A program made the translations under genes and the position numbers. From an uncultured delta proteobacterium (GTDB taxonomy: Bacteria > Desulfobacterota > Desulfuromonadia > Desulfuromonadales > BM103), in assembly GCA_963715335.1 (NCBI GenBank), contig CAVQRZ010000012.1, positions 1 through 64,000 of the forward strand: a stretch of DNA of 64,000 bases. The letters are read 5' to 3'. Under the pieces are notes generated by a model, which searched no databases, was not told the DNA's origin, and saw nothing but the letters and a program-made list of their open reading frames with translations. Positions 1 to 64,000 of the stretch are shown here, one piece after another. Within the stretch, counting starts at the first letter, position 1. Each line of letters opens with the position of its first letter.

Positions 1-914
1 GCGTTAAGGTTCTCCTGCCATGCCGTCGACCAGAGCTGGGTCTCCTTGGCGGCAATGTCAATGATCCATTTCAGGTCAGCCGGCAGCTTGTCGTAGGAGT
101 CCTTGTTAATGAACAGGGCGCTCTGGCAAGAAGGCTGGTGAACGCCAGGCTGGATGACGTACTTGGTGATGTCGTCGAAGCCCATCGGGTAGTTGATGGC
201 GGGCGTGCTGAATTCGGCGGCATCAATGACGCCACGCTCCAGGGCGAGATAGACTTCGCCGCCAGGCAGCGGCGAAACGCTGGCTCCCAGCTGGGTCATG
301 ATGTCCATATACCAGCCCGGGGTCCTGACGCGCATGCCTTTGAAGTCGGACATCTTGGATGCTTTCTTGTTCGAGAACAGGCCCAACTCCTGACCGACGT
401 TGCCGCCTGGCAGGGCGAACAGGTTGTAACGGCCATACAGCTCCTGCATCATTTCCAGACCGCCGCGCTCGTACAGCCAGATGTTATAACCTTCGGCATC
501 CAGGCCGAAAGGGACCGACGCGAAAGCGACAAACGCCTCGTTCTTGCCTTTCCAGTAGCCCGGCCAGTCGTGGCCGATGTCGGCCTGCCCTTTGCTGACC
601 GCATCGAAGCTTTCCATGGCGCCGACCAGTTCGCCGGCTGAGAACAGCTTGATCTCCAGACGGCCGCCCGAGGCCAGGGCAACGGAGTCGGCAAAGTGTT
701 GCGCCAGGTCATAGAACAGCAGGCCCTTGGACCATGGCATGACCATCTTCCACTTGAACGTTTCCGTTGACGGCTTAATGGTGCGCAGTTCCTTTTTGAC
801 CTCTTCGTGACGTTTGTCCGCGCCGAACTTTTCGCGTTTGGCGGCGAATGCGGTTGGAGCCAGGGCCAGGCTGAGAACGACCAGCAGGCCAACGATCTGT
901 TTCATTTTCCTCAT
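1..914 (-). CDS. dctP: TRAP transporter substrate-binding protein (DctP/TakP-like), 3' end beyond window edge
   Basis: Not in ORF track; my translation from ATG 914: MRKMKQIVGLLVVLSLALAPTAFA (signal peptide) ... FKWKMVMPW ... SGGRLEIKLFSAGELV ... FKGMRVRTPG ... PGGEVYLALERGVIDAAEF. RBS AGGAGG at 921-926; frame stays open to position 1. Confidence 0.9.
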   Translation of the reverse strand, partial: MRKMKQIVGLLVVLSLALAPTAFAAKREKFGADKRHEEVKKELRTIKPSTETFKWKMVMPWSKGLLFYDLAQHFADSVALASGGRLEIKLFSAGELVGAMESFDAVSKGQADIGHDWPGYWKGKNEAFVAFASVPFGLDAEGYNIWLYERGGLEMMQELYGRYNLFALPGGNVGQELGLFSNKKASKMSDFKGMRVRTPGWYMDIMTQLGASVSPLPGGEVYLALERGVIDAAEFSTPAINYPMGFDDITKYVIQPGVHQPSCQSALFINKDSYDKLPADLKWIIDIAAKETQLWSTAWQENLN

Positions 915-974
915 GGTGTGCCTCCTTCGTGTAGGTTGCAGGGTTGTGGGTGCCATAGGATCACTAACCAACAG

Positions 975-1040
975 CATGATAAGACCAATAAATGGTAAGA
1001 CCAGTTGTTGAACGGTAACGAATGATCCTTTTCAGGTCAA
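975..1040 (-). promoter_or_regulatory. sigma70-type promoter with FadR/GntR (PdhR/LldR-like) operator(s)
   Basis: TTGACC (1040-1035)-17 nt-TACCGT (1017-1012). TGGTAAGACCA at 993-1003 and degenerate TGATAAGACCA at 977-987 match the TGGT-N3-ACCA FadR-subfamily box. Confidence 0.6.
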
Positions 1041-1066
1041 GAAAAAAAATAAAACGATGTTATCTG

Positions 1067-2413
1067 TTACCTGAAATCGTCTTTATTAAGCTCTTTTATC
1101 TGCCTGCGCTGGCGCAAACTTTTCACTTTGCGGGCGGCGGTCGGTTGGCTCAGGCCAAAGTGCGTCGCAATCTTGCGGGTTGTCCCGTATTCTTTTAATG
1201 CCCGGATCAGCAGCGAATCTTCATATTCCTGAATCAGCTCGATCAGGGTTTTGCTCTCGGCGGTCTCAACAGCGGAGCGGCGGTCAATTGGCCCCAGCGA
1301 GTTGATCTCGCTAACGGTCGAAGTCACGATCATCCGTTCGACAACGTTTTCCAATTCCCGGATATTGCCTTTCCATGGCAGTGACATCATCTTCTCGATC
1401 AACCTCTCGGAGAAACGCCTGTAGCTGTTGTAGCGCCGGTTGTAATGATCGGTGAAATACCGGATGAGGAGCGGGATGTCCTCCCGGCGCTCGCGTAGCG
1501 GCGGGATCTGCACCGGCACGACATTGAGACGATAATAGAGGTCCTCCCGGAAACGGCCAAGGCTGACCTGTGCAGACAGATCACGGTTGGTTGCGGCGAT
1601 GATCCTGACATCAACAGACTGCTCCCCTCGACCGCCGATCTTGTGGAAAGCTTTGTCCTGGATCACGCCGAGCAGTTTCGACTGCAGGTGAAGGGGGATC
1701 TCGGTGATTTCATCCAGGAAGATCGTGCCCCCGTCAGCCTGCTCGAACAGGCCCGCCTTGCCTTTCCGGTCGGCGCCGGTAAAGGCCCCGGATTCGTAGC
1801 CGAACAGTTCTGCCTCGATTAAGGTTTCGGGGATAGCCGCGCAGTTGATTTGCAGAAGCGGCTTGTGTCTGCGTTCGCTGGCGCGGTGAATCACCTTTGC
1901 CAGCAGGCTTTTGCCGACTCCCGATTCCCCGGTCAGGAGTATGGTTGAATCGGTCCCAGCGACCCTGAGTGCAAGGTCAATGACATCGCTCATGTTCTGG
2001 CTGCAGGTGACGATATCCTCTTCGTTCAGCATCTGGGTGCGGGCCGTATCGGCATCAATTTTCTTGCTGTACTGGACAACCGTCAGGTCCCAGATCGTGT
2101 TGACAATGTAACGGATGCCACCCTGTTCGTCGAACACCGGGCGCCCCTTCACCAGCAATTTACGGCCGGTCCGGGTCGAATAGGTTGCGGTCACCGGCAT
2201 TTTCTTTTCGATGACCAAAAGGCTTGCCGAGCCGGAGAAGTAATTGTCCGGGCCGACCAGGTCATAAAGTGAGCGGCCAACCAGTTCATCGTTGGTAAAG
2301 CCGGACATCTCCTCGAAGGTTTTATTGACCCGTACGGTCACACCTCTGCCGTCAACGATATAGATGCCGTTGGCGACATTGTCGAATATGATTTCCAGCA
2401 GTTCTTGATCCAA
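1067..2413 (-). CDS. PAS-domain sigma54-dependent transcriptional activator (bEBP, C-terminal HTH)
   Basis: N-terminal PAS; Walker A GESGVGKS, GAFTGA loop, Walker B FLDEI, FREDLYYRLNV; TTG start. Confidence 0.93.
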   Translation of the reverse strand: MDQELLEIIFDNVANGIYIVDGRGVTVRVNKTFEEMSGFTNDELVGRSLYDLVGPDNYFSGSASLLVIEKKMPVTATYSTRTGRKLLVKGRPVFDEQGGIRYIVNTIWDLTVVQYSKKIDADTARTQMLNEEDIVTCSQNMSDVIDLALRVAGTDSTILLTGESGVGKSLLAKVIHRASERRHKPLLQINCAAIPETLIEAELFGYESGAFTGADRKGKAGLFEQADGGTIFLDEITEIPLHLQSKLLGVIQDKAFHKIGGRGEQSVDVRIIAATNRDLSAQVSLGRFREDLYYRLNVVPVQIPPLRERREDIPLLIRYFTDHYNRRYNSYRRFSERLIEKMMSLPWKGNIRELENVVERMIVTSTVSEINSLGPIDRRSAVETAESKTLIELIQEYEDSLLIRALKEYGTTRKIATHFGLSQPTAARKVKSLRQRRQIKELNKDDFR

Positions 2414-2422
2414 GACAGTCCT

Positions 2423-3187
2423 CTAACAGGCGGTCCAGCCGCAATCGATGGTGAAGTCGGTGCCGGTCATGCAGCGGGCAGAATCCGAACAGATGTAGAG
2501 TACGGCATCACCTATTTCGCTCGGCTCGATCATCTTCTTGACGGCGGCTTTCTTCAGCATGATCGTTTCGATGACGTCGTCTCTCGGGATGCCGTGGGTT
2601 TTCGCCTGGGCATCGATCTGGTTGTCAACCAGGGGGGTGCGGACGTATGCCGGGCAGATGGCGTTGACCGTGATCCCGTGCGGCCCTCCTTCCAGAGCGG
2701 CGGTCTTGGTCAAACCCATCATGCCGTGTTTGGCGCTGATGTAGGCCGCCTTGAATTCCGAGGCGCGCAGGCCGTGGACCGAACTGATATTGACAATGCG
2801 CCCCCAGCCCTTTGCCTTCATGTGCGGCCAGCAATATTTAGTCAGCAGGAACGGCGCTGTCAGCATCAGCGCTATGATGAAATTCCATTTTTCTTCCGGG
2901 AAATCTTCGATCGGACTGACGTGTTGGATGCCAGCATTGTTGACCAGGACGTCGACAGAACCGAACCTTCCCACGGCATCAGCAACCAGGGCTTTGCAAG
3001 CCGATGCGTCGGTCAGGTCGACTTTGACGAAATGTCCACCGATTCGGTTGGCCTGTTGGCCGCCGATCTCGGCATTGACATCGGCCATCACGACCTGATA
3101 GCCGGCATTGGCCAGGCTCTCAGCAACAGCCAGGCCGATACCGCTGGCGGCGCCGGTAACAAGTGCAACTCGCTTCTCCATGCTCAT
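2423..3187 (-). CDS. bdhA: 3-hydroxybutyrate dehydrogenase (SDR)
   Basis: TGAASGIG, NNAGIQHVSPIEDFP, SVHGLRAS, YISAKHG, typical of BDH; lies with CoA transferase and thiolase. Confidence 0.88.
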   Translation of the reverse strand: MSMEKRVALVTGAASGIGLAVAESLANAGYQVVMADVNAEIGGQQANRIGGHFVKVDLTDASACKALVADAVGRFGSVDVLVNNAGIQHVSPIEDFPEEKWNFIIALMLTAPFLLTKYCWPHMKAKGWGRIVNISSVHGLRASEFKAAYISAKHGMMGLTKTAALEGGPHGITVNAICPAYVRTPLVDNQIDAQAKTHGIPRDDVIETIMLKKAAVKKMIEPSEIGDAVLYICSDSARCMTGTDFTIDCGWTAC

Positions 3188-3202
3188 CTCCTTGATTCCG
3201 TT

Positions 3203-4570
3203 TCAGGCGCCTTTGAGCTTCGGCGCGATTTCAAAAACGCAGCCGGTCGCCGCGCGGATTTCATCGAGGGAAGAAAATGGTGACACCTCGAGGAGGGTCA
3301 TCCCTTGCTCGGCGCTAATGCTGAAAACCCCTTTGTCGGTGACCAGCAGGTCGACAACGTTCTGGCCGGTAATCGGCAGGTCGCACTGCTCGAGGACTTT
3401 CGGGCTGCCATCCTTGGCATTGTGCTCCATCATCACGACCACTTTTTTAACCCCTGACACCAGGTCCATGGCGCCACCGGGCCCTTTGACCATCTTGCCC
3501 GGGATCATCCAGTTGGCCAGATCGCCGAAACGGTTGACCTGCATGCCGCCGAGCACGGACAGGTCGACATGGCCACCGCGAATCATGGCAAACGATTCGG
3601 ACGAGTCGAAAAAGCTTGCGCCCGGAATCGTGGTGATGGTCTGCTTGCCGGCGTTGATCAGGTCGGCATCGACCTGGCCTTCAGTTGGGAATGGGCCGAT
3701 GCCGAGCAGGCCGTTCTCCGATTGCAGTGTGATATTGATCCCTTCGGGGATGAAGTTGGCTACCAGGGTCGGCATGCCGATACCGAGGTTAACATAGTCG
3801 CCGTCAGACAGCTCCTGAGCAACCCTTTTCGCCATCCATTCGCGGGTCTCGTTGAAGCCCTTGGCCGAGATGCCTGCCCCGGATACGGTGCGCTGCTCGA
3901 TCGGCTTCTCATAATCCATGCCGAGCACCAGGCGGTCGACGTAGATCCCCGGGACGTGGACGTGATGAGGGTCGATCTCGCCGATTTCGACGATCTCTTC
4001 GACTTCAGCCACGGTGATCCGACCCGCCTTGGCACAGGAGACATTGAAGTTGTTGGCTGTTTTGCGCAGAATCAGGTTGCCGGCCTTGTCGGCCTTCCAG
4101 GCTTTGACGATTGCAAGGTCGGTGGTGATGCTTTCCTCCAGGACATAGGGAATACCATGGTACTCCTTGACGTCTTTCCCTTCGGTCAGGACCGTGCCGA
4201 CGCCGGTCCTGGTAAAAAACGCCGGGATTCCGGCTCCGCCGGCGCGCATTTTCTCAGCCAGAGTCCCCTGCGGAGTCAGCTCGAGCTCCAGTTCGCCGCT
4301 CAAGTACTGCTGTTCAAAAAGGGCATTTTCGCCAACATAGGAAGAAATCATTTTTTTGACCTGGCGGGTTTGCAGCAAAAGTCCAAGGCCGAAATTGTCA
4401 ACCCCGGCGTTGTTGCTGACAACCGTCAATCCTTTCGTGCCGGCTTCGCGCAGGGCCAGGATCAGTTTCTCGGGGATACCGCAGAGGCCGAAACCTCCCG
4501 CAGCGATGGTCATGTTATCGTGGAGCAGGCCCTCAAGGGCTTTTGCTGCATCGGTGTAGATCGGTTTCAT
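3203..4570 (-). CDS. scoAB: Succinyl-CoA:3-oxoacid CoA-transferase, fused A+B subunits
   Basis: A-subunit motifs [21 protein letters not shown] and B-subunit motifs [14 protein letters not shown] (catalytic Glu), GGAMDLV in one 455-aa ORF. Confidence 0.9.
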
Positions 4571-4593
4571 GTTCTCTCCTTGGGTCCAATGTC

Positions 4594-5769
4594 TCAGACG
4601 GTTTCAAACAGGGCGGCTACGGCTTCACCGCCGCCGATACATAGAGTGGCAACTCCGTAGCGGACGTTGCGCTGTTTCAGTTCGCGGACCAAGGTTGCAG
4701 CCAGCCGGCCGCCGCTTGCGCCGATCGGGTGTCCGATCGACACGGCGCCGCCATTGACGTTGACCTTGTCTGGGTCGAGCTGGAGTTGCTTGATTGCGAC
4801 CAGCGGTACGGCAGCAAAGGCCTCGTTGATTTCAAACAGGTCGATGTCGTGTAATTGCAGCCCTGCCTTGTCAACGACTTTGCGAATGGCCTCAACCGGC
4901 GCCTCGGCAAAATTGTTCGGCGCGATACTGTGGGTTGCAGAGGCGACAATTCTGGCGACGGGGTTCAGACCGTGCTGTTTCACCGCCGCGTGCCCTGCTA
5001 CCAGCACCATGGCGGCTCCGTCGTTAATGCTCGACGCGTTGCCGGCCGTGATGGTTCCATCCTTTTTAAAGACCGGTCGCAGCGAAGCAAGCTTGTCAAT
5101 GTTGCCCTTGCCCGGTTCTTCATCGATCTCCACGACCACGTCTCCCTTGCGGCCTCTGACCGTGACCGGCACCAGTTCGTCGGCAAAGGTGCCATTGGCC
5201 AGCGCAGACAGGGAGAGTTGATAGGAGCGGGCGGCATACTCATCCTGGCCGCCCCTGCCGACCTGGTGTCGTTCTATCCACGCTTCGGTAATGTCACCCA
5301 TATGGTTGGCGGTGTCAGGGTCGAGCAGGCCGTCGACCAGCAGCATATCAAGCATCTGTCCGTGCCCCATACGCTGGCCGAAGCGAGCGGACGGGAGCAG
5401 GTAAGGCGCCAGGGACATGTTTTCCATGCCGCCGGCCATGACCATGTCGGAATGGCCCAAACGGATCGAGTCTGCTGCGAGCATGATCGATTTCAGGCCG
5501 CTGCCGCAGACCTTGTTGACCGTCATGGCATGGGCCTTGTCCGGAATGCCGGCCATGCGCATAGCCTGGCGGGCCGGGGCCTGTCCAACGCCACCCTGGA
5601 GGACCTGGCCGATAATGACTTCGTTGATCGTTTCGGCTGGCAGCCCGGTCTCTGCCAGAATAAACTGGATAACCTGCGCGGCGAGCTGGGGGGCTGGCAT
5701 GGTCGCGAGGACGCCGCCGAAGGAGCCGAAAGGGGTGCGGCGCGCAGAAACTACGAAAACGTCCGACAT
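4594..5769 (-). CDS. atoB: Acetyl-CoA C-acetyltransferase (thiolase)
   Basis: [24 protein letters not shown] motifs; RBS AGGAGG. Confidence 0.93.
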
Positions 5770-5810
5770 AAGGACCTCCTGAAATTATTGATCGACAGTG
5801 AGTAGCAGGA

Positions 5811-5827
5811 CGCAAGTCCCGTACCAA
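5811..5827 (-). promoter_or_regulatory. sigma54 (-24/-12) promoter of the thiolase operon
   Basis: Minus strand reads TTGGTACGGGACTTGCG, matching TGGCAC-N5-TTGC with correct GG-N10-GC spacing; a bEBP is encoded in the same operon. Confidence 0.8.
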
Positions 5828-5891
5828 GGGCGGAAAACATGGTAGAATGGGAACCTTGGCGTCTGCGTGAACGTCCCGGCGCAGGAGGGGC

Positions 5892-5996
5892 GAATCATAA
5901 TTGAATCATCATTTGTTCAGTTGTCAAACCGCTCCTCCTGAAATACCGCAAACACCCGTTGATTCATACATGGTTCAAAAGATTCATATATGAATC
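5892..5996. promoter_or_regulatory. Candidate bEBP upstream activating sequences
   Basis: Perfect 16-bp palindrome GATTCATATATGAATC (5981-5996), plus degenerate copies GATTCATACATGGTTC (5961-5976) and GAATCATAATTGAATC (5892-5907), about 65-170 bp upstream of the sigma54 site. Confidence 0.65.
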
Positions 5997-6043
5997 AAAA
6001 CGCGCTGATTGAATCAATGATAAAATAGCGTTTGTTTTATTCC

Positions 6044-6089
6044 TTGACAGACTCGGGAGTAGAAGTCTACCATAATTGGTCATACCAAT
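6044..6089 (+). promoter_or_regulatory. sigma70 promoter and FadR/LldR-type operator of lactate utilisation genes
   Basis: TTGACA (6044-6049)-18 nt-TACCAT, followed by ATTGGT-CAT-ACCAAT (6075-6089). Confidence 0.65.
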
Positions 6090-6114
6090 AACTCATTTTA
6101 CCAAAAGGCCGAAC

Positions 6115-6660
6115 ATGGAGAATTTTATCAATGCAGCAAGAAATGTCGGCGCAGACGTTCAGTCGCTTGCAAACCTGGAAGAACTCGTCTCGTACGTCAA
6201 TGATCGCATCGACGGCAGCCTGATGCTGCCGCCCTGCCCAAGTCTCGTGCGCTCGGGAGTGTCCGCGAAGCTTAAAGCTGCCGGCCTGGACGTGCTTGAG
6301 CAGGATTTTCGTAGTCAGGGCGCTGCCGCGGCTGCCGGTTTGACCGGGGCGAACTTCGGCATCGCCGCGACGGGTACGATCGTCCTTGAAAGCACTGATG
6401 AAGCCGTGCGGCTTGCCACCACCCTGCCGGAAAAACATTTTGTGGTTCTCGACCCGCGTAAAATTCTGGCGACCGCCGACGAAGCCGTGCCATTGCTCAA
6501 CGATTTCCACAAGCAGTTGCCCCAGGCCTACCTGGCCTATATCACCGGACCCAGCCGGACCGCGGATATCGAGCGGGTCCTGACCATCGGCGTGCATGGC
6601 CCTGCTGAACTGCATATTCTTCTTCTGGAAGGGCTGTCGGAAGATTTGATGGAGAGATAA
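6115..6660 (+). CDS. lutC: Lactate utilisation protein C (LutC/YkgG, LUD domain)
   Basis: GIAATGTIVL, TTLPEKH, ITGPSRTADIERVLTIGVHGP; ATG 6115 preferred over the track's TTG start. Confidence 0.88.
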   Translation: MENFINAARNVGADVQSLANLEELVSYVNDRIDGSLMLPPCPSLVRSGVSAKLKAAGLDVLEQDFRSQGAAAAAGLTGANFGIAATGTIVLESTDEAVRLATTLPEKHFVVLDPRKILATADEAVPLLNDFHKQLPQAYLAYITGPSRTADIERVLTIGVHGPAELHILLLEGLSEDLMER

Positions 6661-6763
6661 GTTCAGAAGCGTGAAGCGCGAGGTGCGAAGCAGGAAACGA
6701 CGCCCCTCTTCCCTCGATCTTTTCACTTTTTACCAATCACTGATCACGGATAACGGACTTGAC

Positions 6764-8998
6764 ATGAATAAAGCAGACCGCAGCAGACATTACCAGGACC
6801 GGGTCCGCAAGGCCATTTCGAAACCGCGCCTGCAGGACACCTTGCACCGCTTTGCCGATGCCTACGTGATTGCTCGCGAGGCGGCCTTTGCCGGACAGGA
6901 TTTCGAGGCGTTGCGTACTGCGATTGGTGAGATGAAGGACGAGGTGCGCGACAACCTGCCGCGTTACCGCGATGAATTCATCGCCAACGCCGAAGCCGCC
7001 GGGGCAAAAGTCTATATTGCCCGGACCGCGGCGGATGCCAACAACTACATCTGTGCCCTGGCCAAAGAGCGCGGCGTTAAAACCGTGGTCAAAAGCAAGA
7101 GCATGGCGAGCGAGGAGACCCATCTCAACCAGGCCCTCAAGGCCGCCGGAGTCGAAGCTCTCGAGACCGATCTGGGCGAGTGGATCATCCAGCTGGCCGG
7201 CGAGAGACCGAGTCACATGGTGATGCCGGCGATTCATATGCTCAAGGAAGAGGTCGCCGAACTGTTCAGCAAGGTGACCGGCAAAGAAGAACCGGCCGAG
7301 ATTCTGCACCTGGTGCGGCTCGCTCGCGGTCAGCTGCGTCAGGCCTACCTGGACGCCGACATGGGGATATCCGGTGCCAACGTCGCGATCGCTGAGACCG
7401 GCGGGATTGCCCTGGTGACCAACGAGGGCAACGCCCGGCTGACCACGACCCTGCCGAAAATTCATGTCGCCCTGGTCGGCATGGAGAAGCTGGTGCCGAC
7501 GCTCGAAGATGCCAACCGGATCATCAACGTCCTGCCGAAGAACGCCACCGGGCAGCTGATCACCTCCTACATCACCTGGATCCGCGGCGCAGTCCCCTGT
7601 GGTGACGAGAGCAAGGAGTTGCATATCGTCCTGCTCGACAACGGCCGCTCCGCCCTGGCCGAGTCGCCGCACTGCCGCGACGCACTGCGTTGCATCAAGT
7701 GCGGGGCCTGTGCCAACGTCTGCCCGGTCTACCAGACCGTGGGCGGCCATGTCTTTGGCCACATCTACATCAGCGCGATCGGCGTTATCCTGACAGCATT
7801 CTTCCACGGCCTTGAAAATGCCTCCGAGCTGGTCCGCGCCTGCATCGGCTGCCGCTCCTGCGTCGCGGTCTGCCCGAGCAATATCGACCTTGAGAGCATC
7901 ATACTGCACCTGCGCGAAGTCATCGGCGAGGAAGAAGGCGTCGGTGCCGGCAAATCAATTGTCTTCAAGAATGTGATGCGCAACCGCAAGCTATTCCACG
8001 GCATGCTCCGCGCCGCCAGCGTGCTGCAGAAACCGGTGACCCGGGGTGAGCGCACCATCCGTCACCTGCCGTTGTTCTTCTCGGGGCTGACCGAATGGCG
8101 GACCTTGCCGGCGATTGCCGACAAGCCTCTGCGCGACCTGTGGAAAGATCTCCCGCAAAGGGTCGAGAAGCCGCGTTACCGGGTAGCCTTTTTCGCCGGC
8201 TGCCTGAACGACTTCGTCTATCCGGAGATGGGGATCGACCTGGTCAAGGTCCTCAATCATCTCGATGTCGAAGTGACCTTGCCGCTGGAGCAGAGCTGCT
8301 GTGGTGTGCCCGCCCTCTACTCGGGCGACAAGGACACCGCCGTCGCCATGGCCGAACAGAATATCGACGCCATGCTCCGGGACGACCCCGACTTTGTCGT
8401 CACTTCCTGTCCGACCTGTACCATGGCGCTGCAGCGCGACTTTATCGACCTGCTCAAAGACAACCCGGTCTGGGCCGAAAAGGCCCGGAACCTGGCTGAG
8501 ATTACCATCGATATCTCCTGTTTCATCGCCGACAAGCTCGACGGCGCGGAAGCCTTTGGCAAGGCCATCAAGGCCGAGAAGGTGACCTATCACGACTCCT
8601 GCCATCTGAAGCGCGGCGCCGGGGTCTGGGAGCAGCCCCGTCGATTGATTGCCGACTCCGGTCGAGAAGTCGTTGAAATGGCGCACAGCGATCGCTGCTG
8701 CGGCTTCGGCGGGTCCTACTCTTTTACCAGCCACGCCGACATAGCCAAGCAGATTCTGGGCGACAAGATCAAGGACATCGAAGCGAGCGGTGCGGCCTGC
8801 GTGGCGATGGACTGTCCGGGCTGCATGATGCAGATCCAGGGCGGGCTGCAGAAGCAGGAAAAGAACGTCAGGGTCAAGCACACCATCGAACTTGCTGGCA
8901 GAGAACCTCGACGATTAACAGCCCACCTGATAAGCAATTGCACAGGGGCACTTCCGGGACACTTCCCGCAAGTGCCCCGATTTATTTCGGACTTATAA
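6764..8998 (+). CDS. Fe-S L-lactate dehydrogenase large subunit (LutB fused to CCG/LutA-like domains); true stop probably 8918 after a +1 frameshift
   Basis: KSKSM..EE, ETDLGEWIIQL, PSHMVMPAIH, NEGN, two ferredoxin motifs (CIKCGACANVCP, CIGCRSCVAVCP), two CCG motifs (SCCGVP, RCCGFGG), HDSCH. Confidence 0.88.
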   Translation: MNKADRSRHYQDRVRKAISKPRLQDTLHRFADAYVIAREAAFAGQDFEALRTAIGEMKDEVRDNLPRYRDEFIANAEAAGAKVYIARTAADANNYICALAKERGVKTVVKSKSMASEETHLNQALKAAGVEALETDLGEWIIQLAGERPSHMVMPAIHMLKEEVAELFSKVTGKEEPAEILHLVRLARGQLRQAYLDADMGISGANVAIAETGGIALVTNEGNARLTTTLPKIHVALVGMEKLVPTLEDANRIINVLPKNATGQLITSYITWIRGAVPCGDESKELHIVLLDNGRSALAESPHCRDALRCIKCGACANVCPVYQTVGGHVFGHIYISAIGVILTAFFHGLENASELVRACIGCRSCVAVCPSNIDLESIILHLREVIGEEEGVGAGKSIVFKNVMRNRKLFHGMLRAASVLQKPVTRGERTIRHLPLFFSGLTEWRTLPAIADKPLRDLWKDLPQRVEKPRYRVAFFAGCLNDFVYPEMGIDLVKVLNHLDVEVTLPLEQSCCGVPALYSGDKDTAVAMAEQNIDAMLRDDPDFVVTSCPTCTMALQRDFIDLLKDNPVWAEKARNLAEITIDISCFIADKLDGAEAFGKAIKAEKVTYHDSCHLKRGAGVWEQPRRLIADSGREVVEMAHSDRCCGFGGSYSFTSHADIAKQILGDKIKDIEASGAACVAMDCPGCMMQIQGGLQKQEKNVRVKHTIELAGREPRRLTAHLISNCTGALPGHFPQVPRFISDL
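8945..8987 (+). terminator. Probable intrinsic terminator of the lactate dehydrogenase operon
   Basis: GGGGCACTT-CCGGGA-cact-TCCCGC-AAGTGCCCC stem followed by GATTTATTT. Confidence 0.55.
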
Positions 8999-9013
8999 CC
9001 GGAAAAATGGTTG

Positions 9014-9131
9014 GCCGCCAAGACTCCAAGACACGAAGACAAGACAACCGAACCTGGGCGGGAATCGATTCAAAATGCGCTTTATAGCTCATAGATAACT
9101 GATTTTCTTGGTGTCTTCGTGGCTTTGTGGC
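9014..9131. repeat. Palindromic intergenic element built of nested 8-9-mer repeats
   Basis: GCCGCCAAG-ACTCCAAG-ACACGAAG ... CTTGGTGT-CTTCGTGG-CTTTGTGGC; a related copy lies at 47627-47707. Confidence 0.7.
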
Positions 9132-9154
9132 GACGAGTCTTTGTTTGGGTTATA

Positions 9155-9276
9155 TGCTTATTATCATCCAACCCCACCACCTGTTATGAAAAACCCTCCA
9201 CCGGTTATCATCGAAAACCTGCCACCCAGAATCATCGAAATTCACCCACTGGTTCTTGACTGAAACCATCTACTTG
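9155..9276 (+). repeat. Left end of element: terminal IR plus tandem putative transposase-binding repeats
   Basis: Units AACCCCACCACCTGTTAT / AAAAACCCTCCACCGGTTAT / GAAAACCTGCCACCCAGAAT / GAAATTCACCCACTGGTT / GAAACCATCTACTTG. Confidence 0.85.
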
Positions 9277-9556
9277 CCGTCCACCAGTTTTAATTTAACG
9301 CATCCCTTTGATATCGCTTTGGCGAAAAACATATAGCAAGGAACCTCGCGGCGACGGTGTTATTTATCCTGGGGTGATATAGTAACTCAATGCAACAATA
9401 CTTATAGGAAAGTCACAATCCAGAGAAACCGGATGGGGTTTTATTTTGTTGGAAATGGTGATTAATGATAAGCACTCGGCACCTCGATGTATCAATAAAT
9501 TCATCAACGGCTTGAAACCAATGTCATGTCTAATCTAAAAGTCGCTAGCAATGAGT

Positions 9557-10555
9557 TTAAATCCCCTTAGATAACATCCAGTCAGTCGTGTTGAAGAAAC
9601 TAGTCACGTATCTCCCTGGTGGTACTAGGTCATCACAAAAGGCGCGATCCTCCATCGTGAGTTGAATTTTGCAACTCGGAAGCAGGTCATCAAATTGTTC
9701 AATATTTCTGGGGCCTATAATTACTGAGGATATTCCTGGTTGACTTAACACCCAGGCTGTTGCTAATTGGCTAGGCCTATAATCTTTTTTCTTGGCATAC
9801 TCAACAAATGCTTTACCTATTTCTATTCCAACCGAAGAGATACGCTCCCTAAATACATCTCGCAAGTTTCCTCTGCTTCCTTCAGGGAAGTTTACAGAAT
9901 TCAGATATTTCCCAGCTAATATACCTTGGGCAATTGGTGACCATGCCATGACCCCAAGATCATAGTGCTGGCACATGGGAATAATTTCATTTTCACTTCT
10001 CCGATCAAGCAAATTATAGGGGGGTTGCTCGCAGACAAAACGTGGGTACCCATACCTCTCTGAGATATTTAATCCCTCCACTGTTCTCCACGCAGGCTGT
10101 GTTGAACAAGCTGCATAGCGAATTTTGCCTTGCTGCCTGAGATGATTGAGCGCTTCTAGTGACTCTTCTTGATGTACAAAGAAATCCGCGCGGTGAAGGT
10201 AGTAAATATCTAGATAATCTGTTTGCAGCCGCTTCAAACTATTCTCGCAACCTTCGATAATATGATGTCGAGAATTTCCTTTGTCATTGGGACCAGAAGA
10301 CGTTGGATTAAAAACCTTGCTTGTAAGTAAAACGTCTTTACGCTTTCTATTCGATTTCAGTATGTTGCCAAGAATTCGCTCTGCCTCACCTTGGTTGTAA
10401 ACATCGGCACAATCAATAACATTAATCCCTTTATCAATAGCTTCATTTACAAGACATGAAGCCTCTATCTCCCCTGTGGGTGAGCCAAAGTTCATAGTAC
10501 CAAGCGCCAGAGCTGACACCTGCAAGCCTGATCTGCCTAATCGTCTGTAATTCAT
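9557..10555 (-). CDS. Aldo/keto reductase
   Basis: LGRSGLQVS.LALGTMNFG, IDCADVY, SLKRLQTDYLDIYYLH, EQPPYNLL, WSPIAQG. Confidence 0.92.
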   Translation of the reverse strand: MNYRRLGRSGLQVSALALGTMNFGSPTGEIEASCLVNEAIDKGINVIDCADVYNQGEAERILGNILKSNRKRKDVLLTSKVFNPTSSGPNDKGNSRHHIIEGCENSLKRLQTDYLDIYYLHRADFFVHQEESLEALNHLRQQGKIRYAACSTQPAWRTVEGLNISERYGYPRFVCEQPPYNLLDRRSENEIIPMCQHYDLGVMAWSPIAQGILAGKYLNSVNFPEGSRGNLRDVFRERISSVGIEIGKAFVEYAKKKDYRPSQLATAWVLSQPGISSVIIGPRNIEQFDDLLPSCKIQLTMEDRAFCDDLVPPGRYVTSFFNTTDWMLSKGI

Positions 10556-10706
10556 AAGTAAGTACCTATCGGAATAAATATTGTTTAACCGCTGATGGGT
10601 TCAGAGGAGACCACATCCAATGCGTTGCCTATAATTCTACGGATTATCTGATGCCACCGATACGTCCATAATCTTTCATTGGTGACCAAAACTCCTATTT
10701 GTTGTG

Positions 10707-12146
10707 TCAAAAGTTAATCTGCTCTGAATTGAGTTGATGAACCTTTAGCAGATTAGTTGTTCCGGGATCCGAGAGGGGACTGCCCATGGTAATCACAACC
10801 ATATCTCCTGGTTGTAAAACTCCTGCGTCTAGAACGCTCTTTTCCACTAGCTGAATCTGTGCTTCAGTATCTCCCTGGATATCGACCCGTAACGATTGTA
10901 CGCCAAAATAAAGTGCCAAGCGACGGCGAACTGTCCGCGATGGGGTGACAGCATAAATTGGCATTGTGGGGCGATACTTAGCCACTAGGGCTGCGGTATT
11001 GCCTGACTGGGTAAAGGCGAGGATGGCTTTGGCTCCGACACTTTGTGCGATTCGACAGGCTGCCTGCCCGATCGCTTCAGACAAGTTGACAACCTGCATA
11101 TCCTCTCTCACTTGAAATTGTTTTGGAGCGATCAGCGTTGCTTTCTCGACATCTCTGGCTACCGAATCCATTATTTTCACGGCCTCAAGCGGATATTTCC
11201 CCGAGGCGGTTTCGGCGGAGAGCATAATTGCGTCGGTACCGTCGAGGATCGCATTTGCCACATCGGATGTTTCCGCGCGCGTTGGGCGGGGATTATTGAT
11301 CATGCTTTCCAGCATCTGCGTGGCGGTTATAACCGGTTTGCCAACATTGTTACATTTACGGATAATCCTTTTTTGGATCAGGGGAACTTTTTCCGGGCTA
11401 ATTTCCACGCCCAGATCACCTCGGGCCACCATCACGCCATCGCTCACTTCAAGGATGCTTTCAAAGTTCTCAACCGCTTCCGGTTTTTCGATCTTTGAAA
11501 TCACCTTAAGTGTTGAACCACTTTTCTGTAACAACGACTTCAGCTCGAGCACATCAGCAGCTCGACGGACAAAAGATAATGCCACGTAGTCTATTTCCTG
11601 ATCGATGCAGAATTGTAAATCCTGCTTATCTTTTTCCGTCAGGGAAGGCGCCGAGACTGTAACGCCCGGCAGATTGATCCCTTTGCGGTCCTTGAGAATC
11701 CCACCGAATCGAACCCGGCAGCGCACATCTTCCCCCTGGACCTTGACAACTTCCAACTCCATCAGACCATCATCGAGCAGAACTTGATCTCCGGGGCTAA
11801 CATCTTGAGGAAGGTTTTTGTAGACGGTCGGAATCAGTCCAGCTTCCCCCAAAACGTCTCGCGAGGTGATGATGACTCCCTCCCCCTCAGTAAGAGCCAT
11901 CGCTCCTTCTTTGAGCAAGCCAACGCGGATTTTAGGCCCCTGCAGATCGCCCAAAATAGCCACTGCCTGTTGCCGTTGTCGTGAAACGCTTCGGATCCGC
12001 TGGATCAGCAGGGTTTTATCTGTCAGGTCGCCGTGGGAGAAATTGAGTCGAAAAACTGAAACACCGGCCTCGATTAGGGCTTTGATGGTATTCTCTTCGC
12101 TGGTCGATGGACCCAGTGTAGCGATAATTTTTGTATGTTTGAACAT
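10707..12146 (-). CDS. pyk: Pyruvate kinase
   Basis: TKIIATLGP, RLNFSHG, DLQGPKIR, SKIEK, MVARGDLGVE, TATQMLESM, PTRAETSDVANA. Confidence 0.97.
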   Translation of the reverse strand: MFKHTKIIATLGPSTSEENTIKALIEAGVSVFRLNFSHGDLTDKTLLIQRIRSVSRQRQQAVAILGDLQGPKIRVGLLKEGAMALTEGEGVIITSRDVLGEAGLIPTVYKNLPQDVSPGDQVLLDDGLMELEVVKVQGEDVRCRVRFGGILKDRKGINLPGVTVSAPSLTEKDKQDLQFCIDQEIDYVALSFVRRAADVLELKSLLQKSGSTLKVISKIEKPEAVENFESILEVSDGVMVARGDLGVEISPEKVPLIQKRIIRKCNNVGKPVITATQMLESMINNPRPTRAETSDVANAILDGTDAIMLSAETASGKYPLEAVKIMDSVARDVEKATLIAPKQFQVREDMQVVNLSEAIGQAACRIAQSVGAKAILAFTQSGNTAALVAKYRPTMPIYAVTPSRTVRRRLALYFGVQSLRVDIQGDTEAQIQLVEKSVLDAGVLQPGDMVVITMGSPLSDPGTTNLLKVHQLNSEQINF

Positions 12147-12233
12147 GATGAGTTCATTTCTACTGAAAACAAGAGTCAGAAAGCTGAACGGGAATTTTCC
12201 TTATTTACTCAACTTCAAAAATGCAAAGCTCGA

Positions 12234-13649
12234 TCAATCGTCTAGATCGTTATTATTGTTAATAGAATGCTCTATGTTGACTTGATCTTCCTGTTCCCCG
12301 ATCAGGTCTGAGACCTTAGGGATTATTATCAGATGAAGATCCATAACATTTGTATTCGTAGGGCCTGTAATCAAAAGATCATCGAGAGCTTGAAAGAAGT
12401 TGTATGAATCATTATTTTCTAAATATTCACCGAAGTTGAGATTTTTGGCTCTCGCTCGTTCCAGAGTTGTATTGTCAGCAATGGCTCCCGCGGCATCGGT
12501 CGGTCCGTCGTTTCCATCTGTTCCACCTGACAGAATGACTATAGGTATTTCACCGGCGATGTCGCCAACTGTGCACAAAGCAAATTCCTGATTACGCCCG
12601 CCTAACCCGCTACCTTTTAATGTAACGGTTGTTTCACCACCTGAGAGAATACATACCGGTGGTCTTATGGGATGACCTGAATTGATGGCCTCTTTGGCAA
12701 TAGCCGCATGCATTCGAGCAACTTCGCTAGTTTCACCTTCGATCAGGGAAGAAAGGATTATTGTCTTGTATTTAAGATCAGTTGCTTCTTTTTTTGCTGC
12801 TAATAAGGCTTCAATATTACTTCCGATGATATTGCTACATGTTCTTTCAAATATAGGATTATCGGCTTTTGGCGTCTCTAGCGCTTGATCGGCCAAGCCA
12901 TTTTCAAAGTGGTTTATCACCGATTTTGGCAATCGATCATAGATTCCATACTTGGCCACAATATTTAAACAATCTTTAAAGGTACTGTTGTCCGGAACAG
13001 TTGGCCCAGATGCGATGACATCGAGATCGTCACCAACAACGTCGGACAGAATCAGAGAAACCATAGTAGCTGGGTAGGCAGCGACGGCCAATCTGCCGCC
13101 TTTAATACACGAAAGGTGTTTCCGGAGAGCATTAATTTCATGGATTGTCGCACCGCATGCCAACAGGGTACGGGTTGTCTCCTGTTTATCAGTCAGGGTA
13201 ACACCAGGTACGGCGAGTGGAAGCAGGGCAGAGCCACCTCCTGACAATAAACATATGCATAGATCATTGGCTTTTGCGGCATTGGCAATTTCCAGAATCT
13301 TTGTCGTACCAATTTCTCCGTTTTGATCAGGGACGGGATGACCGGCTTCGATGGTTTGTATCTTTTCTAAAGCGGCAATGTGTCCATACTTGACGGTAAT
13401 AACTCCAGCCGTAAGTTTTTCACCTAACAAACGTTCAAAAGCCACAGCCATTGGGGCAGTGGCCTTTCCCGCGCCTACGATATATATATTTTCGAAGGCG
13501 TTAAGGTCGTAGGTTTCTTTTCCAATGGTTAACACATCTCCTTGGCGTCGACAAAAACGGTCGATCGCTCCTTCGGGAGCGACAGCCTTAAGTCCAGCTC
13601 TAAAAATCGCCAAAGCGTCTTTTCTAGCCTTTTGAAGTAAAGATGTCAT
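12234..13649 (-). CDS. Glycerate 2-kinase (MOFRL/TtuD family)
   Basis: GAGKA, EAGHPVPD, LLSGGGSAL, SDVVGD..IASGPT, GGETTV, GGRNQE, GTDGNDGPT, TGPTNTNVMD. Confidence 0.93.
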   Translation of the reverse strand: MTSLLQKARKDALAIFRAGLKAVAPEGAIDRFCRRQGDVLTIGKETYDLNAFENIYIVGAGKATAPMAVAFERLLGEKLTAGVITVKYGHIAALEKIQTIEAGHPVPDQNGEIGTTKILEIANAAKANDLCICLLSGGGSALLPLAVPGVTLTDKQETTRTLLACGATIHEINALRKHLSCIKGGRLAVAAYPATMVSLILSDVVGDDLDVIASGPTVPDNSTFKDCLNIVAKYGIYDRLPKSVINHFENGLADQALETPKADNPIFERTCSNIIGSNIEALLAAKKEATDLKYKTIILSSLIEGETSEVARMHAAIAKEAINSGHPIRPPVCILSGGETTVTLKGSGLGGRNQEFALCTVGDIAGEIPIVILSGGTDGNDGPTDAAGAIADNTTLERARAKNLNFGEYLENNDSYNFFQALDDLLITGPTNTNVMDLHLIIIPKVSDLIGEQEDQVNIEHSINNNNDLDD

Positions 13650-13821
13650 CGTTTTGTATGCCTATTGGGCTGTTTTATTGAGTGACAGTTTAATGTCAGG
13701 CCAATATGCAATGTCAGCTCAGTGGATTGGAGATGCCTGGGTGGCGCCCCCCCCTGCTTCCATTTGCAGGGGCAGGGGGGGCAGTTTTCTTCATGTTGGC
13801 GGGATGAATCCTTGTTTGCTA

Positions 13822-14703
13822 TCAAGCGACTTCGTGGGATGCAAGCAGCTCCAGAGCTCGCACCATGGCAGAGTGGTCCCAACCAGAGCCGCCGTTTGCA
13901 GCGCAGGCATTGAACAGTTCCTGTGCTGTAGCAGTGTTAGGCAGGCTGAGCTTCATGGCACGGGCACTACTCAGCGCCAGATTCAGATCCTTCTGATGCA
14001 GTTCAATGCGAAAGCCTGGATCGAAGGTTCTCTTGATCATGCGCTCGCCATGCACTTCTAAAATTTTAGAAGAAGCAAAACCGCCCATCAATGCTTCTCG
14101 CACTTTGGCAGGATCAGCTCCGGCCTTGGAAGCGAAAAGAAGGGCTTCCCCAACCGCCTCGATATTTAGGGCAACAATAATCTGGTTGGCAACTTTACAG
14201 GTTTGGCCGTCACCATTTCCTCCAACAAGCGTAATATTCTTACCCATGAGTTCAAAGAGTGGCTTTGCTTTTTCAAAAGCCGCTTCTGTGCCGCCAATCA
14301 TGATTGTAAGTGTTTGCGCTTTCGCACCGACCTCGCCGCCGGAGACCGGGGCATCCAGATATTCACAACCAAGCTCGTTGATGCGTTTTGCAAATACTTT
14401 GGTCTCAATTGGTGAAATTGAGCTCATATCAATGACGACTTTCCCCTGGGTCAATCCTGTAGCAACACCCTGCTCCCCAAACAAAACACTCGCAACATGT
14501 GGGGTGTCGGGAACCATAATAATAATGAATTCAGCTTTTTCTGCTACTTCTTGCCCATTCCCACAGACAACTGCTCCTTTGTCGATAAGCTCTTGGGGTA
14601 CTCCTTCCAGGGTAAAAGCATACAGATCATGTCCACCATCGAGAAGATGCCCAGCCATGGGTGCACCCATAATACCTAGTCCTATAAATCCGATTTTGCT
14701 CAT
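13822..14703 (-). CDS. glxR: 2-hydroxy-3-oxopropionate (tartronate semialdehyde) reductase
   Basis: GFIGLGIMGAPMA, DAPVSGGEVGA, GDGQTCKVANQIIVALNIEAV, GFRIELHQKDL. Confidence 0.93.
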   Translation of the reverse strand: MSKIGFIGLGIMGAPMAGHLLDGGHDLYAFTLEGVPQELIDKGAVVCGNGQEVAEKAEFIIIMVPDTPHVASVLFGEQGVATGLTQGKVVIDMSSISPIETKVFAKRINELGCEYLDAPVSGGEVGAKAQTLTIMIGGTEAAFEKAKPLFELMGKNITLVGGNGDGQTCKVANQIIVALNIEAVGEALLFASKAGADPAKVREALMGGFASSKILEVHGERMIKRTFDPGFRIELHQKDLNLALSSARAMKLSLPNTATAQELFNACAANGGSGWDHSAMVRALELLASHEVA

Positions 14704-14780
14704 TTTTTTCTCCTTTGATATTTTTTGTAATCTTGCTTCTCAAGGCCCTGGAAAGTGAGATGTAAACAACGTAGACCTTC

Positions 14781-15557
14781 TTATTTGTAGGGTTCAAACC
14801 ACCCTAACCCCTCCTCTGTTTTATTGGCAGGGACATATTCGCAACCGATCCATCCTCTGTAGCCGATTCGATCAAGAAAATCGAAAAGAAAGGGATAATT
14901 AATCTCGCCTGTTCCTGGCTCGTGACGTCCAGGGCTGTCTGCCAACTGGATATGCCCTATGCTGTTGAGATTTTTTTCAATTGTAGGGGCAAGATCACCT
15001 TCCATGATTTGCATATGGTAAATATCATATTGCAACTTGATGTTGTCTGATCCGGTAGCTGCTATGATGTCAAGAGTCTGCTGGGTACCACACAGGAAAA
15101 AACCTGGGATATCCCTTGTGTTGATCGCTTCTATTACCAGACAGATGTCATTTTTGGCCAATTCGGAAGCTGCAAACGCTGCATTGTCAGTCAAAGTTTT
15201 ATTCAACACATCGATATCAACACCTTCAGGTGCTATTCCTGCCAACATATTTACTTGGGTATTCCCTAAAGCTTTTGCATATTCGATAGCCTTGCCAACG
15301 CCATCCTGAAACTCACCAATTCGATCGGGGAAAATACCAATACCACGCTCACCTGCGCTCCAATCACCTGCAGGCAGGTTATGCAACACTTGTTTGAGAT
15401 TATTTTTCTTTAGCAAATCAACCAATTGATTCACTTCAAAAGCATAGGGGAACAGATATTCAACCCCCTTGAAACCAGCCTTGGCGGCGGCATCAAAACG
15501 ATCTAAAAAATCTACTTCCTGAAACATCATTGATAAGTTTGCGGCGAAATTTGGCAT
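14781..15557 (-). CDS. hyi: Hydroxypyruvate isomerase
   Basis: FAANLSMMF, VEYLFPY, HNLPAGDW..GERG, YDIYHMQIMEG, PGRHEPGTGEINY, GCEY. Confidence 0.93.
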   Translation of the reverse strand: MPNFAANLSMMFQEVDFLDRFDAAAKAGFKGVEYLFPYAFEVNQLVDLLKKNNLKQVLHNLPAGDWSAGERGIGIFPDRIGEFQDGVGKAIEYAKALGNTQVNMLAGIAPEGVDIDVLNKTLTDNAAFAASELAKNDICLVIEAINTRDIPGFFLCGTQQTLDIIAATGSDNIKLQYDIYHMQIMEGDLAPTIEKNLNSIGHIQLADSPGRHEPGTGEINYPFLFDFLDRIGYRGWIGCEYVPANKTEEGLGWFEPYK

Positions 15558-15605
15558 ACATACCTCCTTTTTAAATATCTCTCTTTTGCGATAATTCTGA
15601 CTTCA

Positions 15606-15627
15606 ATAATTTATAAATTATAAATTA
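15606..15627. promoter_or_regulatory. Putative GntR operator (copy 1) upstream of hyi
   Basis: ATAATTTATAAATTATAAATTA, identical to 20076-20097; contains the palindrome ATAATTTATAAATTAT. Confidence 0.7.
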
Positions 15628-15821
15628 TATTTTTGCAAGTCCGAATTCACCAGAAAGCATAAAACTCTCTTCATACTTCCAAAGACAAGGAAGCGGCTCT
15701 AGACACCTCTGAGGAAATCTGTGAGAAATGAATGTGTTATGTCAGAAAAAGCATCTCGCAGGAAAAATCGGCGGGTTAAACCTGACCTGACAGACACCGT
15801 GATTGCGTCAGGTGATAACTA

Positions 15822-16463
15822 CTAGGTTTTATTGAAAAGGTTTTTGCGCATCGAACGAATATTTATTTCAATAGCTTTTTGTGCTGCTAAAACATCTCTT
15901 TTTTTAATCGCCTCGGTAATACTCCTGTGCTCCTTGAGAGTGGCTTTGTTTTTTATTTCAGGATCGCTCTTTTTTTCTTTTATTCGGACCAACTGGAAAA
16001 AAGCTGAAAACTCGTCTAATAACCTTATTAATCGAGCATTGTTTGAAAGTTGAGCAATCATAGAATGAAATTTGCTATCAAGTTTATTGCATTCAACAAA
16101 ATCTTTCTGTTCAAGCGCCTTTTCAAATTCTTTCAATGAATTGCAAATTGCCTCAATATCCTCATCTGTCGCACGTTCAATGCATTTCTGGATAGACAAA
16201 TTTTCCAGGGAAATCCGAATTTCAATATGGTCCTGAATCTGCTCTGGTAATGGATCAATAAGATATAAACCTTGTTGAGATTTTTTGACTATTATCCCGT
16301 CTGAAACAAGTCGGTTTATTGCTTCACGAATCGGTGTACGACTCATCGAAATCTCTTTAGCGAGAAGGTCTTCTCTTATTCTGCCGCCAAGCTCGAATTC
16401 TCCATCCAGTAATTTCATTCGGATGATTGAGTAAGCCGCTTCATTCATGCTTTTATACATCAT
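15822..16463 (-). CDS. GntR family transcriptional regulator (FCD domain)
   Basis: wHTH REDLLAKEISMSRTPIREAINRL; FCD motifs EIRISLE, DSKFH, EHRSI. Confidence 0.92.
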   Translation of the reverse strand: MMYKSMNEAAYSIIRMKLLDGEFELGGRIREDLLAKEISMSRTPIREAINRLVSDGIIVKKSQQGLYLIDPLPEQIQDHIEIRISLENLSIQKCIERATDEDIEAICNSLKEFEKALEQKDFVECNKLDSKFHSMIAQLSNNARLIRLLDEFSAFFQLVRIKEKKSDPEIKNKATLKEHRSITEAIKKRDVLAAQKAIEINIRSMRKNLFNKT

Positions 16464-16653
16464 GTATTGCTGTGATCCTTTTCCTTAAGATTTACGATCT
16501 AACACCGCAAATATTACTATTTTGTGTTGCATGATTCAAGGATACTTCATCTTGGTGAAAAATCGTTGATATTGTTTTCACTGGTCTTTTCTTTAGGGAG
16601 CGCCTTTATTCATAGTGAAGCAGAATCTGGAACAACCCAGAGAAATTCCGGTT

Positions 16654-17034
16654 TCAAACGGCTGCAATAGCCTGCATTTCCACCAGAGCACCTTTTGCCA
16701 AGGCAGCGACCCCTACAGTCGCCCTGGCCGGATAACTGTCGCTGAAGTATGATGCATATACTTCATTCATCTTTTCAAAATCATTCATGTCGGTAAGATA
16801 GATCACCACTTGGAGGAGGGTTTCCATCGAGCCTCCTGCCGCCTCTACGACAGCTTGCAGGTTTTTCAGAGTTCTATGCGTCTGCTGCACGATTCCGCCA
16901 TCCACCAGTGCACCGGTTACAGGATCGAGCGGCAATGCACCGGAAGTAAAAACCATTCCGTTGAATGCCATAGCCTGACAAAATGGTCCAAATGCGGCAG
17001 GCGCATTATCAGTTGATATTTGTTTCATATCCAT
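16654..17034 (-). CDS. RidA/YjgF family enamine/imine deaminase
   Basis: APAAFGPF.QA, FTSGALPLDP, MNEVYASYF, PARATVGVAAL..GALVE (conserved Arg). Confidence 0.92.
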   Translation of the reverse strand: MDMKQISTDNAPAAFGPFCQAMAFNGMVFTSGALPLDPVTGALVDGGIVQQTHRTLKNLQAVVEAAGGSMETLLQVVIYLTDMNDFEKMNEVYASYFSDSYPARATVGVAALAKGALVEMQAIAAV

Positions 17035-17040
17035 TCACTC

Positions 17041-18375
17041 CTACATTGTACTTGGCAGCCAAAGGACGATCTGCGGAAAGATAATAAGTAGAATAAGACC
17101 GAGGGCCACGATAAAGACAAAGGGAAGCATGCCGCGAATGATATCTTTCGTTTCGATGCCAAGGCTTGGATCGGCCGCACCTTTGAGGAAAAACATTGCG
17201 TAGGCAAAAGGTGGCGTTAAAAAAGACATCTGCAGGTTAACGATGATCATCATTGCAAACCACAATGGGTCAAACCCTAGAACAGGGACGATAGGAGACA
17301 GAATAGGAACGAGGACAAAAATAATTCCGACCCAGTCAATAAATGCTCCCAACAGGAAAGTGACTACCATGATAGCCGTAAAAACAGCCCATTTACCGCC
17401 TGGGAACCCCAGGATTAAATCTTTGACGACGTCGCCACCGCCACCGGCAAGAAAAACACTGACGAATGCAGTGGAACAGGCGGCAATAAGTAAAACCATG
17501 CACGTCAGCTTAATCGTACTAATCGAGACCTCCATAAGACCCTTAAAAGATAACTGTCTGTAGCTGGCAGCAAGGATTACGGAAACTACTGCGCCGACAG
17601 CCGCAGCTTCAGTTGGAGCTGCAATACCAGAGTAGATTGCGCCTAGAACGGAAAGGATGAGAATCAGTGCGGGCACCAATGATGTCACAAGCATTTTCAT
17701 TTTCTGAAAGCTTGTATTTTGCCCCTGTTCTTCCACACTTATAGCTGGGGCTATCGACGGTTGCAGAAACGCCCTGATGGCGATATAGATCATATACATG
17801 ACCGACAGCATCAGGCCTGGCCCAAAAGCAGCCATAAACAACTTGCCAACCGAGATCCAGGCTGCGGGGCCATAGACAATAAGCATGATACTCGGTGGAA
17901 TCAGGATTCCAAGCGTACCACCTGCACAGATACACCCAGTAGCTAAGCCTTTATCGTATCCTCGTTCTATCATGACCGGTAGTGCGACCAAGGCAAGCAT
18001 GGAAATTGAAGCGGCGATCACCCCAATACAGGCAGCCATAATAGTACCGATCAAGATACTGACAATCGCAAGACCACCTCTGAAATTGCCAAAACTGACA
18101 TACAAACTCTCGTACATTTTCTTGGCAATACCTGAACGCTCAAGCATTCCGCCCATAAAAACAAAGAGCGGGACAGCCATAAAGCCGGTGTTAGTCAGTT
18201 GGGCGTAAACTCGGGCGTATATCATGTCGAAGACTGAATCTCCGAACATTAGAAAACCGAAGAGGGCACCCGCTCCTCCAATAGGAACGGCCAATGGATA
18301 GCCTGTCAACACGCCAAGAAACAGAACCGTGAACATTCCTATCGTTACAAACTCGGGAGTCATTGTAATGTCCAT
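17041..18375 (-). CDS. dctM: TRAP transporter large permease
   Basis: AVPLFVFMG, RGGLA, GTLGILIPPSI, PTEAAAVGA, FLTPPF; many TM segments. Confidence 0.95.
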   Translation of the reverse strand: MDITMTPEFVTIGMFTVLFLGVLTGYPLAVPIGGAGALFGFLMFGDSVFDMIYARVYAQLTNTGFMAVPLFVFMGGMLERSGIAKKMYESLYVSFGNFRGGLAIVSILIGTIMAACIGVIAASISMLALVALPVMIERGYDKGLATGCICAGGTLGILIPPSIMLIVYGPAAWISVGKLFMAAFGPGLMLSVMYMIYIAIRAFLQPSIAPAISVEEQGQNTSFQKMKMLVTSLVPALILILSVLGAIYSGIAAPTEAAAVGAVVSVILAASYRQLSFKGLMEVSISTIKLTCMVLLIAACSTAFVSVFLAGGGGDVVKDLILGFPGGKWAVFTAIMVVTFLLGAFIDWVGIIFVLVPILSPIVPVLGFDPLWFAMMIIVNLQMSFLTPPFAYAMFFLKGAADPSLGIETKDIIRGMLPFVFIVALGLILLIIFPQIVLWLPSTM

Positions 18376-18950
18376 CAGATCATTCCTTCTTTAACGTATA
18401 TTGCATCCGTCTCGGCAAGACTTTCTCCTTTTGAAAGAAAATATATATTCTTTATTAATTCTGAAAGCGTCTGCATAAAAAACAAAATAAATCCAATAGT
18501 TAGTACCGCACGAAAAGGTGCTGAAGGGGGAAGCCAGCTACTATCAACCATTCGTTCGTTCACCTTTAATGCGAACAGCGTCCACTTTGTTCCCGAATAA
18601 ATCAGGATGAACTGAATTGGGAACAGGAAAAGCACAGTCATTATGACATCGACGATTGCTTTCCACTTTTCGGAAAACATCGTATAGAACACATCGACCC
18701 GCACATGTCCGCCAATTTTCAGTGTGTAGCCCCAACAAAGCGCGGCAATAGAGCCAAAAATCATCTGTGATGTTTCAAGTGCCCATATTGTTGGCTTATT
18801 AAAAACGTATCGTGAAACCACTTCGTAGGTGAGGACAAAAATCAACAACAGGATCAGATATTTTGAGAATTGAGCCATGAAGTCACTCATTCTGTCGATA
18901 GCACCAGTGATTTTTTTCAGTATTTCTGAACTCATGCCGCGTCTCTCCAT
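18375..18950 (-). CDS. dctQ: TRAP transporter small permease
   Basis: YEVVSRYVFNKPTIWA, GHVRVD; four TM segments; abuts dctM. Confidence 0.93.
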   Translation of the reverse strand: MERRGMSSEILKKITGAIDRMSDFMAQFSKYLILLLIFVLTYEVVSRYVFNKPTIWALETSQMIFGSIAALCWGYTLKIGGHVRVDVFYTMFSEKWKAIVDVIMTVLFLFPIQFILIYSGTKWTLFALKVNERMVDSSWLPPSAPFRAVLTIGFILFFMQTLSELIKNIYFLSKGESLAETDAIYVKEGMI

Positions 18951-18998
18951 GATTACGCCGCCGCAACTGATGAATCAGTTGCGGCGGCGACACACAAA

Positions 18999-20057
18999 TT
19001 ACTGAATGTTAAATTGCTTACTGATCAGCTGCCATCTTTTGACGGAGTCGTAAATCTCCTTAAAAGCAGGATCTTTCGCAGCCTGTTCATCGTAATAGGC
19101 TTCTGCCGTTTTGTAGAGAAGAGCTTCAATATCAACAGGCACTTTTGAAATGATAGTGCCATATTTTTCGAACTCTTTCAGTGCTTCTGCGTCACGCACA
19201 ATTTCGGTTACATAATATTGGTCTGCAACTGCAAAGGTCGCGTTTGTAACAATGGCTTGAAGGTCTGCCGGCAGTTCGTCCCATGCCTTCTGGTTGACAA
19301 AAAGCGCCTGAGCATCAGTTGGAGCTCTGGATGTAGAAAGATACATGTATTTGGTCACTTCTTGAAATCCCATTCCCCAGTTAACAGAAGGTGTTACATA
19401 TTCAAACCCATCTATAATTCCGCGTTGAGTCGCTTCGTACACTTCCCCTCCTGGCATAAAGACAGGGGATGCGCCCATCCGCGCAAAAATTTCATTCAGA
19501 GCCGCTGACCCCATCCTTATCTTGAAACCCTTGAGATCTGCGACACTGTTGAGCTGTTTGGTGCTGTGCGCCCAGACCTCTGCGTTATGGGGAGTTAATG
19601 GACCGACGTAATGAGCACCCAACTTTTTATAACTCTTCTGGGCTAGCTTAAGACCTTCGTACTCAAGCCACATTCTTTGCTGGTTGGCGGTTAATCCGCC
19701 AACAGTATTGTTATAAAAAATGGCCCCAGGGAAATACCCAAGTGACCAACCTGGCGCTCCGTGAACAGCTTCAACCGAACCTGAGAGAACCGAATCAAAT
19801 TCTTTTCCTGCTGGAATAATAGCCCCTGCATTAAACGGCTTGATAATCAAACGACCATCGGAAGCTTTCTTAACCAGGTCAGCGAATTTAAGACATGCAT
19901 CATAGGTGGCATCTCCAGATGATGCCCAGGATTGAAGTTTCCATGTAATGACCTTTTTGTCGGAAGCAGCTTGACTTTCACTAGGTCCCGTGAATAACGC
20001 TACACTAATCAACGCGACCAACACGAACAACGAGGTAAAACGGACTCTTTTTTTCAT
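18999..20057 (-). CDS. dctP: TRAP substrate-binding protein (TakP/2-oxoacid-binding-like)
   Basis: Signal peptide; ITWKLQS, SDGRLII, DLKGFKIR, PGGEVYEATQRGIIDGFEY. Confidence 0.92.
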   Translation of the reverse strand: MKKRVRFTSLFVLVALISVALFTGPSESQAASDKKVITWKLQSWASSGDATYDACLKFADLVKKASDGRLIIKPFNAGAIIPAGKEFDSVLSGSVEAVHGAPGWSLGYFPGAIFYNNTVGGLTANQQRMWLEYEGLKLAQKSYKKLGAHYVGPLTPHNAEVWAHSTKQLNSVADLKGFKIRMGSAALNEIFARMGASPVFMPGGEVYEATQRGIIDGFEYVTPSVNWGMGFQEVTKYMYLSTSRAPTDAQALFVNQKAWDELPADLQAIVTNATFAVADQYYVTEIVRDAEALKEFEKYGTIISKVPVDIEALLYKTAEAYYDEQAAKDPAFKEIYDSVKRWQLISKQFNIQ

Positions 20058-20075
20058 GTCTTTTCTCCTTTTTGT

Positions 20076-20131
20076 ATAATTTATAAATTATAAATTAGGC
20101 TTACTATCATCATTTTTTTAATGCGTGTCAA
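20076..20131 (-). promoter_or_regulatory. sigma70 promoter of the TRAP operon plus putative GntR operator (copy 2)
   Basis: TTGACA (20131-20126)-17 nt-GATAGT (20108-20103), immediately followed by the 22-bp box at 20076-20097. Confidence 0.72.
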
Positions 20132-20299
20132 GAAAAAAAATGCTCTAGAATTATTGTTGAATTTAGCTATTTGAAAGCGCTCAGGGAACAACGTGTTTTT
20201 TCGTTTGGAATTCGGGGGACACCCCATTTAACTTACCTCAGGCAAATACATTGTAGATAGAGCGGCAATCTCCGGTCCGCCACTGACTCCACCACACAC

Positions 20300-20328
20300 G
20301 GCTCATCCTTCGGGATGGGCCTTTTTTT
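20300..20328 (+). terminator. UUCG-tetraloop hairpin with U-tract
   Basis: GGCTCATCC-TTCG-GGATGGGCC-TTTTTTT. Confidence 0.65.
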
Positions 20329-20350
20329 ATTTCCAGAAAGGAGAAACATC

Positions 20351-20671
20351 ATGATCCGACTACTGTCCACCGACCAAGCCCTGAGTCTCAAGGGCAAAAT
20401 CCCCGAGTTGGCCATCCTGAGATCCATTCAATTCCAAGGCGAAGGCTATGACCCCGACATCCACGGGGTCATTCTGGTCTTGGAGCCTGGAGACAACCCC
20501 TGCCTTATACCCGAGATAGGCCCTGAAGGGTTACTTGATAAGGCTGGCCTGCCCTGCTGGGAATTCGCTGAGTGTTTCATTGAGGAAGATGGAAGCCTGG
20601 CCTTCGAAGTCGTCGTTGTCATCTCGAATGACAAAGTGGTGGAGAGCGATCTTCCCAAGGTCGCTCTTTAA
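20351..20671 (+). CDS. Hypothetical protein, possibly a C-terminally truncated mobile-element gene
   Basis: RBS AAGGAG then ATG 20351; 106 aa, acidic; locally higher GC than the rest of the cargo. Confidence 0.55.
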   Translation: MIRLLSTDQALSLKGKIPELAILRSIQFQGEGYDPDIHGVILVLEPGDNPCLIPEIGPEGLLDKAGLPCWEFAECFIEEDGSLAFEVVVVISNDKVVESDLPKVAL

Positions 20672-20887
20672 TTTCTTATAAGTCCTCCTACATTGTTCTA
20701 AGTCACTCAGATTGGTTCAAATACGAAATTCCTACTAATCCTGATTTTTAGGATTCAATTGTAAAATCATTTTTTGCAAATTCTTGCAGTCCAAAACTTT
20801 GAGTTTTTTAAACAGTGGATTCCAAGTAGGCGATTAACTCTCAAAACCTCTCCTTCCTGACCCGGAGTTACGGTTGTCATTTTAGAA

Positions 20888-21009
20888 CAAGGGGATGGGT
20901 TTCAGACAATAATCGGTGGATGGCTTTCAGCAATTCCAGGTGGAAGGGTTTTGTAATCAGTGGATGGATTCTTTTGATAACAGGTGGATGGGATTGATCA
21001 TAATAAGCA
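20888..21009 (-). repeat. Right end of element: terminal IR plus tandem repeats
   Basis: Reverse-complement units AATCCCATCCACCTGTTAT / GAATCCATCCACTGATT / AAAACCCTTCCACCTGG / GAAAGCCATCCACCGATTAT / GAAACCCATCCCCTTG. Confidence 0.85.
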
Positions 21010-21087
21010 GGTTATAGGACCGATTTATTTGTTTGGCATCGTTTAATATGGCACAATTCAGGGAATACTGACCCGTGAAGAACTGGA

Positions 21088-22209
21088 GTGGCCGTGTCTG
21101 ATTTCAGAGAACAGCTTAGCAGCGCAATCGTTGAATTGCCCAAGGTCGCTTTCAGGCGCATGATCGGCGTCGTGCGATTGCTCGACAAGCTGAGCCGCAA
21201 TCCCGAATACCGTGAGCAGGTTTACGCAAAGGTCCCGGACGTCGCCCGCTTTGATCCGGGACACGATGCGGTCATGATGTGCTACGATTTTCATCTTGAC
21301 GGAGAAATGCCGCGGCTGATTGAAGTCAACACCAATGCCGGCGGTGGCATGCTGGCCTACCTGGCGCAGGCCCCTCCCCTGCCCGTCGATCACAAATCCC
21401 TCCCGGCAAGGCTCAGAGAGCGTCTGCTGCGGACCTTCTCGGATGAAATAAAAAAACATTCGGCAGGGGTGAAACTGAAGCCGGAACGGATTGCGATCAT
21501 CGACGAGAATCCGGCCGAACAGTATCTCTATCCTGAGATGGTGGCCTTTGCCGACCTGTTCAGGGCCTGGGGGGTGCCGACAGAGATCGTCGAACCGCTC
21601 CGGTTGCACGCTGCCGCCGATGGCGTCAGGCTCGATGGTCGGCCCGTCGACCTGGTCTATAATCGGCATTGCGATTTTTACCTGGCAAGCGACGAGATGG
21701 CCGGGCTGCGGCAAGCCTACCTGGCCCACAAGCTTTGCCTGACTCCCAACCCGCACATGTACGGCCTGCTTGCCGACAAGCGGCGGATGCTCCTTTGGGC
21801 CGATCACGCACAACATGCCCTGTGGCGCATCTCCGACAAGGAGAGCAGCCTGCTCGACCAGGTGCTGCCCGCAACCTCATTGCTTGCCGAACTCGACCCG
21901 CAGCAGGCATGGTCCGACCGGAAACAGCTCGTGTTCAAACCTGTGGACGGCTTCGGCAGCAGGGGCGTGCTGGTCGGCGAGAAAATCTCCCGCAAGCGGT
22001 TTGATCAGCTCCCGGCAACAGACACCCTGGCCCAGGAGCTGGTTCCGCCGAGCCTGACCGAGGTCGTTGAGCAGGGCGCTATGAAAACCGACCTGCGCGT
22101 GTACGCATATCGCAACCGGGTGCTCGGTGTGACCGCCCGCCTGTACCGTGGGCAGGTCACGAACATGCGCACCCCAGGCGGTGGTTTCGCCCGGGTCCGA
22201 ATCGTTTGA
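21088..22209 (+). CDS. ATP-grasp-type ligase-like protein (glutathionylspermidine synthase / circularly permuted ATP-grasp-like)
   Basis: YDFHL...PRLIEVNTNAGG, VDLVYNR, LADKR, VFKPVDGFGSRGV, AQELV, KTDLRVY, NMRTPGGG; GTG start. Confidence 0.7.
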   Translation: MAVSDFREQLSSAIVELPKVAFRRMIGVVRLLDKLSRNPEYREQVYAKVPDVARFDPGHDAVMMCYDFHLDGEMPRLIEVNTNAGGGMLAYLAQAPPLPVDHKSLPARLRERLLRTFSDEIKKHSAGVKLKPERIAIIDENPAEQYLYPEMVAFADLFRAWGVPTEIVEPLRLHAAADGVRLDGRPVDLVYNRHCDFYLASDEMAGLRQAYLAHKLCLTPNPHMYGLLADKRRMLLWADHAQHALWRISDKESSLLDQVLPATSLLAELDPQQAWSDRKQLVFKPVDGFGSRGVLVGEKISRKRFDQLPATDTLAQELVPPSLTEVVEQGAMKTDLRVYAYRNRVLGVTARLYRGQVTNMRTPGGGFARVRIV

Positions 22210-22316
22210 CCCTATCCTTCCCTATTGATAGGGGGATTTAGGCCCCTTGAAAAGCTGCAAAGCAAGGACCAATTCCACTTCTTGACTCCTAGGTGACGGA
22301 ATAGGTAATATTTAGC

Positions 22317-22393
22317 TGAGGCAAGGTGGTGAACTTGCCGCAACGTCAACCAGCCCCACAGTCTCTCCCCCTCCTAGACTGTGGGGCTTTTTT
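22317..22393 (+). ncRNA. Candidate small RNA (about 75-80 nt)
   Basis: Upstream TTGACT-18 nt-TAATAT; hairpin GGCAAG/CTTGCC; 13-bp perfect terminator stem AGCCCCACAGTCT/AGACTGTGGGGCT with loop CTCCCCCTCCT and a U-tract. Confidence 0.5.
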
Positions 22394-22473
22394 ATTTAAT
22401 GTCAGAGTTTTCTCGGAATGGTCAAAAGGGTCACATTTCAGACATGATACAATCGACACGAGTCCCCTGATCT

Positions 22474-22501
22474 TTGACGTTGCAGCATCATCCGCTATAA
22501 T
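22474..22501 (+). promoter_or_regulatory. sigma70 promoter of glnA
   Basis: TTGACG-16 nt-TATAAT. Confidence 0.7.
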
Positions 22502-22641
22502 GGCGAGGGTTTCAATTACCTGGTGAATAAGACGACGGGACCAGCCTCCTTTGGGTGCCGCATCACCCTCGGAAAGGCGGTGATCCCGAGGGCGATTGCC
22601 GCATACAATATGAAGACATTGACTGAATCGAGGAGTAATTT

Positions 22642-23970
22642 ATGACGCGTGAAGAAATAATGGCAATTGTCGAGGAAAAGAATGTCAATTTTTTCCGGTT
22701 GCAGTTTGTTGATATTTTCGGGTTCATGAAGAATATTGCTATCCCCCGAAGCCAGATCAAAAAAGCTCTCGACGGTCAGATGATGTTCGATGGATCGTCT
22801 ATTGACGGCTTCGTTCGCATCAACGAATCGGACATGTACCTGAAGCCTGACTATGACACGTTTTTGGTTTTGCCCTGGAGAGTTCGCAACGACGTGAATG
22901 CAGCGCGCATTATCTGTGACGTTTACAAAGCGGACGGAACACCTTTTAGTGGTTGTCCCCGCGTCAACCTGAAAAGGGTTCTGGCAGAGGCCAAGGATCT
23001 TGGCTACACCATGAACGTCGGAACCGAATGTGAATTTTTCCTGTTCCAGGAAGACGCGCAGGGTAAACTTAAAACGGAGACCGGCGACGTCGCCGGTTAC
23101 TTCGATGTCGATCCCGAGGACAAGGGAATCAACTGTCGTCGAGAGATTATAGAGACTCTGGAATCGATGGGTTTTGAAGTAGAGGCCTCCCACCACGAGG
23201 TGGCAGTTGGTCAGCATGAAATCAATTTCAAGTATGCCGACGCCCTGGCCGCCGCCGACAACACGGTCACCTTCAAATGGGTTGTACGCTCAATCGCCGC
23301 AAAGCACGGCTTGCACGCCACATTTATGCCGAAGCCGGTCTTTGGCATAAACGGGTCCGGCATGCATACAAACCAGTCATTGTTCAATCTGGACGGGACG
23401 AATGCTTTTTTTGATGAAAACGGCCCCCTGAAACTCAGCGAAACAGCCTATCACTACATCGCCGGGATCATGAAAAATGCTCGTGGCTTTACAGCGGTGA
23501 CCAACCCTTTGGTCAATTCATACAAACGTCTCGTGCCCGGTTATGAGGCCCCGGTCTACGTTGCCTGGTCTGCTTCAAATCGTTCAGCCCTGGTCAGAAT
23601 CCCTGCCTCCCGCGGTCTCAGCACAAGAACCGAGGTCCGCTGTCCGGACCCGGCCTGCAATCCTTACCTCGCTCTTGCGATGATGCTCAGCTCCGGTCTG
23701 GATGGGGTGAAGAACAAGCTGGAAGCGCCACCATCGGTCAATGTGGATATTTTCGAGATGACCCTGGCGGAAAAGGATGCCGCCGGCATTGACAGCTTGC
23801 CGGGGAGCCTTGAAGAGGCGATCCTGGCACTGCAAGAAAACCCGATTGCCAAGGAAGCGCTGGGTGGGCATATCTTGGAAAAATATATCGATGGCAAAAC
23901 AAGGGAGTGGGATTCATATCGAACCTGGGTCACGGACTGGGAAACCAAAACATATATAAAAAATTACTAA
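22642..23970 (+). CDS. glnA: Glutamine synthetase type I (GSI-alpha-like)
   Basis: [75 protein letters not shown]; 442 aa; RBS GAGGAG. Confidence 0.96.
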
Positions 23971-24147
23971 AGGATACGTTGAATCACCCGGTATCGTGCT
24001 GGTCAATCGTGAACAATCAAAGCAGTTGTGCTTAATAGCCAATCAGCCAGAAAGCGAAAACGGAGCTGCCGGTTGTACGGCCCCGACACATGATTTCCGG
24101 TGGCTTGCCCACCAAGGGGATCGGGGCATAGGGTAAACCGTTATTCT

Positions 24148-24315
24148 ATGAGACTTCTTGCAATATTTTTTATTGTTTCGGCTTTTGTGTATTACGTGAC
24201 CGGCAGGTCTCGAAAATATTCACGCCGGCAGAGATTTGTATTTGCGTTGACTACGTACGTGGCATTGTATGCTGTTTTGCTTGCAACGATATTATTGTCC
24301 GGGAACACGCCTTAA
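24148..24315 (+). CDS. Small two-TM hypothetical protein (55 aa)
   Basis: MRLLAIFFIVSAFVYYV...FVFALTTYVALYAVLLATILL; no clear RBS. Confidence 0.4.
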   Translation: MRLLAIFFIVSAFVYYVTGRSRKYSRRQRFVFALTTYVALYAVLLATILLSGNTP

Positions 24316-24459
24316 AGAATCCTGGCCATTCTGGTGAATCACTACGTGGTGAGATGTATGGGCTATGGCGTTACCGGGTTGGACTGGGGGCATTCTCAAC
24401 ACTAGATGACAAACATCCGTATTTTTTTGGCTTTTCACGCCGAGCTCTTGGCGCTTCGA

Positions 24460-26442
24460 TCATTTAAACATCTTCTTGAACAGACTCTTCTTCTGCAGCT
24501 CCTGCTGATCTTTCATGGTGCGCAAGCCCCGGCGTGCTATCGACAGGCGAGCATCAAGTTTCAGGGCCTTGTTGAATTCCGCTTCGGCCATCGCTTCCTG
24601 CCCTGATTCGAAAAGCATCCACCCCTTGTAGGCAAAGGCCTGGGCCGTCCGCTCCATGGTAATCGATTTGTTGAGCATCTTCTTCGCCTTGTTCATCATT
24701 GCCTGGCTGTCGGAGTATTTCGGGTTGCGGTAAATCGACCAGGCCAGGTTTGCCAGGTAATCGCCGTTGTCCGGCTCTGCGTTGACAGCATCCTGCAAGG
24801 CTTTTTCAGCGTTGTCCCATTCTTCCATTTCAAGGAAGACTTTGCCCGATTCGGCCTGAACCTGGGCCTGGAAGCGTTCGTCGCCTTTCTGCCCAAGACC
24901 AACCTTGTCGGCACCGAGCATCTCGTCGTAACGCTCTTTTTTGACGACATCGGAGAGTGTATCGTACGCCGTGGCGACCCTGGAAAGGATGCCTTCAACC
25001 ATGGCGGCTTCTTCGCCGCCGAGCTGCATGAGGACCTCCGGGCCAAACTTTCGTGTGATCGCGAAGTAGCGCTCTTTGAGGCGATCTATGGAAAATTTCC
25101 CCTGTTTGATACCGAATACCTCGTAATGGCTCTGGTTCTCCAGGCTCCTTGCAATCAGGCGGATCTCCTGGGCATGGTCCTCCTGGGTGGCTTTCGTCCC
25201 GTTCGATTCTGCCAAACCCGGTTGGACCATCGTTGTATCCACCTGGGCGGCAACGTCGCCGTCATCGCCAACAAGATCGGAGAAACTCTCAAGGATCTCC
25301 TCAGCGTCAACTTCGACTTCTTCCTCAACAACATTGAAGAGGGTGCGCAACGGCAGGTTCTCCGGGTCAGCGGAAACAGCAGGTTCGGCAGAGAAACGCG
25401 CCATGTTGAGGTTTGTCAGAGTCAGCAACAACGGGCTGCAGTCAAATTCATCGGTAACCAGGTCAGCCAGCTTATGCTGGCCGTCAATGCGCTGCACGAA
25501 ATATTTTTCCTTCTCATTCAGGCGCAGAAAATTAATGTGCCTGTAGTAGTTCCTGTCGAGGATGGCGTACTTGTCGCTGAAGGTCTGCAGCAGTCGGGAG
25601 CCATCCTGCCCGGCGTGTTTGTGGAAACCTTCATAGAAGAGTTGCGGGACATTGAGCGTGATCAATTGCAAAAGCTCCGGAGCCGGAATGACTTTCCATG
25701 CCGCCCGGGCTGGACCACCGGCAAAGGCACAGACCAGTTCCTGACTGAGGTAGTCTATTTCGGCCTGCAGCAGGTCGTTGTATTGCAGGCAGCCGATCTG
25801 CACCAGGCTGTCATGGCGATACGCTGCCGTGGTCACGAAGTAGTGATATTCATCGGCAGTGATCTGGCCGCGAAGGCAGAGGAAGTCGCCGAAGTCGCGG
25901 CTTTTGTAGCCGGGTCGAAGGGCGACCGGGGCACCGTTGATAAAAGTCAGCATGCGCACGGTGTCCGGATATTGAAGTGTCAGCAAACCTGAGAAGGGCT
26001 TCAGGAAGGCAGTGCGCAGATGTTGCGCGAAAGGTCTTGGTTCCCCCTGTGTGGCTGGTGAAACCGATCTTTCCGGGGTGAGCTCCTGGTCGATGGCACT
26101 GAGGAGGACAGAAGCCTTGAGGGGTTTTTCCAGATAGTGCCGAACCCCGAGGGCTTCGGCCGCCGTGTGGTATTTCTCCCCCTTGTAGAACCCGGTCAGG
26201 ACGATCACCGGAAGATCTGCGGCGCGCTGGCTCTGCCGGAGTTTCTTGATCAGTTCAGTGCCGTGCAGACCGGGCAGCTTGAGCTCGAGCAGCAAAAGGT
26301 CGGGGGGCTCTGCCGCGATAGCCCTGAGTGCGGAGACACCATCGCTCACATGGTCGACCACGAACCCCTGCTGTCTGAGCCGGCCGGCAATTGCCGCAGC
26401 AAGGGGCTGGTTTTCCTCCGCCAGCAATATTCGTTTTGCCAT
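24460..26442 (-). CDS. Receiver - central domain - J-like domain - TPR protein
   Basis: N-terminal REC fold (PPDLLLLELKLPG, YLEKP), J-like segment HYEVFGI...AYDTLSD..KKERYD, C-terminal TPR helices. Confidence 0.82.
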   Translation of the reverse strand: MAKRILLAEENQPLAAAIAGRLRQQGFVVDHVSDGVSALRAIAAEPPDLLLLELKLPGLHGTELIKKLRQSQRAADLPVIVLTGFYKGEKYHTAAEALGVRHYLEKPLKASVLLSAIDQELTPERSVSPATQGEPRPFAQHLRTAFLKPFSGLLTLQYPDTVRMLTFINGAPVALRPGYKSRDFGDFLCLRGQITADEYHYFVTTAAYRHDSLVQIGCLQYNDLLQAEIDYLSQELVCAFAGGPARAAWKVIPAPELLQLITLNVPQLFYEGFHKHAGQDGSRLLQTFSDKYAILDRNYYRHINFLRLNEKEKYFVQRIDGQHKLADLVTDEFDCSPLLLTLTNLNMARFSAEPAVSADPENLPLRTLFNVVEEEVEVDAEEILESFSDLVGDDGDVAAQVDTTMVQPGLAESNGTKATQEDHAQEIRLIARSLENQSHYEVFGIKQGKFSIDRLKERYFAITRKFGPEVLMQLGGEEAAMVEGILSRVATAYDTLSDVVKKERYDEMLGADKVGLGQKGDERFQAQVQAESGKVFLEMEEWDNAEKALQDAVNAEPDNGDYLANLAWSIYRNPKYSDSQAMMNKAKKMLNKSITMERTAQAFAYKGWMLFESGQEAMAEAEFNKALKLDARLSIARRGLRTMKDQQELQKKSLFKKMFK

Positions 26443-26462
26443 GCTCTTGCGGTCCTTGTTTG

Positions 26463-27467
26463 TCAGCGTCTGAGCTGATAGCGGCGCACCGCCCGGTTGT
26501 GTTCTTGCAGCGTCGCAGTGAATTCGTGAGTCCCGTCACCCCGTGCCACGAAAAAGAGATCTCCGGTGTCGGCCGGGTTGGCTGCGGCATGCAGGGCAGA
26601 CTGTCCCGGGCTGGCAATGGGGCCGGGCGGCAGGTCTCTTTTCAAGTAGGTGTTGTAGGGGGTCGGCGTCTTAAGGTGTTTACGGGTGAGGTTGCCATCA
26701 AAATCAGCAATCCCGTAGATCACTGTCGGGTCCGCCTGCAAAGCAATGCCGCGCTTGAGGCGATTATGGAACACAGCCGAAATCAGCGGCATCTCCGTGG
26801 CATTGCCGGCCTCCTTCTGGATAATCGATGCCAGGGTCAGCAGTTTGTGCCGGTCCATGCCCAGAGCCTCGGCGCTGGCCAGGATCGACGCGGAAAGATG
26901 TTGATCGAGCTGATCGGTCATGGAGCGTAATATCTGCCGCGCAGTCGTCGAAGTGGTGTAGCTGTAGGTCTCCGGAAAGAGGTAGCCTTCAAGAGAGTCG
27001 GCCTCAACACCCAGTTCCTTGATGAATCCGCTGTCGTAGCAAAGCGTGAGAAAGTCATTCTCTGAACCGATCCCGGTCTTGGCCAGACGTGCGGCAATGT
27101 CCTTCAGGTTGAACCCTTCAGGAATTGTGACCCGGTACAGGCGAATGTCGCCGGCAACCAGGCGGTCGAGGACCTCGCCGGGTCGGGCTTTAGATTCGAA
27201 GAGATATTCTCCGGCGTGGATCTGCGCGGTGGCGTCACGCCAGCGGGCCAACCAGGTGAAACGGGTCGCATCGCTGATGATATCGGCTTCTGCAAGCTGA
27301 TTGGCAATCCGGGTGAATGAACTGCCGGCCTTGATTTCGATAACCCGTGGCCCGGGAGGAGTCACTGTGGTTGCAACAAAACTCTCCATCCAGAATCCGA
27401 CGCAGAAGACCGGAATAACGATCAGGGCAAAGGCGGTCAGGATCAGGGTTCGGGTGCGTAGGGTCAT
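26463..27467 (-). CDS. mltG: Endolytic transglycosylase MltG
   Basis: AGEY, VTIPEG, LEGYLFPETY, LASIIQKE, LQADPTVIYG, PYNTY...LPPGPIASPG. Confidence 0.95.
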   Translation of the reverse strand: MTLRTRTLILTAFALIVIPVFCVGFWMESFVATTVTPPGPRVIEIKAGSSFTRIANQLAEADIISDATRFTWLARWRDATAQIHAGEYLFESKARPGEVLDRLVAGDIRLYRVTIPEGFNLKDIAARLAKTGIGSENDFLTLCYDSGFIKELGVEADSLEGYLFPETYSYTTSTTARQILRSMTDQLDQHLSASILASAEALGMDRHKLLTLASIIQKEAGNATEMPLISAVFHNRLKRGIALQADPTVIYGIADFDGNLTRKHLKTPTPYNTYLKRDLPPGPIASPGQSALHAAANPADTGDLFFVARGDGTHEFTATLQEHNRAVRRYQLRR

Positions 27468-27553
27468 GCAAAGGGGCTCCAGTCGGGTTGCCAAACAGGC
27501 ACCACGCCATTGTTGGAGGGTTGAGGGGAAAAGTCAAGACTATGACTGGAGGC

Positions 27554-28150
27554 TCAAGCTTTAAAACGGTCTTCCGCGCCGTCCAGTAACCGCTTGATGT
27601 TGCTGCGGTGACGCCAGATGATCAGCGTGGCGATAAACAGGGTGGCCAGGAAGATCGGCTGCGGTTCGTTGAGCATCAGGACCAACAGGGGGGCCGACAT
27701 GGCCGCCAGGACCGAGGCGAGAGAAACGAAGCGGGTGGTGGCGACCGTGATGCCGAAGACGATTGCCGCACCGAGCACGGCTATCGGGGAGATGACCAGG
27801 AAGATGCCAAGGGCCGTGGCGATCCCTTTGCCACCCCTGAACTTAAGGTAGACCGGGTAGCAGTGGCCGACAATCGCCATGGCGCAGGCGATGCCGAGCT
27901 GGATCGAGGTCGGAGCCAGCCAGGTCTTGCATGCCAGCAGCGGCAGAAACCCCTTCAGGATGTCGCCGGCCAAGGTCAGGATGCCGGGCAGTTTGCCAGC
28001 AACCCGGTAAACGTTGGTCGCGCCGATGTTGCCGCTGCCCTTGCCGCGCACGTCCTCATAGCCCATGACCTTGGCCAGGACAATACCGGTCGGTATGGCG
28101 GCGATCAGGTAGATGGAGGCCAATACAACAATGAAAAGCAGTGTGTTCAT
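27554..28150 (-). CDS. plsY: Glycerol-3-phosphate acyltransferase PlsY
   Basis: GSGNIGATNVYR, DILKG, GHCYPV..F.GGKGIAT, RHRSNIKRL. Confidence 0.96.
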   Translation of the reverse strand: MNTLLFIVVLASIYLIAAIPTGIVLAKVMGYEDVRGKGSGNIGATNVYRVAGKLPGILTLAGDILKGFLPLLACKTWLAPTSIQLGIACAMAIVGHCYPVYLKFRGGKGIATALGIFLVISPIAVLGAAIVFGITVATTRFVSLASVLAAMSAPLLVLMLNEPQPIFLATLFIATLIIWRHRSNIKRLLDGAEDRFKA

Positions 28151-28156
28151 CAGTGC

Positions 28157-28300
28157 TCAGACCCCCGGGTTGGTAACCACGACAAAGCCGTCGCCTCGTA
28201 TCTGATAAAAAATGCTGTCAAACCGGTAGTATGTCTGTCCCTTGGCTTGAACCGCCACGGCATATTCCGGGATGGTCGGCACCATACAGTTGGTTGACGC
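28157..28300 (-). pseudogene. Probable gene fragment (C-terminal beta-rich repeat, DUF6515-like)
   Basis: VPTIPEYAVAVQAKGQTYYRFDSIFYQIRGDGFVVVTNPG* looks protein-like but has no good start or RBS. Confidence 0.35.
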
Positions 28301-28325
28301 AAAGGTTATGAGGGTTGCCGGGAAC

Positions 28326-28895
28326 CTACTTCTGTGACCAGTTCCCCTTGGCGTCCTGAAGATACCAGCCTTTGGCGGCTTTGTCACGCCACGACTCGGA
28401 GAAGATCGCCTCTATTTCACCGGCCTTGTCGGGTAAACCGTTGGCTTTGGCGATCTCCTGGTAAAGTCGTTTGCGATCCTGATTTTCGGCATCGACCAGG
28501 CGCTTGATTTCGGCGCGCTGCTTGAGGCCGAGTCCATCTGTGGAGCGCAGGGCGAGATAACCATTGGCGTCAATGCCGACCTGTCCGGCGTCCAGTGAAG
28601 GCCCTAATTGATCGAAACGATCCTTCATGTCGGCACGCAAGGCCCGGATCTCGGGGGTGCTGACGTTGATATCCTGGGCCGCGTAGGCAGAGCTCACTCC
28701 GAGCCTTGGCAGAAAGCTGCTTCCGGGTGATGCGGGGGCTTTTTCGACCGAGCCTGGTTTTTCACCGTAGACCTCGTCGACAATCCGGTCGGCCGCTCCG
28801 CGAAGCTCCTCGGCGGGGAAGTAAATGTTGATCGTCACGCATGACACTGTCGCAACGATAACGAATAGTGTCAGGCCTCTCAGAACGTTGCGCAT
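28326..28895 (-). CDS. YdbL/DUF1318 family lipoprotein with YnbE-like N-terminus
   Basis: Lipobox-like VSC then VTINIYFP; GQVGIDANGYL, AENQDRKRLY.EIA.AN, GWYLQ..G.W. Confidence 0.8.
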   Translation of the reverse strand: MRNVLRGLTLFVIVATVSCVTINIYFPAEELRGAADRIVDEVYGEKPGSVEKAPASPGSSFLPRLGVSSAYAAQDINVSTPEIRALRADMKDRFDQLGPSLDAGQVGIDANGYLALRSTDGLGLKQRAEIKRLVDAENQDRKRLYQEIAKANGLPDKAGEIEAIFSESWRDKAAKGWYLQDAKGNWSQK

Positions 28896-28962
28896 GATTA
28901 TCCTCCTTCGGGATTAGAGCCCTTTTGTTTCGACTTCGACTATACTCGATCAGTAATTAAAA

Positions 28963-31900
28963 TCAATGGTCAGTCCGTTCGATACGCTTCAGCCGCCGCA
29001 TCATTTCCTTGAAGGATATGGCCGGCGAGGAAATGATGACGTCAATCCTGGGTGGCAGCAGGCCCCCATCAACCAGGTACTGATCAGACCCTTTCTTCGC
29101 TGTGCCCCGCAAGTAAAAAGCGTCGTTATGCAGTGAACATGTCATGCCTATTTTACGATAGCGGTAAAAATCGATAAAGCGATAGATCCCCTGGGAGAGC
29201 ACCGCTGACAGCCCCCCCTGGCTGAGGGTATTGAGGTTGCGGATTGCCTTGACGCTGATATTGCGGTGGCCGGATTCAGCGGTTTCGAAACTGGCTTCGA
29301 AAGCCGAGGGGATGCCGTCGAAAAGGCGCAGTTTCCGCACATGTCCTGACGCGACACCGTTCATCTCGCCGAAGGCAAAAGTGCGGGTCAGGGCATACAG
29401 GTCGATATCTTTGAAATCGATGTCGACGTGGTAGGTCGGATAGCGGGAAAAGGGCTTGATCACCTTGAGGTTTTGCAGGTGCAGCGTCCCGCCGAAGGCC
29501 TGTGCAGAAGCCTCTCCGGACGAGGTGATCTCCTTTTCACTGAAACGGATGCCGTCGAGTGAGGCGCTAAGGAGTCCTTCCAGTTCGGGCCAGCCAAACG
29601 CCCGGGAAACTTCTTGCAGGTCGACGGCCGAGAGACTCAGGGCCGCCTCGCCTTCTGGAACAAAGTCCTGCCAGGAGACTCGCAAGCTACTGAGGCGGGC
29701 CCTGCCGCCGGCGACGGCGATTTCAAGAGGACGGGTCGAACGCCAACCGTTGGTTCCAGCGAGAAGCTCCATTTCGCCGGCCGCCGACGGGATCAACGGA
29801 GTACTCAACTCATCCCAGGACAGATAGCCGGTGCGTTGTGGAGCCCCGGTTTCAGGCAGTGTTCCGGACTGCAAGATGATGGGCAGGTTGCCGCGCAGCC
29901 CGGACAGGGTGAGGGTCCGGTTGAATCCGACCGCGAGCCTTTCCGGATGCAGGTCCGCTTCGATACGCCAGCCATCTTCCTGCCAGTCGATCCGGATCTG
30001 CACTTTGAGTGCGCCGGCCAGGTCAACTCCCTTGAGCCCCGGGGCAAGCTCTCCGCCGAGGCGGTGCAAAGTCTCAAGGAACCGCCCCGACAGTTGAGGC
30101 AGGGCCAGCTGGGCTACGGCCTCAGCGTCACGCGCCGAAAGCAGTCCCGTCAGCTCACTGGTTGCCAGTCCCGCCAGGTCAAAGTCGGCCCGGTCCAACT
30201 GCAGCAACATCTCCTGGTGCAACCAATGCCCCTGTACAGCGAAGGTCAGCGGCAGCCCACTGAGATTGCCATACCAGCTTCCGGCAAGAGCCTCGTCGAG
30301 TGACGCCTGCCCGCCCAGTTCGAGTGCGACGCCCTTTTCCGTCAAGCGCGACTGCCCTTTGAACGAGATTTGGCCACCGACTGCGACGAGAGTGCCATCG
30401 CTGTTGCTGTACTCGATATCCTGGAGGGACATGTCCCGGATCGTGAGCAACGGAGTTGCCGGAGCGCTCAGATCCAAGGCCAGTCGGGCCAGGAGGTTTC
30501 CGGCAACCCCTTGTCCGTGCAGACTGCCGGCCAGCTCCATATCCGGAAGCAGCACCCGCTTGTCCTGAACCTTCAGCCCGCCGGCCAGTCTCACTGCGCG
30601 CAGGGTTGGAATTTGTTCTCCGACAGGAAAGCCTGCGTCGGTGGCGAGCCCTTTCAGGTCGTCACACTGGATTTGCCAGTTGCCCTGCCAATTGCTTGCG
30701 GTCGGGTTGCCTGTGATATCGAGCGATGCTGTTGCCAACGGCCCGGTGCCTTGCCTGCCGGTGAGTTTGACATTCATCAGCGTCGCTTGAACGGACGGGT
30801 CTCGCCAACTGCCGTGCAAGTCGCCCGAGATACCCCCGGATTCCTGCCAGCCAACGCTGAAGCGGCCATCGGTGACCGCACCACTGTCTCGGCCGGCAAT
30901 GACACGGGCCGAGATAGTGAAGTCGTGTAGTTGCACCAACTGTCCGGGGAGGACGATGCCATAAGCTTCAGCCAGAGGGGCAGGATGTGGCACTGTAATC
31001 CCGAAGTGCCCTGTAAAGAGGTCGTCCTTCCAGGTTCCCCGGGCCTCGATCTGACCGGCCTCCATCAGGTCCAGGCGGGAATCAATTCGCCATGTGTCGT
31101 TGACCTGTTCCAGGGCAACGCCAACAGATTGCCAGGGCCAATGGCGACCGGAGAGGAGAAGCTCCCCAGCGCCTGTCTTTAATGTCAGGGTCAACTCTTC
31201 GTCGGCAAAGCGCAGGCCAACAACCGGTTCATTCACCCGCCACTTCAGTTCATCCGGCCAGGGAAGCGGTTGGTCAAAGGCCTGCAGGAGCTTTGCCGCA
31301 TCGCTTCCGGAGAAATGCGGCAAGGCTATTTCAATCGCCAGGTCACCTGATGTGCCGGGGCGTATAGTCACCGCCTCCTGCAGCAACGGGATCCGGTCCC
31401 AGACAAGCTCTTCGAGGGTTACTTCCAGGCCGTTTTGCCAACGGCCCTGCCCGGCCAGGCTGATGTTAACGCCATCGCCTTGCCCGACTTTTGCAGAGGC
31501 TGCGAAATGCATGGCCTCAGCAAAGTTGCCGGTAGCAGCGAGTTCCTGCACAACATAACTCCTCTGCCCGGAGTTTATCTGCAACCCGCCGTCCTGAAGC
31601 GACCAGGCAGCAACAGTGAAAGGGATGCGGCTCGGTAGCGACAATTCTGGCGCCTCGTCGCGCTCTTCGGCCGCATCGATTTTTAGCGACACTTCTGGCT
31701 TCTCTACAACGATTCTTTCGATGCGCCGCTGCAGCAGACCACCTGCCGTGAACAGAACTCGCAGGTTCGCAATCCTGGTTTCTGCGTCCGACCGCACGAG
31801 ATGGAGGCCCTGAAGTTCCGCCAGCCCCCATGACAGGGCCAATCGATCCAGGGTAACCTCACCGGTCAGGGCCAGGCCGAGCCGTTCCTCCAGCCAGGGG

Positions 31901-32007
31901 TGCAGCACGTTGCGGGTCAGAGGCTCTCTGGCCACCCATACCATGGTTGTCAGCAGTGCGACTCCAGCAAGAAAAATTGGCAGCAGATGGCGCAATCGAA
32001 ACGACAT
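28963..32007 (-). CDS. AsmA-like/YdbH-like intermembrane lipid-transport protein
   Basis: N-terminal TM anchor, about 1000 aa of amphipathic beta-strands, C-terminal FG.M.G...ISVKAI..L...Y.KIG..C.L motif; lies upstream of the YdbL-like gene. Confidence 0.7.
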   Translation of the reverse strand: MSFRLRHLLPIFLAGVALLTTMVWVAREPLTRNVLHPWLEERLGLALTGEVTLDRLALSWGLAELQGLHLVRSDAETRIANLRVLFTAGGLLQRRIERIVVEKPEVSLKIDAAEERDEAPELSLPSRIPFTVAAWSLQDGGLQINSGQRSYVVQELAATGNFAEAMHFAASAKVGQGDGVNISLAGQGRWQNGLEVTLEELVWDRIPLLQEAVTIRPGTSGDLAIEIALPHFSGSDAAKLLQAFDQPLPWPDELKWRVNEPVVGLRFADEELTLTLKTGAGELLLSGRHWPWQSVGVALEQVNDTWRIDSRLDLMEAGQIEARGTWKDDLFTGHFGITVPHPAPLAEAYGIVLPGQLVQLHDFTISARVIAGRDSGAVTDGRFSVGWQESGGISGDLHGSWRDPSVQATLMNVKLTGRQGTGPLATASLDITGNPTASNWQGNWQIQCDDLKGLATDAGFPVGEQIPTLRAVRLAGGLKVQDKRVLLPDMELAGSLHGQGVAGNLLARLALDLSAPATPLLTIRDMSLQDIEYSNSDGTLVAVGGQISFKGQSRLTEKGVALELGGQASLDEALAGSWYGNLSGLPLTFAVQGHWLHQEMLLQLDRADFDLAGLATSELTGLLSARDAEAVAQLALPQLSGRFLETLHRLGGELAPGLKGVDLAGALKVQIRIDWQEDGWRIEADLHPERLAVGFNRTLTLSGLRGNLPIILQSGTLPETGAPQRTGYLSWDELSTPLIPSAAGEMELLAGTNGWRSTRPLEIAVAGGRARLSSLRVSWQDFVPEGEAALSLSAVDLQEVSRAFGWPELEGLLSASLDGIRFSEKEITSSGEASAQAFGGTLHLQNLKVIKPFSRYPTYHVDIDFKDIDLYALTRTFAFGEMNGVASGHVRKLRLFDGIPSAFEASFETAESGHRNISVKAIRNLNTLSQGGLSAVLSQGIYRFIDFYRYRKIGMTCSLHNDAFYLRGTAKKGSDQYLVDGGLLPPRIDVIISSPAISFKEMMRRLKRIERTDH

Positions 32008-32281
32008 GAAACCTCTTCAAGAGAAGCGAAGGTGACCGATCTACATTTTACGCGCCAGATGGGGTTCTGTCGATTCAAAGTCTTTGCATGGGAACGGGTC
32101 TTGATATGGGAAAGGTCTTTATCCGCTGGAGTTATTCCCCTGGGCAGAAACATGGGCGGGTCGGAACAAAGATTGGACGGGCGGCTCCGCGGGGACCAAG
32201 GTGCCCCGGTTGGGGATAAGGGGCTTCCTTAGAAAAGGCAAGGTATCCGTCGGCATTTCTTGCAAAACAGGCATTGTTTTT

Positions 32282-32890
32282 TTAAGCGGAACTCCCCGGA
32301 GCCTGCCCCCTGTCTCGTGAGGTCTTCATGGCTACAGTAAATCCGTAAATCACAAAACATAGCGAAACCAGCTGTTGAATTGACAGCATGGGTTTGTGCT
32401 GAAGAAACATCAACGCAGCCATGCTGACGTTCATCAGCATAAAGAAGAGCCATCCATATGGATTTTTCTTTGCCAGCAGGTAGCTTCCAAGCAGGAAGCC
32501 GATCATGACCCCGACTTCCAGTATCTGCGAACCGGAGGTAATCCCTCCGTAATCATACAGACTGTAACCGACTCCAAAGAGCAGGGCTGAGTAGGTGAAC
32601 AGGGAGGTTATGAAATCCAGAGGTTTGCTGGGTGAACCGCTATTTTTACAGGCGTTGAGCAGGCCAAACAGCATCGCAGGGACTCCGCCTGCTTCTATGG
32701 AAGCCGCGATCCAGTCATGCTTGCTGACAAGAATGATGACCCACGCCGGGACCCCCAGGAGATAGACAGTCCAACCAAGGATTCTCAGTTTTCGTTTGAT
32801 CGCCTCTTGCCGGCCTTCTGCGAGAGCAAAAAAGACCTTGTTGAGAAGATAAAGACCTCCGCCCCAGGCCTGTAAAAACAGATCCATCAC
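32282..32890 (-). CDS. Membrane protein, PnuC-like transporter fold (tentative)
   Basis: About 6-7 TM segments with internal repeat (GW..Y/F); family assignment from memory. Confidence 0.6.
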   Translation of the reverse strand: MMDLFLQAWGGGLYLLNKVFFALAEGRQEAIKRKLRILGWTVYLLGVPAWVIILVSKHDWIAASIEAGGVPAMLFGLLNACKNSGSPSKPLDFITSLFTYSALLFGVGYSLYDYGGITSGSQILEVGVMIGFLLGSYLLAKKNPYGWLFFMLMNVSMAALMFLQHKPMLSIQQLVSLCFVIYGFTVAMKTSRDRGQAPGSSA

Positions 32891-33046
32891 ATATCCAATT
32901 GCTAATTAAGCCAGTTGCCCGGCCAAGGTGACCCCTCTGCCATGAAAAGTACCTGGTGGCGCCCGGGGTTCACAAGCAAGAGCGACCCCGGGGAGGTCGC
33001 TCTGAGTTGTTTCGGTGCCCGGACGTGGCCCACATCGTTGGAGATG

Positions 33047-33658
33047 CTATTGCAGAATCCGGCTCTCCTCCATTTTCTCAACGATCGTCGGAATCAACAG
33101 GTTAACCGCTTTCTCTGCGGACTCGTCGACTTTGATTTGCGAGAGGTAAGACCAGACAGGCTTTTGGCCTTCCACATCATAGAGCTTCGTGGAAATAATG
33201 AACAAATTTGAATCGTATTCCCTGTTGTATGAATACCCGTAACTGTATCCGTACCAGCCGCCATCGTAAACAGCCACGCCTCCCAGGACAACCCCTCCAT
33301 ACTGGTGGTTCGTGATCTCCGTCTTGCCGATCGAGCGCGCCACCAGTACGCTGTCAACGCCAAGCTCCCTGACTTTAGCCTCGATAGCTTCCCGATCGGG
33401 GGCTGCCCCCGGGTTTGGCAAGACCTTGTATCCGGGGATGGCCTCGACCCCGCGCTTGGTCAGCTGGTTGAAGAGTACGTTTTCAGCATGTCTGCGGACA
33501 TTCTCCCGTTGAGCGAGAACAATCAACAGGATTTTCTCGGGCGGTTTGGTGTAAGCCTCGTCCTTCCAGACTTCCAGAGTTTTGATCGGAGCGCAAGAGG
33601 CCGTCAGCATTACGAGCAGCAGGCAAAGAAAGGGTCCACGTATTTTGAGGGAGTTCAC
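33047..33658 (-). CDS. Lipoprotein (DUF4136-like), paralogue of 52136-52771
   Basis: Lipobox TASC; WKD, RR..E, GVDSVL, Tyr/Gly-rich loop, LYD....VWS. Confidence 0.75.
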   Translation of the reverse strand: MNSLKIRGPFLCLLLVMLTASCAPIKTLEVWKDEAYTKPPEKILLIVLAQRENVRRHAENVLFNQLTKRGVEAIPGYKVLPNPGAAPDREAIEAKVRELGVDSVLVARSIGKTEITNHQYGGVVLGGVAVYDGGWYGYSYGYSYNREYDSNLFIISTKLYDVEGQKPVWSYLSQIKVDESAEKAVNLLIPTIVEKMEESRILQ

Positions 33659-33905
33659 GTTGTTCTTCCTTTAATATCAGGTTTGAAATAACTTCAGGGT
33701 TGCTTTTATAGCGAATTCATTCGGCCGGCAACAGTCGCATTGAACCAGAAAAGCCCCCAAAGGGAAACCATTTTATCAGAAATTATTTCTATTTATTGTT
33801 TGGCACAGGCAAGACAGCATCATCGATAGCTTCTCCTGTTATCACAGGAGGACCCGGAGTAAGATGAGGGCCAAATTCAGGGGAAGCCGAAAAGGGCTCA
33901 AGCAG

Positions 33906-34319
33906 TCAGAGCCCCTCCCGTTCCCGCTTTAAATATTGCCCCATATCCATATCTGTCTTTCTTATGTGATCAACCAGCCAGTCGAGAAAAGAGCGGTTAA
34001 AGCCGGCCAACAGACTTATGGAGGGCCCTTGCTTGGAGAGCTGACTTTGAAACGCGTGAACTTTGCCGGTTAATTCCCGATGTTCTTTGATGTGGGCCTG
34101 TTTGCCGGGATAATCGGATTGGGCCATCAATTTCTCTTCCATACGAAAATGGCTTTCCACGTATCGCCCGAGAAAACCAAGCATGTCAGTCAGGCTCTCC
34201 TGCCCTTTGCCTGCCTTGCAGGCACTCCGGAACTCATCGTACTTGGCGAATATCTCCTGATGTTGCCTGTCGATCGGATCAATGCCTATGGATAAATCTT
34301 CAGACCACTCTAATGCCAT
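33906..34319 (-). CDS. Bacteriohemerythrin (single domain)
   Basis: W.EDLSIGI..IDRQH, HF..EE, H..EH, WLVDHI...D iron ligands. Confidence 0.93.
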   Translation of the reverse strand: MALEWSEDLSIGIDPIDRQHQEIFAKYDEFRSACKAGKGQESLTDMLGFLGRYVESHFRMEEKLMAQSDYPGKQAHIKEHRELTGKVHAFQSQLSKQGPSISLLAGFNRSFLDWLVDHIRKTDMDMGQYLKREREGL

Positions 34320-34573
34320 TGCGTTCTCCTGTTGCTATTGGACGCGCAGAGATCAAAGGCCTTGATTTGCCAGCCAATTGATAGCCGTCGGCCTGCCCAT
34401 TTTGTGCGTCCATCCATGCTCACGACTATGTGCTGTTTTCGATAACCAGACAAGCCTTTAATTGTTTCAGCCAGAAGCTATCAGTTTAGCCGCCCCTCCT
34501 TTTGCCGACAAGGAAAGTGTTGAAATCGCCGGGACCAGTGACTGGGAGTCTGGGAGGGCGAAGCATGTAAGAG

Positions 34574-34601
34574 AAAAGCCCCAACTCTGGGAGTTGGGGC
34601 T
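34574..34601 (-). terminator. Intrinsic terminator
   Basis: AGCCCCAACTC-tgg-GAGTTGGGGCT with a U-tract on the minus strand. Confidence 0.7.
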
Positions 34602-34670
34602 CACTGTAAATCCTGACGGACAACTGGTCGCAATTGATTTCGATTTACTCTCGAGACCTATATTCGACGA

Positions 34671-34847
34671 TCATCTGATTGCTCCTGTTCGTGAATTATT
34701 CTCCGACACTTCACCGCGCAACCGCTTGTTCGGAGGACTCGGTTCTTCATCCTTGCTGAAGCGTTCAAGGAATCGTTTGTACTCCGCCGCATCGGCGTAG
34801 TCATCGATCTCGATGCCGGAATTTTGCACGCACCATAAATCTTCCAT
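34671..34847 (-). CDS. Small acidic hypothetical protein (58 aa, below ORF-track cutoff)
   Basis: MEDLWCVQNSGIEIDDYADAAEYKRFLERFSKDEE...; RBS AAGGGG; lies between the zinc-ribbon gene and a terminator. Confidence 0.5.
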   Translation of the reverse strand: MEDLWCVQNSGIEIDDYADAAEYKRFLERFSKDEEPSPPNKRLRGEVSENNSRTGAIR

Positions 34848-34879
34848 GTCACAGCCCCTTTAATATGCAGGAAAGTCTT

Positions 34880-35263
34880 TCAGATAAAAACATAGTCATC
34901 TGCTTCAACCAGGGCAGAAGTAGCGCTGAGAAAAGACCCGGCTTGTGAGTCCTTTACAACTTCTATCTGGTCGTGTGCAGAAGAACAGATCGTTCCGCAG
35001 TTGACGCATTCCAGAATTTCTTCGTGAAATTGGAAAGCATCCAGATCTGTCTCAATGCACAACACCGACTTGCATGTGGGACAGTTAAAATCTGCATACA
35101 CCTGCACTCTTTTGTTGAGCTTTTGCTTGATGATTTTTGGGCCGTTCCCGGAAAGCGCCCAGAGTGTTCCGCAGTCACCGCACTCGCATACATCCTGGGC
35201 ATATCCGTCGGCGTGCAAATCAATTTCAATGTGTCCTTTGTTGCTGCAAGATGGGCAGTTCAT
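34880..35263 (-). CDS. Tandem double zinc-ribbon protein
   Basis: CPSC..IEIDLHADGY..VCECGDCG and CPTC..IETDLDAFQF..ILECVNCG; RBS AAGGAG. Confidence 0.8.
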   Translation of the reverse strand: MNCPSCSNKGHIEIDLHADGYAQDVCECGDCGTLWALSGNGPKIIKQKLNKRVQVYADFNCPTCKSVLCIETDLDAFQFHEEILECVNCGTICSSAHDQIEVVKDSQAGSFLSATSALVEADDYVFI

Positions 35264-35934
35264 GATCTTCTCCTTCTGTGTGTGGACAGGTTTCTGCTGT
35301 CTGTTATCTTAAGGGATAATAAATAACACAAGTGATGTCAATTATCGTCGAAAGAGAGCTCATGTCAAGCAAAAAGATTTAAATTATCTATATTTATCAA
35401 TAGCTTAGATGATTTTGTGTTTTACTCTATAGACAGGGGGTCTATTTTTTTTCAAGACGCCAGAAGAGGAAATGATTAAACAGTGCCTAACAAACTGAAA
35501 TTGATTGGAAATCCGATTTAAAAACGGGGTTTCGCAAATTTGATATTTTATTCCATCAATGGTCAACAAGATAACGACAGGGGAATGCGGGCCTCGGGGG
35601 GAGGACGAACGTCGAAAGCAAAGAGCCCGCCGGGGAGAGCCATGACATTATGAAAGGGGCTGGTCGGAATGACTGAGTTTTTCGTATGTGGCCTCTATGG
35701 AGGGACTAATACGGCCGCATTTATCCGGATATCGGGTTGCACTGTAGGGCCCTTTTGGTCTGATCCAGCGGTCGTCATACCTCCTGACGTTTTGGCTGGA
35801 CCTGCCCAGCAACTGGTGAGACGAGAATGAGGAAGGAGACAAAAAGTGCCTGTTGAATTACATTCCGTGAGTCAAATGCTCTATAATGAACAAAACGTCT
35901 CATTGCCTGGCGTTCAAACATAGGGGCAAAAATC

Positions 35935-36822
35935 GTGAAAGAAATCATCCCTTGGCTGATAGATATAGAATCATCGGCTGCCAAACTTTATGCGGAGGCA
36001 GCAGTTGCTTTTCGTGAGGACGAAGGCTTCTGCCGATTTTTGTCCCAGATGTCTGCAGAAGAAAAAGAGCACGAAAAGTTATTGCAGCAGGCCAGGTCCG
36101 CGACCTCGGATAAAGAGATAAAGTCTGCATGCTTTTACTTTGATGACCATTTTCGTGGGAAAATTGAGGCCCCTTTTATTCGTGCTTGGCGGCTGTTGAA
36201 AGACGGCGAGTTGACCAAAACCGCCATGATTGACATTCTTGCAGAGGCAGAGTTTTCCGAATGGAATGAACTCTTCCTCTACATCCTGGACGCCTTGAAG
36301 GTTTTGGATAAAGATGTGCAAAAGGCCGTCTCAGATATCAACCAGCATAGAAAACGCATCCAGGAATTCATTCTATCGTTACCCGGTGGGGACAGTCTCA
36401 TCCAAAGGGTCCGCAGACTGGCCCATGCTGGCAGCAAGCGTGTTCTGATCGTTGAAGACAACAATGCCGTTGCCCGTATGCTTGAGGCTTTGGCTGCGGA
36501 TAATGTCGAGGTGGTCATCGCCCATGACGGCCTGGAGGGTCTTTTGCACATCCAGCAAGGATATTTTGACCTGATTGTTTCAGACATTGAGATACCGGAA
36601 ATGAACGGCATTGAAATGTACAACCAGGCTCTGGCGATGGACCCTGCTCTGTATCGTAGATTCATTTTCTTCACCGGTACGGAAAATCCAGAGTATCTAA
36701 ATTTTGTCAGGGACTCGCTAGCCTTGCTGCTGCCAAAACCGTCTCCAGTCAAGCTGATATGCGAAATGATGAATGAGGTGCTGAACTCAGCTCCCGTTCC
36801 AAAGGACACCACAATCCATTGA
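35935..36822 (+). CDS. Ferritin/rubrerythrin-like domain fused to a C-terminal receiver domain
   Basis: IE..AAKLY, EEKEH, E..E, QH helical motifs; REC with VED, VSDIEIP, FTG, PKP. Confidence 0.8.
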   Translation: MKEIIPWLIDIESSAAKLYAEAAVAFREDEGFCRFLSQMSAEEKEHEKLLQQARSATSDKEIKSACFYFDDHFRGKIEAPFIRAWRLLKDGELTKTAMIDILAEAEFSEWNELFLYILDALKVLDKDVQKAVSDINQHRKRIQEFILSLPGGDSLIQRVRRLAHAGSKRVLIVEDNNAVARMLEALAADNVEVVIAHDGLEGLLHIQQGYFDLIVSDIEIPEMNGIEMYNQALAMDPALYRRFIFFTGTENPEYLNFVRDSLALLLPKPSPVKLICEMMNEVLNSAPVPKDTTIH

Positions 36823-36927
36823 AGGGGGTTGACCTGGCCTTACCTCGAACGCTGCTCTCTGTGTATTGGGCGAAGGTCTTCGGGGCAGTGAAGATTGGCC
36901 TGCCCTTGCGGACAGACTGGGTTCTGG

Positions 36928-37911
36928 TCAGCCACCAATCCCGTGCATCCGCCGGCTGGGTGCCTGGAAATCGCTGGCATTGATCCGGTGCTTTTCCGGT
37001 TTGGCGCAGGCGGCCATCAGCAGCAACTCTTCCAGAGCCTTATCATCTGAGTCGCCGCGCAGTACCGGCTTGAGGTCGGTCTCGTAGTTATCAAACAGGC
37101 AACCGCGCACCCGACCATCAGCCATCACCCGCAAACGGTTGCAGTCCGCGCAAAAATGACCGGATACTGACGGGATCAGGCCGATCCGGCCCCTGGCTTG
37201 CGGCAAACGGTACATATACGCAGGGCCGGATGAGTCCTGCTGGGGGGGAAGGAGTTCCAGATCACCGATCGCGAGGAGACGCTCCTTGATCTCTTGCATC
37301 GGCAACCCGTCGCCTGAAGCGTAATCAAGGTCTCCACTGATCGGCATGAACTCGATGAACCGGACATCCCATGGATGCTCAATGGTCAGACGGGCAAAAT
37401 CAACAATTTCGTCGGCATTGAAGGCCCGGAATGGAATCATGTTGATCTTGACCGGCAGCAAGCCGGCCTGCTCGGCGGCATGAATTCCGGTCAGCACCCG
37501 TTCCAGACCGGGACGCCGGGTCAACTTCAGAAAACGTTCCGGCTTGAGTGTATCAAGGCTGACATTAACCCTTGATAGCCCAGCCTCATGCAAGGCTTCG
37601 GCGTGCTCTGCCAGCAGCAGTCCGTTCGTCGTCAGGACGACTTCCGGCTGCCCTGGCAGGGCGACCAGCCGGGCGATGAAAGCATCGATGCCACGCCTGA
37701 CCAGAGGCTCGCCGCCGGTTACACGGATCTTGCGAATCCCGAGCCTGCAGGCGGCCGCGGCAACCCGCAGCATTTCCTCGTATCGCAACACTTCACCGTG
37801 GGCGATATCCGTCACACCCTCTTCGGGCATGCAATAGCGGCAACGCAGGTTGCAGCGATCAGTCACCGAAAGGCGCAGATACTCTATAGTTCGCCCGAAA
37901 TGGTCTCGCAC
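36928..37911 (-). CDS. moaA: GTP 3',8-cyclase
   Basis: YLRLSVTDRCNLRCRYC, TGGEP, C..CNRLR...C, C-terminal IGG. Confidence 0.97.
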   Translation of the reverse strand: MRDHFGRTIEYLRLSVTDRCNLRCRYCMPEEGVTDIAHGEVLRYEEMLRVAAAACRLGIRKIRVTGGEPLVRRGIDAFIARLVALPGQPEVVLTTNGLLLAEHAEALHEAGLSRVNVSLDTLKPERFLKLTRRPGLERVLTGIHAAEQAGLLPVKINMIPFRAFNADEIVDFARLTIEHPWDVRFIEFMPISGDLDYASGDGLPMQEIKERLLAIGDLELLPPQQDSSGPAYMYRLPQARGRIGLIPSVSGHFCADCNRLRVMADGRVRGCLFDNYETDLKPVLRGDSDDKALEELLLMAACAKPEKHRINASDFQAPSRRMHGIGG

Positions 37912-37986
37912 GGGGCATCCTTGTCGGTCCGGAACTGTGCCTTGAGGGAGCAGCGGAGAGGTATCGAACAGTGTCGGGAGAGCATC

Positions 37987-39054
37987 TCACTGACGTTTCT
38001 TCGGCAGATAAGGTTCAAAGGCCTTTTTGTCGAGCGCGCAGCGGTAGGCTTCTTCGCCACTGATGTGCTTGGCCTTGAGGAGTTCAAGAATATGCTGGTC
38101 CATCAGCTGCATGCCGTCACCCTTGGCGGTTTGCATGATCGTCGGGACCTGGAAGGTTTTGCCTTCGCGGATCAGGTTGGCGACAGCCGCATTGCAGATC
38201 AGGATCTCCAGGGCGGCAACGCGGCCATTGCCGTCGGCCTTGCGCAGCAGCTGCTGGCAAACAACGCCCTTGAGGCTTTCCCCGAGCATGGTGCGCACCT
38301 GCTCCTGGGTATCCTTGGGGAAGGCATCGATGATCCGGTCGATGGTTTTCGGTGCCGAATTGGTGTGCAGGGTCCCGAACACCAGGTGTCCGGTTTCCGC
38401 GGCGGTCAGCGCCAGTGAGATCGTCTCCAGGTCTCGCATCTCGCCGACCAGGATGACGTCCGGATCCTCGCGCAGGGCGGCGCGCAGGGCGTTCGCAAAA
38501 GAGTGGGAATGCTGGCCGATCTGGCGCTGGTTCAAAAGAGAGAGCTGGTTCTCATGAATAAACTCGAGCGGGTCCTCGAGGGTCAGGATGTGCTCGCGGC
38601 GGGTACTGTTGATCAGGTCGATCATCGCGGCAAGGGTTGTAGACTTACCGCTCCCGGTCGGTCCGGTGACCAAGACCAACCCCTTTTTCAGCATGGTCAG
38701 CTTACGAATCCCTTCCGGCAGACCGAGCTGATCAGCGGTCAGAACCTTACTCGGAATAATCCGGAAAACAGCAGCGACTCCCCGATGGGTCTCCATCAGG
38801 TTGCCGCGAAAACGGGCTACTTCGGGCAGGGCGTAGGCAAAATCCAGATCATGGGTTGCCTCGAACGCCTCGTGCTGCTCCCTGGTCAGAATCTCAAACA
38901 GCAAGCCACGGGCCTGCTGATCGGACAGGGGAGGATAATTGAGCTTCTCCATCACGCCGTTCAAGCGGAACAGGGGCGGCGCACCGGTAGAGATATGCAG
39001 GTCGCTTGCGCCCTGTTGCTTCATCATTTTGAACAGCGAGTCAATTTTGGCCAT
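37987..39054 (-). CDS. pilT: Type IV pilus retraction ATPase
   Basis: ASDLH, GPTGSGKSTT, EDPLE, LREDPDVILVGEMRD, AETGHLVFGTLH, NLIRE, GMQ. Confidence 0.95.
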   Translation of the reverse strand: MAKIDSLFKMMKQQGASDLHISTGAPPLFRLNGVMEKLNYPPLSDQQARGLLFEILTREQHEAFEATHDLDFAYALPEVARFRGNLMETHRGVAAVFRIIPSKVLTADQLGLPEGIRKLTMLKKGLVLVTGPTGSGKSTTLAAMIDLINSTRREHILTLEDPLEFIHENQLSLLNQRQIGQHSHSFANALRAALREDPDVILVGEMRDLETISLALTAAETGHLVFGTLHTNSAPKTIDRIIDAFPKDTQEQVRTMLGESLKGVVCQQLLRKADGNGRVAALEILICNAAVANLIREGKTFQVPTIMQTAKGDGMQLMDQHILELLKAKHISGEEAYRCALDKKAFEPYLPKKRQ

Positions 39055-39242
39055 CGGCGCTCTCGAAAGTCATAATTTTCCAGATTAATCTACAGAGTAG
39101 ACTGCCGATCATTCTTGCAGATGGCCATTTGAAAAGTCAAGTTGATTGCCGACCCCGGGTGGGCTGGATTCAAACTTGATAACCGCGGTAACATTGTGGT
39201 ATCAAGCTCGCCTTGTACAAACATGAAACAATGGAGATGCCA

Positions 39243-40220
39243 ATGATGAGTAAAGCCCTGGGGCTCCTCTCCGGAGGACTTGACAGCAGTCTGGCAGCCT
39301 TGTGCCTGAAACGCCAGGGGATCGAGGTCACCGGGGTTGCCTTCGTCACGCCGTTCTTCAGCAGCAGCAAGGCTGAACAGGCGTCCCGCATGATGGAGAT
39401 CCCGTTGATCATCAAGAACATCAGCGATGTCCACCTGGACATGGTGAAAAGCCCGCATTACGGCTACGGCAAAAACATGAACCCCTGCATCGACTGCCAC
39501 GCCATGATGTTTCGCCTGGCCGGCGAAATCATGGTTGAACGCGGCTTCGACTTTCTCTTCTCCGGCGAGGTCCTCGGCCAGCGCCCGATGAGCCAGAACG
39601 CCAACGCACTCCGCTCGGTTGCCAACTACTCGGGCCACCCGGAGCGGATTCTCAGACCACTCAGCGCCAAAATCCTGCCGGTCACACCCATGGAAGAGAA
39701 AGGTCTGGTCGACCGCGAACAACTGCTCGATATCCAGGGCCGCTCCCGGAAACGCCAGGAAGCCTTGGCAAAGGAATGGCAACTGACTGATTTTCCTTCC
39801 TCGGGAGGGGGCTGCCTACTGACTGAAATTCACTTCTCCGACCGCTTGCGTGATCTTTTCGACCACCAACCGGAATGTACGGTCAACGACGTTGAACTGC
39901 TCAAGGTTGGCCGGCAGTTCCGACTCTCGGAACGTGCCAAGCTGACCCTCGGCAGGCACCAGAGTGACAACGAGGCGATCCGGACTGTCGCAAATGAGAG
40001 CCATATACTGTTGCGCACCCTCGGCGTCACGGGCCCCCTCGGTCTGGTTTCCGGACTTCCGGAAGAAGAAGACCTGCGGACCGCCGGAGCTATTGTCGCC
40101 TCTTACAGCAAAGGCAAAGATCAGCCTGAGATTGAGGTCCTGGTAGAAACGCCGGGAGACGAACGGCGCTTCAGCGTGACCCCGATGGCAAGAGAAAAGT
40201 CACAAAAGTTGATTGTCTGA
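39243..40220 (+). CDS. PP-loop tRNA thiolase-like protein (ThiI/MnmA-related) with DUF814-like C-terminus
   Basis: LSGGLDS, NPCIDCH, GEVLGQRPMSQ, LRPLSAK, GGCLLT, GRQFRL. Confidence 0.82.
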   Translation: MMSKALGLLSGGLDSSLAALCLKRQGIEVTGVAFVTPFFSSSKAEQASRMMEIPLIIKNISDVHLDMVKSPHYGYGKNMNPCIDCHAMMFRLAGEIMVERGFDFLFSGEVLGQRPMSQNANALRSVANYSGHPERILRPLSAKILPVTPMEEKGLVDREQLLDIQGRSRKRQEALAKEWQLTDFPSSGGGCLLTEIHFSDRLRDLFDHQPECTVNDVELLKVGRQFRLSERAKLTLGRHQSDNEAIRTVANESHILLRTLGVTGPLGLVSGLPEEEDLRTAGAIVASYSKGKDQPEIEVLVETPGDERRFSVTPMAREKSQKLIV

Positions 40221-40354
40221 TTTTATGAGGGATGAGTGTCCTGCCTTTGCAATAGAATTGTGGAGGTTCTCTCTAACGAACCTAATTGAACAACAAGATA
40301 AACCGGCGGGATGAAATCCACCGATTTTGTTTCCAACCCTGATGTATAATCAAT

Positions 40355-40387
40355 AAAAAAGCCCCCCGGAAAACCGGGGGGCTTTTT
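40355..40387. terminator. Bidirectional intrinsic terminator
   Basis: AAAAAA-GCCCCCCGG-aaaa-CCGGGGGGC-TTTTT between convergent genes. Confidence 0.9.
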
Positions 40388-40411
40388 GCATCAGGATCAG
40401 GCGATCGGACG

Positions 40412-42091
<1,680 letters not shown>

Positions 42092-42104
42092 TCAGGGTAA
42101 TGAT

Positions 42105-42392
42105 TTATTCGACAACGCCGAGGACGTCGTCCTCACGCATCATCAGGTATTCCTTGCCATCGAGCTTGACGTCGGTGCCGGCATACTTGCCGAACAGCAC
42201 CTTATCGCCAGCCTTGACATCCAGTGGCAAAACCTTGCCATCTTCGGTTACCTTGCCCTTGCCAACGGCAACGACTTTTCCTTGCTGTGGCTTCTCCTTA
42301 GCGGAATCGGGAATGATGATACCGGCAGCGGTTGTTGTCTCCTCTTCGAGGCGCTCAACAATGATCCGGTCGTGCAGGGGTCTGATGTTCAT
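42105..42392 (-). CDS. groS: Co-chaperonin GroES
   Basis: [35 protein letters not shown] 42392 with RBS AAGGAG. Confidence 0.98.
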
Positions 42393-42469
42393 AACTGTGT
42401 TCTCCTTTCCTGACAATATTGAATTTAAAGTTTCTCGTTTTCGCTGAGATAACTTGCGAGGCTGACTTG

Positions 42470-42496
42470 TTAGCACTCTAAGCTTGCGAGTGCTAA
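42470..42496. promoter_or_regulatory. CIRCE element (HrcA operator)
   Basis: Exact TTAGCACTC-N9-GAGTGCTAA, downstream of a minus-strand TTGACA-16 nt-TATATT promoter (42535-42508). Confidence 0.97.
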
Positions 42497-42715
42497 AAGC
42501 AGGCATAAATATAATCAGCCTCTCGGGATTGTCAAGGGATTTCCAGAAAAAAAATCAGAATATAACGGGAGCGTCCGTGGGTAGGGAGGAAAGTCGAAGA
42601 CCAGTGGTCAAAACGTGACATTTGCCGCTCCGCAGAGCCCCGACAGGCTCTGCGGCAAACGTTGTCGAGAGACTCGGCTAGCTTGATGCATTGCGTTGCG
42701 GGCCCCTGTCCGGCA

Positions 42716-43672
42716 TCAGGCAACCAAAGCGCCTCCGCATGAGGAGCCGCAACCAGCCGTACAGCCAAAACAGTGCTCTCCCGTGACTATAGCCCGGCTC
42801 TCCAGGTCGGCGGGGTCAAGCTCGTCGATGTGGCGTGGCAGGCCGCCGGCAAGCGACAGGCCGAGGACGCTGTTGAAGTCACAATCGGCAAGGGTCCCGT
42901 CCCAGGCGATACAAATCTGGTGACGGCACATCAAGCCGTCTATGGTTGACCGGTTAAAACTGTCTTTGAGAAGGTGCTCGTAAACCTCGGCCTGGCCATC
43001 CCGCTTCAGGTCGCTGAGGAAACGCCCCATCGGCATATTGGTAATTGTCAGCAGGCGGGAAAATTCGACCTCGAACCGCTCTTTGAGCTCCCGCCGGTAA
43101 GCCTCCTCCAGCGTTGACTGGTCGGGGGGCAGAAAAGCCCCGCCGGGATTGTAAACCAGGCTCAGTGGCAACCTTTCCTGACGACCGTAGCCGAGAGTAT
43201 TCAGCCGGCGCAAGGCCGCAACGCTGCGCTTGTACACCCCGCTACCGCGCTGTTTGTCGACGTTGTCGTCCAGATAGCATGGAAGGGACGCAACCAGATG
43301 GACGCCCCGGTCCGCCAGGAACTCCGGGGTATCGCCCTGCCCGGCTTCGAAAAAGACCGTCAGGTTGGTCCGGACCTGCACCTGGTGTCCCTGGCCTAGC
43401 AGGGCATCGATCAGAGCCCTGAAATGGGGGTTGAGTTCAGGAGCGCCACCGGTCAGGTCAACCCTGGCTTCTGGCAGGTTTTTGGCCAGTCGCAGGACAC
43501 TCTGCACGGTTTCCCAGGTCATATTTTCGGTACGCAGTGGAGAGGCCTCCACATGGCAGTGTCGACAGCTCAGATTGCACAACAGGCCAAGATTGACCTG
43601 GATGGTCTGGACCGCGGCACTCTCAAGGCCAGCGCCGAGCACATCGCGCACGGCCTGATCAAAATTATTCAT
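42716..43672 (-). CDS. arsS: Arsenosugar-biosynthesis-type radical SAM protein (ArsS/DUF3641 family)
   Basis: QVNLG..CNLSCRHCHV.ASP, DLTGGAPE, SLPCY, QRG.GV, CDFN, HCFGCTAGCGSSCGG. Confidence 0.85.
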   Translation of the reverse strand: MNNFDQAVRDVLGAGLESAAVQTIQVNLGLLCNLSCRHCHVEASPLRTENMTWETVQSVLRLAKNLPEARVDLTGGAPELNPHFRALIDALLGQGHQVQVRTNLTVFFEAGQGDTPEFLADRGVHLVASLPCYLDDNVDKQRGSGVYKRSVAALRRLNTLGYGRQERLPLSLVYNPGGAFLPPDQSTLEEAYRRELKERFEVEFSRLLTITNMPMGRFLSDLKRDGQAEVYEHLLKDSFNRSTIDGLMCRHQICIAWDGTLADCDFNSVLGLSLAGGLPRHIDELDPADLESRAIVTGEHCFGCTAGCGSSCGGALVA

Positions 43673-43986
43673 ATAAGCTCCAGCAGAAATTACTATAGAC
43701 AAGATCAATATAATCCATTTGCACCCCGCAGGTAAATCTCCAGCAGCCGGCAAGATCGCCTTACCCTGGGAGACAGAAGAGAACAGCCGTTCAGCTGTGC
43801 TGATGGTCTGGACTCTATTGGATACTGAACACTGGATTCACGGCATCATCAATCTGACAACGACCAACAGACTCCACGGCAAATGGCTGGGAGGCCAACC
43901 TTGGAGGGCTCAAACGGACAACGTCTGGCCGTAGCATTAACTACAGCCAGACATTCTCGGACCGAACATGATGACTGGAATCAAAT

Positions 43987-46080
43987 TCAGCTTCGCTTGA
44001 CAAGAAGCTTTTCGCCGACGGCTGAATTCACGACCTCCTTGAGTGCGGCAACAATCCGTTGATCATAGGCCCCATCAGCTAATTCAAGAATCGTCGTGAT
44101 CTCGTCTACCGAACGGGCAGCGCGATAGGCCCGCGGCTCAGCCATGGCACAGAAGCTGTTGACGACCGCAAGGACGCGTGCCGGCAGAGAGATCTCATCA
44201 CCCTGCAAGCCCTTCGGATAACCCCTGCCATCAAGGGTCTCATTCATCTGGCAGACAGCCTCGTAAACAGGCAGGCCAAAATCTATACCCTGCAGGACCT
44301 TGGCGGCATGTTCGACGTGCTGCTCCATATTCGCCTTCTCTTCGGCAGTCAGAGGCTCTGCCTTGAAAAGCAGTTCACGGTCGACGAACAGCTTGCCGAT
44401 CTGGGACAGGTTGGCGGCAGTCTCGACAGTGGTAACATCAATATCGCTGGCGTTCATGGCCTTGGCGACTTCGACACCAAGCCTGCCCATTAAACGCGAA
44501 TGCCCGGCCAGGTAGGGATCGGTCAATTCAATGGCCCGCACCAGGGCTTCCAAAGATTTTGCTGTCGCCTGCTCCTGGCGTTTCTGCACTTCAATGATCT
44601 CGGTTACATCCCGGATGACCGAAACGATGCCGATGATCTTGCCATTCGCATCTTTCAGCCCCGACTTCGATATCTGCAAATGATGCGGCTGTGATTGCAG
44701 GTAGACCAGCTCGTTCAGAGTGACCGTTTCCTTGCCAGTCAATAGCTGCTGATCCGAATGTTCCAGACGACGCGCTGTGTCGTAACCGAAGACAGCTTCA
44801 CTGTCGAGCCCGATCATCTCCTCCGGTTCTCTGCCCACGGCTGCGGCAAAGGCTGGATTAACATAGAGGTAGTGGCCTTGCAGGTCTTTCAGCGCAATGT
44901 AATCGGAGATCGTGTTGTTGATCTGGTCAAGCAGCTGCCGCTGTTTTTCAACTTCCTGGGCCAGCGCTTCAAAATGCCTTGCGCTCTTGCGTTCCTGGGA
45001 ACTGACCAGCAATGCCCAGAATGCTCCAAAGGCAACTCCGAACACGACCACCAGCAAGGTTGCGATGCTCATCATGGCTCTTTGCTGGCTGCGCAGATTC
45101 TCACGGGCGATGTCGTAATCCGACTCGACGACGACCCACCATCTTGGCCCCTCCGCCCGGCGTCCCAGCGAATAGACCTGCCGGTCATTGTTGAAGGCAG
45201 TCCTGACCGCAAAGGGGAGGTGGTCTTTCTGGTCGAGATCCAGAGGTTGCCTGATGTCCCGCAATTGCTCCGGTAGCCACGCGACGACTTCCTGGTAACC
45301 ATCAGCGGTTTTTTGCAGCAGGCGCGTCTGCTCACCCTTCTCCATGAGGCGGTTGCTGCCAATAGCCTTTAAATGCTCGCCGGTGATCCTGGTCAGGAGC
45401 AGTACCGCCACCGGGGTATGCTCCAGACCGCTTGCTTCAGGAGGAAAAATCGGCAGGTAGGCTTCCAGGACCAATCCCTGCTCGGAAGGCCGTAACGGCC
45501 CAAACTGCGGCTTTTGAGATTGCAGGACCTGTCTGACCATCTCCAACTGATCGCTCCGCATGGGCGTTGTCGCCGCATCAGTCGAGATAAAGACCGTGCC
45601 GTTCTGATTGACAACCCGGGCATCCCGGTAGTCGGAGATGCGGGTGAATTCAATCAGCAGGCTCTGCATCATCGGCAACTGGGCCGAGAGCTGGGCTATT
45701 TCATCCCTGACCTCCCCCTGCCCTGGCAGGGGGCCTGACACCAGCAGGGAGACATCGTCCTGGATCAGGTGGACTTCCGCCGCATAGAGTTTGTAGAGCT
45801 CCGAATTGATCACCCGGTTGGCCTGTTCGATGGCTGTTTCAAACAGTGCATCGATTACCTGCACCTGGGAAGCCGCCATGACTTCAAGCCGCTTCTGCAT
45901 ATTGGCTTCGAACTCCTGTGCCTTGCTTTTAAGCCCCCAGGCAACCCAGACGACAGCGGCAACCGCGACCAAGGCAATGCTGGCGAGACCGACCCAGAAC
46001 GCCTTTTTGCCCGTCTCGTAGTGGAGCCCTGGAATCTTTGCAGAATCAAAAATCGTCAGTTTCTTCTTGTTGGCCAGCAT
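43987..46080 (-). CDS. Membrane sensor (two TMs, periplasmic Cache-like domain) - PAS - degenerate HD-GYP protein
   Basis: DPYLAGHS, LSQIGK (normally HDIGK), QMNETLDGRGYP (normally HHE), VVNSF.AM..PRAYR. Confidence 0.85.
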   Translation of the reverse strand: MLANKKKLTIFDSAKIPGLHYETGKKAFWVGLASIALVAVAAVVWVAWGLKSKAQEFEANMQKRLEVMAASQVQVIDALFETAIEQANRVINSELYKLYAAEVHLIQDDVSLLVSGPLPGQGEVRDEIAQLSAQLPMMQSLLIEFTRISDYRDARVVNQNGTVFISTDAATTPMRSDQLEMVRQVLQSQKPQFGPLRPSEQGLVLEAYLPIFPPEASGLEHTPVAVLLLTRITGEHLKAIGSNRLMEKGEQTRLLQKTADGYQEVVAWLPEQLRDIRQPLDLDQKDHLPFAVRTAFNNDRQVYSLGRRAEGPRWWVVVESDYDIARENLRSQQRAMMSIATLLVVVFGVAFGAFWALLVSSQERKSARHFEALAQEVEKQRQLLDQINNTISDYIALKDLQGHYLYVNPAFAAAVGREPEEMIGLDSEAVFGYDTARRLEHSDQQLLTGKETVTLNELVYLQSQPHHLQISKSGLKDANGKIIGIVSVIRDVTEIIEVQKRQEQATAKSLEALVRAIELTDPYLAGHSRLMGRLGVEVAKAMNASDIDVTTVETAANLSQIGKLFVDRELLFKAEPLTAEEKANMEQHVEHAAKVLQGIDFGLPVYEAVCQMNETLDGRGYPKGLQGDEISLPARVLAVVNSFCAMAEPRAYRAARSVDEITTILELADGAYDQRIVAALKEVVNSAVGEKLLVKRS

Positions 46081-46150
46081 GGCTCTGCCTCTCATTTACC
46101 AGACTATCTTATTTTGTCTTTATCGTGCCACGCGCCTCGCACCTCTGCTC

Positions 46151-47590
46151 CTAGTACTTAACCTCCACCCGGTAGCTCAGCAAGCTTTCCCCCTTGGCGG
46201 GCACCTTGATCTGCCAGAGCGCCATATCAGCCGCGGCCTTTACGTGCTTGTGACTTTCCTGCTGCATCTCCCAGTCGCCCGGCACCGGCTCGGCGACGGT
46301 CACTGTCACCTCCTCGTCCTTGGCGTTCTTCAGCCTGATCTCGTAGGCGCTTTCGAAGCGGTAGTTGTAGCGGGAATCGCCGCCCAGCTTGCGGAAATCG
46401 GTCTGCTTGCGGTCGGCGGTGACGTCGAAGGCGTCGCCGAGCTTCAGGCGTACCGTTTCGTTCTCCGGGGTGTGGTCAATACGGTCTTCGCCGACAAACT
46501 GCGGGCGCCCCTGCTGGTCTTGCTTGTAGACCCGCACCACCCCTTTCGGCAAGGGCAGACCGAGGTTGTCCTGCTTGCGGTTGTCGAACTCGACGAACAC
46601 CCCGACCTTGAGCTTCTGGCCCAGGTCGGCCTGCCGCCCCTGGTAATAATAGGGGCTGCCCTGCAGGCGGAATTCCTTGCTGACGGTGACGCCGGAGGCG
46701 TTGAGCAAAGCGACCTGTTTGGTCTGGTTATCCCTGATGGTGGTCGGCCGCGGCAGGGTATAGAGGTGATACTCGAAGAGACTCTCTTCACTCATCTGCG
46801 GCGCACCCTCCTTGACCATGGCAGAAGCCATCACCACATCCGCGCGGAAGCGCATCTCCTCGCGCACCCGATTGACATCGCCGGCCACCAGCTGCAGCAG
46901 GGCGTTGCGATAGGTTGCGCCGCTCCGGTTGGTCAGGGTGACCCAGCCGGAGAGGTCAAGGGCCGTATCCTCCGGGTTGAGTTCGGCGACGTAATCAGCG
47001 CGCCAGCCAAGCCCGCCGGTCAGGTAGCTGAGCTCCGTGGTCTGCGACCCACCCTTGGCATTTTCGAGGGAGACGACCAGGGTCGGACGGTCACGCAGGT
47101 TGTTCGGCACATCGGGGAACACCAGGCGGCCCGGCACGCCGGTCTCGATCCGGTCGCCAATCTGCAGTACGACCCCGTCATTGGCGGCGAGGACACGGGC
47201 GGTTTCAAACCGGTCCTCGCCGGTCTCCGGGTGGCTACGCACCAGCTGCACATCCCTGCCGACGTACTTTTCCAGCAGCTTGCGCGGGGTCAACAGATCG
47301 AAATCGAAGTTCTGTTCGAGGATCGTCAATCCACCGGCTTGGGTCAGGCTGCGCAACAGCGCCGTCTCCGGACGAATCCCGGCACTCACCTCGCGCAGCG
47401 CAAGATCAACGCTGCCCGCCGGCAGAGTTACCTGGCGCTGGTCACGCACCAGCGCCAGGTCCTCGTTGTAAATGGTCACCGCCACTTCCTGTTGATCGTC
47501 CAGCGTGCTGACAATTTCAGCTGCCCCGCAAGTTACTGCAATAAACAACAAGACCGTAACGGCGAAAAATACGATTCGTTTATTTGTCAT
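46151..47590 (-). CDS. DUF4139 domain secreted protein
   Basis: Signal peptide; VTIYN.DLALVRD, EQNFDFDL, LSYLT.GL.WRADY, FEYHLY, GLPLPKG.VRVY. Confidence 0.85.
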   Translation of the reverse strand: MTNKRIVFFAVTVLLFIAVTCGAAEIVSTLDDQQEVAVTIYNEDLALVRDQRQVTLPAGSVDLALREVSAGIRPETALLRSLTQAGGLTILEQNFDFDLLTPRKLLEKYVGRDVQLVRSHPETGEDRFETARVLAANDGVVLQIGDRIETGVPGRLVFPDVPNNLRDRPTLVVSLENAKGGSQTTELSYLTGGLGWRADYVAELNPEDTALDLSGWVTLTNRSGATYRNALLQLVAGDVNRVREEMRFRADVVMASAMVKEGAPQMSEESLFEYHLYTLPRPTTIRDNQTKQVALLNASGVTVSKEFRLQGSPYYYQGRQADLGQKLKVGVFVEFDNRKQDNLGLPLPKGVVRVYKQDQQGRPQFVGEDRIDHTPENETVRLKLGDAFDVTADRKQTDFRKLGGDSRYNYRFESAYEIRLKNAKDEEVTVTVAEPVPGDWEMQQESHKHVKAAADMALWQIKVPAKGESLLSYRVEVKY

Positions 47591-47626
47591 GATATCCCCT
47601 CTTGAACACTCTGCTTTCTTTGTATA

Positions 47627-47707
47627 GCCACCAAGACACCAAGGCACTAAGATTATCTTTGAGCTGTGTATGGTTTTGTTCTCTTAGTGCCTTGGTGTCT
47701 CTGTGGC
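47627..47707. repeat. Palindromic element of nested 8-9-mers (same family as 9014-9131)
   Basis: GCCACCAAG-ACACCAAG-GCACTAAG ... CTTAGTGC-CTTGGTGT-CTCTGTGGC. Confidence 0.8.
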
Positions 47708-47754
47708 AGAGTAATGATTAACAGATTTTAGAAGGATTGCCAGTGACCTGATGC

Positions 47755-49947
47755 TCAGGCAGGTTCCAGCCCGGCGAACTTGACCAGCAGCTTCTTCGGC
47801 CCGAAGCGGTGGAAGTAGACCGTGACCTTCTGGTTGTCACCCTGCCCCTCAACGCGGCGCACGGTGCCGACACCGAACTTGATGTGCCGCACCTGCAGGC
47901 CGATCCGCAAGCCTTCTTCGGCATCGGGGACCATCCTCACTTCGTCATCATCGAAAAACGGGTCTTCGTCGGAGAAGTCGGGCTCGGTCTGGTCAAAGAG
48001 TGAGGCCAGATTGTGGCTGGAGGACTTGCGCAGCCCGTCGGGCGTCTCCCGGCCGATCAGCCGAGCCGGGATTTCGCCGAGGAACCGGCTCGGCGGGTTG
48101 AACTTGAAATCACCGTAAATCCGGCGGCGCCGGGCGTTGGTCAGGTAGAGCTTCTCCATGGCGCGGGTCATGCCGACATAGCAGAGCCGCCGCTCTTCTT
48201 CCAGCTCTTCCTGCGCCCCGCCGGAGCGGCTGTGGGGGAAGATGTCTTCCTCCATCCCGGCCATGAAGACGATCGGGAACTCCAGCCCCTTGGCCGCATG
48301 CAGCGTCATCAGGGTCACCCGGTCGAGGCTCTGGTCGTAGGAGTCAAGATCGGTGATCAGTGCGACCTGCTCCAGGTAGTCCTGCAGGGTGCCCTCGCTG
48401 GCGAGGTGTTCCTCCATTCCCGCCAGCAGCTGTTGCAGGTTGTCCATGCGATTGCGGGCTTCTTCAGTCTTTTCAGCACGCAGTTGAGGGCCGTAGCCGG
48501 TCTCCTCGATCAGCTCCGCGGTCAACTGCGGATAAGACGTATCGACAGCACGCCGCATGAAAGATTCGATCAGCTCGACAAACACCCTGACCTTGCCCGC
48601 CGCCGCGCCGCTTAAAGCCCCGCGCTCAAGCGCCATGCGACAGGCGGCAAGAAAACCGCCGGCGTCATTTTCAAAAGCGGCGACCTTGTTGACGGTCACG
48701 GCACCGATCCCCCTTGGCGGGACGTTGATAACCCGCCGTGCCGAGACCGTGTCGGCCGGGTTGCTGATCAGCCGCAGGTACGCCAGGATGTCCTTGACCT
48801 CCATGCGCAGGTAAAACTTGAGCCCGCCGAACATCACATAGGGGATGCGCTCGTTGCGCAAGGCTTCTTCAAGCACCCGCGATTGGGCGTTGGTCCGGTA
48901 GAACACCGCGATGTCACGCAGATGCCGGCCCTCCCGTTTCAGTCGCGCGATCTCGCCGGCCACGTAGCGGCCCTCCTCTAGATCATCAGGCAGGACTTCC
49001 AGGGTGACCGGGTCACCGTCCGGGTTCTCGGTCCAGAGTTTTTTCACCTTGCGCCCGGCGTTATGGGCAACCACCGCTCCGGCAGCATCGAGGATGGTCT
49101 TGGTCGAACGGTAGTTCTGCTCCAGGCGGATCGTCTCACAGCCCGGATAGTCACGTTCAAAACCGAGGATGTTGCCGACTTCGGCGCCACGCCAGCGATA
49201 GATCGACTGATCGTCGTCGCCGACCACGCAGAGGTTGCCGTGCCCGGAGGCGAGCAGGTCAATCAGCCGGTACTGCACCTGGTTGGTATCCTGGAACTCG
49301 TCGACGAGGACATAGTGGAAGCGCTGGCGGTACTTTTCCAGGACAGCAGGATGCTCTTCTAGCAACCGCACGGTCTGCATCAGCAGGTCGCCGAAGTCAA
49401 GCGCATTGGCCTGTTTCAATCGTTCCTGGTAGAGGGCGTAGATACGGGTAACCTGTTCGGCCTGGGAATCATTGTCTTCGAGCTGCTCCGGCCAAAGCCC
49501 CTTGTTCTTGGCCCGGTCGATCGCCGCGGCCACGGCCCGCGGCTTCAGCTGTTTTTCGTCGATCCCGAGCTCCTGCAGCAGCACCTTGAGCAGGCGTTCC
49601 TGGTCCTGGTCGTCGTAGATGGTGAAGTTGCGGTTAAAGCCCAAGGCCCCGATTTCCTGGCGCAGGATCCGGACACAGGCCGAGTGGAAGGTACTGACCC
49701 AGAGCCCCTGGCTGTCGCCAAGGATTTCTTCCAGGCGTTCCTTCATTTCGCCGGCAGCCTTGTTGGTAAAGGTAACGGCGAGGATCTGCCAGGGGTCAAC
49801 CTTGTACTGCTGGATCAGCCAGGCGATCCGGTGGGTCAGGGCACGGGTCTTGCCGGAGCCGGCGCCGGCCAACAGGAGCAGCGGGCCGGTATCGTGTTTG
49901 ACTGCCAGTTGCTGCATCGGGTTGAGTTTGGCCAACAGGTCTGTCAA
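47755..49947 (-). CDS. pcrA: ATP-dependent DNA helicase PcrA/UvrD
   Basis: AGAGSGKT, TFTNKAA, VDEFQDTN, VGDDDQSIY.WRGA, LEQNYRS, TLHAAKGLEFP, EERRL.YV, C-terminal Tudor-like domain; TTG start abuts the CLC stop. Confidence 0.97.
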   Translation of the reverse strand: MTDLLAKLNPMQQLAVKHDTGPLLLLAGAGSGKTRALTHRIAWLIQQYKVDPWQILAVTFTNKAAGEMKERLEEILGDSQGLWVSTFHSACVRILRQEIGALGFNRNFTIYDDQDQERLLKVLLQELGIDEKQLKPRAVAAAIDRAKNKGLWPEQLEDNDSQAEQVTRIYALYQERLKQANALDFGDLLMQTVRLLEEHPAVLEKYRQRFHYVLVDEFQDTNQVQYRLIDLLASGHGNLCVVGDDDQSIYRWRGAEVGNILGFERDYPGCETIRLEQNYRSTKTILDAAGAVVAHNAGRKVKKLWTENPDGDPVTLEVLPDDLEEGRYVAGEIARLKREGRHLRDIAVFYRTNAQSRVLEEALRNERIPYVMFGGLKFYLRMEVKDILAYLRLISNPADTVSARRVINVPPRGIGAVTVNKVAAFENDAGGFLAACRMALERGALSGAAAGKVRVFVELIESFMRRAVDTSYPQLTAELIEETGYGPQLRAEKTEEARNRMDNLQQLLAGMEEHLASEGTLQDYLEQVALITDLDSYDQSLDRVTLMTLHAAKGLEFPIVFMAGMEEDIFPHSRSGGAQEELEEERRLCYVGMTRAMEKLYLTNARRRRIYGDFKFNPPSRFLGEIPARLIGRETPDGLRKSSSHNLASLFDQTEPDFSDEDPFFDDDEVRMVPDAEEGLRIGLQVRHIKFGVGTVRRVEGQGDNQKVTVYFHRFGPKKLLVKFAGLEPA

Positions 49948-51759
49948 CTACTTGTCCTCGAGAGTCCGGGACATCAGCGCCCGGTTGTATGCAGCAACGA
50001 TATCCCGACGGGAAATGATGCCGACCAGTTTGCGATGGGTCTCGCGATCAACGACCGGCAGCTGTTCGATGTTGCGGTAGCCGATCTTGCGCATGGTCTG
50101 GTCAAGGTCTTCGTCGGCGTGAACCGTTATGACGTCGGCGGTTGCCAGCTCCTTGACCACGACCAGGTCCATTAGTTCCCGCTCGAAAACCACACCCATG
50201 AAGTCCTGTACCGAGATGATCCCGGTCAGTTCATTCTGCGCATTGACCAGCGGAAAGTTGGTGTGCTGGGTCCTTTCGATAAAACGGGCGAACTGGCCAA
50301 GGGTCATATGTTCCGGAATGGTCTCCACATCACGCTCCATGACATCGCCGACCAGCAACGACTTCATAATGTTGCGTTCCTTGCCGGCTTCAAGATCGAT
50401 CCCGGCCCGGGCCAGTTCAAAGGTTTCGAGACTCTCCTTCTTGAAATGACGCGCCACGGCCGTACCGATGACGCAGGTCAACATAATCGGCACGATAACT
50501 TCGTAGCTGTCGGTAATTTCAAAAAGCAGGAAGATCGCAGTCATCGGGGCATGCGTGGCAGCGGCGAGGAAAGCCCCCATACCGACCAGCGCATAGGCTC
50601 CGGGAGCGATGTAGACCTGGGGCAGGATTTTAGCGGCCACTTGCCCGAAAAACCCGCCGATGACCGCGCCGAGATAGAGACAAGGGGCGAACAATCCTCC
50701 CGGCATGCCTGAACCAAGGGTGATGGATGTCGCGACCGCCTTGGCCACCACCAGGGCACCCAGCAGGTACCAGGCCGGCTGGTGCATCAACTGGTCACCC
50801 ATCAGGACCGTCTCGACAAACTCGTAGCCATTACCGAACACCTGGGGAAAGAGAAAACCGATCACGCCCACCAACAAGCCGCCGAAGAGAGGCTTGGCCA
50901 GCCTGGGTATCGACAGCGCGACGAAACGATCCTTGATCCGGTAATGAATTTCGATGAACAGTGCCGCCAGGGCGCCGACCAGCAGGCCGAGGATGACGTA
51001 GAGACCGATCTCCCAGTAGTGCTGCACCAGGTAGAGTGGCGCAGTGATCTCCGAGTGATTGCCGAGCAGCGCTCGCGAAACCACGGTGGCCATACCGCTG
51101 GCAATCACGATCGAGGTAAAGCTCGAGAGGTCGAAAGCCGCAAGCAGGACTATTTCCTGGGCGAAGAAGACCCCGGCAATCGGCGCGTTAAAGGTCGCAG
51201 CGACACCGGCAGCGGCACCGCAGGCGACCAGGACCTTGAGGCGGTCGCCGCTCATTTTGAAGAGTTGACCGAACTGGGAGCCGATCGCTCCGCCGATCAT
51301 GGCGATCGGACCCTCCTGCCCGGCCGAACCGCCGGCACCGATGGTAATCGCCGAACCGAAACCGCGGGTGAAAATCGGTCGCATCCGCAGCTTCGCGCCG
51401 CGCAGGTTGACCCGCTCGAGGAAGGCCGAGAACCCCCCCTTGAGATCCTCTCCGAACCAGTACCAGAGCGGGATGACCAGCAGGCCGCCGATAATCGGGC
51501 ATAACACTACGGCCAGCCTGGCCAGGCTCCACTCCTGCAAAGAGTAGCCGAACAGCTGCTCACTCTGTTCAAACACCGCCCAACGCACGAATTCGATCGT
51601 CTTGCGGAACGCGTAATTGCCCAGGCCGCCGAGCAGACCGATAATCACCGCGAGGATGACCAGGAAGGTGTTCTCGCTGAGGCGGAAGCTGCCCTGCAGG
51701 GTCGTCAGGAATCGACGGAGCGCCACGGCAAGGGGATTAAGTGAGGTAAGAATTGACAC
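49948..51759 (-). CDS. CLC family chloride channel/antiporter with CBS pair
   Basis: GSAGQEGP, ATFNAPIAG, GGLFAP, two C-terminal CBS domains; GTG 51759 with AGGAAG upstream preferred over the track's start. Confidence 0.92.
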   Translation of the reverse strand: MSILTSLNPLAVALRRFLTTLQGSFRLSENTFLVILAVIIGLLGGLGNYAFRKTIEFVRWAVFEQSEQLFGYSLQEWSLARLAVVLCPIIGGLLVIPLWYWFGEDLKGGFSAFLERVNLRGAKLRMRPIFTRGFGSAITIGAGGSAGQEGPIAMIGGAIGSQFGQLFKMSGDRLKVLVACGAAAGVAATFNAPIAGVFFAQEIVLLAAFDLSSFTSIVIASGMATVVSRALLGNHSEITAPLYLVQHYWEIGLYVILGLLVGALAALFIEIHYRIKDRFVALSIPRLAKPLFGGLLVGVIGFLFPQVFGNGYEFVETVLMGDQLMHQPAWYLLGALVVAKAVATSITLGSGMPGGLFAPCLYLGAVIGGFFGQVAAKILPQVYIAPGAYALVGMGAFLAAATHAPMTAIFLLFEITDSYEVIVPIMLTCVIGTAVARHFKKESLETFELARAGIDLEAGKERNIMKSLLVGDVMERDVETIPEHMTLGQFARFIERTQHTNFPLVNAQNELTGIISVQDFMGVVFERELMDLVVVKELATADVITVHADEDLDQTMRKIGYRNIEQLPVVDRETHRKLVGIISRRDIVAAYNRALMSRTLEDK

Positions 51760-51989
51760 GCGACTTCCTGTTCTCTGTTGCCAATACAACGGTTCCGGTG
51801 CCGACGCGAAAGCGCCGAGACAACCAGGGCTTACTTCCGGAGCAATGCAAGGCATCGACAGACAGTCGCTTTCTGGTGCACAAGCAGAACGGCCGGGGGG
51901 TTGATAATAGTTTTTATCGATACGTCTGGCAACACCGTTTATTCCAATTATGAGGTAGACAGCCAACTATCCATCTTGCTTCTTGAATG

Positions 51990-52022
51990 AAAAAGCCCCA
52001 TGACACAAAAGGTCATGGGGCT
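51990..52022 (-). terminator. Intrinsic terminator
   Basis: AGCCCCATGAC/GTCATGGGGCT stem with a U-tract on the minus strand. Confidence 0.75.
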
Positions 52023-52135
52023 CAAGACGGTTCTTTTGTCCGGAGTCATTTCAGTAAGCAGTGCGCAAATAAATACACATATATTGTTTAAGCAGGGCTT
52101 CCAGCAACAGGCCGCGGGGTCGCTTGCCGTACTGT

Positions 52136-52771
52136 TCAGAGCAACCCGTTATCCTTGAGGTCTTTGGTAACGACCGCGATAAAGTCTTTGATAAGCGCAT
52201 CCAGGTTGGTCTCGACCACGGTCTCCAACTGTGCCGACCAGATCAATTCCCCGCTGGCCGCACTGTAAAGATTGGCCTCGATCGTAATGATCTGGTATTC
52301 GCTCACGGTGGCCGGCATGTAGACAACATCATAACTGCGTGAATAGTAGCCGCCATAGTTGCGATAGTAGGGGTCTGGATAATAACCCCGACCGCCGTAG
52401 GCGGGACCTGCAACGTAACCCGGGTTGACAACCTGTTCGGTACGTTTGCCGACCGCACGGGTCATCAGGACCGAATCTGCACCGTTCGCCTTGATCCTGG
52501 CGGCGATCAAGTCCTGGTTGGTCTCTTCATTCATCTTCAGATCACCGTAGCTCGAGATCCCGATCGCCCCGAACTTGGCCAATTGCTCGCGGAATTCGTC
52601 TTCGAAGATGCGCCGGGTGGTCTCCTGCTTGGCGATACCTACGACATAGACCTTTTCGACCTTGCCGTTAAAATCAGGATTTTTCCAGGAGCCTGTGATC
52701 ATGGTGCTGGAACATGCACTCAGGACGATTCCTGTAGCAACCAGGGCCAGTAAAGCAATGCGGTTAATCAT
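52136..52771 (-). CDS. Lipoprotein (DUF4136-like)
   Basis: Lipobox LSAC; SWKNP, RRIFED, GADSVL, Tyr/Gly-rich loop, LY.....LIWSA. Confidence 0.8.
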   Translation of the reverse strand: MINRIALLALVATGIVLSACSSTMITGSWKNPDFNGKVEKVYVVGIAKQETTRRIFEDEFREQLAKFGAIGISSYGDLKMNEETNQDLIAARIKANGADSVLMTRAVGKRTEQVVNPGYVAGPAYGGRGYYPDPYYRNYGGYYSRSYDVVYMPATVSEYQIITIEANLYSAASGELIWSAQLETVVETNLDALIKDFIAVVTKDLKDNGLL

Positions 52772-53045
52772 CAGATAGCACTCACTTTCAATAAAAAAAT
52801 TTTGTCTGTAATTCTAGCTTATTATTCCGAATTTTCCAGTCCGTCACCACTCCAGGTCTTTACTGTCCCCTGCTAAGGGTCGATACAGCACGAATCGACC
52901 GGCAAATCCGGCTTTACGGTTGCGCAGGCCGTTGCGGTTTGATAGCTTTAACACTGGTCTTCTGGCATGAGCCGTGGCGTTAAAACCCTTCCCTGCCCCT
53001 TACGATCAGTCCGGTCTTGGCAACAGGGCCTTTGGAGGAGAGATC

Positions 53046-54299
53046 ATGAGATCCGCGTTTATGGGCTTTCTGGAGAGAGATTCTTCGGTCGGAGTCCTGT
53101 TGATGATCGCCACCGGCCTGGCGATGCTGTTTGCCAACACACAACTTGAGGGTGTCTACAACTATTTCCTGGACACCCCTGTTGAAGTCCGCCTGGGACG
53201 TAATCTCCACATCGCCAAGCCCCTGCTGCTCTGGATCAACGACGGCCTGATGGCGATCTTCTTCCTGTTGATCGGCCTCGAGGTCAAGCGTGAAGTATTG
53301 GTCGGGCAACTTTCCAGCCGTGCGCAGATCGCCTTGCCGGGAATCGCAGCGATCGGCGGCATGCTGGCGCCGGCGGCCATCTACGCCACGATCAACGCGG
53401 GCGACAGTACGGCTCTCAACGGCTGGGCGATTCCGGCCGCAACAGACATCGCTTTTGCCCTGGGAATCCTGGCCCTGGCTGGTGACCGGGTCCCTGCCTC
53501 GCTGAAGATTTTCCTGCTCGCTCTGGCAATCATGGATGACCTTGGCGCCATCGTCATCATCGCCCTCTTCTATTCAGGGGACCTCTCCGACAGCATGCTA
53601 ATGCTGGCAGCGATCTGTCTGGTGGCGCTGGTGATCCTGAACCGACTGAAGGTCATGAATATCACACCCTACATGTGGGTCGGCGCCCTGCTCTGGATCT
53701 TTGTCCTCAAGTCGGGAGTACATGCCACCCTGGCAGGTGTGGCTCTGGCCTTTGCGATCCCTTTGAAGAACCACGATGACCCGGATCACTCCCCTCTCGA
53801 ATATCTCGAACACGAGCTGCATCCCTGGGTCAACTTCCTGATTTTACCGGTTTTTGCCTTTGCCAACGCCGGGATCCCCTTCGCCGACATGTCGTTCGGT
53901 GACCTGTTCCACGCCGTGCCGCTGGGAATCATGCTCGGCCTGGTGGTCGGTAAACTGGTCGGTGTTTACGGTTTCTCCATGGCGGCCATCAAGCTGGGGC
54001 TGGCGCAAATGCCCAGAGGGGCGACCAGCCAACATCTGCTCGGCGTCGCTGTCCTCTGCGGGATCGGCTTCACGATGAGCCTGTTCATCGGCGGTTTGGC
54101 CTTCGAGCATACCGGCGGTGATGCAGAGACCTATCTCCTCACCCATCGCATGGGTATTCTTGCCGGCTCCCTGATCGCCGGGATCGCCGGCTACCTGATC
54201 CTCAAACTGGCCCGGCCTGCTGTTGCGGAGCAGAACATTGCGACAGAGCCGGACCATCAGCACCCGGCAACCGGGGCGGACTCTGCGGCCTCGCCATGA
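53046..54299 (+). CDS. nhaA: Na+/H+ antiporter NhaA
   Basis: WINDGLMAIFF..IGLEVKRE, GWAIPAATDIAF, LAIMDDLGA, KSGVHAT, GIGFTMSLFI; RBS GGAGGAG before ATG 53046. Confidence 0.96.
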   Translation: MRSAFMGFLERDSSVGVLLMIATGLAMLFANTQLEGVYNYFLDTPVEVRLGRNLHIAKPLLLWINDGLMAIFFLLIGLEVKREVLVGQLSSRAQIALPGIAAIGGMLAPAAIYATINAGDSTALNGWAIPAATDIAFALGILALAGDRVPASLKIFLLALAIMDDLGAIVIIALFYSGDLSDSMLMLAAICLVALVILNRLKVMNITPYMWVGALLWIFVLKSGVHATLAGVALAFAIPLKNHDDPDHSPLEYLEHELHPWVNFLILPVFAFANAGIPFADMSFGDLFHAVPLGIMLGLVVGKLVGVYGFSMAAIKLGLAQMPRGATSQHLLGVAVLCGIGFTMSLFIGGLAFEHTGGDAETYLLTHRMGILAGSLIAGIAGYLILKLARPAVAEQNIATEPDHQHPATGADSAASP

Positions 54300-54360
54300 A
54301 CTGCAAACATTGCATAACACATCAACCGGGTTTTTACTCGACGACCACAAGGAGCCCAAT

Positions 54361-55317
54361 GTGAAAAACGCCTTACGCATCGGCCTCATAATCCTGTTGA
54401 CATCAGGGTTTGCCGTCGGCCCAGTCCACGCGGTTGATTTGCGCCTGATGACCGGCGACGAACAGGGCACTTATTACCAGATCGGCCGGGAGATCGCACG
54501 GGAGACTGAAAAAGTCGGAGTCAACCTCCAGGTTCTGCCGTCAGCCGGGTCCTGGGCCAACATCATCGCCCTGTTCAACAGCGACACCGAATTTGCAATC
54601 TTCCAGTTGGACGCCTACATTAAGGCAGCCCGCAACCTCTACCAGAATACAAACCTGGATATCCGCGATGAAATCAAGGTGGTGATGCCCCTCTACCATG
54701 AGGAAATCCACATCATCAAAAACAAGGAGAGGGTTCTCGATTTTGCTACGCAAGAGAAGTTTGTGGTCGGGTGCGGGCCGGAGAACAGTGGCTCCTGCCT
54801 GTCCGCCGATGTCATCGCGGAGTTTTACGGCAAGCAATTCACCTACGTCCACAACAGCTATGAGCAGGCTCTTGCCGACCTCAAGGCCGGCACACTCGAC
54901 CTGGTGGTGATTACTGCCGGCAAGCCATACAAGCTTTTGACCGGGCAGACCGGCCTCGACCTGGTCTCGCTACCGCGCACCAGAAAAGCAGCAGAATTCT
55001 ACCTTTACACGACCATCAGCCAGGAAGACTATGCCTGGCTGGAGCAACCCGTCGAGACTTACGGAGTCCGCTCGGTGTTGGCAACCATGATCCAGGAACA
55101 GGAAGGCCTGGCTAACGATCTGGTCGGCGCCGTGCATTTCACCATACTGATCAACGAGGACCACCTGAAAAAGGCTGGTCACCCGAAATGGCATGAGGTG
55201 TTTTTCCGGGCATACAACGAGAAGACCTCTCATGCCGCCGTTATCAATTCGCTCGGCGCATACAATGTGATCAAAAGCTACGGCTACAACGGCCGCAACC
55301 TGGCAATCGGGGATTAA
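54361..55317 (+). CDS. TAXI-family TRAP solute-binding protein
   Basis: Signal peptide; TG...GTYYQIG, SAGS.ANI, Q.D, PLY.EEIH, G...SGS; RBS AAGGAG before GTG. Confidence 0.8.
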   Translation: MKNALRIGLIILLTSGFAVGPVHAVDLRLMTGDEQGTYYQIGREIARETEKVGVNLQVLPSAGSWANIIALFNSDTEFAIFQLDAYIKAARNLYQNTNLDIRDEIKVVMPLYHEEIHIIKNKERVLDFATQEKFVVGCGPENSGSCLSADVIAEFYGKQFTYVHNSYEQALADLKAGTLDLVVITAGKPYKLLTGQTGLDLVSLPRTRKAAEFYLYTTISQEDYAWLEQPVETYGVRSVLATMIQEQEGLANDLVGAVHFTILINEDHLKKAGHPKWHEVFFRAYNEKTSHAAVINSLGAYNVIKSYGYNGRNLAIGD

Positions 55318-55365
55318 GCCCGGGCCACAATAATTGTTTGTTGTGACAGCCATTTCAGCATATTA

Positions 55366-56010
55366 TTGGATCAGGCTTGTATCCTCACCCTCAAACGGAT
55401 CGATCGCGAGATGCATCAGATTGCCTGCCACGAATGTGACCTGATCCACGATATCCCGCCGATGCCGGCACGGGCGACAGCGCGCTGCGTACGCTGCGAC
55501 GCGGTGCTGTTCCGGGCCCAACCCAACAGCATCGACCGCACTCTGGCTTGGACCATTGCCGGGTTGGTGCTTTATGTTGTCGCAGTCAGCTTCCCGTTCC
55601 TGGCCATGAAGAATGGTCCGATCTTCAATGAAACGGGACTCCTCACCGGGATCCAGCTCCTTTACGATCAGGGGATCATACCGCTCGCGACTCTGGTCTT
55701 TCTGACTTGCGTTCTGATCCCGCTGATCCAGATGCTCGGTCTTCTCTACATATTCATTCCCTTGAAGCTGGATGTCCGGGCTCGATATGCAATACCCGTC
55801 TTTCGTCTCTTTAAACATGTCAAGCCGTGGAGCATGATGGAGATCTACATGCTCGGCATCCTGGTCTCGATCGTCAAGCTGGGGAAGATGGCAACCATCA
55901 TACCCGGTCTGGCTGTCATCGCTTTCGGCCTGTTGATCTTTGTCCTGAATTTCGCCCTTGCTTCAGTTGATTCGCATATGGTCTGGGAAAAATTGGAGGG
56001 GGGGACATGA
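55366..56010 (+). CDS. pqiA: Paraquat-inducible protein A (N-terminal half)
   Basis: CHECD...CVRC, PWSMMEIY.LG..VS..KL; start uncertain (55366 TTG or 55411 ATG). Confidence 0.9.
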   Translation: MDQACILTLKRIDREMHQIACHECDLIHDIPPMPARATARCVRCDAVLFRAQPNSIDRTLAWTIAGLVLYVVAVSFPFLAMKNGPIFNETGLLTGIQLLYDQGIIPLATLVFLTCVLIPLIQMLGLLYIFIPLKLDVRARYAIPVFRLFKHVKPWSMMEIYMLGILVSIVKLGKMATIIPGLAVIAFGLLIFVLNFALASVDSHMVWEKLEGGT

Positions 56011-56645
56011 CCACGACGCACTCCTCAGCCCGGCAGCTCGGCCTGATCAGTTGCCATGCCTGCCACCTGCTCAACCGCAAGGCAAAAACATCCGTGCATG
56101 AAGTTGCCTGTTGCTCACGCTGCGGCGAAGAATTGCATCAACGCAAGCCGAACAGTCTCATGCGGACCTGGGCACTGGTGATTGCGGCCATGGTTTTCTA
56201 CATTCCGGCGAACGTCCTGCCGATGACGATCACTTCAGCTCTGGGCACGGTGCAGGCCGACACCATTATGAGCGGCGTGATCTACTTCATGCAACACGGC
56301 TCCTGGGAAATCGCCCTGATCATATTCACCGCGAGCATCTTTGTCCCGTTCCTGAAATTTATCATCCTGATCTACCTGCTGCTTTCCATACATTTCAAAT
56401 CGATCAAACGACCCAGAGATCGCACCAGGCTATATCGATTCACGGAAGCGATCGGTCGCTGGTCGATGCTCGACATCTATGTTGTGACCATCCTGGTTGC
56501 CCTGGTCAAACTCGGTTTCCTGGCGGATATCGAAGCCGGCCCGGCAGCCCTTTATTTTGCTTTGGTCGTTGTGACGACCATGATCGCCGCGGAGAGTTTT
56601 GACCCGCGATTGATCTGGGACGTTGTGGAGGAAAAACATGAGTGA
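56007..56645 (+). CDS. pqiA: Paraquat-inducible protein A (C-terminal half)
   Basis: CHAC...CSRC, RKPNSL.RTWAL, PANVLP, GRWSMLD, FDPRLIWD. Confidence 0.92.
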   Translation: MTTTHSSARQLGLISCHACHLLNRKAKTSVHEVACCSRCGEELHQRKPNSLMRTWALVIAAMVFYIPANVLPMTITSALGTVQADTIMSGVIYFMQHGSWEIALIIFTASIFVPFLKFIILIYLLLSIHFKSIKRPRDRTRLYRFTEAIGRWSMLDIYVVTILVALVKLGFLADIEAGPAALYFALVVVTTMIAAESFDPRLIWDVVEEKHE

Positions 56646-58315
56646 AGGAAACTCCGAAAGGAAGCATGCCGAACAGGCCCCGGAAGCCGTGGTGCAAACC
56701 AAGCGCAGCTTCTCGATTATCTGGGTGGTGCCGATCATTGCCCTGCTGATCGGTGGCTGGCTGACGTTCAAGGCGATGACGGAAAAGGGACCGGTCATCA
56801 CCATCACCTTCGAGACTGCCGAAGGGCTTGAGGCTGGCAAGACCAAGATCAAGTTCAAGGACGTTGAGGTCGGCAAGGTTACGGATATTACCCTGAATGC
56901 AGACCGCTCGAACGTTGTTGTCAGCGTAGAGATGACTCCAGACGCCAAGCCTTACCTGACCGAAAAGACCCAGTTCTGGGTAGTTCGCGCTACAGTCGCC
57001 GCCGGTAAGATTTCCGGATTGGGTACTTTGCTTTCCGGAGCTTATATAGGTATCAATCCGTCATCTGAAGGCGAGAAGACAAGGCGCTTCAAAGGGCTGG
57101 AAAAGCCCCCGGTACTGACCGAAAAACTGCCTGGACAACATTATACTCTGGAAGCCCACAGTCTTGATTCCCTCGACATCGGTTCACCGGTTTACTACCG
57201 TGGCATCAAGGTCGGCCAGGTGGTCGAATATCACTTCAACGAAGACGCTGAGTCGGTGTTGATTAAAGTGTTCGTCAATGCACCGTACCATGAGAAAGTA
57301 CGACAGAATACCCGGTTCTGGAATGCCAGCGGCATTGACATGACCATGGACGCTACCGGCATTAAGCTGAACACCCAATCGCTGGTCTCAATCATGCTCG
57401 GGGGGGTGGCTTTTGACCTGCGTCAGCACGATCCCCCCGGGGAAGCGGCCAAGAAAAACCATAAGTTTATGCTCTATCCAGACCAGGAGAGCAGCAAGCA
57501 GGAATCCTACGAGATCAAACGCTACTACGCGATGTATTTCGACCAGAGCGTGCGCGGCCTCTCACCCGGAGCGCCTGTGGAGATCAAGGGTATCCAGGTT
57601 GGCGAGGTCGTCAGTGTCAAACTGCAATTCGATCAGAGCACGCTGGATTTCCGTATCCCGGTCGTGATCGCTCTTGAACCGGAACGTCTGGATGTCGTGG
57701 TCACGGAAACCGGAGAGGTTGTAACAGGCGAGGCAAAGGAAGATGTCCTCGAAGAGGAAACGAGCCATACATACTGATCTGGATACTCGCACCCAAAAAC
57801 TTATCGAAAAAGGCTTCCGTGGCCAATTAAAGACCGGCAACCTGTTGACCGGCCAGTTGTACGTCGACCTTGACTTCTACCCCGATGCAGCTCCGGCCAC
57901 GCTCGAGAAGGTTGATGGGTACACGGTCTTCCCGACCATCTCGGCACCTTTGGAGCAGATCGTCCAGAAGGTTAACAACATCCTTAAAAAAGTGGAGCAG
58001 GTCCCCTTTGGCAAGATCGGCCAGGAACTGCAAGGGGCTATTGCTGAACTCACGACGACCCTGGAAGAGATCAAAGGCATCTCGGGGAAAGTCAACGAAG
58101 AGACCATCCCGAAGGTCAATGCTTCGCTTGAGCAACTCCAGGAGACCTTGAACGGTATCGAGTCAACCCTTGGACCGGATTCCGCACTGAACTACAACGC
58201 TCGCCAGGTGACCAGTGAGCTGGCACTGGCGATCAGGTCGATCCGGTCCTTGCTGGAGTACCTGGAACGTGACCCGCAGGCTTTGATTCTCGGTAAGGAG
58301 GGAGACAAGAAATGA
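56638..58315 (+). pseudogene. pqiB: PqiB (3 MCE domains), split by a +1 frameshift near 57755-57775
   Basis: ORF1 ends ...EEETSHTY* in the middle of MCE3; the next frame continues ..QKLIEKGFRGQLKTGNLLTGQLYV...YLERDPQALILG. Confidence 0.85.
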
Positions 58316-58932
58316 TCGGATACAGAACCCAAAAAAGCCTTCAATGGTGCTTGGCCTTCGTGGCAGTCCTCCTACTTGCCGGCTGTATCAGTCGCAGCGC
58401 ACCGACGGTCAACTATTACAGTCTCTTGACCATGGAGCAGTTGGGGGACACAGAGGTCCTCGCCTCCCTTCCGGAGGTCAAGCTGGGAGTCGGCCCGATT
58501 TCGATTCCGGACAGCCTGAAACGTTCGCAGATCGCAACCCGGCAGCAGGACAACCAGTATGAATTTACCGAGTTCCATCGTTGGGCGGGAGTGTTGGAAA
58601 AGGATATCACCTCTGTTATGGGCGACAATTTCGGCCAACTACTCGGTATCGAGAAGATCGGCTTCTTTCCCTGGTTGCATCATTTTAAACCGACCTATCG
58701 GCTGACGATCGATGTCATTCGGTTCGACGGCAGCCTGGAGGACGAAGCGGTCCTGAGTGCCCGTTGGGCAATTGCCGACGCCGACGGCAAGGATTTCCTC
58801 GCCGGCAAGAAGAGCGACTACAGGCAGCCGCTCGCAGACACCAGCTATGCGGCATTGATCAAGGCGGAGAGCCAGCTCCTCGCTGCACTGAGCAAGGAGA
58901 TTGCCGCCGAGATTGTTGCGCTGAAGAAATAG
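58312..58932 (+). CDS. pqiC: PqiC family lipoprotein
   Basis: Lipobox LAGC; YYSL, GVGPI.IP..L.R.QI, HRWA, RFDG, L.ARW. Confidence 0.9.
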   Translation: MIGYRTQKSLQWCLAFVAVLLLAGCISRSAPTVNYYSLLTMEQLGDTEVLASLPEVKLGVGPISIPDSLKRSQIATRQQDNQYEFTEFHRWAGVLEKDITSVMGDNFGQLLGIEKIGFFPWLHHFKPTYRLTIDVIRFDGSLEDEAVLSARWAIADADGKDFLAGKKSDYRQPLADTSYAALIKAESQLLAALSKEIAAEIVALKK

Positions 58933-59062
58933 CCAGGGGGGTATAGATATGAAACGAAAATGCGCCCTTCAGTAGTAAGGGCACATTCCAGGTTGTTGAC
59001 AACCTCCGCAGTTGATGCGGGGGTTGTTTTTTTGCCTGGCAGGGGGAGTTTCTGTGAGGTTT

Positions 59063-59594
59063 AGGGCAACAGATGGTTAATCTGTTGCCCTTTTCCCTTT
59101 TCTTGAAAGGCTTAAAAGCAAAACCGGCGGGTCGCGTCCCGCCCGACGCCATACTTTTGTCCGGCAACAAAAGTATGCAAAAGTGCCTTCTCCTTGCGGA
59201 GGGCATCTCCTCTGCCGGATTTCTGTGACTTCAAAAACCCTTACTGATGGGGATCCGGCCCTGTGTCAAAGGGCCTGACCTTGCCGTGTGATTTACCAGG
59301 GAAAAGCCAAAACAACCTTTACCGAGACAAACCTCGACGAAAGGAGAGGCTCTCAAGAGCCTCGGCTCCTGCGGGGGAAGCGCAGGCTCCTGATCGTTTA
59401 GAACCATCCGGATTGAGGCTGCCGCCCTGCCGAGCCAGACATGCCCAGCGCAGCGCAGGCCCTTTTTCTGCTTACTCTTTTGGGCCAGCAAAAGAGTAAG
59501 GCGCAGTCGGGGGGCGCGACCCCCGGGTTTTGCTTTTATCTTTGAATTCCAAAGAACAACGGCAAAGGGCAACAGATGAACCATCTGTTGCCCT
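59063..59594. repeat. MITE/REPIN-like composite palindromic element (532 bp)
   Basis: Terminal hairpins AGGGCAACAGAT-N5-ATCTGTTGCCCT at both ends (59063-59091, 59566-59594); inner long IR TAAAAGCAAAACC..GGGTCGCG..CCCGAC (59113-59147 vs 59507-59538); inner hairpins TACTTTTG..CAAAAGTA and TACTCTTTTG..CAAAAGAGTA. Confidence 0.8.
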
Positions 59595-59716
59595 CTCTAT
59601 CATGGAGTCTGGTTGAACTTTGTCAGCAGTGAGGGGCCCATTGATTGAAGCGCCCCTGTTTGCACCTTGGCTGTTAAAAGCGGACTCTTTTCTACTTGTG
59701 AATGTTCAGTATATCG

Positions 59717-60283
59717 TTACGAGATCGACGCCAGGAGCTGTTTGTAGAAATTGTACGCTTCCATCCCACCTGGATTGTCGTGAGAGGCCAACGAATCGAC
59801 CTTCAGGAATTCCAGCAGCAACGGAAATCTCGGATCGGCCAGGTACTTTCTCTGTTTTTTACTGAGGTCTTGCGGCTGCTGCAACTGCCAGGAGTGGTGG
59901 AAGGTGTGGTGACGGATCACCCAGGTGATTCGCGCGCGACGCTCTTCAGGCATGCCGAGCCTGGCAAGAATAGCCGCCGCCATTTCTGCGCCCCGCTTGG
60001 CATGACCGTAGGCGGTGATCCGACCATCGACATTCCGTTCCGTGGTTGCCGGTTTGCCTATGTCGTGCAGCAGAGCAACCCAGAGCAGGTCCGGGTCGCA
60101 ATCTGCCGGGCAGGCCTCGATCGCCAACCGGGTATGGATGGCGACATCACCCTCGGCATGATATTCCGGCGGCTGTTGTGTCCCGGACATCTCCAGCAAC
60201 TCCGGAATGACGTCACAAAGACGATTCCACCAACCGCTTTCGCGCCGTCGCAGCTCTTTTTCAAGCAGCTCTGCTGAACTCAT
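59717..60283 (-). CDS. Stand-alone HD-domain phosphohydrolase (resembles the HD domain of CCA-adding enzymes)
   Basis: PEL....Q.P.YH.EGDV..HT, ALLHDIGKP, GHA..G, HH, C-terminal D. Confidence 0.85.
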   Translation of the reverse strand: MSSAELLEKELRRRESGWWNRLCDVIPELLEMSGTQQPPEYHAEGDVAIHTRLAIEACPADCDPDLLWVALLHDIGKPATTERNVDGRITAYGHAKRGAEMAAAILARLGMPEERRARITWVIRHHTFHHSWQLQQPQDLSKKQRKYLADPRFPLLLEFLKVDSLASHDNPGGMEAYNFYKQLLASIS

Positions 60284-61095
60284 GTCTGGCTCTCTTCCGG
60301 GCTCTTGACATAATAATCTGCAGATCTCTCCAGGTTGCTCTCCCAGCGACTGCAGGCGATGATAATGCGTTGCCAGCCGCTCGGAATAATTTCCTGGGTG
60401 TGGGCCAGGTTGTTACGCAAGGTTTCAAGCTCCTTGATCGCATTACGGGTCTCCTTACGCGACTTATGGCCAAGCTTCTCTCGAAGTTTTTCATCGTAAG
60501 TGATGATCCAGCCCTTGTCGCCAAACTGCAGGCAGTCGAGCAGCTCAACCTGCTGGCCACGACGGGTTCTCTCTTCCTGAAGTTTTTTCGCAATATCAAT
60601 CCGTTTTTCGGAAAGAAATTCCTGCCAGGAATTGTCGGGGTACAGTTGACGCAAGACCTCCGTCATGGTCATTTCGATCATGGTGATCATACCGAACAGG
60701 AACATACGCATTGGCGGCTTTTCCAAATCGGTTAAAGTGATGATGGCACCCACATGGTCGAGAATGGTGACAAAGCATTGCTGGTTGATTGCCAGCGACT
60801 GGACAACGTCAATCAGGTTCGCTGTATCGGGGATCAGGTCGTCGTCAGGCGTGAAAGAATGGAAGTGTTCGCCGCAAAGCCCGGAAGTCAGTTCATCACG
60901 GCGGACATAGCCTTCGACCAGGCCGTTCTGGCGAACCCCAACCAGATCGAAGTTCTTTTCGTCCATGAATTGCCTGACATCTGCCGAGTTGGTGCTCTCG
61001 TCAAAAGAGACCAGGGGTTCGGCAACATCCATCGCCGAGAACCCTTCGAGGAACAGGCGGCGCAGACGTGAACTTTGGGTGCCTCTCCAGGGCAT
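60280..61095 (-). CDS. CBS-pair + HEPN (Swt1-like) domain protein
   Basis: Two CBS-like repeats (..FMDEKNFDLVGV...VEGYVRRDEL; ..ANLIDVVQSL...VGAIITLTDL), then a helical domain with N-terminal Glu (MIEM), LDCLQFGD and the R-X4-H motif RNNLAH. Confidence 0.75.
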   Translation of the reverse strand: MPWRGTQSSRLRRLFLEGFSAMDVAEPLVSFDESTNSADVRQFMDEKNFDLVGVRQNGLVEGYVRRDELTSGLCGEHFHSFTPDDDLIPDTANLIDVVQSLAINQQCFVTILDHVGAIITLTDLEKPPMRMFLFGMITMIEMTMTEVLRQLYPDNSWQEFLSEKRIDIAKKLQEERTRRGQQVELLDCLQFGDKGWIITYDEKLREKLGHKSRKETRNAIKELETLRNNLAHTQEIIPSGWQRIIIACSRWESNLERSADYYVKSPEESQT

Positions 61096-61323
61096 ACAGC
61101 CTCCTCTGAAATGATGGGAACAACTTAAACCAAAGCTATTTTATCGTAAAGAGCTGCAAAGCGCTGATCAAAGCGTCTGAAATTTTTGAACTTATTTAAA
61201 CAGAAAAATGCTTTTAATATTGATAGGACAGGTTCCTATAGTAGAATGCAAACTGCTGGAATACCTAACAATTACTTCCTATAAATGACTGATCTCAGAG
61301 GATTAGGAGAGAGGGGAGGTCTC

Positions 61324-62016
61324 ATGAAAATTCATATCCCCATGTACAAGACTTTAATTTTCGGACGCTATGGCAGCCTCCTGATGGCGTTGCTGTTTCT
61401 GATATTGCTGCAGCCAACGGTAGACACGGCGATCGGCAAGGGGCTTATCGAGGCACTGTTTATCGCAATCCTGATAGCCGGGCTACGGGCGATCGGTGTC
61501 AATAAAGGGCTGTTTCGTTTCGAAGTTGTTTTACTGACCGCCAGCCTTGCGTTGAACATTGCGGGAGCAATCCCCGGATACGAGACTCTCTTCTTCGTCG
61601 GCATAGCCGGTCGAACCCTCTTCATGATCCTTGTTACGTTAACCATCCTCTCAGACCTGTTTCGCAGCCAAGAGGTCAGCGGTGACTCCCTGGCCGGGGC
61701 AGTCTGTATCTACCTTCTGATCGGCCTGATCTGGGGATATTTTTTCCTCCTGATCGAGATCCTGGTGCCGGGGTCTTTCTCATTCACGCAGGGCAATCAA
61801 GCGATGGCGATCTGGTTATCCAAGGAGTTCTACCCGTTCTTCTACTACAGCCTTATCACCATGACGACTGTCGGCTTCGGTGACATGCTGCCGCTGACGA
61901 CCGCAGCGAGGACTTTGACCACCTTAGAGGCAATTATCGGCCAGGTCTACCTGACCATCCTGGTCGCCCGCCTGGTCGGTATGTACCTGTTGCACCAACA
62001 GAAGCCAGAAGCGTGA
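61324..62016 (+). CDS. Potassium channel family protein
   Basis: YYSLITMTTVGFGDM.P selectivity filter; GQVYLTILVARLVG; RBS GGAGG. Confidence 0.9.
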   Translation: MKIHIPMYKTLIFGRYGSLLMALLFLILLQPTVDTAIGKGLIEALFIAILIAGLRAIGVNKGLFRFEVVLLTASLALNIAGAIPGYETLFFVGIAGRTLFMILVTLTILSDLFRSQEVSGDSLAGAVCIYLLIGLIWGYFFLLIEILVPGSFSFTQGNQAMAIWLSKEFYPFFYYSLITMTTVGFGDMLPLTTAARTLTTLEAIIGQVYLTILVARLVGMYLLHQQKPEA

Positions 62017-62031
62017 CAACAGCGATCAGAC

Positions 62032-62073
62032 AACCAAAAGGGGTCGGCTGACAACAGCCGACCCCTTTTGGTT
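62032..62073. terminator. Bidirectional intrinsic terminator
   Basis: AACCAAAAGGGGTCGGCTG-acaa-CAGCCGACCCCTTTTGGTT between convergent genes. Confidence 0.88.
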
Positions 62074-62090
62074 AAAAACATTTTTTTCGC

Positions 62091-62858
62091 TTACTTCTTC
62101 CAGCGATAGGTCGCCATCAGGCCGAACATAAACTGCTTGTCATCGCCTTCATCATCGACAATCGGGCTGTCCTTGGCATCGTTGAGCAGGGACTTGTAGG
62201 AGAACAGCCCCATGATCCCCCACTTCTCCCAGGGAGTGTAATGGGCAACCAGGTTGATGCCGACGTCCTTGAGACCGGAATCGGCCGAGTAATTGGGCAT
62301 CGTCGTCCTATTACCGCCGTTGCCGGGATTGACGCCAAAATAAGTGTCCATATAATCATCGTCAGCATAGGTCAGGAACACGCCGGGAGTGAGGGTCAGT
62401 TCCGGCATGACCTTCCATTTGTAGCCGGCGTTCACCTGGGCGAGAAAACCATCATGTTCATCGGAGACATCAGCCAGCAGCTCAACACCAAGCAGTACAT
62501 TGTCGATGTTAACGCCGGCGAAGACACCAGCCTCTAAGGCGGCATCGATTTTGTCCATTCTATCGACCTGGTCATTATCAACATCGTCGCGCTCGAAGCG
62601 ATAATTCAGAACCGGACCGAGGCTGAACTGCTTGTCGGCGAGCAGGTTGACCTTCAGATTGGGTCCGTTCAGTTTGACAAAACGGCCGCTGTCGTAATTA
62701 TGCTGGAACAGGAACAACGGCACGCCGGTGGTATCCTCAGAACCTTCATAATCAGGCGCCGCTCCGGCCCCCAAGCCAACCATCCCGTCAAGAGCCCACA
62801 CCGGACTGGCGACAAGCAGCAGGACCAGACATAGAAACAGCAATTTTGAACTTTTCAT
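62091..62858 (-). CDS. MipA/OmpV family outer-membrane protein
   Basis: Signal peptide; P.YEGS, D..YMDTYFGV, A.DSPIV, terminal Y.W. Confidence 0.88.
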   Translation of the reverse strand: MKSSKLLFLCLVLLLVASPVWALDGMVGLGAGAAPDYEGSEDTTGVPLFLFQHNYDSGRFVKLNGPNLKVNLLADKQFSLGPVLNYRFERDDVDNDQVDRMDKIDAALEAGVFAGVNIDNVLLGVELLADVSDEHDGFLAQVNAGYKWKVMPELTLTPGVFLTYADDDYMDTYFGVNPGNGGNRTTMPNYSADSGLKDVGINLVAHYTPWEKWGIMGLFSYKSLLNDAKDSPIVDDEGDDKQFMFGLMATYRWKK

Positions 62859-63027
62859 GATAGAACCTCCGATACGATTACGCTATTGGAATAATTGCCC
62901 TTTAAAATACCTCGAAACAGTATAAATTAGATATATTGTAATGCAACTGACTTTTTTGATACGACATGTTTTGAACACAACATTTGTTAACCTCCTGCTC
63001 TGGCAGTAAAGTGGCAATAACTTTCCG

Positions 63028-64000
63028 ATGATCTGCAAGTACCAAAAACTGTTGGTTCTCCTCGCACTCTGTACCCAGCTCACGCTCACACACGTCTGGG
63101 CTAACGAAGCATCGGTCCAGGTCGACATCGCAGGGCTGAGTGGTGCCCGGTTGAAGAATGTTCAAGCGGCCCTGACACTGCCGCCGGGGATCGTCAGGGA
63201 CGATAAGGTTGAAAAGCGCTGGCTCGAGCGCTTTGCCGGCAAGGTGCCGGAGATGGTTGCCACCGCTCTCGAGCCTTTTGGGCTCTACCGCAGCGAAACC
63301 ACGGTCAGCATAGAACAAACCGACAAGCTTGCTTACCGGGTCGCGGTCAGTGTCAACCCTGGGGCGCAGACAGTTGTCCGCAGCTTGAGCATAGAGCTGA
63401 CCGGCGAAGGCAGCCAGGAAAAGAGCCTGCTGCGCGAAATCCGCGCGTTCCCCCTGAAACAGGGCGCCCCACTCGATCAGGAACTTTACAAGCAGGGGAA
63501 GCTGGGACTGCTGCTTGAGGCGTCCGACCTGGGCTATTTGGAGGGCGTCTATACTACCCATGTCATACGGATCGACCCTGGTTATGAAGCCGCAGAGATC
63601 GAGCTGATCCTAGAGACCGGGCCACGATTCTACTTCGGCGAGACCACTTTCAAAGATGAGAACGAAAGTTTTCCGGAAGAGTTTCTGCGGCGCTTTGTGA
63701 CGTACCGGGAAGGCGAGGTCTTCTCGCACAAGGAGCTGCATCGCAGCCGTCTCAAATTCTATGCAGCCGATCGCTTTGATAATGTCCTGCTAGTTCCCCT
63801 GATGGAAGAAGCAGTCGATCACAAGGTCCCGGTCAGGGTCAACCTGACCACGGGCAATCGCCACCGTCTGCGCCCCGGAATCGGCTACGGCACCAATACC
63901 GGCGGCAGAGTCTCCCTGAGCTACAAGAACATGATATCCGGCGAGCATCCTCATGTTCACATGTTCGACCTCAGCCTGGCGGAAAAGACGCAATCTTTCG
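63028..64000 (+). CDS. tamA: TamA/Omp85 family outer-membrane protein, runs off window edge
   Basis: Not in ORF track; my translation MICKYQKLLVLLALC...ALEPFGLY...DLGYL...ETGPRFYFGE (POTRA domains)...GIGYGTNTGGR (barrel start); no stop before 64000. Confidence 0.85.
   Translation, partial: MICKYQKLLVLLALCTQLTLTHVWANEASVQVDIAGLSGARLKNVQAALTLPPGIVRDDKVEKRWLERFAGKVPEMVATALEPFGLYRSETTVSIEQTDKLAYRVAVSVNPGAQTVVRSLSIELTGEGSQEKSLLREIRAFPLKQGAPLDQELYKQGKLGLLLEASDLGYLEGVYTTHVIRIDPGYEAAEIELILETGPRFYFGETTFKDENESFPEEFLRRFVTYREGEVFSHKELHRSRLKFYAADRFDNVLLVPLMEEAVDHKVPVRVNLTTGNRHRLRPGIGYGTNTGGRVSLSYKNMISGEHPHVHMFDLSLAEKTQSF

Follow-up and report, generated by a model that had tools for sequence, protein, structure and literature searches.

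The 64,000-nt stretch of DNA analyzed here (the window) encodes, on its minus strand, a protein in which a CBS pair is fused to a HEPN domain (P0001) and, overlapping its 3′ end, a stand-alone HD-domain protein (P0002). We read P0001 as a putative RNase activated by an adenine nucleotide and P0002 as an optional reset that would act through healing of tRNA 3′ ends, the two together allowing a reversible arrest; we place the probability of this reading at about 0.45. The architecture, motifs, gene coupling, homology to the anti-phage protein DS-11, HD ancestry (as judged from sequence), and stable chromosomal position are direct observations; by analogy, an adenine nucleotide would bind the CBS pair and activate a HEPN dimer. 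The design is a known one: its prediction dates from 2013, and its validation, in the distant relative DS-11, from 2026. The features are as follows.

60280..61095, minus strand: P0001, 271 aa, predicted RNase under ligand control, with a CBS pair joined to a HEPN domain of the Swt1/AbiF type; distant DS-11 homologue
60694..61047, minus strand: CBS pair (Bateman module) of P0001, residues ~17–134, placed by fold searches, conservation, and alignment
within 60694..61047, minus strand: CBS pocket residues of P0001, F49 (counterpart of DS-11 Y157 in the alignment) and, from the second nucleotide motif, T120/D123
60400..60417, minus strand: HEPN motif R227-N-N-L-A-H232 of P0001, from conservation in homologues; aligns with the equivalents of DS-11 R330/H335
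61100..61105, minus strand: AGGAGG ribosome-binding site, 4 nt ahead of the P0001 start, read from the sequence
60280..60283, minus strand: ATGA stop/start overlap of P0001 and P0002, read from the sequence
59717..60283, minus strand: P0002, 188 aa, predicted phosphoesterase with an HD domain standing alone, most similar to that of class II CCA-adding enzymes
59063..59594, no strand assigned: gene-less nested inverted repeat of ~530 nt with 29-nt palindromic ends, lying outside the module, between convergent pqiC and P0002

Architecture of the gene pair

P0001 contains a HEPN_Swt1 domain (PF18731) at residues 143–251, scoring 34.8 bits against a Pfam cut-off of 27.5. Folded alone, its HEPN half found AbiF as the top match in a wide structural search (Z 8.6, rmsd 3.3, 131 aligned), a range in which scores are to be read with caution, Z below about 13 being common for helical bundles. 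A HEPN toxin and other HEPN proteins came next, with the Swt1 C-terminal domain also listed; by our reading, the top 15 matches are mostly HEPN-fold proteins. Foldseek with the HEPN half returned nothing at E 0.001, and a PDB sequence search with P0001 gave no significant match. The pairing of R227 (123 of 123 aligned homologues) with H232 (122 of 123) is nearly invariant. The Pfam score, the AbiF match, and this conservation uphold the assignment to HEPN of the helical domain bearing RNNLAH, which an earlier note on this DNA had made and had proposed to check by motif conservation and by AlphaFold and structure searches.

The CBS half is reached by Pfam alone at E 0.27. The AlphaFold model of P0001, built from the 123 homologues, has a pLDDT of 92, and solved CBS pairs match residues ~17–134 in a structural search (best Z 11.7, rmsd 2.2, 112 aligned); moreover, 42 of the 123 homologues match Pfam CBS. 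The two CBS-like repeats that the earlier note had recognized are thus borne out as a CBS pair, and both the CBS and the HEPN fold are recovered. G-h-h-T/S-x-x-D is the CBS nucleotide motif. Across the 123 aligned homologues, D123 of the P0001 pocket is kept in 113, T120 in 92, and F/Y at position 49 in 83; among 119 close homologues, both F/Y at 49 and D123 are kept in every one.

P0002 matches the HD family PF01966 at 40.4 bits (Pfam cut-off 22), and its best NCBIfam match is the HD part of CCA-adding enzymes. H50, H73, D74, H94, H126, and D163 are invariant in all 17 aligned rows, a fragment of the E. coli CCA enzyme included. Identity is 47% over 169 aa with the CCA enzyme P0287 and 26% (E 4e-10) with that of E. 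coli. In a quick tree, the P0002 clade is nested among CCA HD domains with P0287 as its sister (support 87); our trees, rooted at the midpoint, come from quick searches with no bootstrap and give no order of events. The longer relatives listed for P0002 comprise 18 HEPN fusions, 2 DNA-methyltransferase fusions, and 100 others, nearly all of them class II CCA/poly(A) polymerases with an HD domain (34–47% identity to P0002); one listed relative joins the HD to an AAA_33 kinase. Sequence of the CCA body flanking the HD is still present in P0002. Judged by these sequence comparisons, the HD ancestry of P0002 is CCA type, and the earlier description of an intact, CCA-like HD domain lacking the nucleotidyltransferase stands, with the metal ligands kept throughout and CCA HD domains as the nearest relatives. 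Separately, we observed two proteins (P0283 and P0284) in which a DNA cytosine-5 methyltransferase is fused to an HD domain that falls inside the P0002 clade, with 58–59% identity to P0002.

The HD domain of the E. coli CCA enzyme is described as stripping 2′,3′-cyclic phosphate off damaged tRNA ends (PMC6961547), and HD-Pnk is described as an end-healing enzyme (PMC6097658); in these accounts, both belong to enzymes that remove 2′,3′-cyclic and 2′/3′ phosphates. P0002 resembles them in its 26–47% identity to CCA HD domains and in keeping all metal-binding residues. Unlike them, it has no nucleotidyltransferase or kinase domain, and it is tied to the gene of a predicted RNase. The host genome holds three polymerase-family genes, which we read as a poly(A) polymerase, a DHH-CBS A-adding enzyme, and a CC-adding enzyme. 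P0002 as query matches none of the three, and the likely CC-adding enzyme has no HD motif by eye.

Both ORFs lie on the minus strand; their coordinates, lengths of 271 and 188 aa, and ATGA overlap at 60280–60283 are all as first noted. The window's family spans 44 genomes, of which 21 carry P0001 (9 of the 23 high-quality ones). P0002 finds matches in 23 of the 44; two of these are 36%-identity frames of 456 and 559 aa that read as CCA enzymes, which leaves 21 orthologues. The two sets overlap in 20 genomes, so 20 of 21 P0001 carriers also have the HD gene. The carrier lacking it is a 100% complete genome (G043), and the single genome of the 44 with an HD orthologue and no HEPN gene (G018, 59% complete) has it as a fragment at a contig start. 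Among the best P0001/P0002 matches, the window included, the arrangement is tandem in 15 of 15 loci, and relatives contain single-frame fusions of both parts (460–484 aa). A neighborhood survey had been suggested as a check on the coupling; with 20 of 21 carriers and fusions besides, the pairing is conserved. Contigs from sediment metatranscriptomes, from relatives differing in about one letter in ten, cover both genes, and two span the junction, although contigs cannot show transcription. An antisense ORF at 59702–60277 gave no Pfam match and was set aside as a shadow ORF.

Kinship with DS-11 and a candidate mechanism

The earlier note had offered the combination of CBS, HEPN, and HD as a candidate module; the design is not novel, having been described in 2013. 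Among the fusions of Swt1-like HEPN domains, Anantharaman et al. (PMC3710099) record “CBS and HD (alr3009), active,” and from in silico work they suggest nucleotide-dependent control of RNA stability. Likened by domain description, P0001 shares with the alr3009 group a Swt1/Abi2-class HEPN, the CBS fusion, and an intact R-x4-6-H motif. An HD phosphohydrolase is adjacent here and fused in relatives (4 of CCA type and 4 of SAH type among the best 80 of 439 loci). The accessible part of the 2013 account leaves the HD family unspecified, does not speak of a form divided over two genes, and contains no experimental work; it is the only paper on alr3009 in the literature we searched, which leaves most subscription literature outside.

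DS-11 (E. coli WP_000257686.1, 365 aa, CBS plus HEPN_Swt1; NCBIfam NF053863) is reported as validated against phage in the DefensePredictor study (Science 2026; PMC13092281), where Y157A and HEPN catalytic mutants lose defense. A search for DS-11 with CBS and phage, within the same literature and its same bounds, returned only two versions of that study. P0001 has the DS-11 domain order, a CBS pair followed by HEPN_Swt1, and the P0001 family aligns collinearly with DS-11-type proteins over both domains (HHalign; 209 columns, probability 95.2, E 2.7e-8). When aligned via a DS-11-type protein, Y157, R330, and H335 of DS-11 correspond to F49, R227, and H232 of P0001, the DS-11 numbering being counted by eye from a supplement row. 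The DS11 model is matched weakly by 28 of the 123 members of the P0001 alignment, more than for any other family (best E 1.3e-7). In contrast, P0001 has no match to NF053863 at E 0.01 (cut-off 260 bits), a model on which three DS-11-type controls score 348–401 bits. Because the profile match is collinear and the family matches are present, yet NF053863 is not matched, we consider it likely, by analogy, that P0001 works like DS-11 while standing outside the DS-11 family. The two also differ in that their identity is about 14–17% with no significant BLASTP match; in that DS-11 has an extra N terminus of ~120 residues (the match starts at ~139 of a 370-aa DS-11-type protein and at residue 26 of P0001); and in that DS-11 is a single gene without HD, placed as a distant outgroup in the quick tree. 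We also observed DS-11-type single genes in five viral contigs (L106, L107, L108, L111, and L114), in the first three between phage structural, lysis, or replication-type genes.

Two other kinds of known system invite comparison. CARF-HEPN effectors (Csm6/Csx1) with a ring nuclease follow the same logic of a sensor-gated HEPN accompanied by an enzyme that may end the response; here, the sensor is CBS rather than CARF, and no Cas or cyclase family occurs among the scanned neighbors, as the earlier note had it. Elsewhere, the host does have a DacA-type cyclase. AbiF/HepT HEPN RNases are alike in the HEPN fold match, and the weak PADLOC matches of P0001 are confined to its HEPN part; unlike in those systems, no MNT antitoxin or Rfam RNA lies beside P0001/P0002.

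The idea of an adenylate-gated RNase gains support because DS-11 needs both its CBS residue Y157 and its HEPN residues and P0001 keeps F49. Under our preferred reading, stress, whether energy loss or infection, would lead an adenylate to bind the F49/T120/D123 pocket and rearrange the HEPN dimer. R227 and H232 of the rearranged dimer would then cut RNA and leave a 2′,3′-cyclic phosphate, the product that HEPN RNases leave. The target would probably be tRNA near its 3′ end, and translation would stall. P0002 would take off the 2′,3′-cyclic or 2′/3′ phosphate, after which the split CC- and A-adding enzymes of the host, themselves lacking an HD motif, could rebuild the tail. In this lineage, the result would be a dormancy that can be reversed and that may also help against phage. 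We favor healing of tRNA 3′ ends because the HD ancestry is of CCA type; if it holds, the pair would combine cutting and repair in one compact switch that arrests translation reversibly. Counting against this reading, the host genome encodes RtcB, for which cyclic ends would sooner serve as ligation substrates.

HD partners in the wider family

Among 1.84 billion representatives searched, 1711 clusters (50% identity) belong to the P0001 family at E 0.001, and a GTDB scan gave 439 confirmed stretches, the best 80 of which we used for all partner counts. Among these 80 loci, a CCA-type HD gene lies downstream at 23 and is fused in 4 of the 23, a different HD (SAH-type) is fused at the N terminus at 4, and no HD partner is seen at 52, of which 7 have a contig ending close to the gene. 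The CBS-HEPN gene is broken at three of the 80. Since 52 of the best 80 loci have no HD, the HD partner is optional and not an obligatory antitoxin.

These counts bear on a type II-like toxin–antitoxin system with the HD protein as obligatory antitoxin, a reading we regard as very improbable; a toxin was one of the options raised in the earlier note. A translationally coupled two-gene operon and an HD gene almost never alone in the window's family would suit it; however, the HEPN gene does without HD at those 52 loci and in the fully complete G043, and fusion at 4 of the 23 CCA-type loci would defeat differential turnover. An HD-like match elsewhere in the genome was found in 21 of 49 genomes without a CCA-type partner, and a second weak match in 2 of 23 partnered ones. 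These figures give only a hint that the HD might substitute where the CCA enzyme of the host has none, the groups being confounded by kinship, the genomes incomplete, and some matches other HD proteins. By the same figures, healing of RNA ends is not clearly required: the majority of the best 80 loci lack the HD, and a similar HD sits elsewhere in only 21 of the 49 genomes without the CCA-type partner.

The second HD domain belongs to Pfam HD_4, and its matches are to hydrolases of the Mesh1 and Rel/SpoT kinds (best E 3.5e-19). It is not orthologous to P0002, which reaches the SAH fusion P0146 only at E 0.012. In the 120 best relatives of one SAH-CBS-HEPN fusion, HDxxED and R-x4-H are kept in 120 of 120. 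Position 49, always F/Y in the 119 close P0001 homologues, is mostly L/R in the 120 SAH fusions, and position 121, L in 110 of the 119, is R in 120 of 120; this pocket contrast sets one clade against another, with loose alignment near 49 and genomic context covering few of the 119. In the quick tree, the N-terminal SAH fusions form a group (support 81) that excludes the CCA-partnered rows; solo genes are scattered among the latter. At the level of sequence, then, the CBS-HEPN family has recruited two unrelated HD enzymes, one of CCA type and one, in a sister clade, of the Mesh1/alarmone-hydrolase type. Within the literature searched, most subscription literature lying outside it, we found no paper on a double HD recruitment with differing CBS pockets and none linking CBS-HEPN to a small alarmone hydrolase, Mesh1, ppGpp, or a second messenger.

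The substrates of the Mesh1-type hydrolase in the sister clade are small nucleotides rather than RNA ends, which counts against healing and favors removal of the signal as the shared function; the earlier note had raised both roles for the HD. On that account, the gated RNase would be the same, and the HD enzyme would be an off-switch, destroying the nucleotide that activates it. This would be a purine nucleotide with phosphate at the ribose 2′ or 3′ position: 2′,3′-cAMP for the CCA-type pair and (p)ppApp/(p)ppGpp for the Mesh1-fused clade. 2′,3′-cAMP from RNA breakdown could also feed back on the RNase. The recruitment of two unrelated HD families, the joint retention of both active-site motifs in the SAH fusions, and the pocket differences at positions 49 and 121 all speak for this alternative. 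By the title of a 2004 report from Yakunin, the E. coli CCA HD is reportedly a 2′-nucleotidase as well as a cyclic phosphodiesterase, which points the same way. Against it, the pocket difference runs from clade to clade and may be drift, the CCA body flanks retained in P0002 fit an RNA substrate, and DS-11 functions without an HD. On balance we hold the off-switch to be rather unlikely, though it is the main rival to healing; if the HD did remove the ligand, it would name a new RNase-gating messenger.

Taken further, the HD partner would reveal the signal of the whole family: CBS-HEPN RNases would be gated by 2′/3′-phosphorylated purine nucleotides, each clade with a hydrolase for its own ligand. 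A CCA-type hydrolase would serve for 2′,3′-cAMP, with an RNase that amplifies its own signal, and a Mesh1-type one for (p)ppGpp/(p)ppApp in the sulfur-oxidizer clade. We think this doubtful; if true, an alarmone would gate an RNase directly, and there would be a route to the DS-11 ligand. DS-11 showed that a CBS-HEPN protein can stop phage. In the present family of 1711 clusters, whose members occur alone, with a CCA-type HD, or with a Mesh1-type HD, the partner enzymes narrow down which ligands and which chemistries of the RNA end are candidates; some of the fused forms belong to named bacteria, Thiocapsa imhoffii among them.

Several smaller observations accompany the survey. Named members of the large Mesh1/SAH-CBS-HEPN clade (P0146, P0389–P0507; L092, L099, L100, and L103) are sulfur-oxidizing Gammaproteobacteria, and the clade takes in symbionts as well as T. 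imhoffii. At three of the four SAH-fusion loci, a divergent metallo-beta-lactamase-fold gene lies upstream, and a single fusion (P0131) has the SAH at its C terminus. At 1 of the best 80 of 439 loci, a short divergent HD gene (L095:94–570; 33% to P0002) lies directly upstream of CBS-HEPN, and in another single case, a solo CBS-HEPN gene is preceded, in the same orientation and at a distance of ~30 nt, by a Ppx/GppA phosphatase gene (L057:6472–7971). A search of plasmids with P0001 found three distant halobacterial proteins. Two halobacterial plasmid CBS-HEPN genes (L104:5941–6765 and L105:5953–6807) are 22–23% identical to P0001, one of them near an integrase gene, and their group comprises nine plasmid records.

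The chromosomal site

The pair sits between pqiABC and a potassium-channel-like gene. pqiC lies downstream of the pair in eight other genomes, and the channel gene upstream in two of those. GC content is 0.53 and 0.58 for the two genes against 0.555 for the genome. Measured against three relatives, dN/dS is 0.05–0.14 for P0001 and 0.08–0.17 for P0002, similar to the 0.06–0.18 of pqiA and pqiC. On this sequence-based evidence, the pair occupies a stable, conserved chromosomal site and is under purifying selection.

The MITE-like element from which the earlier note had suspected accessory DNA is real, at 59063–59594, but it is a repeat spread through the genome: 22 contigs together hold 55 copies that reach 400 nt or more. 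It is present in one of the eight syntenic relatives and absent from seven; therefore, it arrived after the module. Given this, the conserved site beside pqiABC, the genome-like GC, and dN/dS of 0.05–0.17, the inference of accessory DNA falls away. Rfam scans around the locus, the repeat included, found nothing reaching the gathering score. The repeat is inserted at a terminator-like palindrome and is flipped in the closest relative.

Defense islands, near which the earlier note had suggested checking for enrichment, did not appear in the surroundings. By Pfam, none of 103 scanned immediate neighbors (of 128 at loci L035–L103, short or duplicate ORFs omitted) reads as a defense family, and PADLOC at E 1e-20 gave 3 generic matches (an exonuclease, a methyltransferase, and a cysteine desulfurase) among 114 of 138 second and third neighbors; these ORFs were picked mechanically, shadow ORFs included and with no random-gene control. 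One immediate neighbor bears a phage-type ORF6N domain. Searches of IMG/VR and a phage collection found no relative of P0001.

This setting weighs on a further alternative, that the pair is primarily an anti-phage abortive infection system like DS-11, with the HD as a safety brake and the chromosomal site as an old insertion; it overlaps with both HD roles, end healing and signal removal. DS-11 homology, AbiF as the best HEPN fold match, the patchy presence, the broken copies, and the same type of HD fused to a DNA cytosine methyltransferase in two proteins all lean toward it, and defense systems are also described outside islands (PMC13092281). Conversely, P0001 fails the DS11 model and has no counterpart of the ~120-residue DS-11 N-terminal part, no relative turned up in IMG/VR or the phage collection, none of the 103 immediate neighbors is a defense family and the 3 matches among 114 further ORFs are generic, and the pair diverges no faster than its housekeeping neighbors. 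We judge a primary anti-phage role to be a serious contender, if somewhat unlikely.

Reversible arrest with P0002 as an optional reset, our preferred reading, is helped by the same housekeeping-like behavior, namely, the conserved pqiC neighbor, dN/dS like that of the neighbors, and only generic PADLOC matches nearby. It is weakened by its sole validated relative being a defense protein, by DS-11-type genes in viral contigs, and by a patchy distribution (21 of 44 family genomes) with broken copies (3 of the best 80 of 439 loci), as often seen for defense genes.

Elsewhere in the window, pqiB (56623–58315) is split into ORFs of 384 and 190 aa, with one extra base near 57776 relative to the closest relative; it is a single 558-aa ORF in L031, and the split is a frameshift or an assembly error. 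A 12-kb stretch of low GC (0.40–0.52 against 0.555 for the genome) lies at 9000–21000, 40 kb away from the pair.
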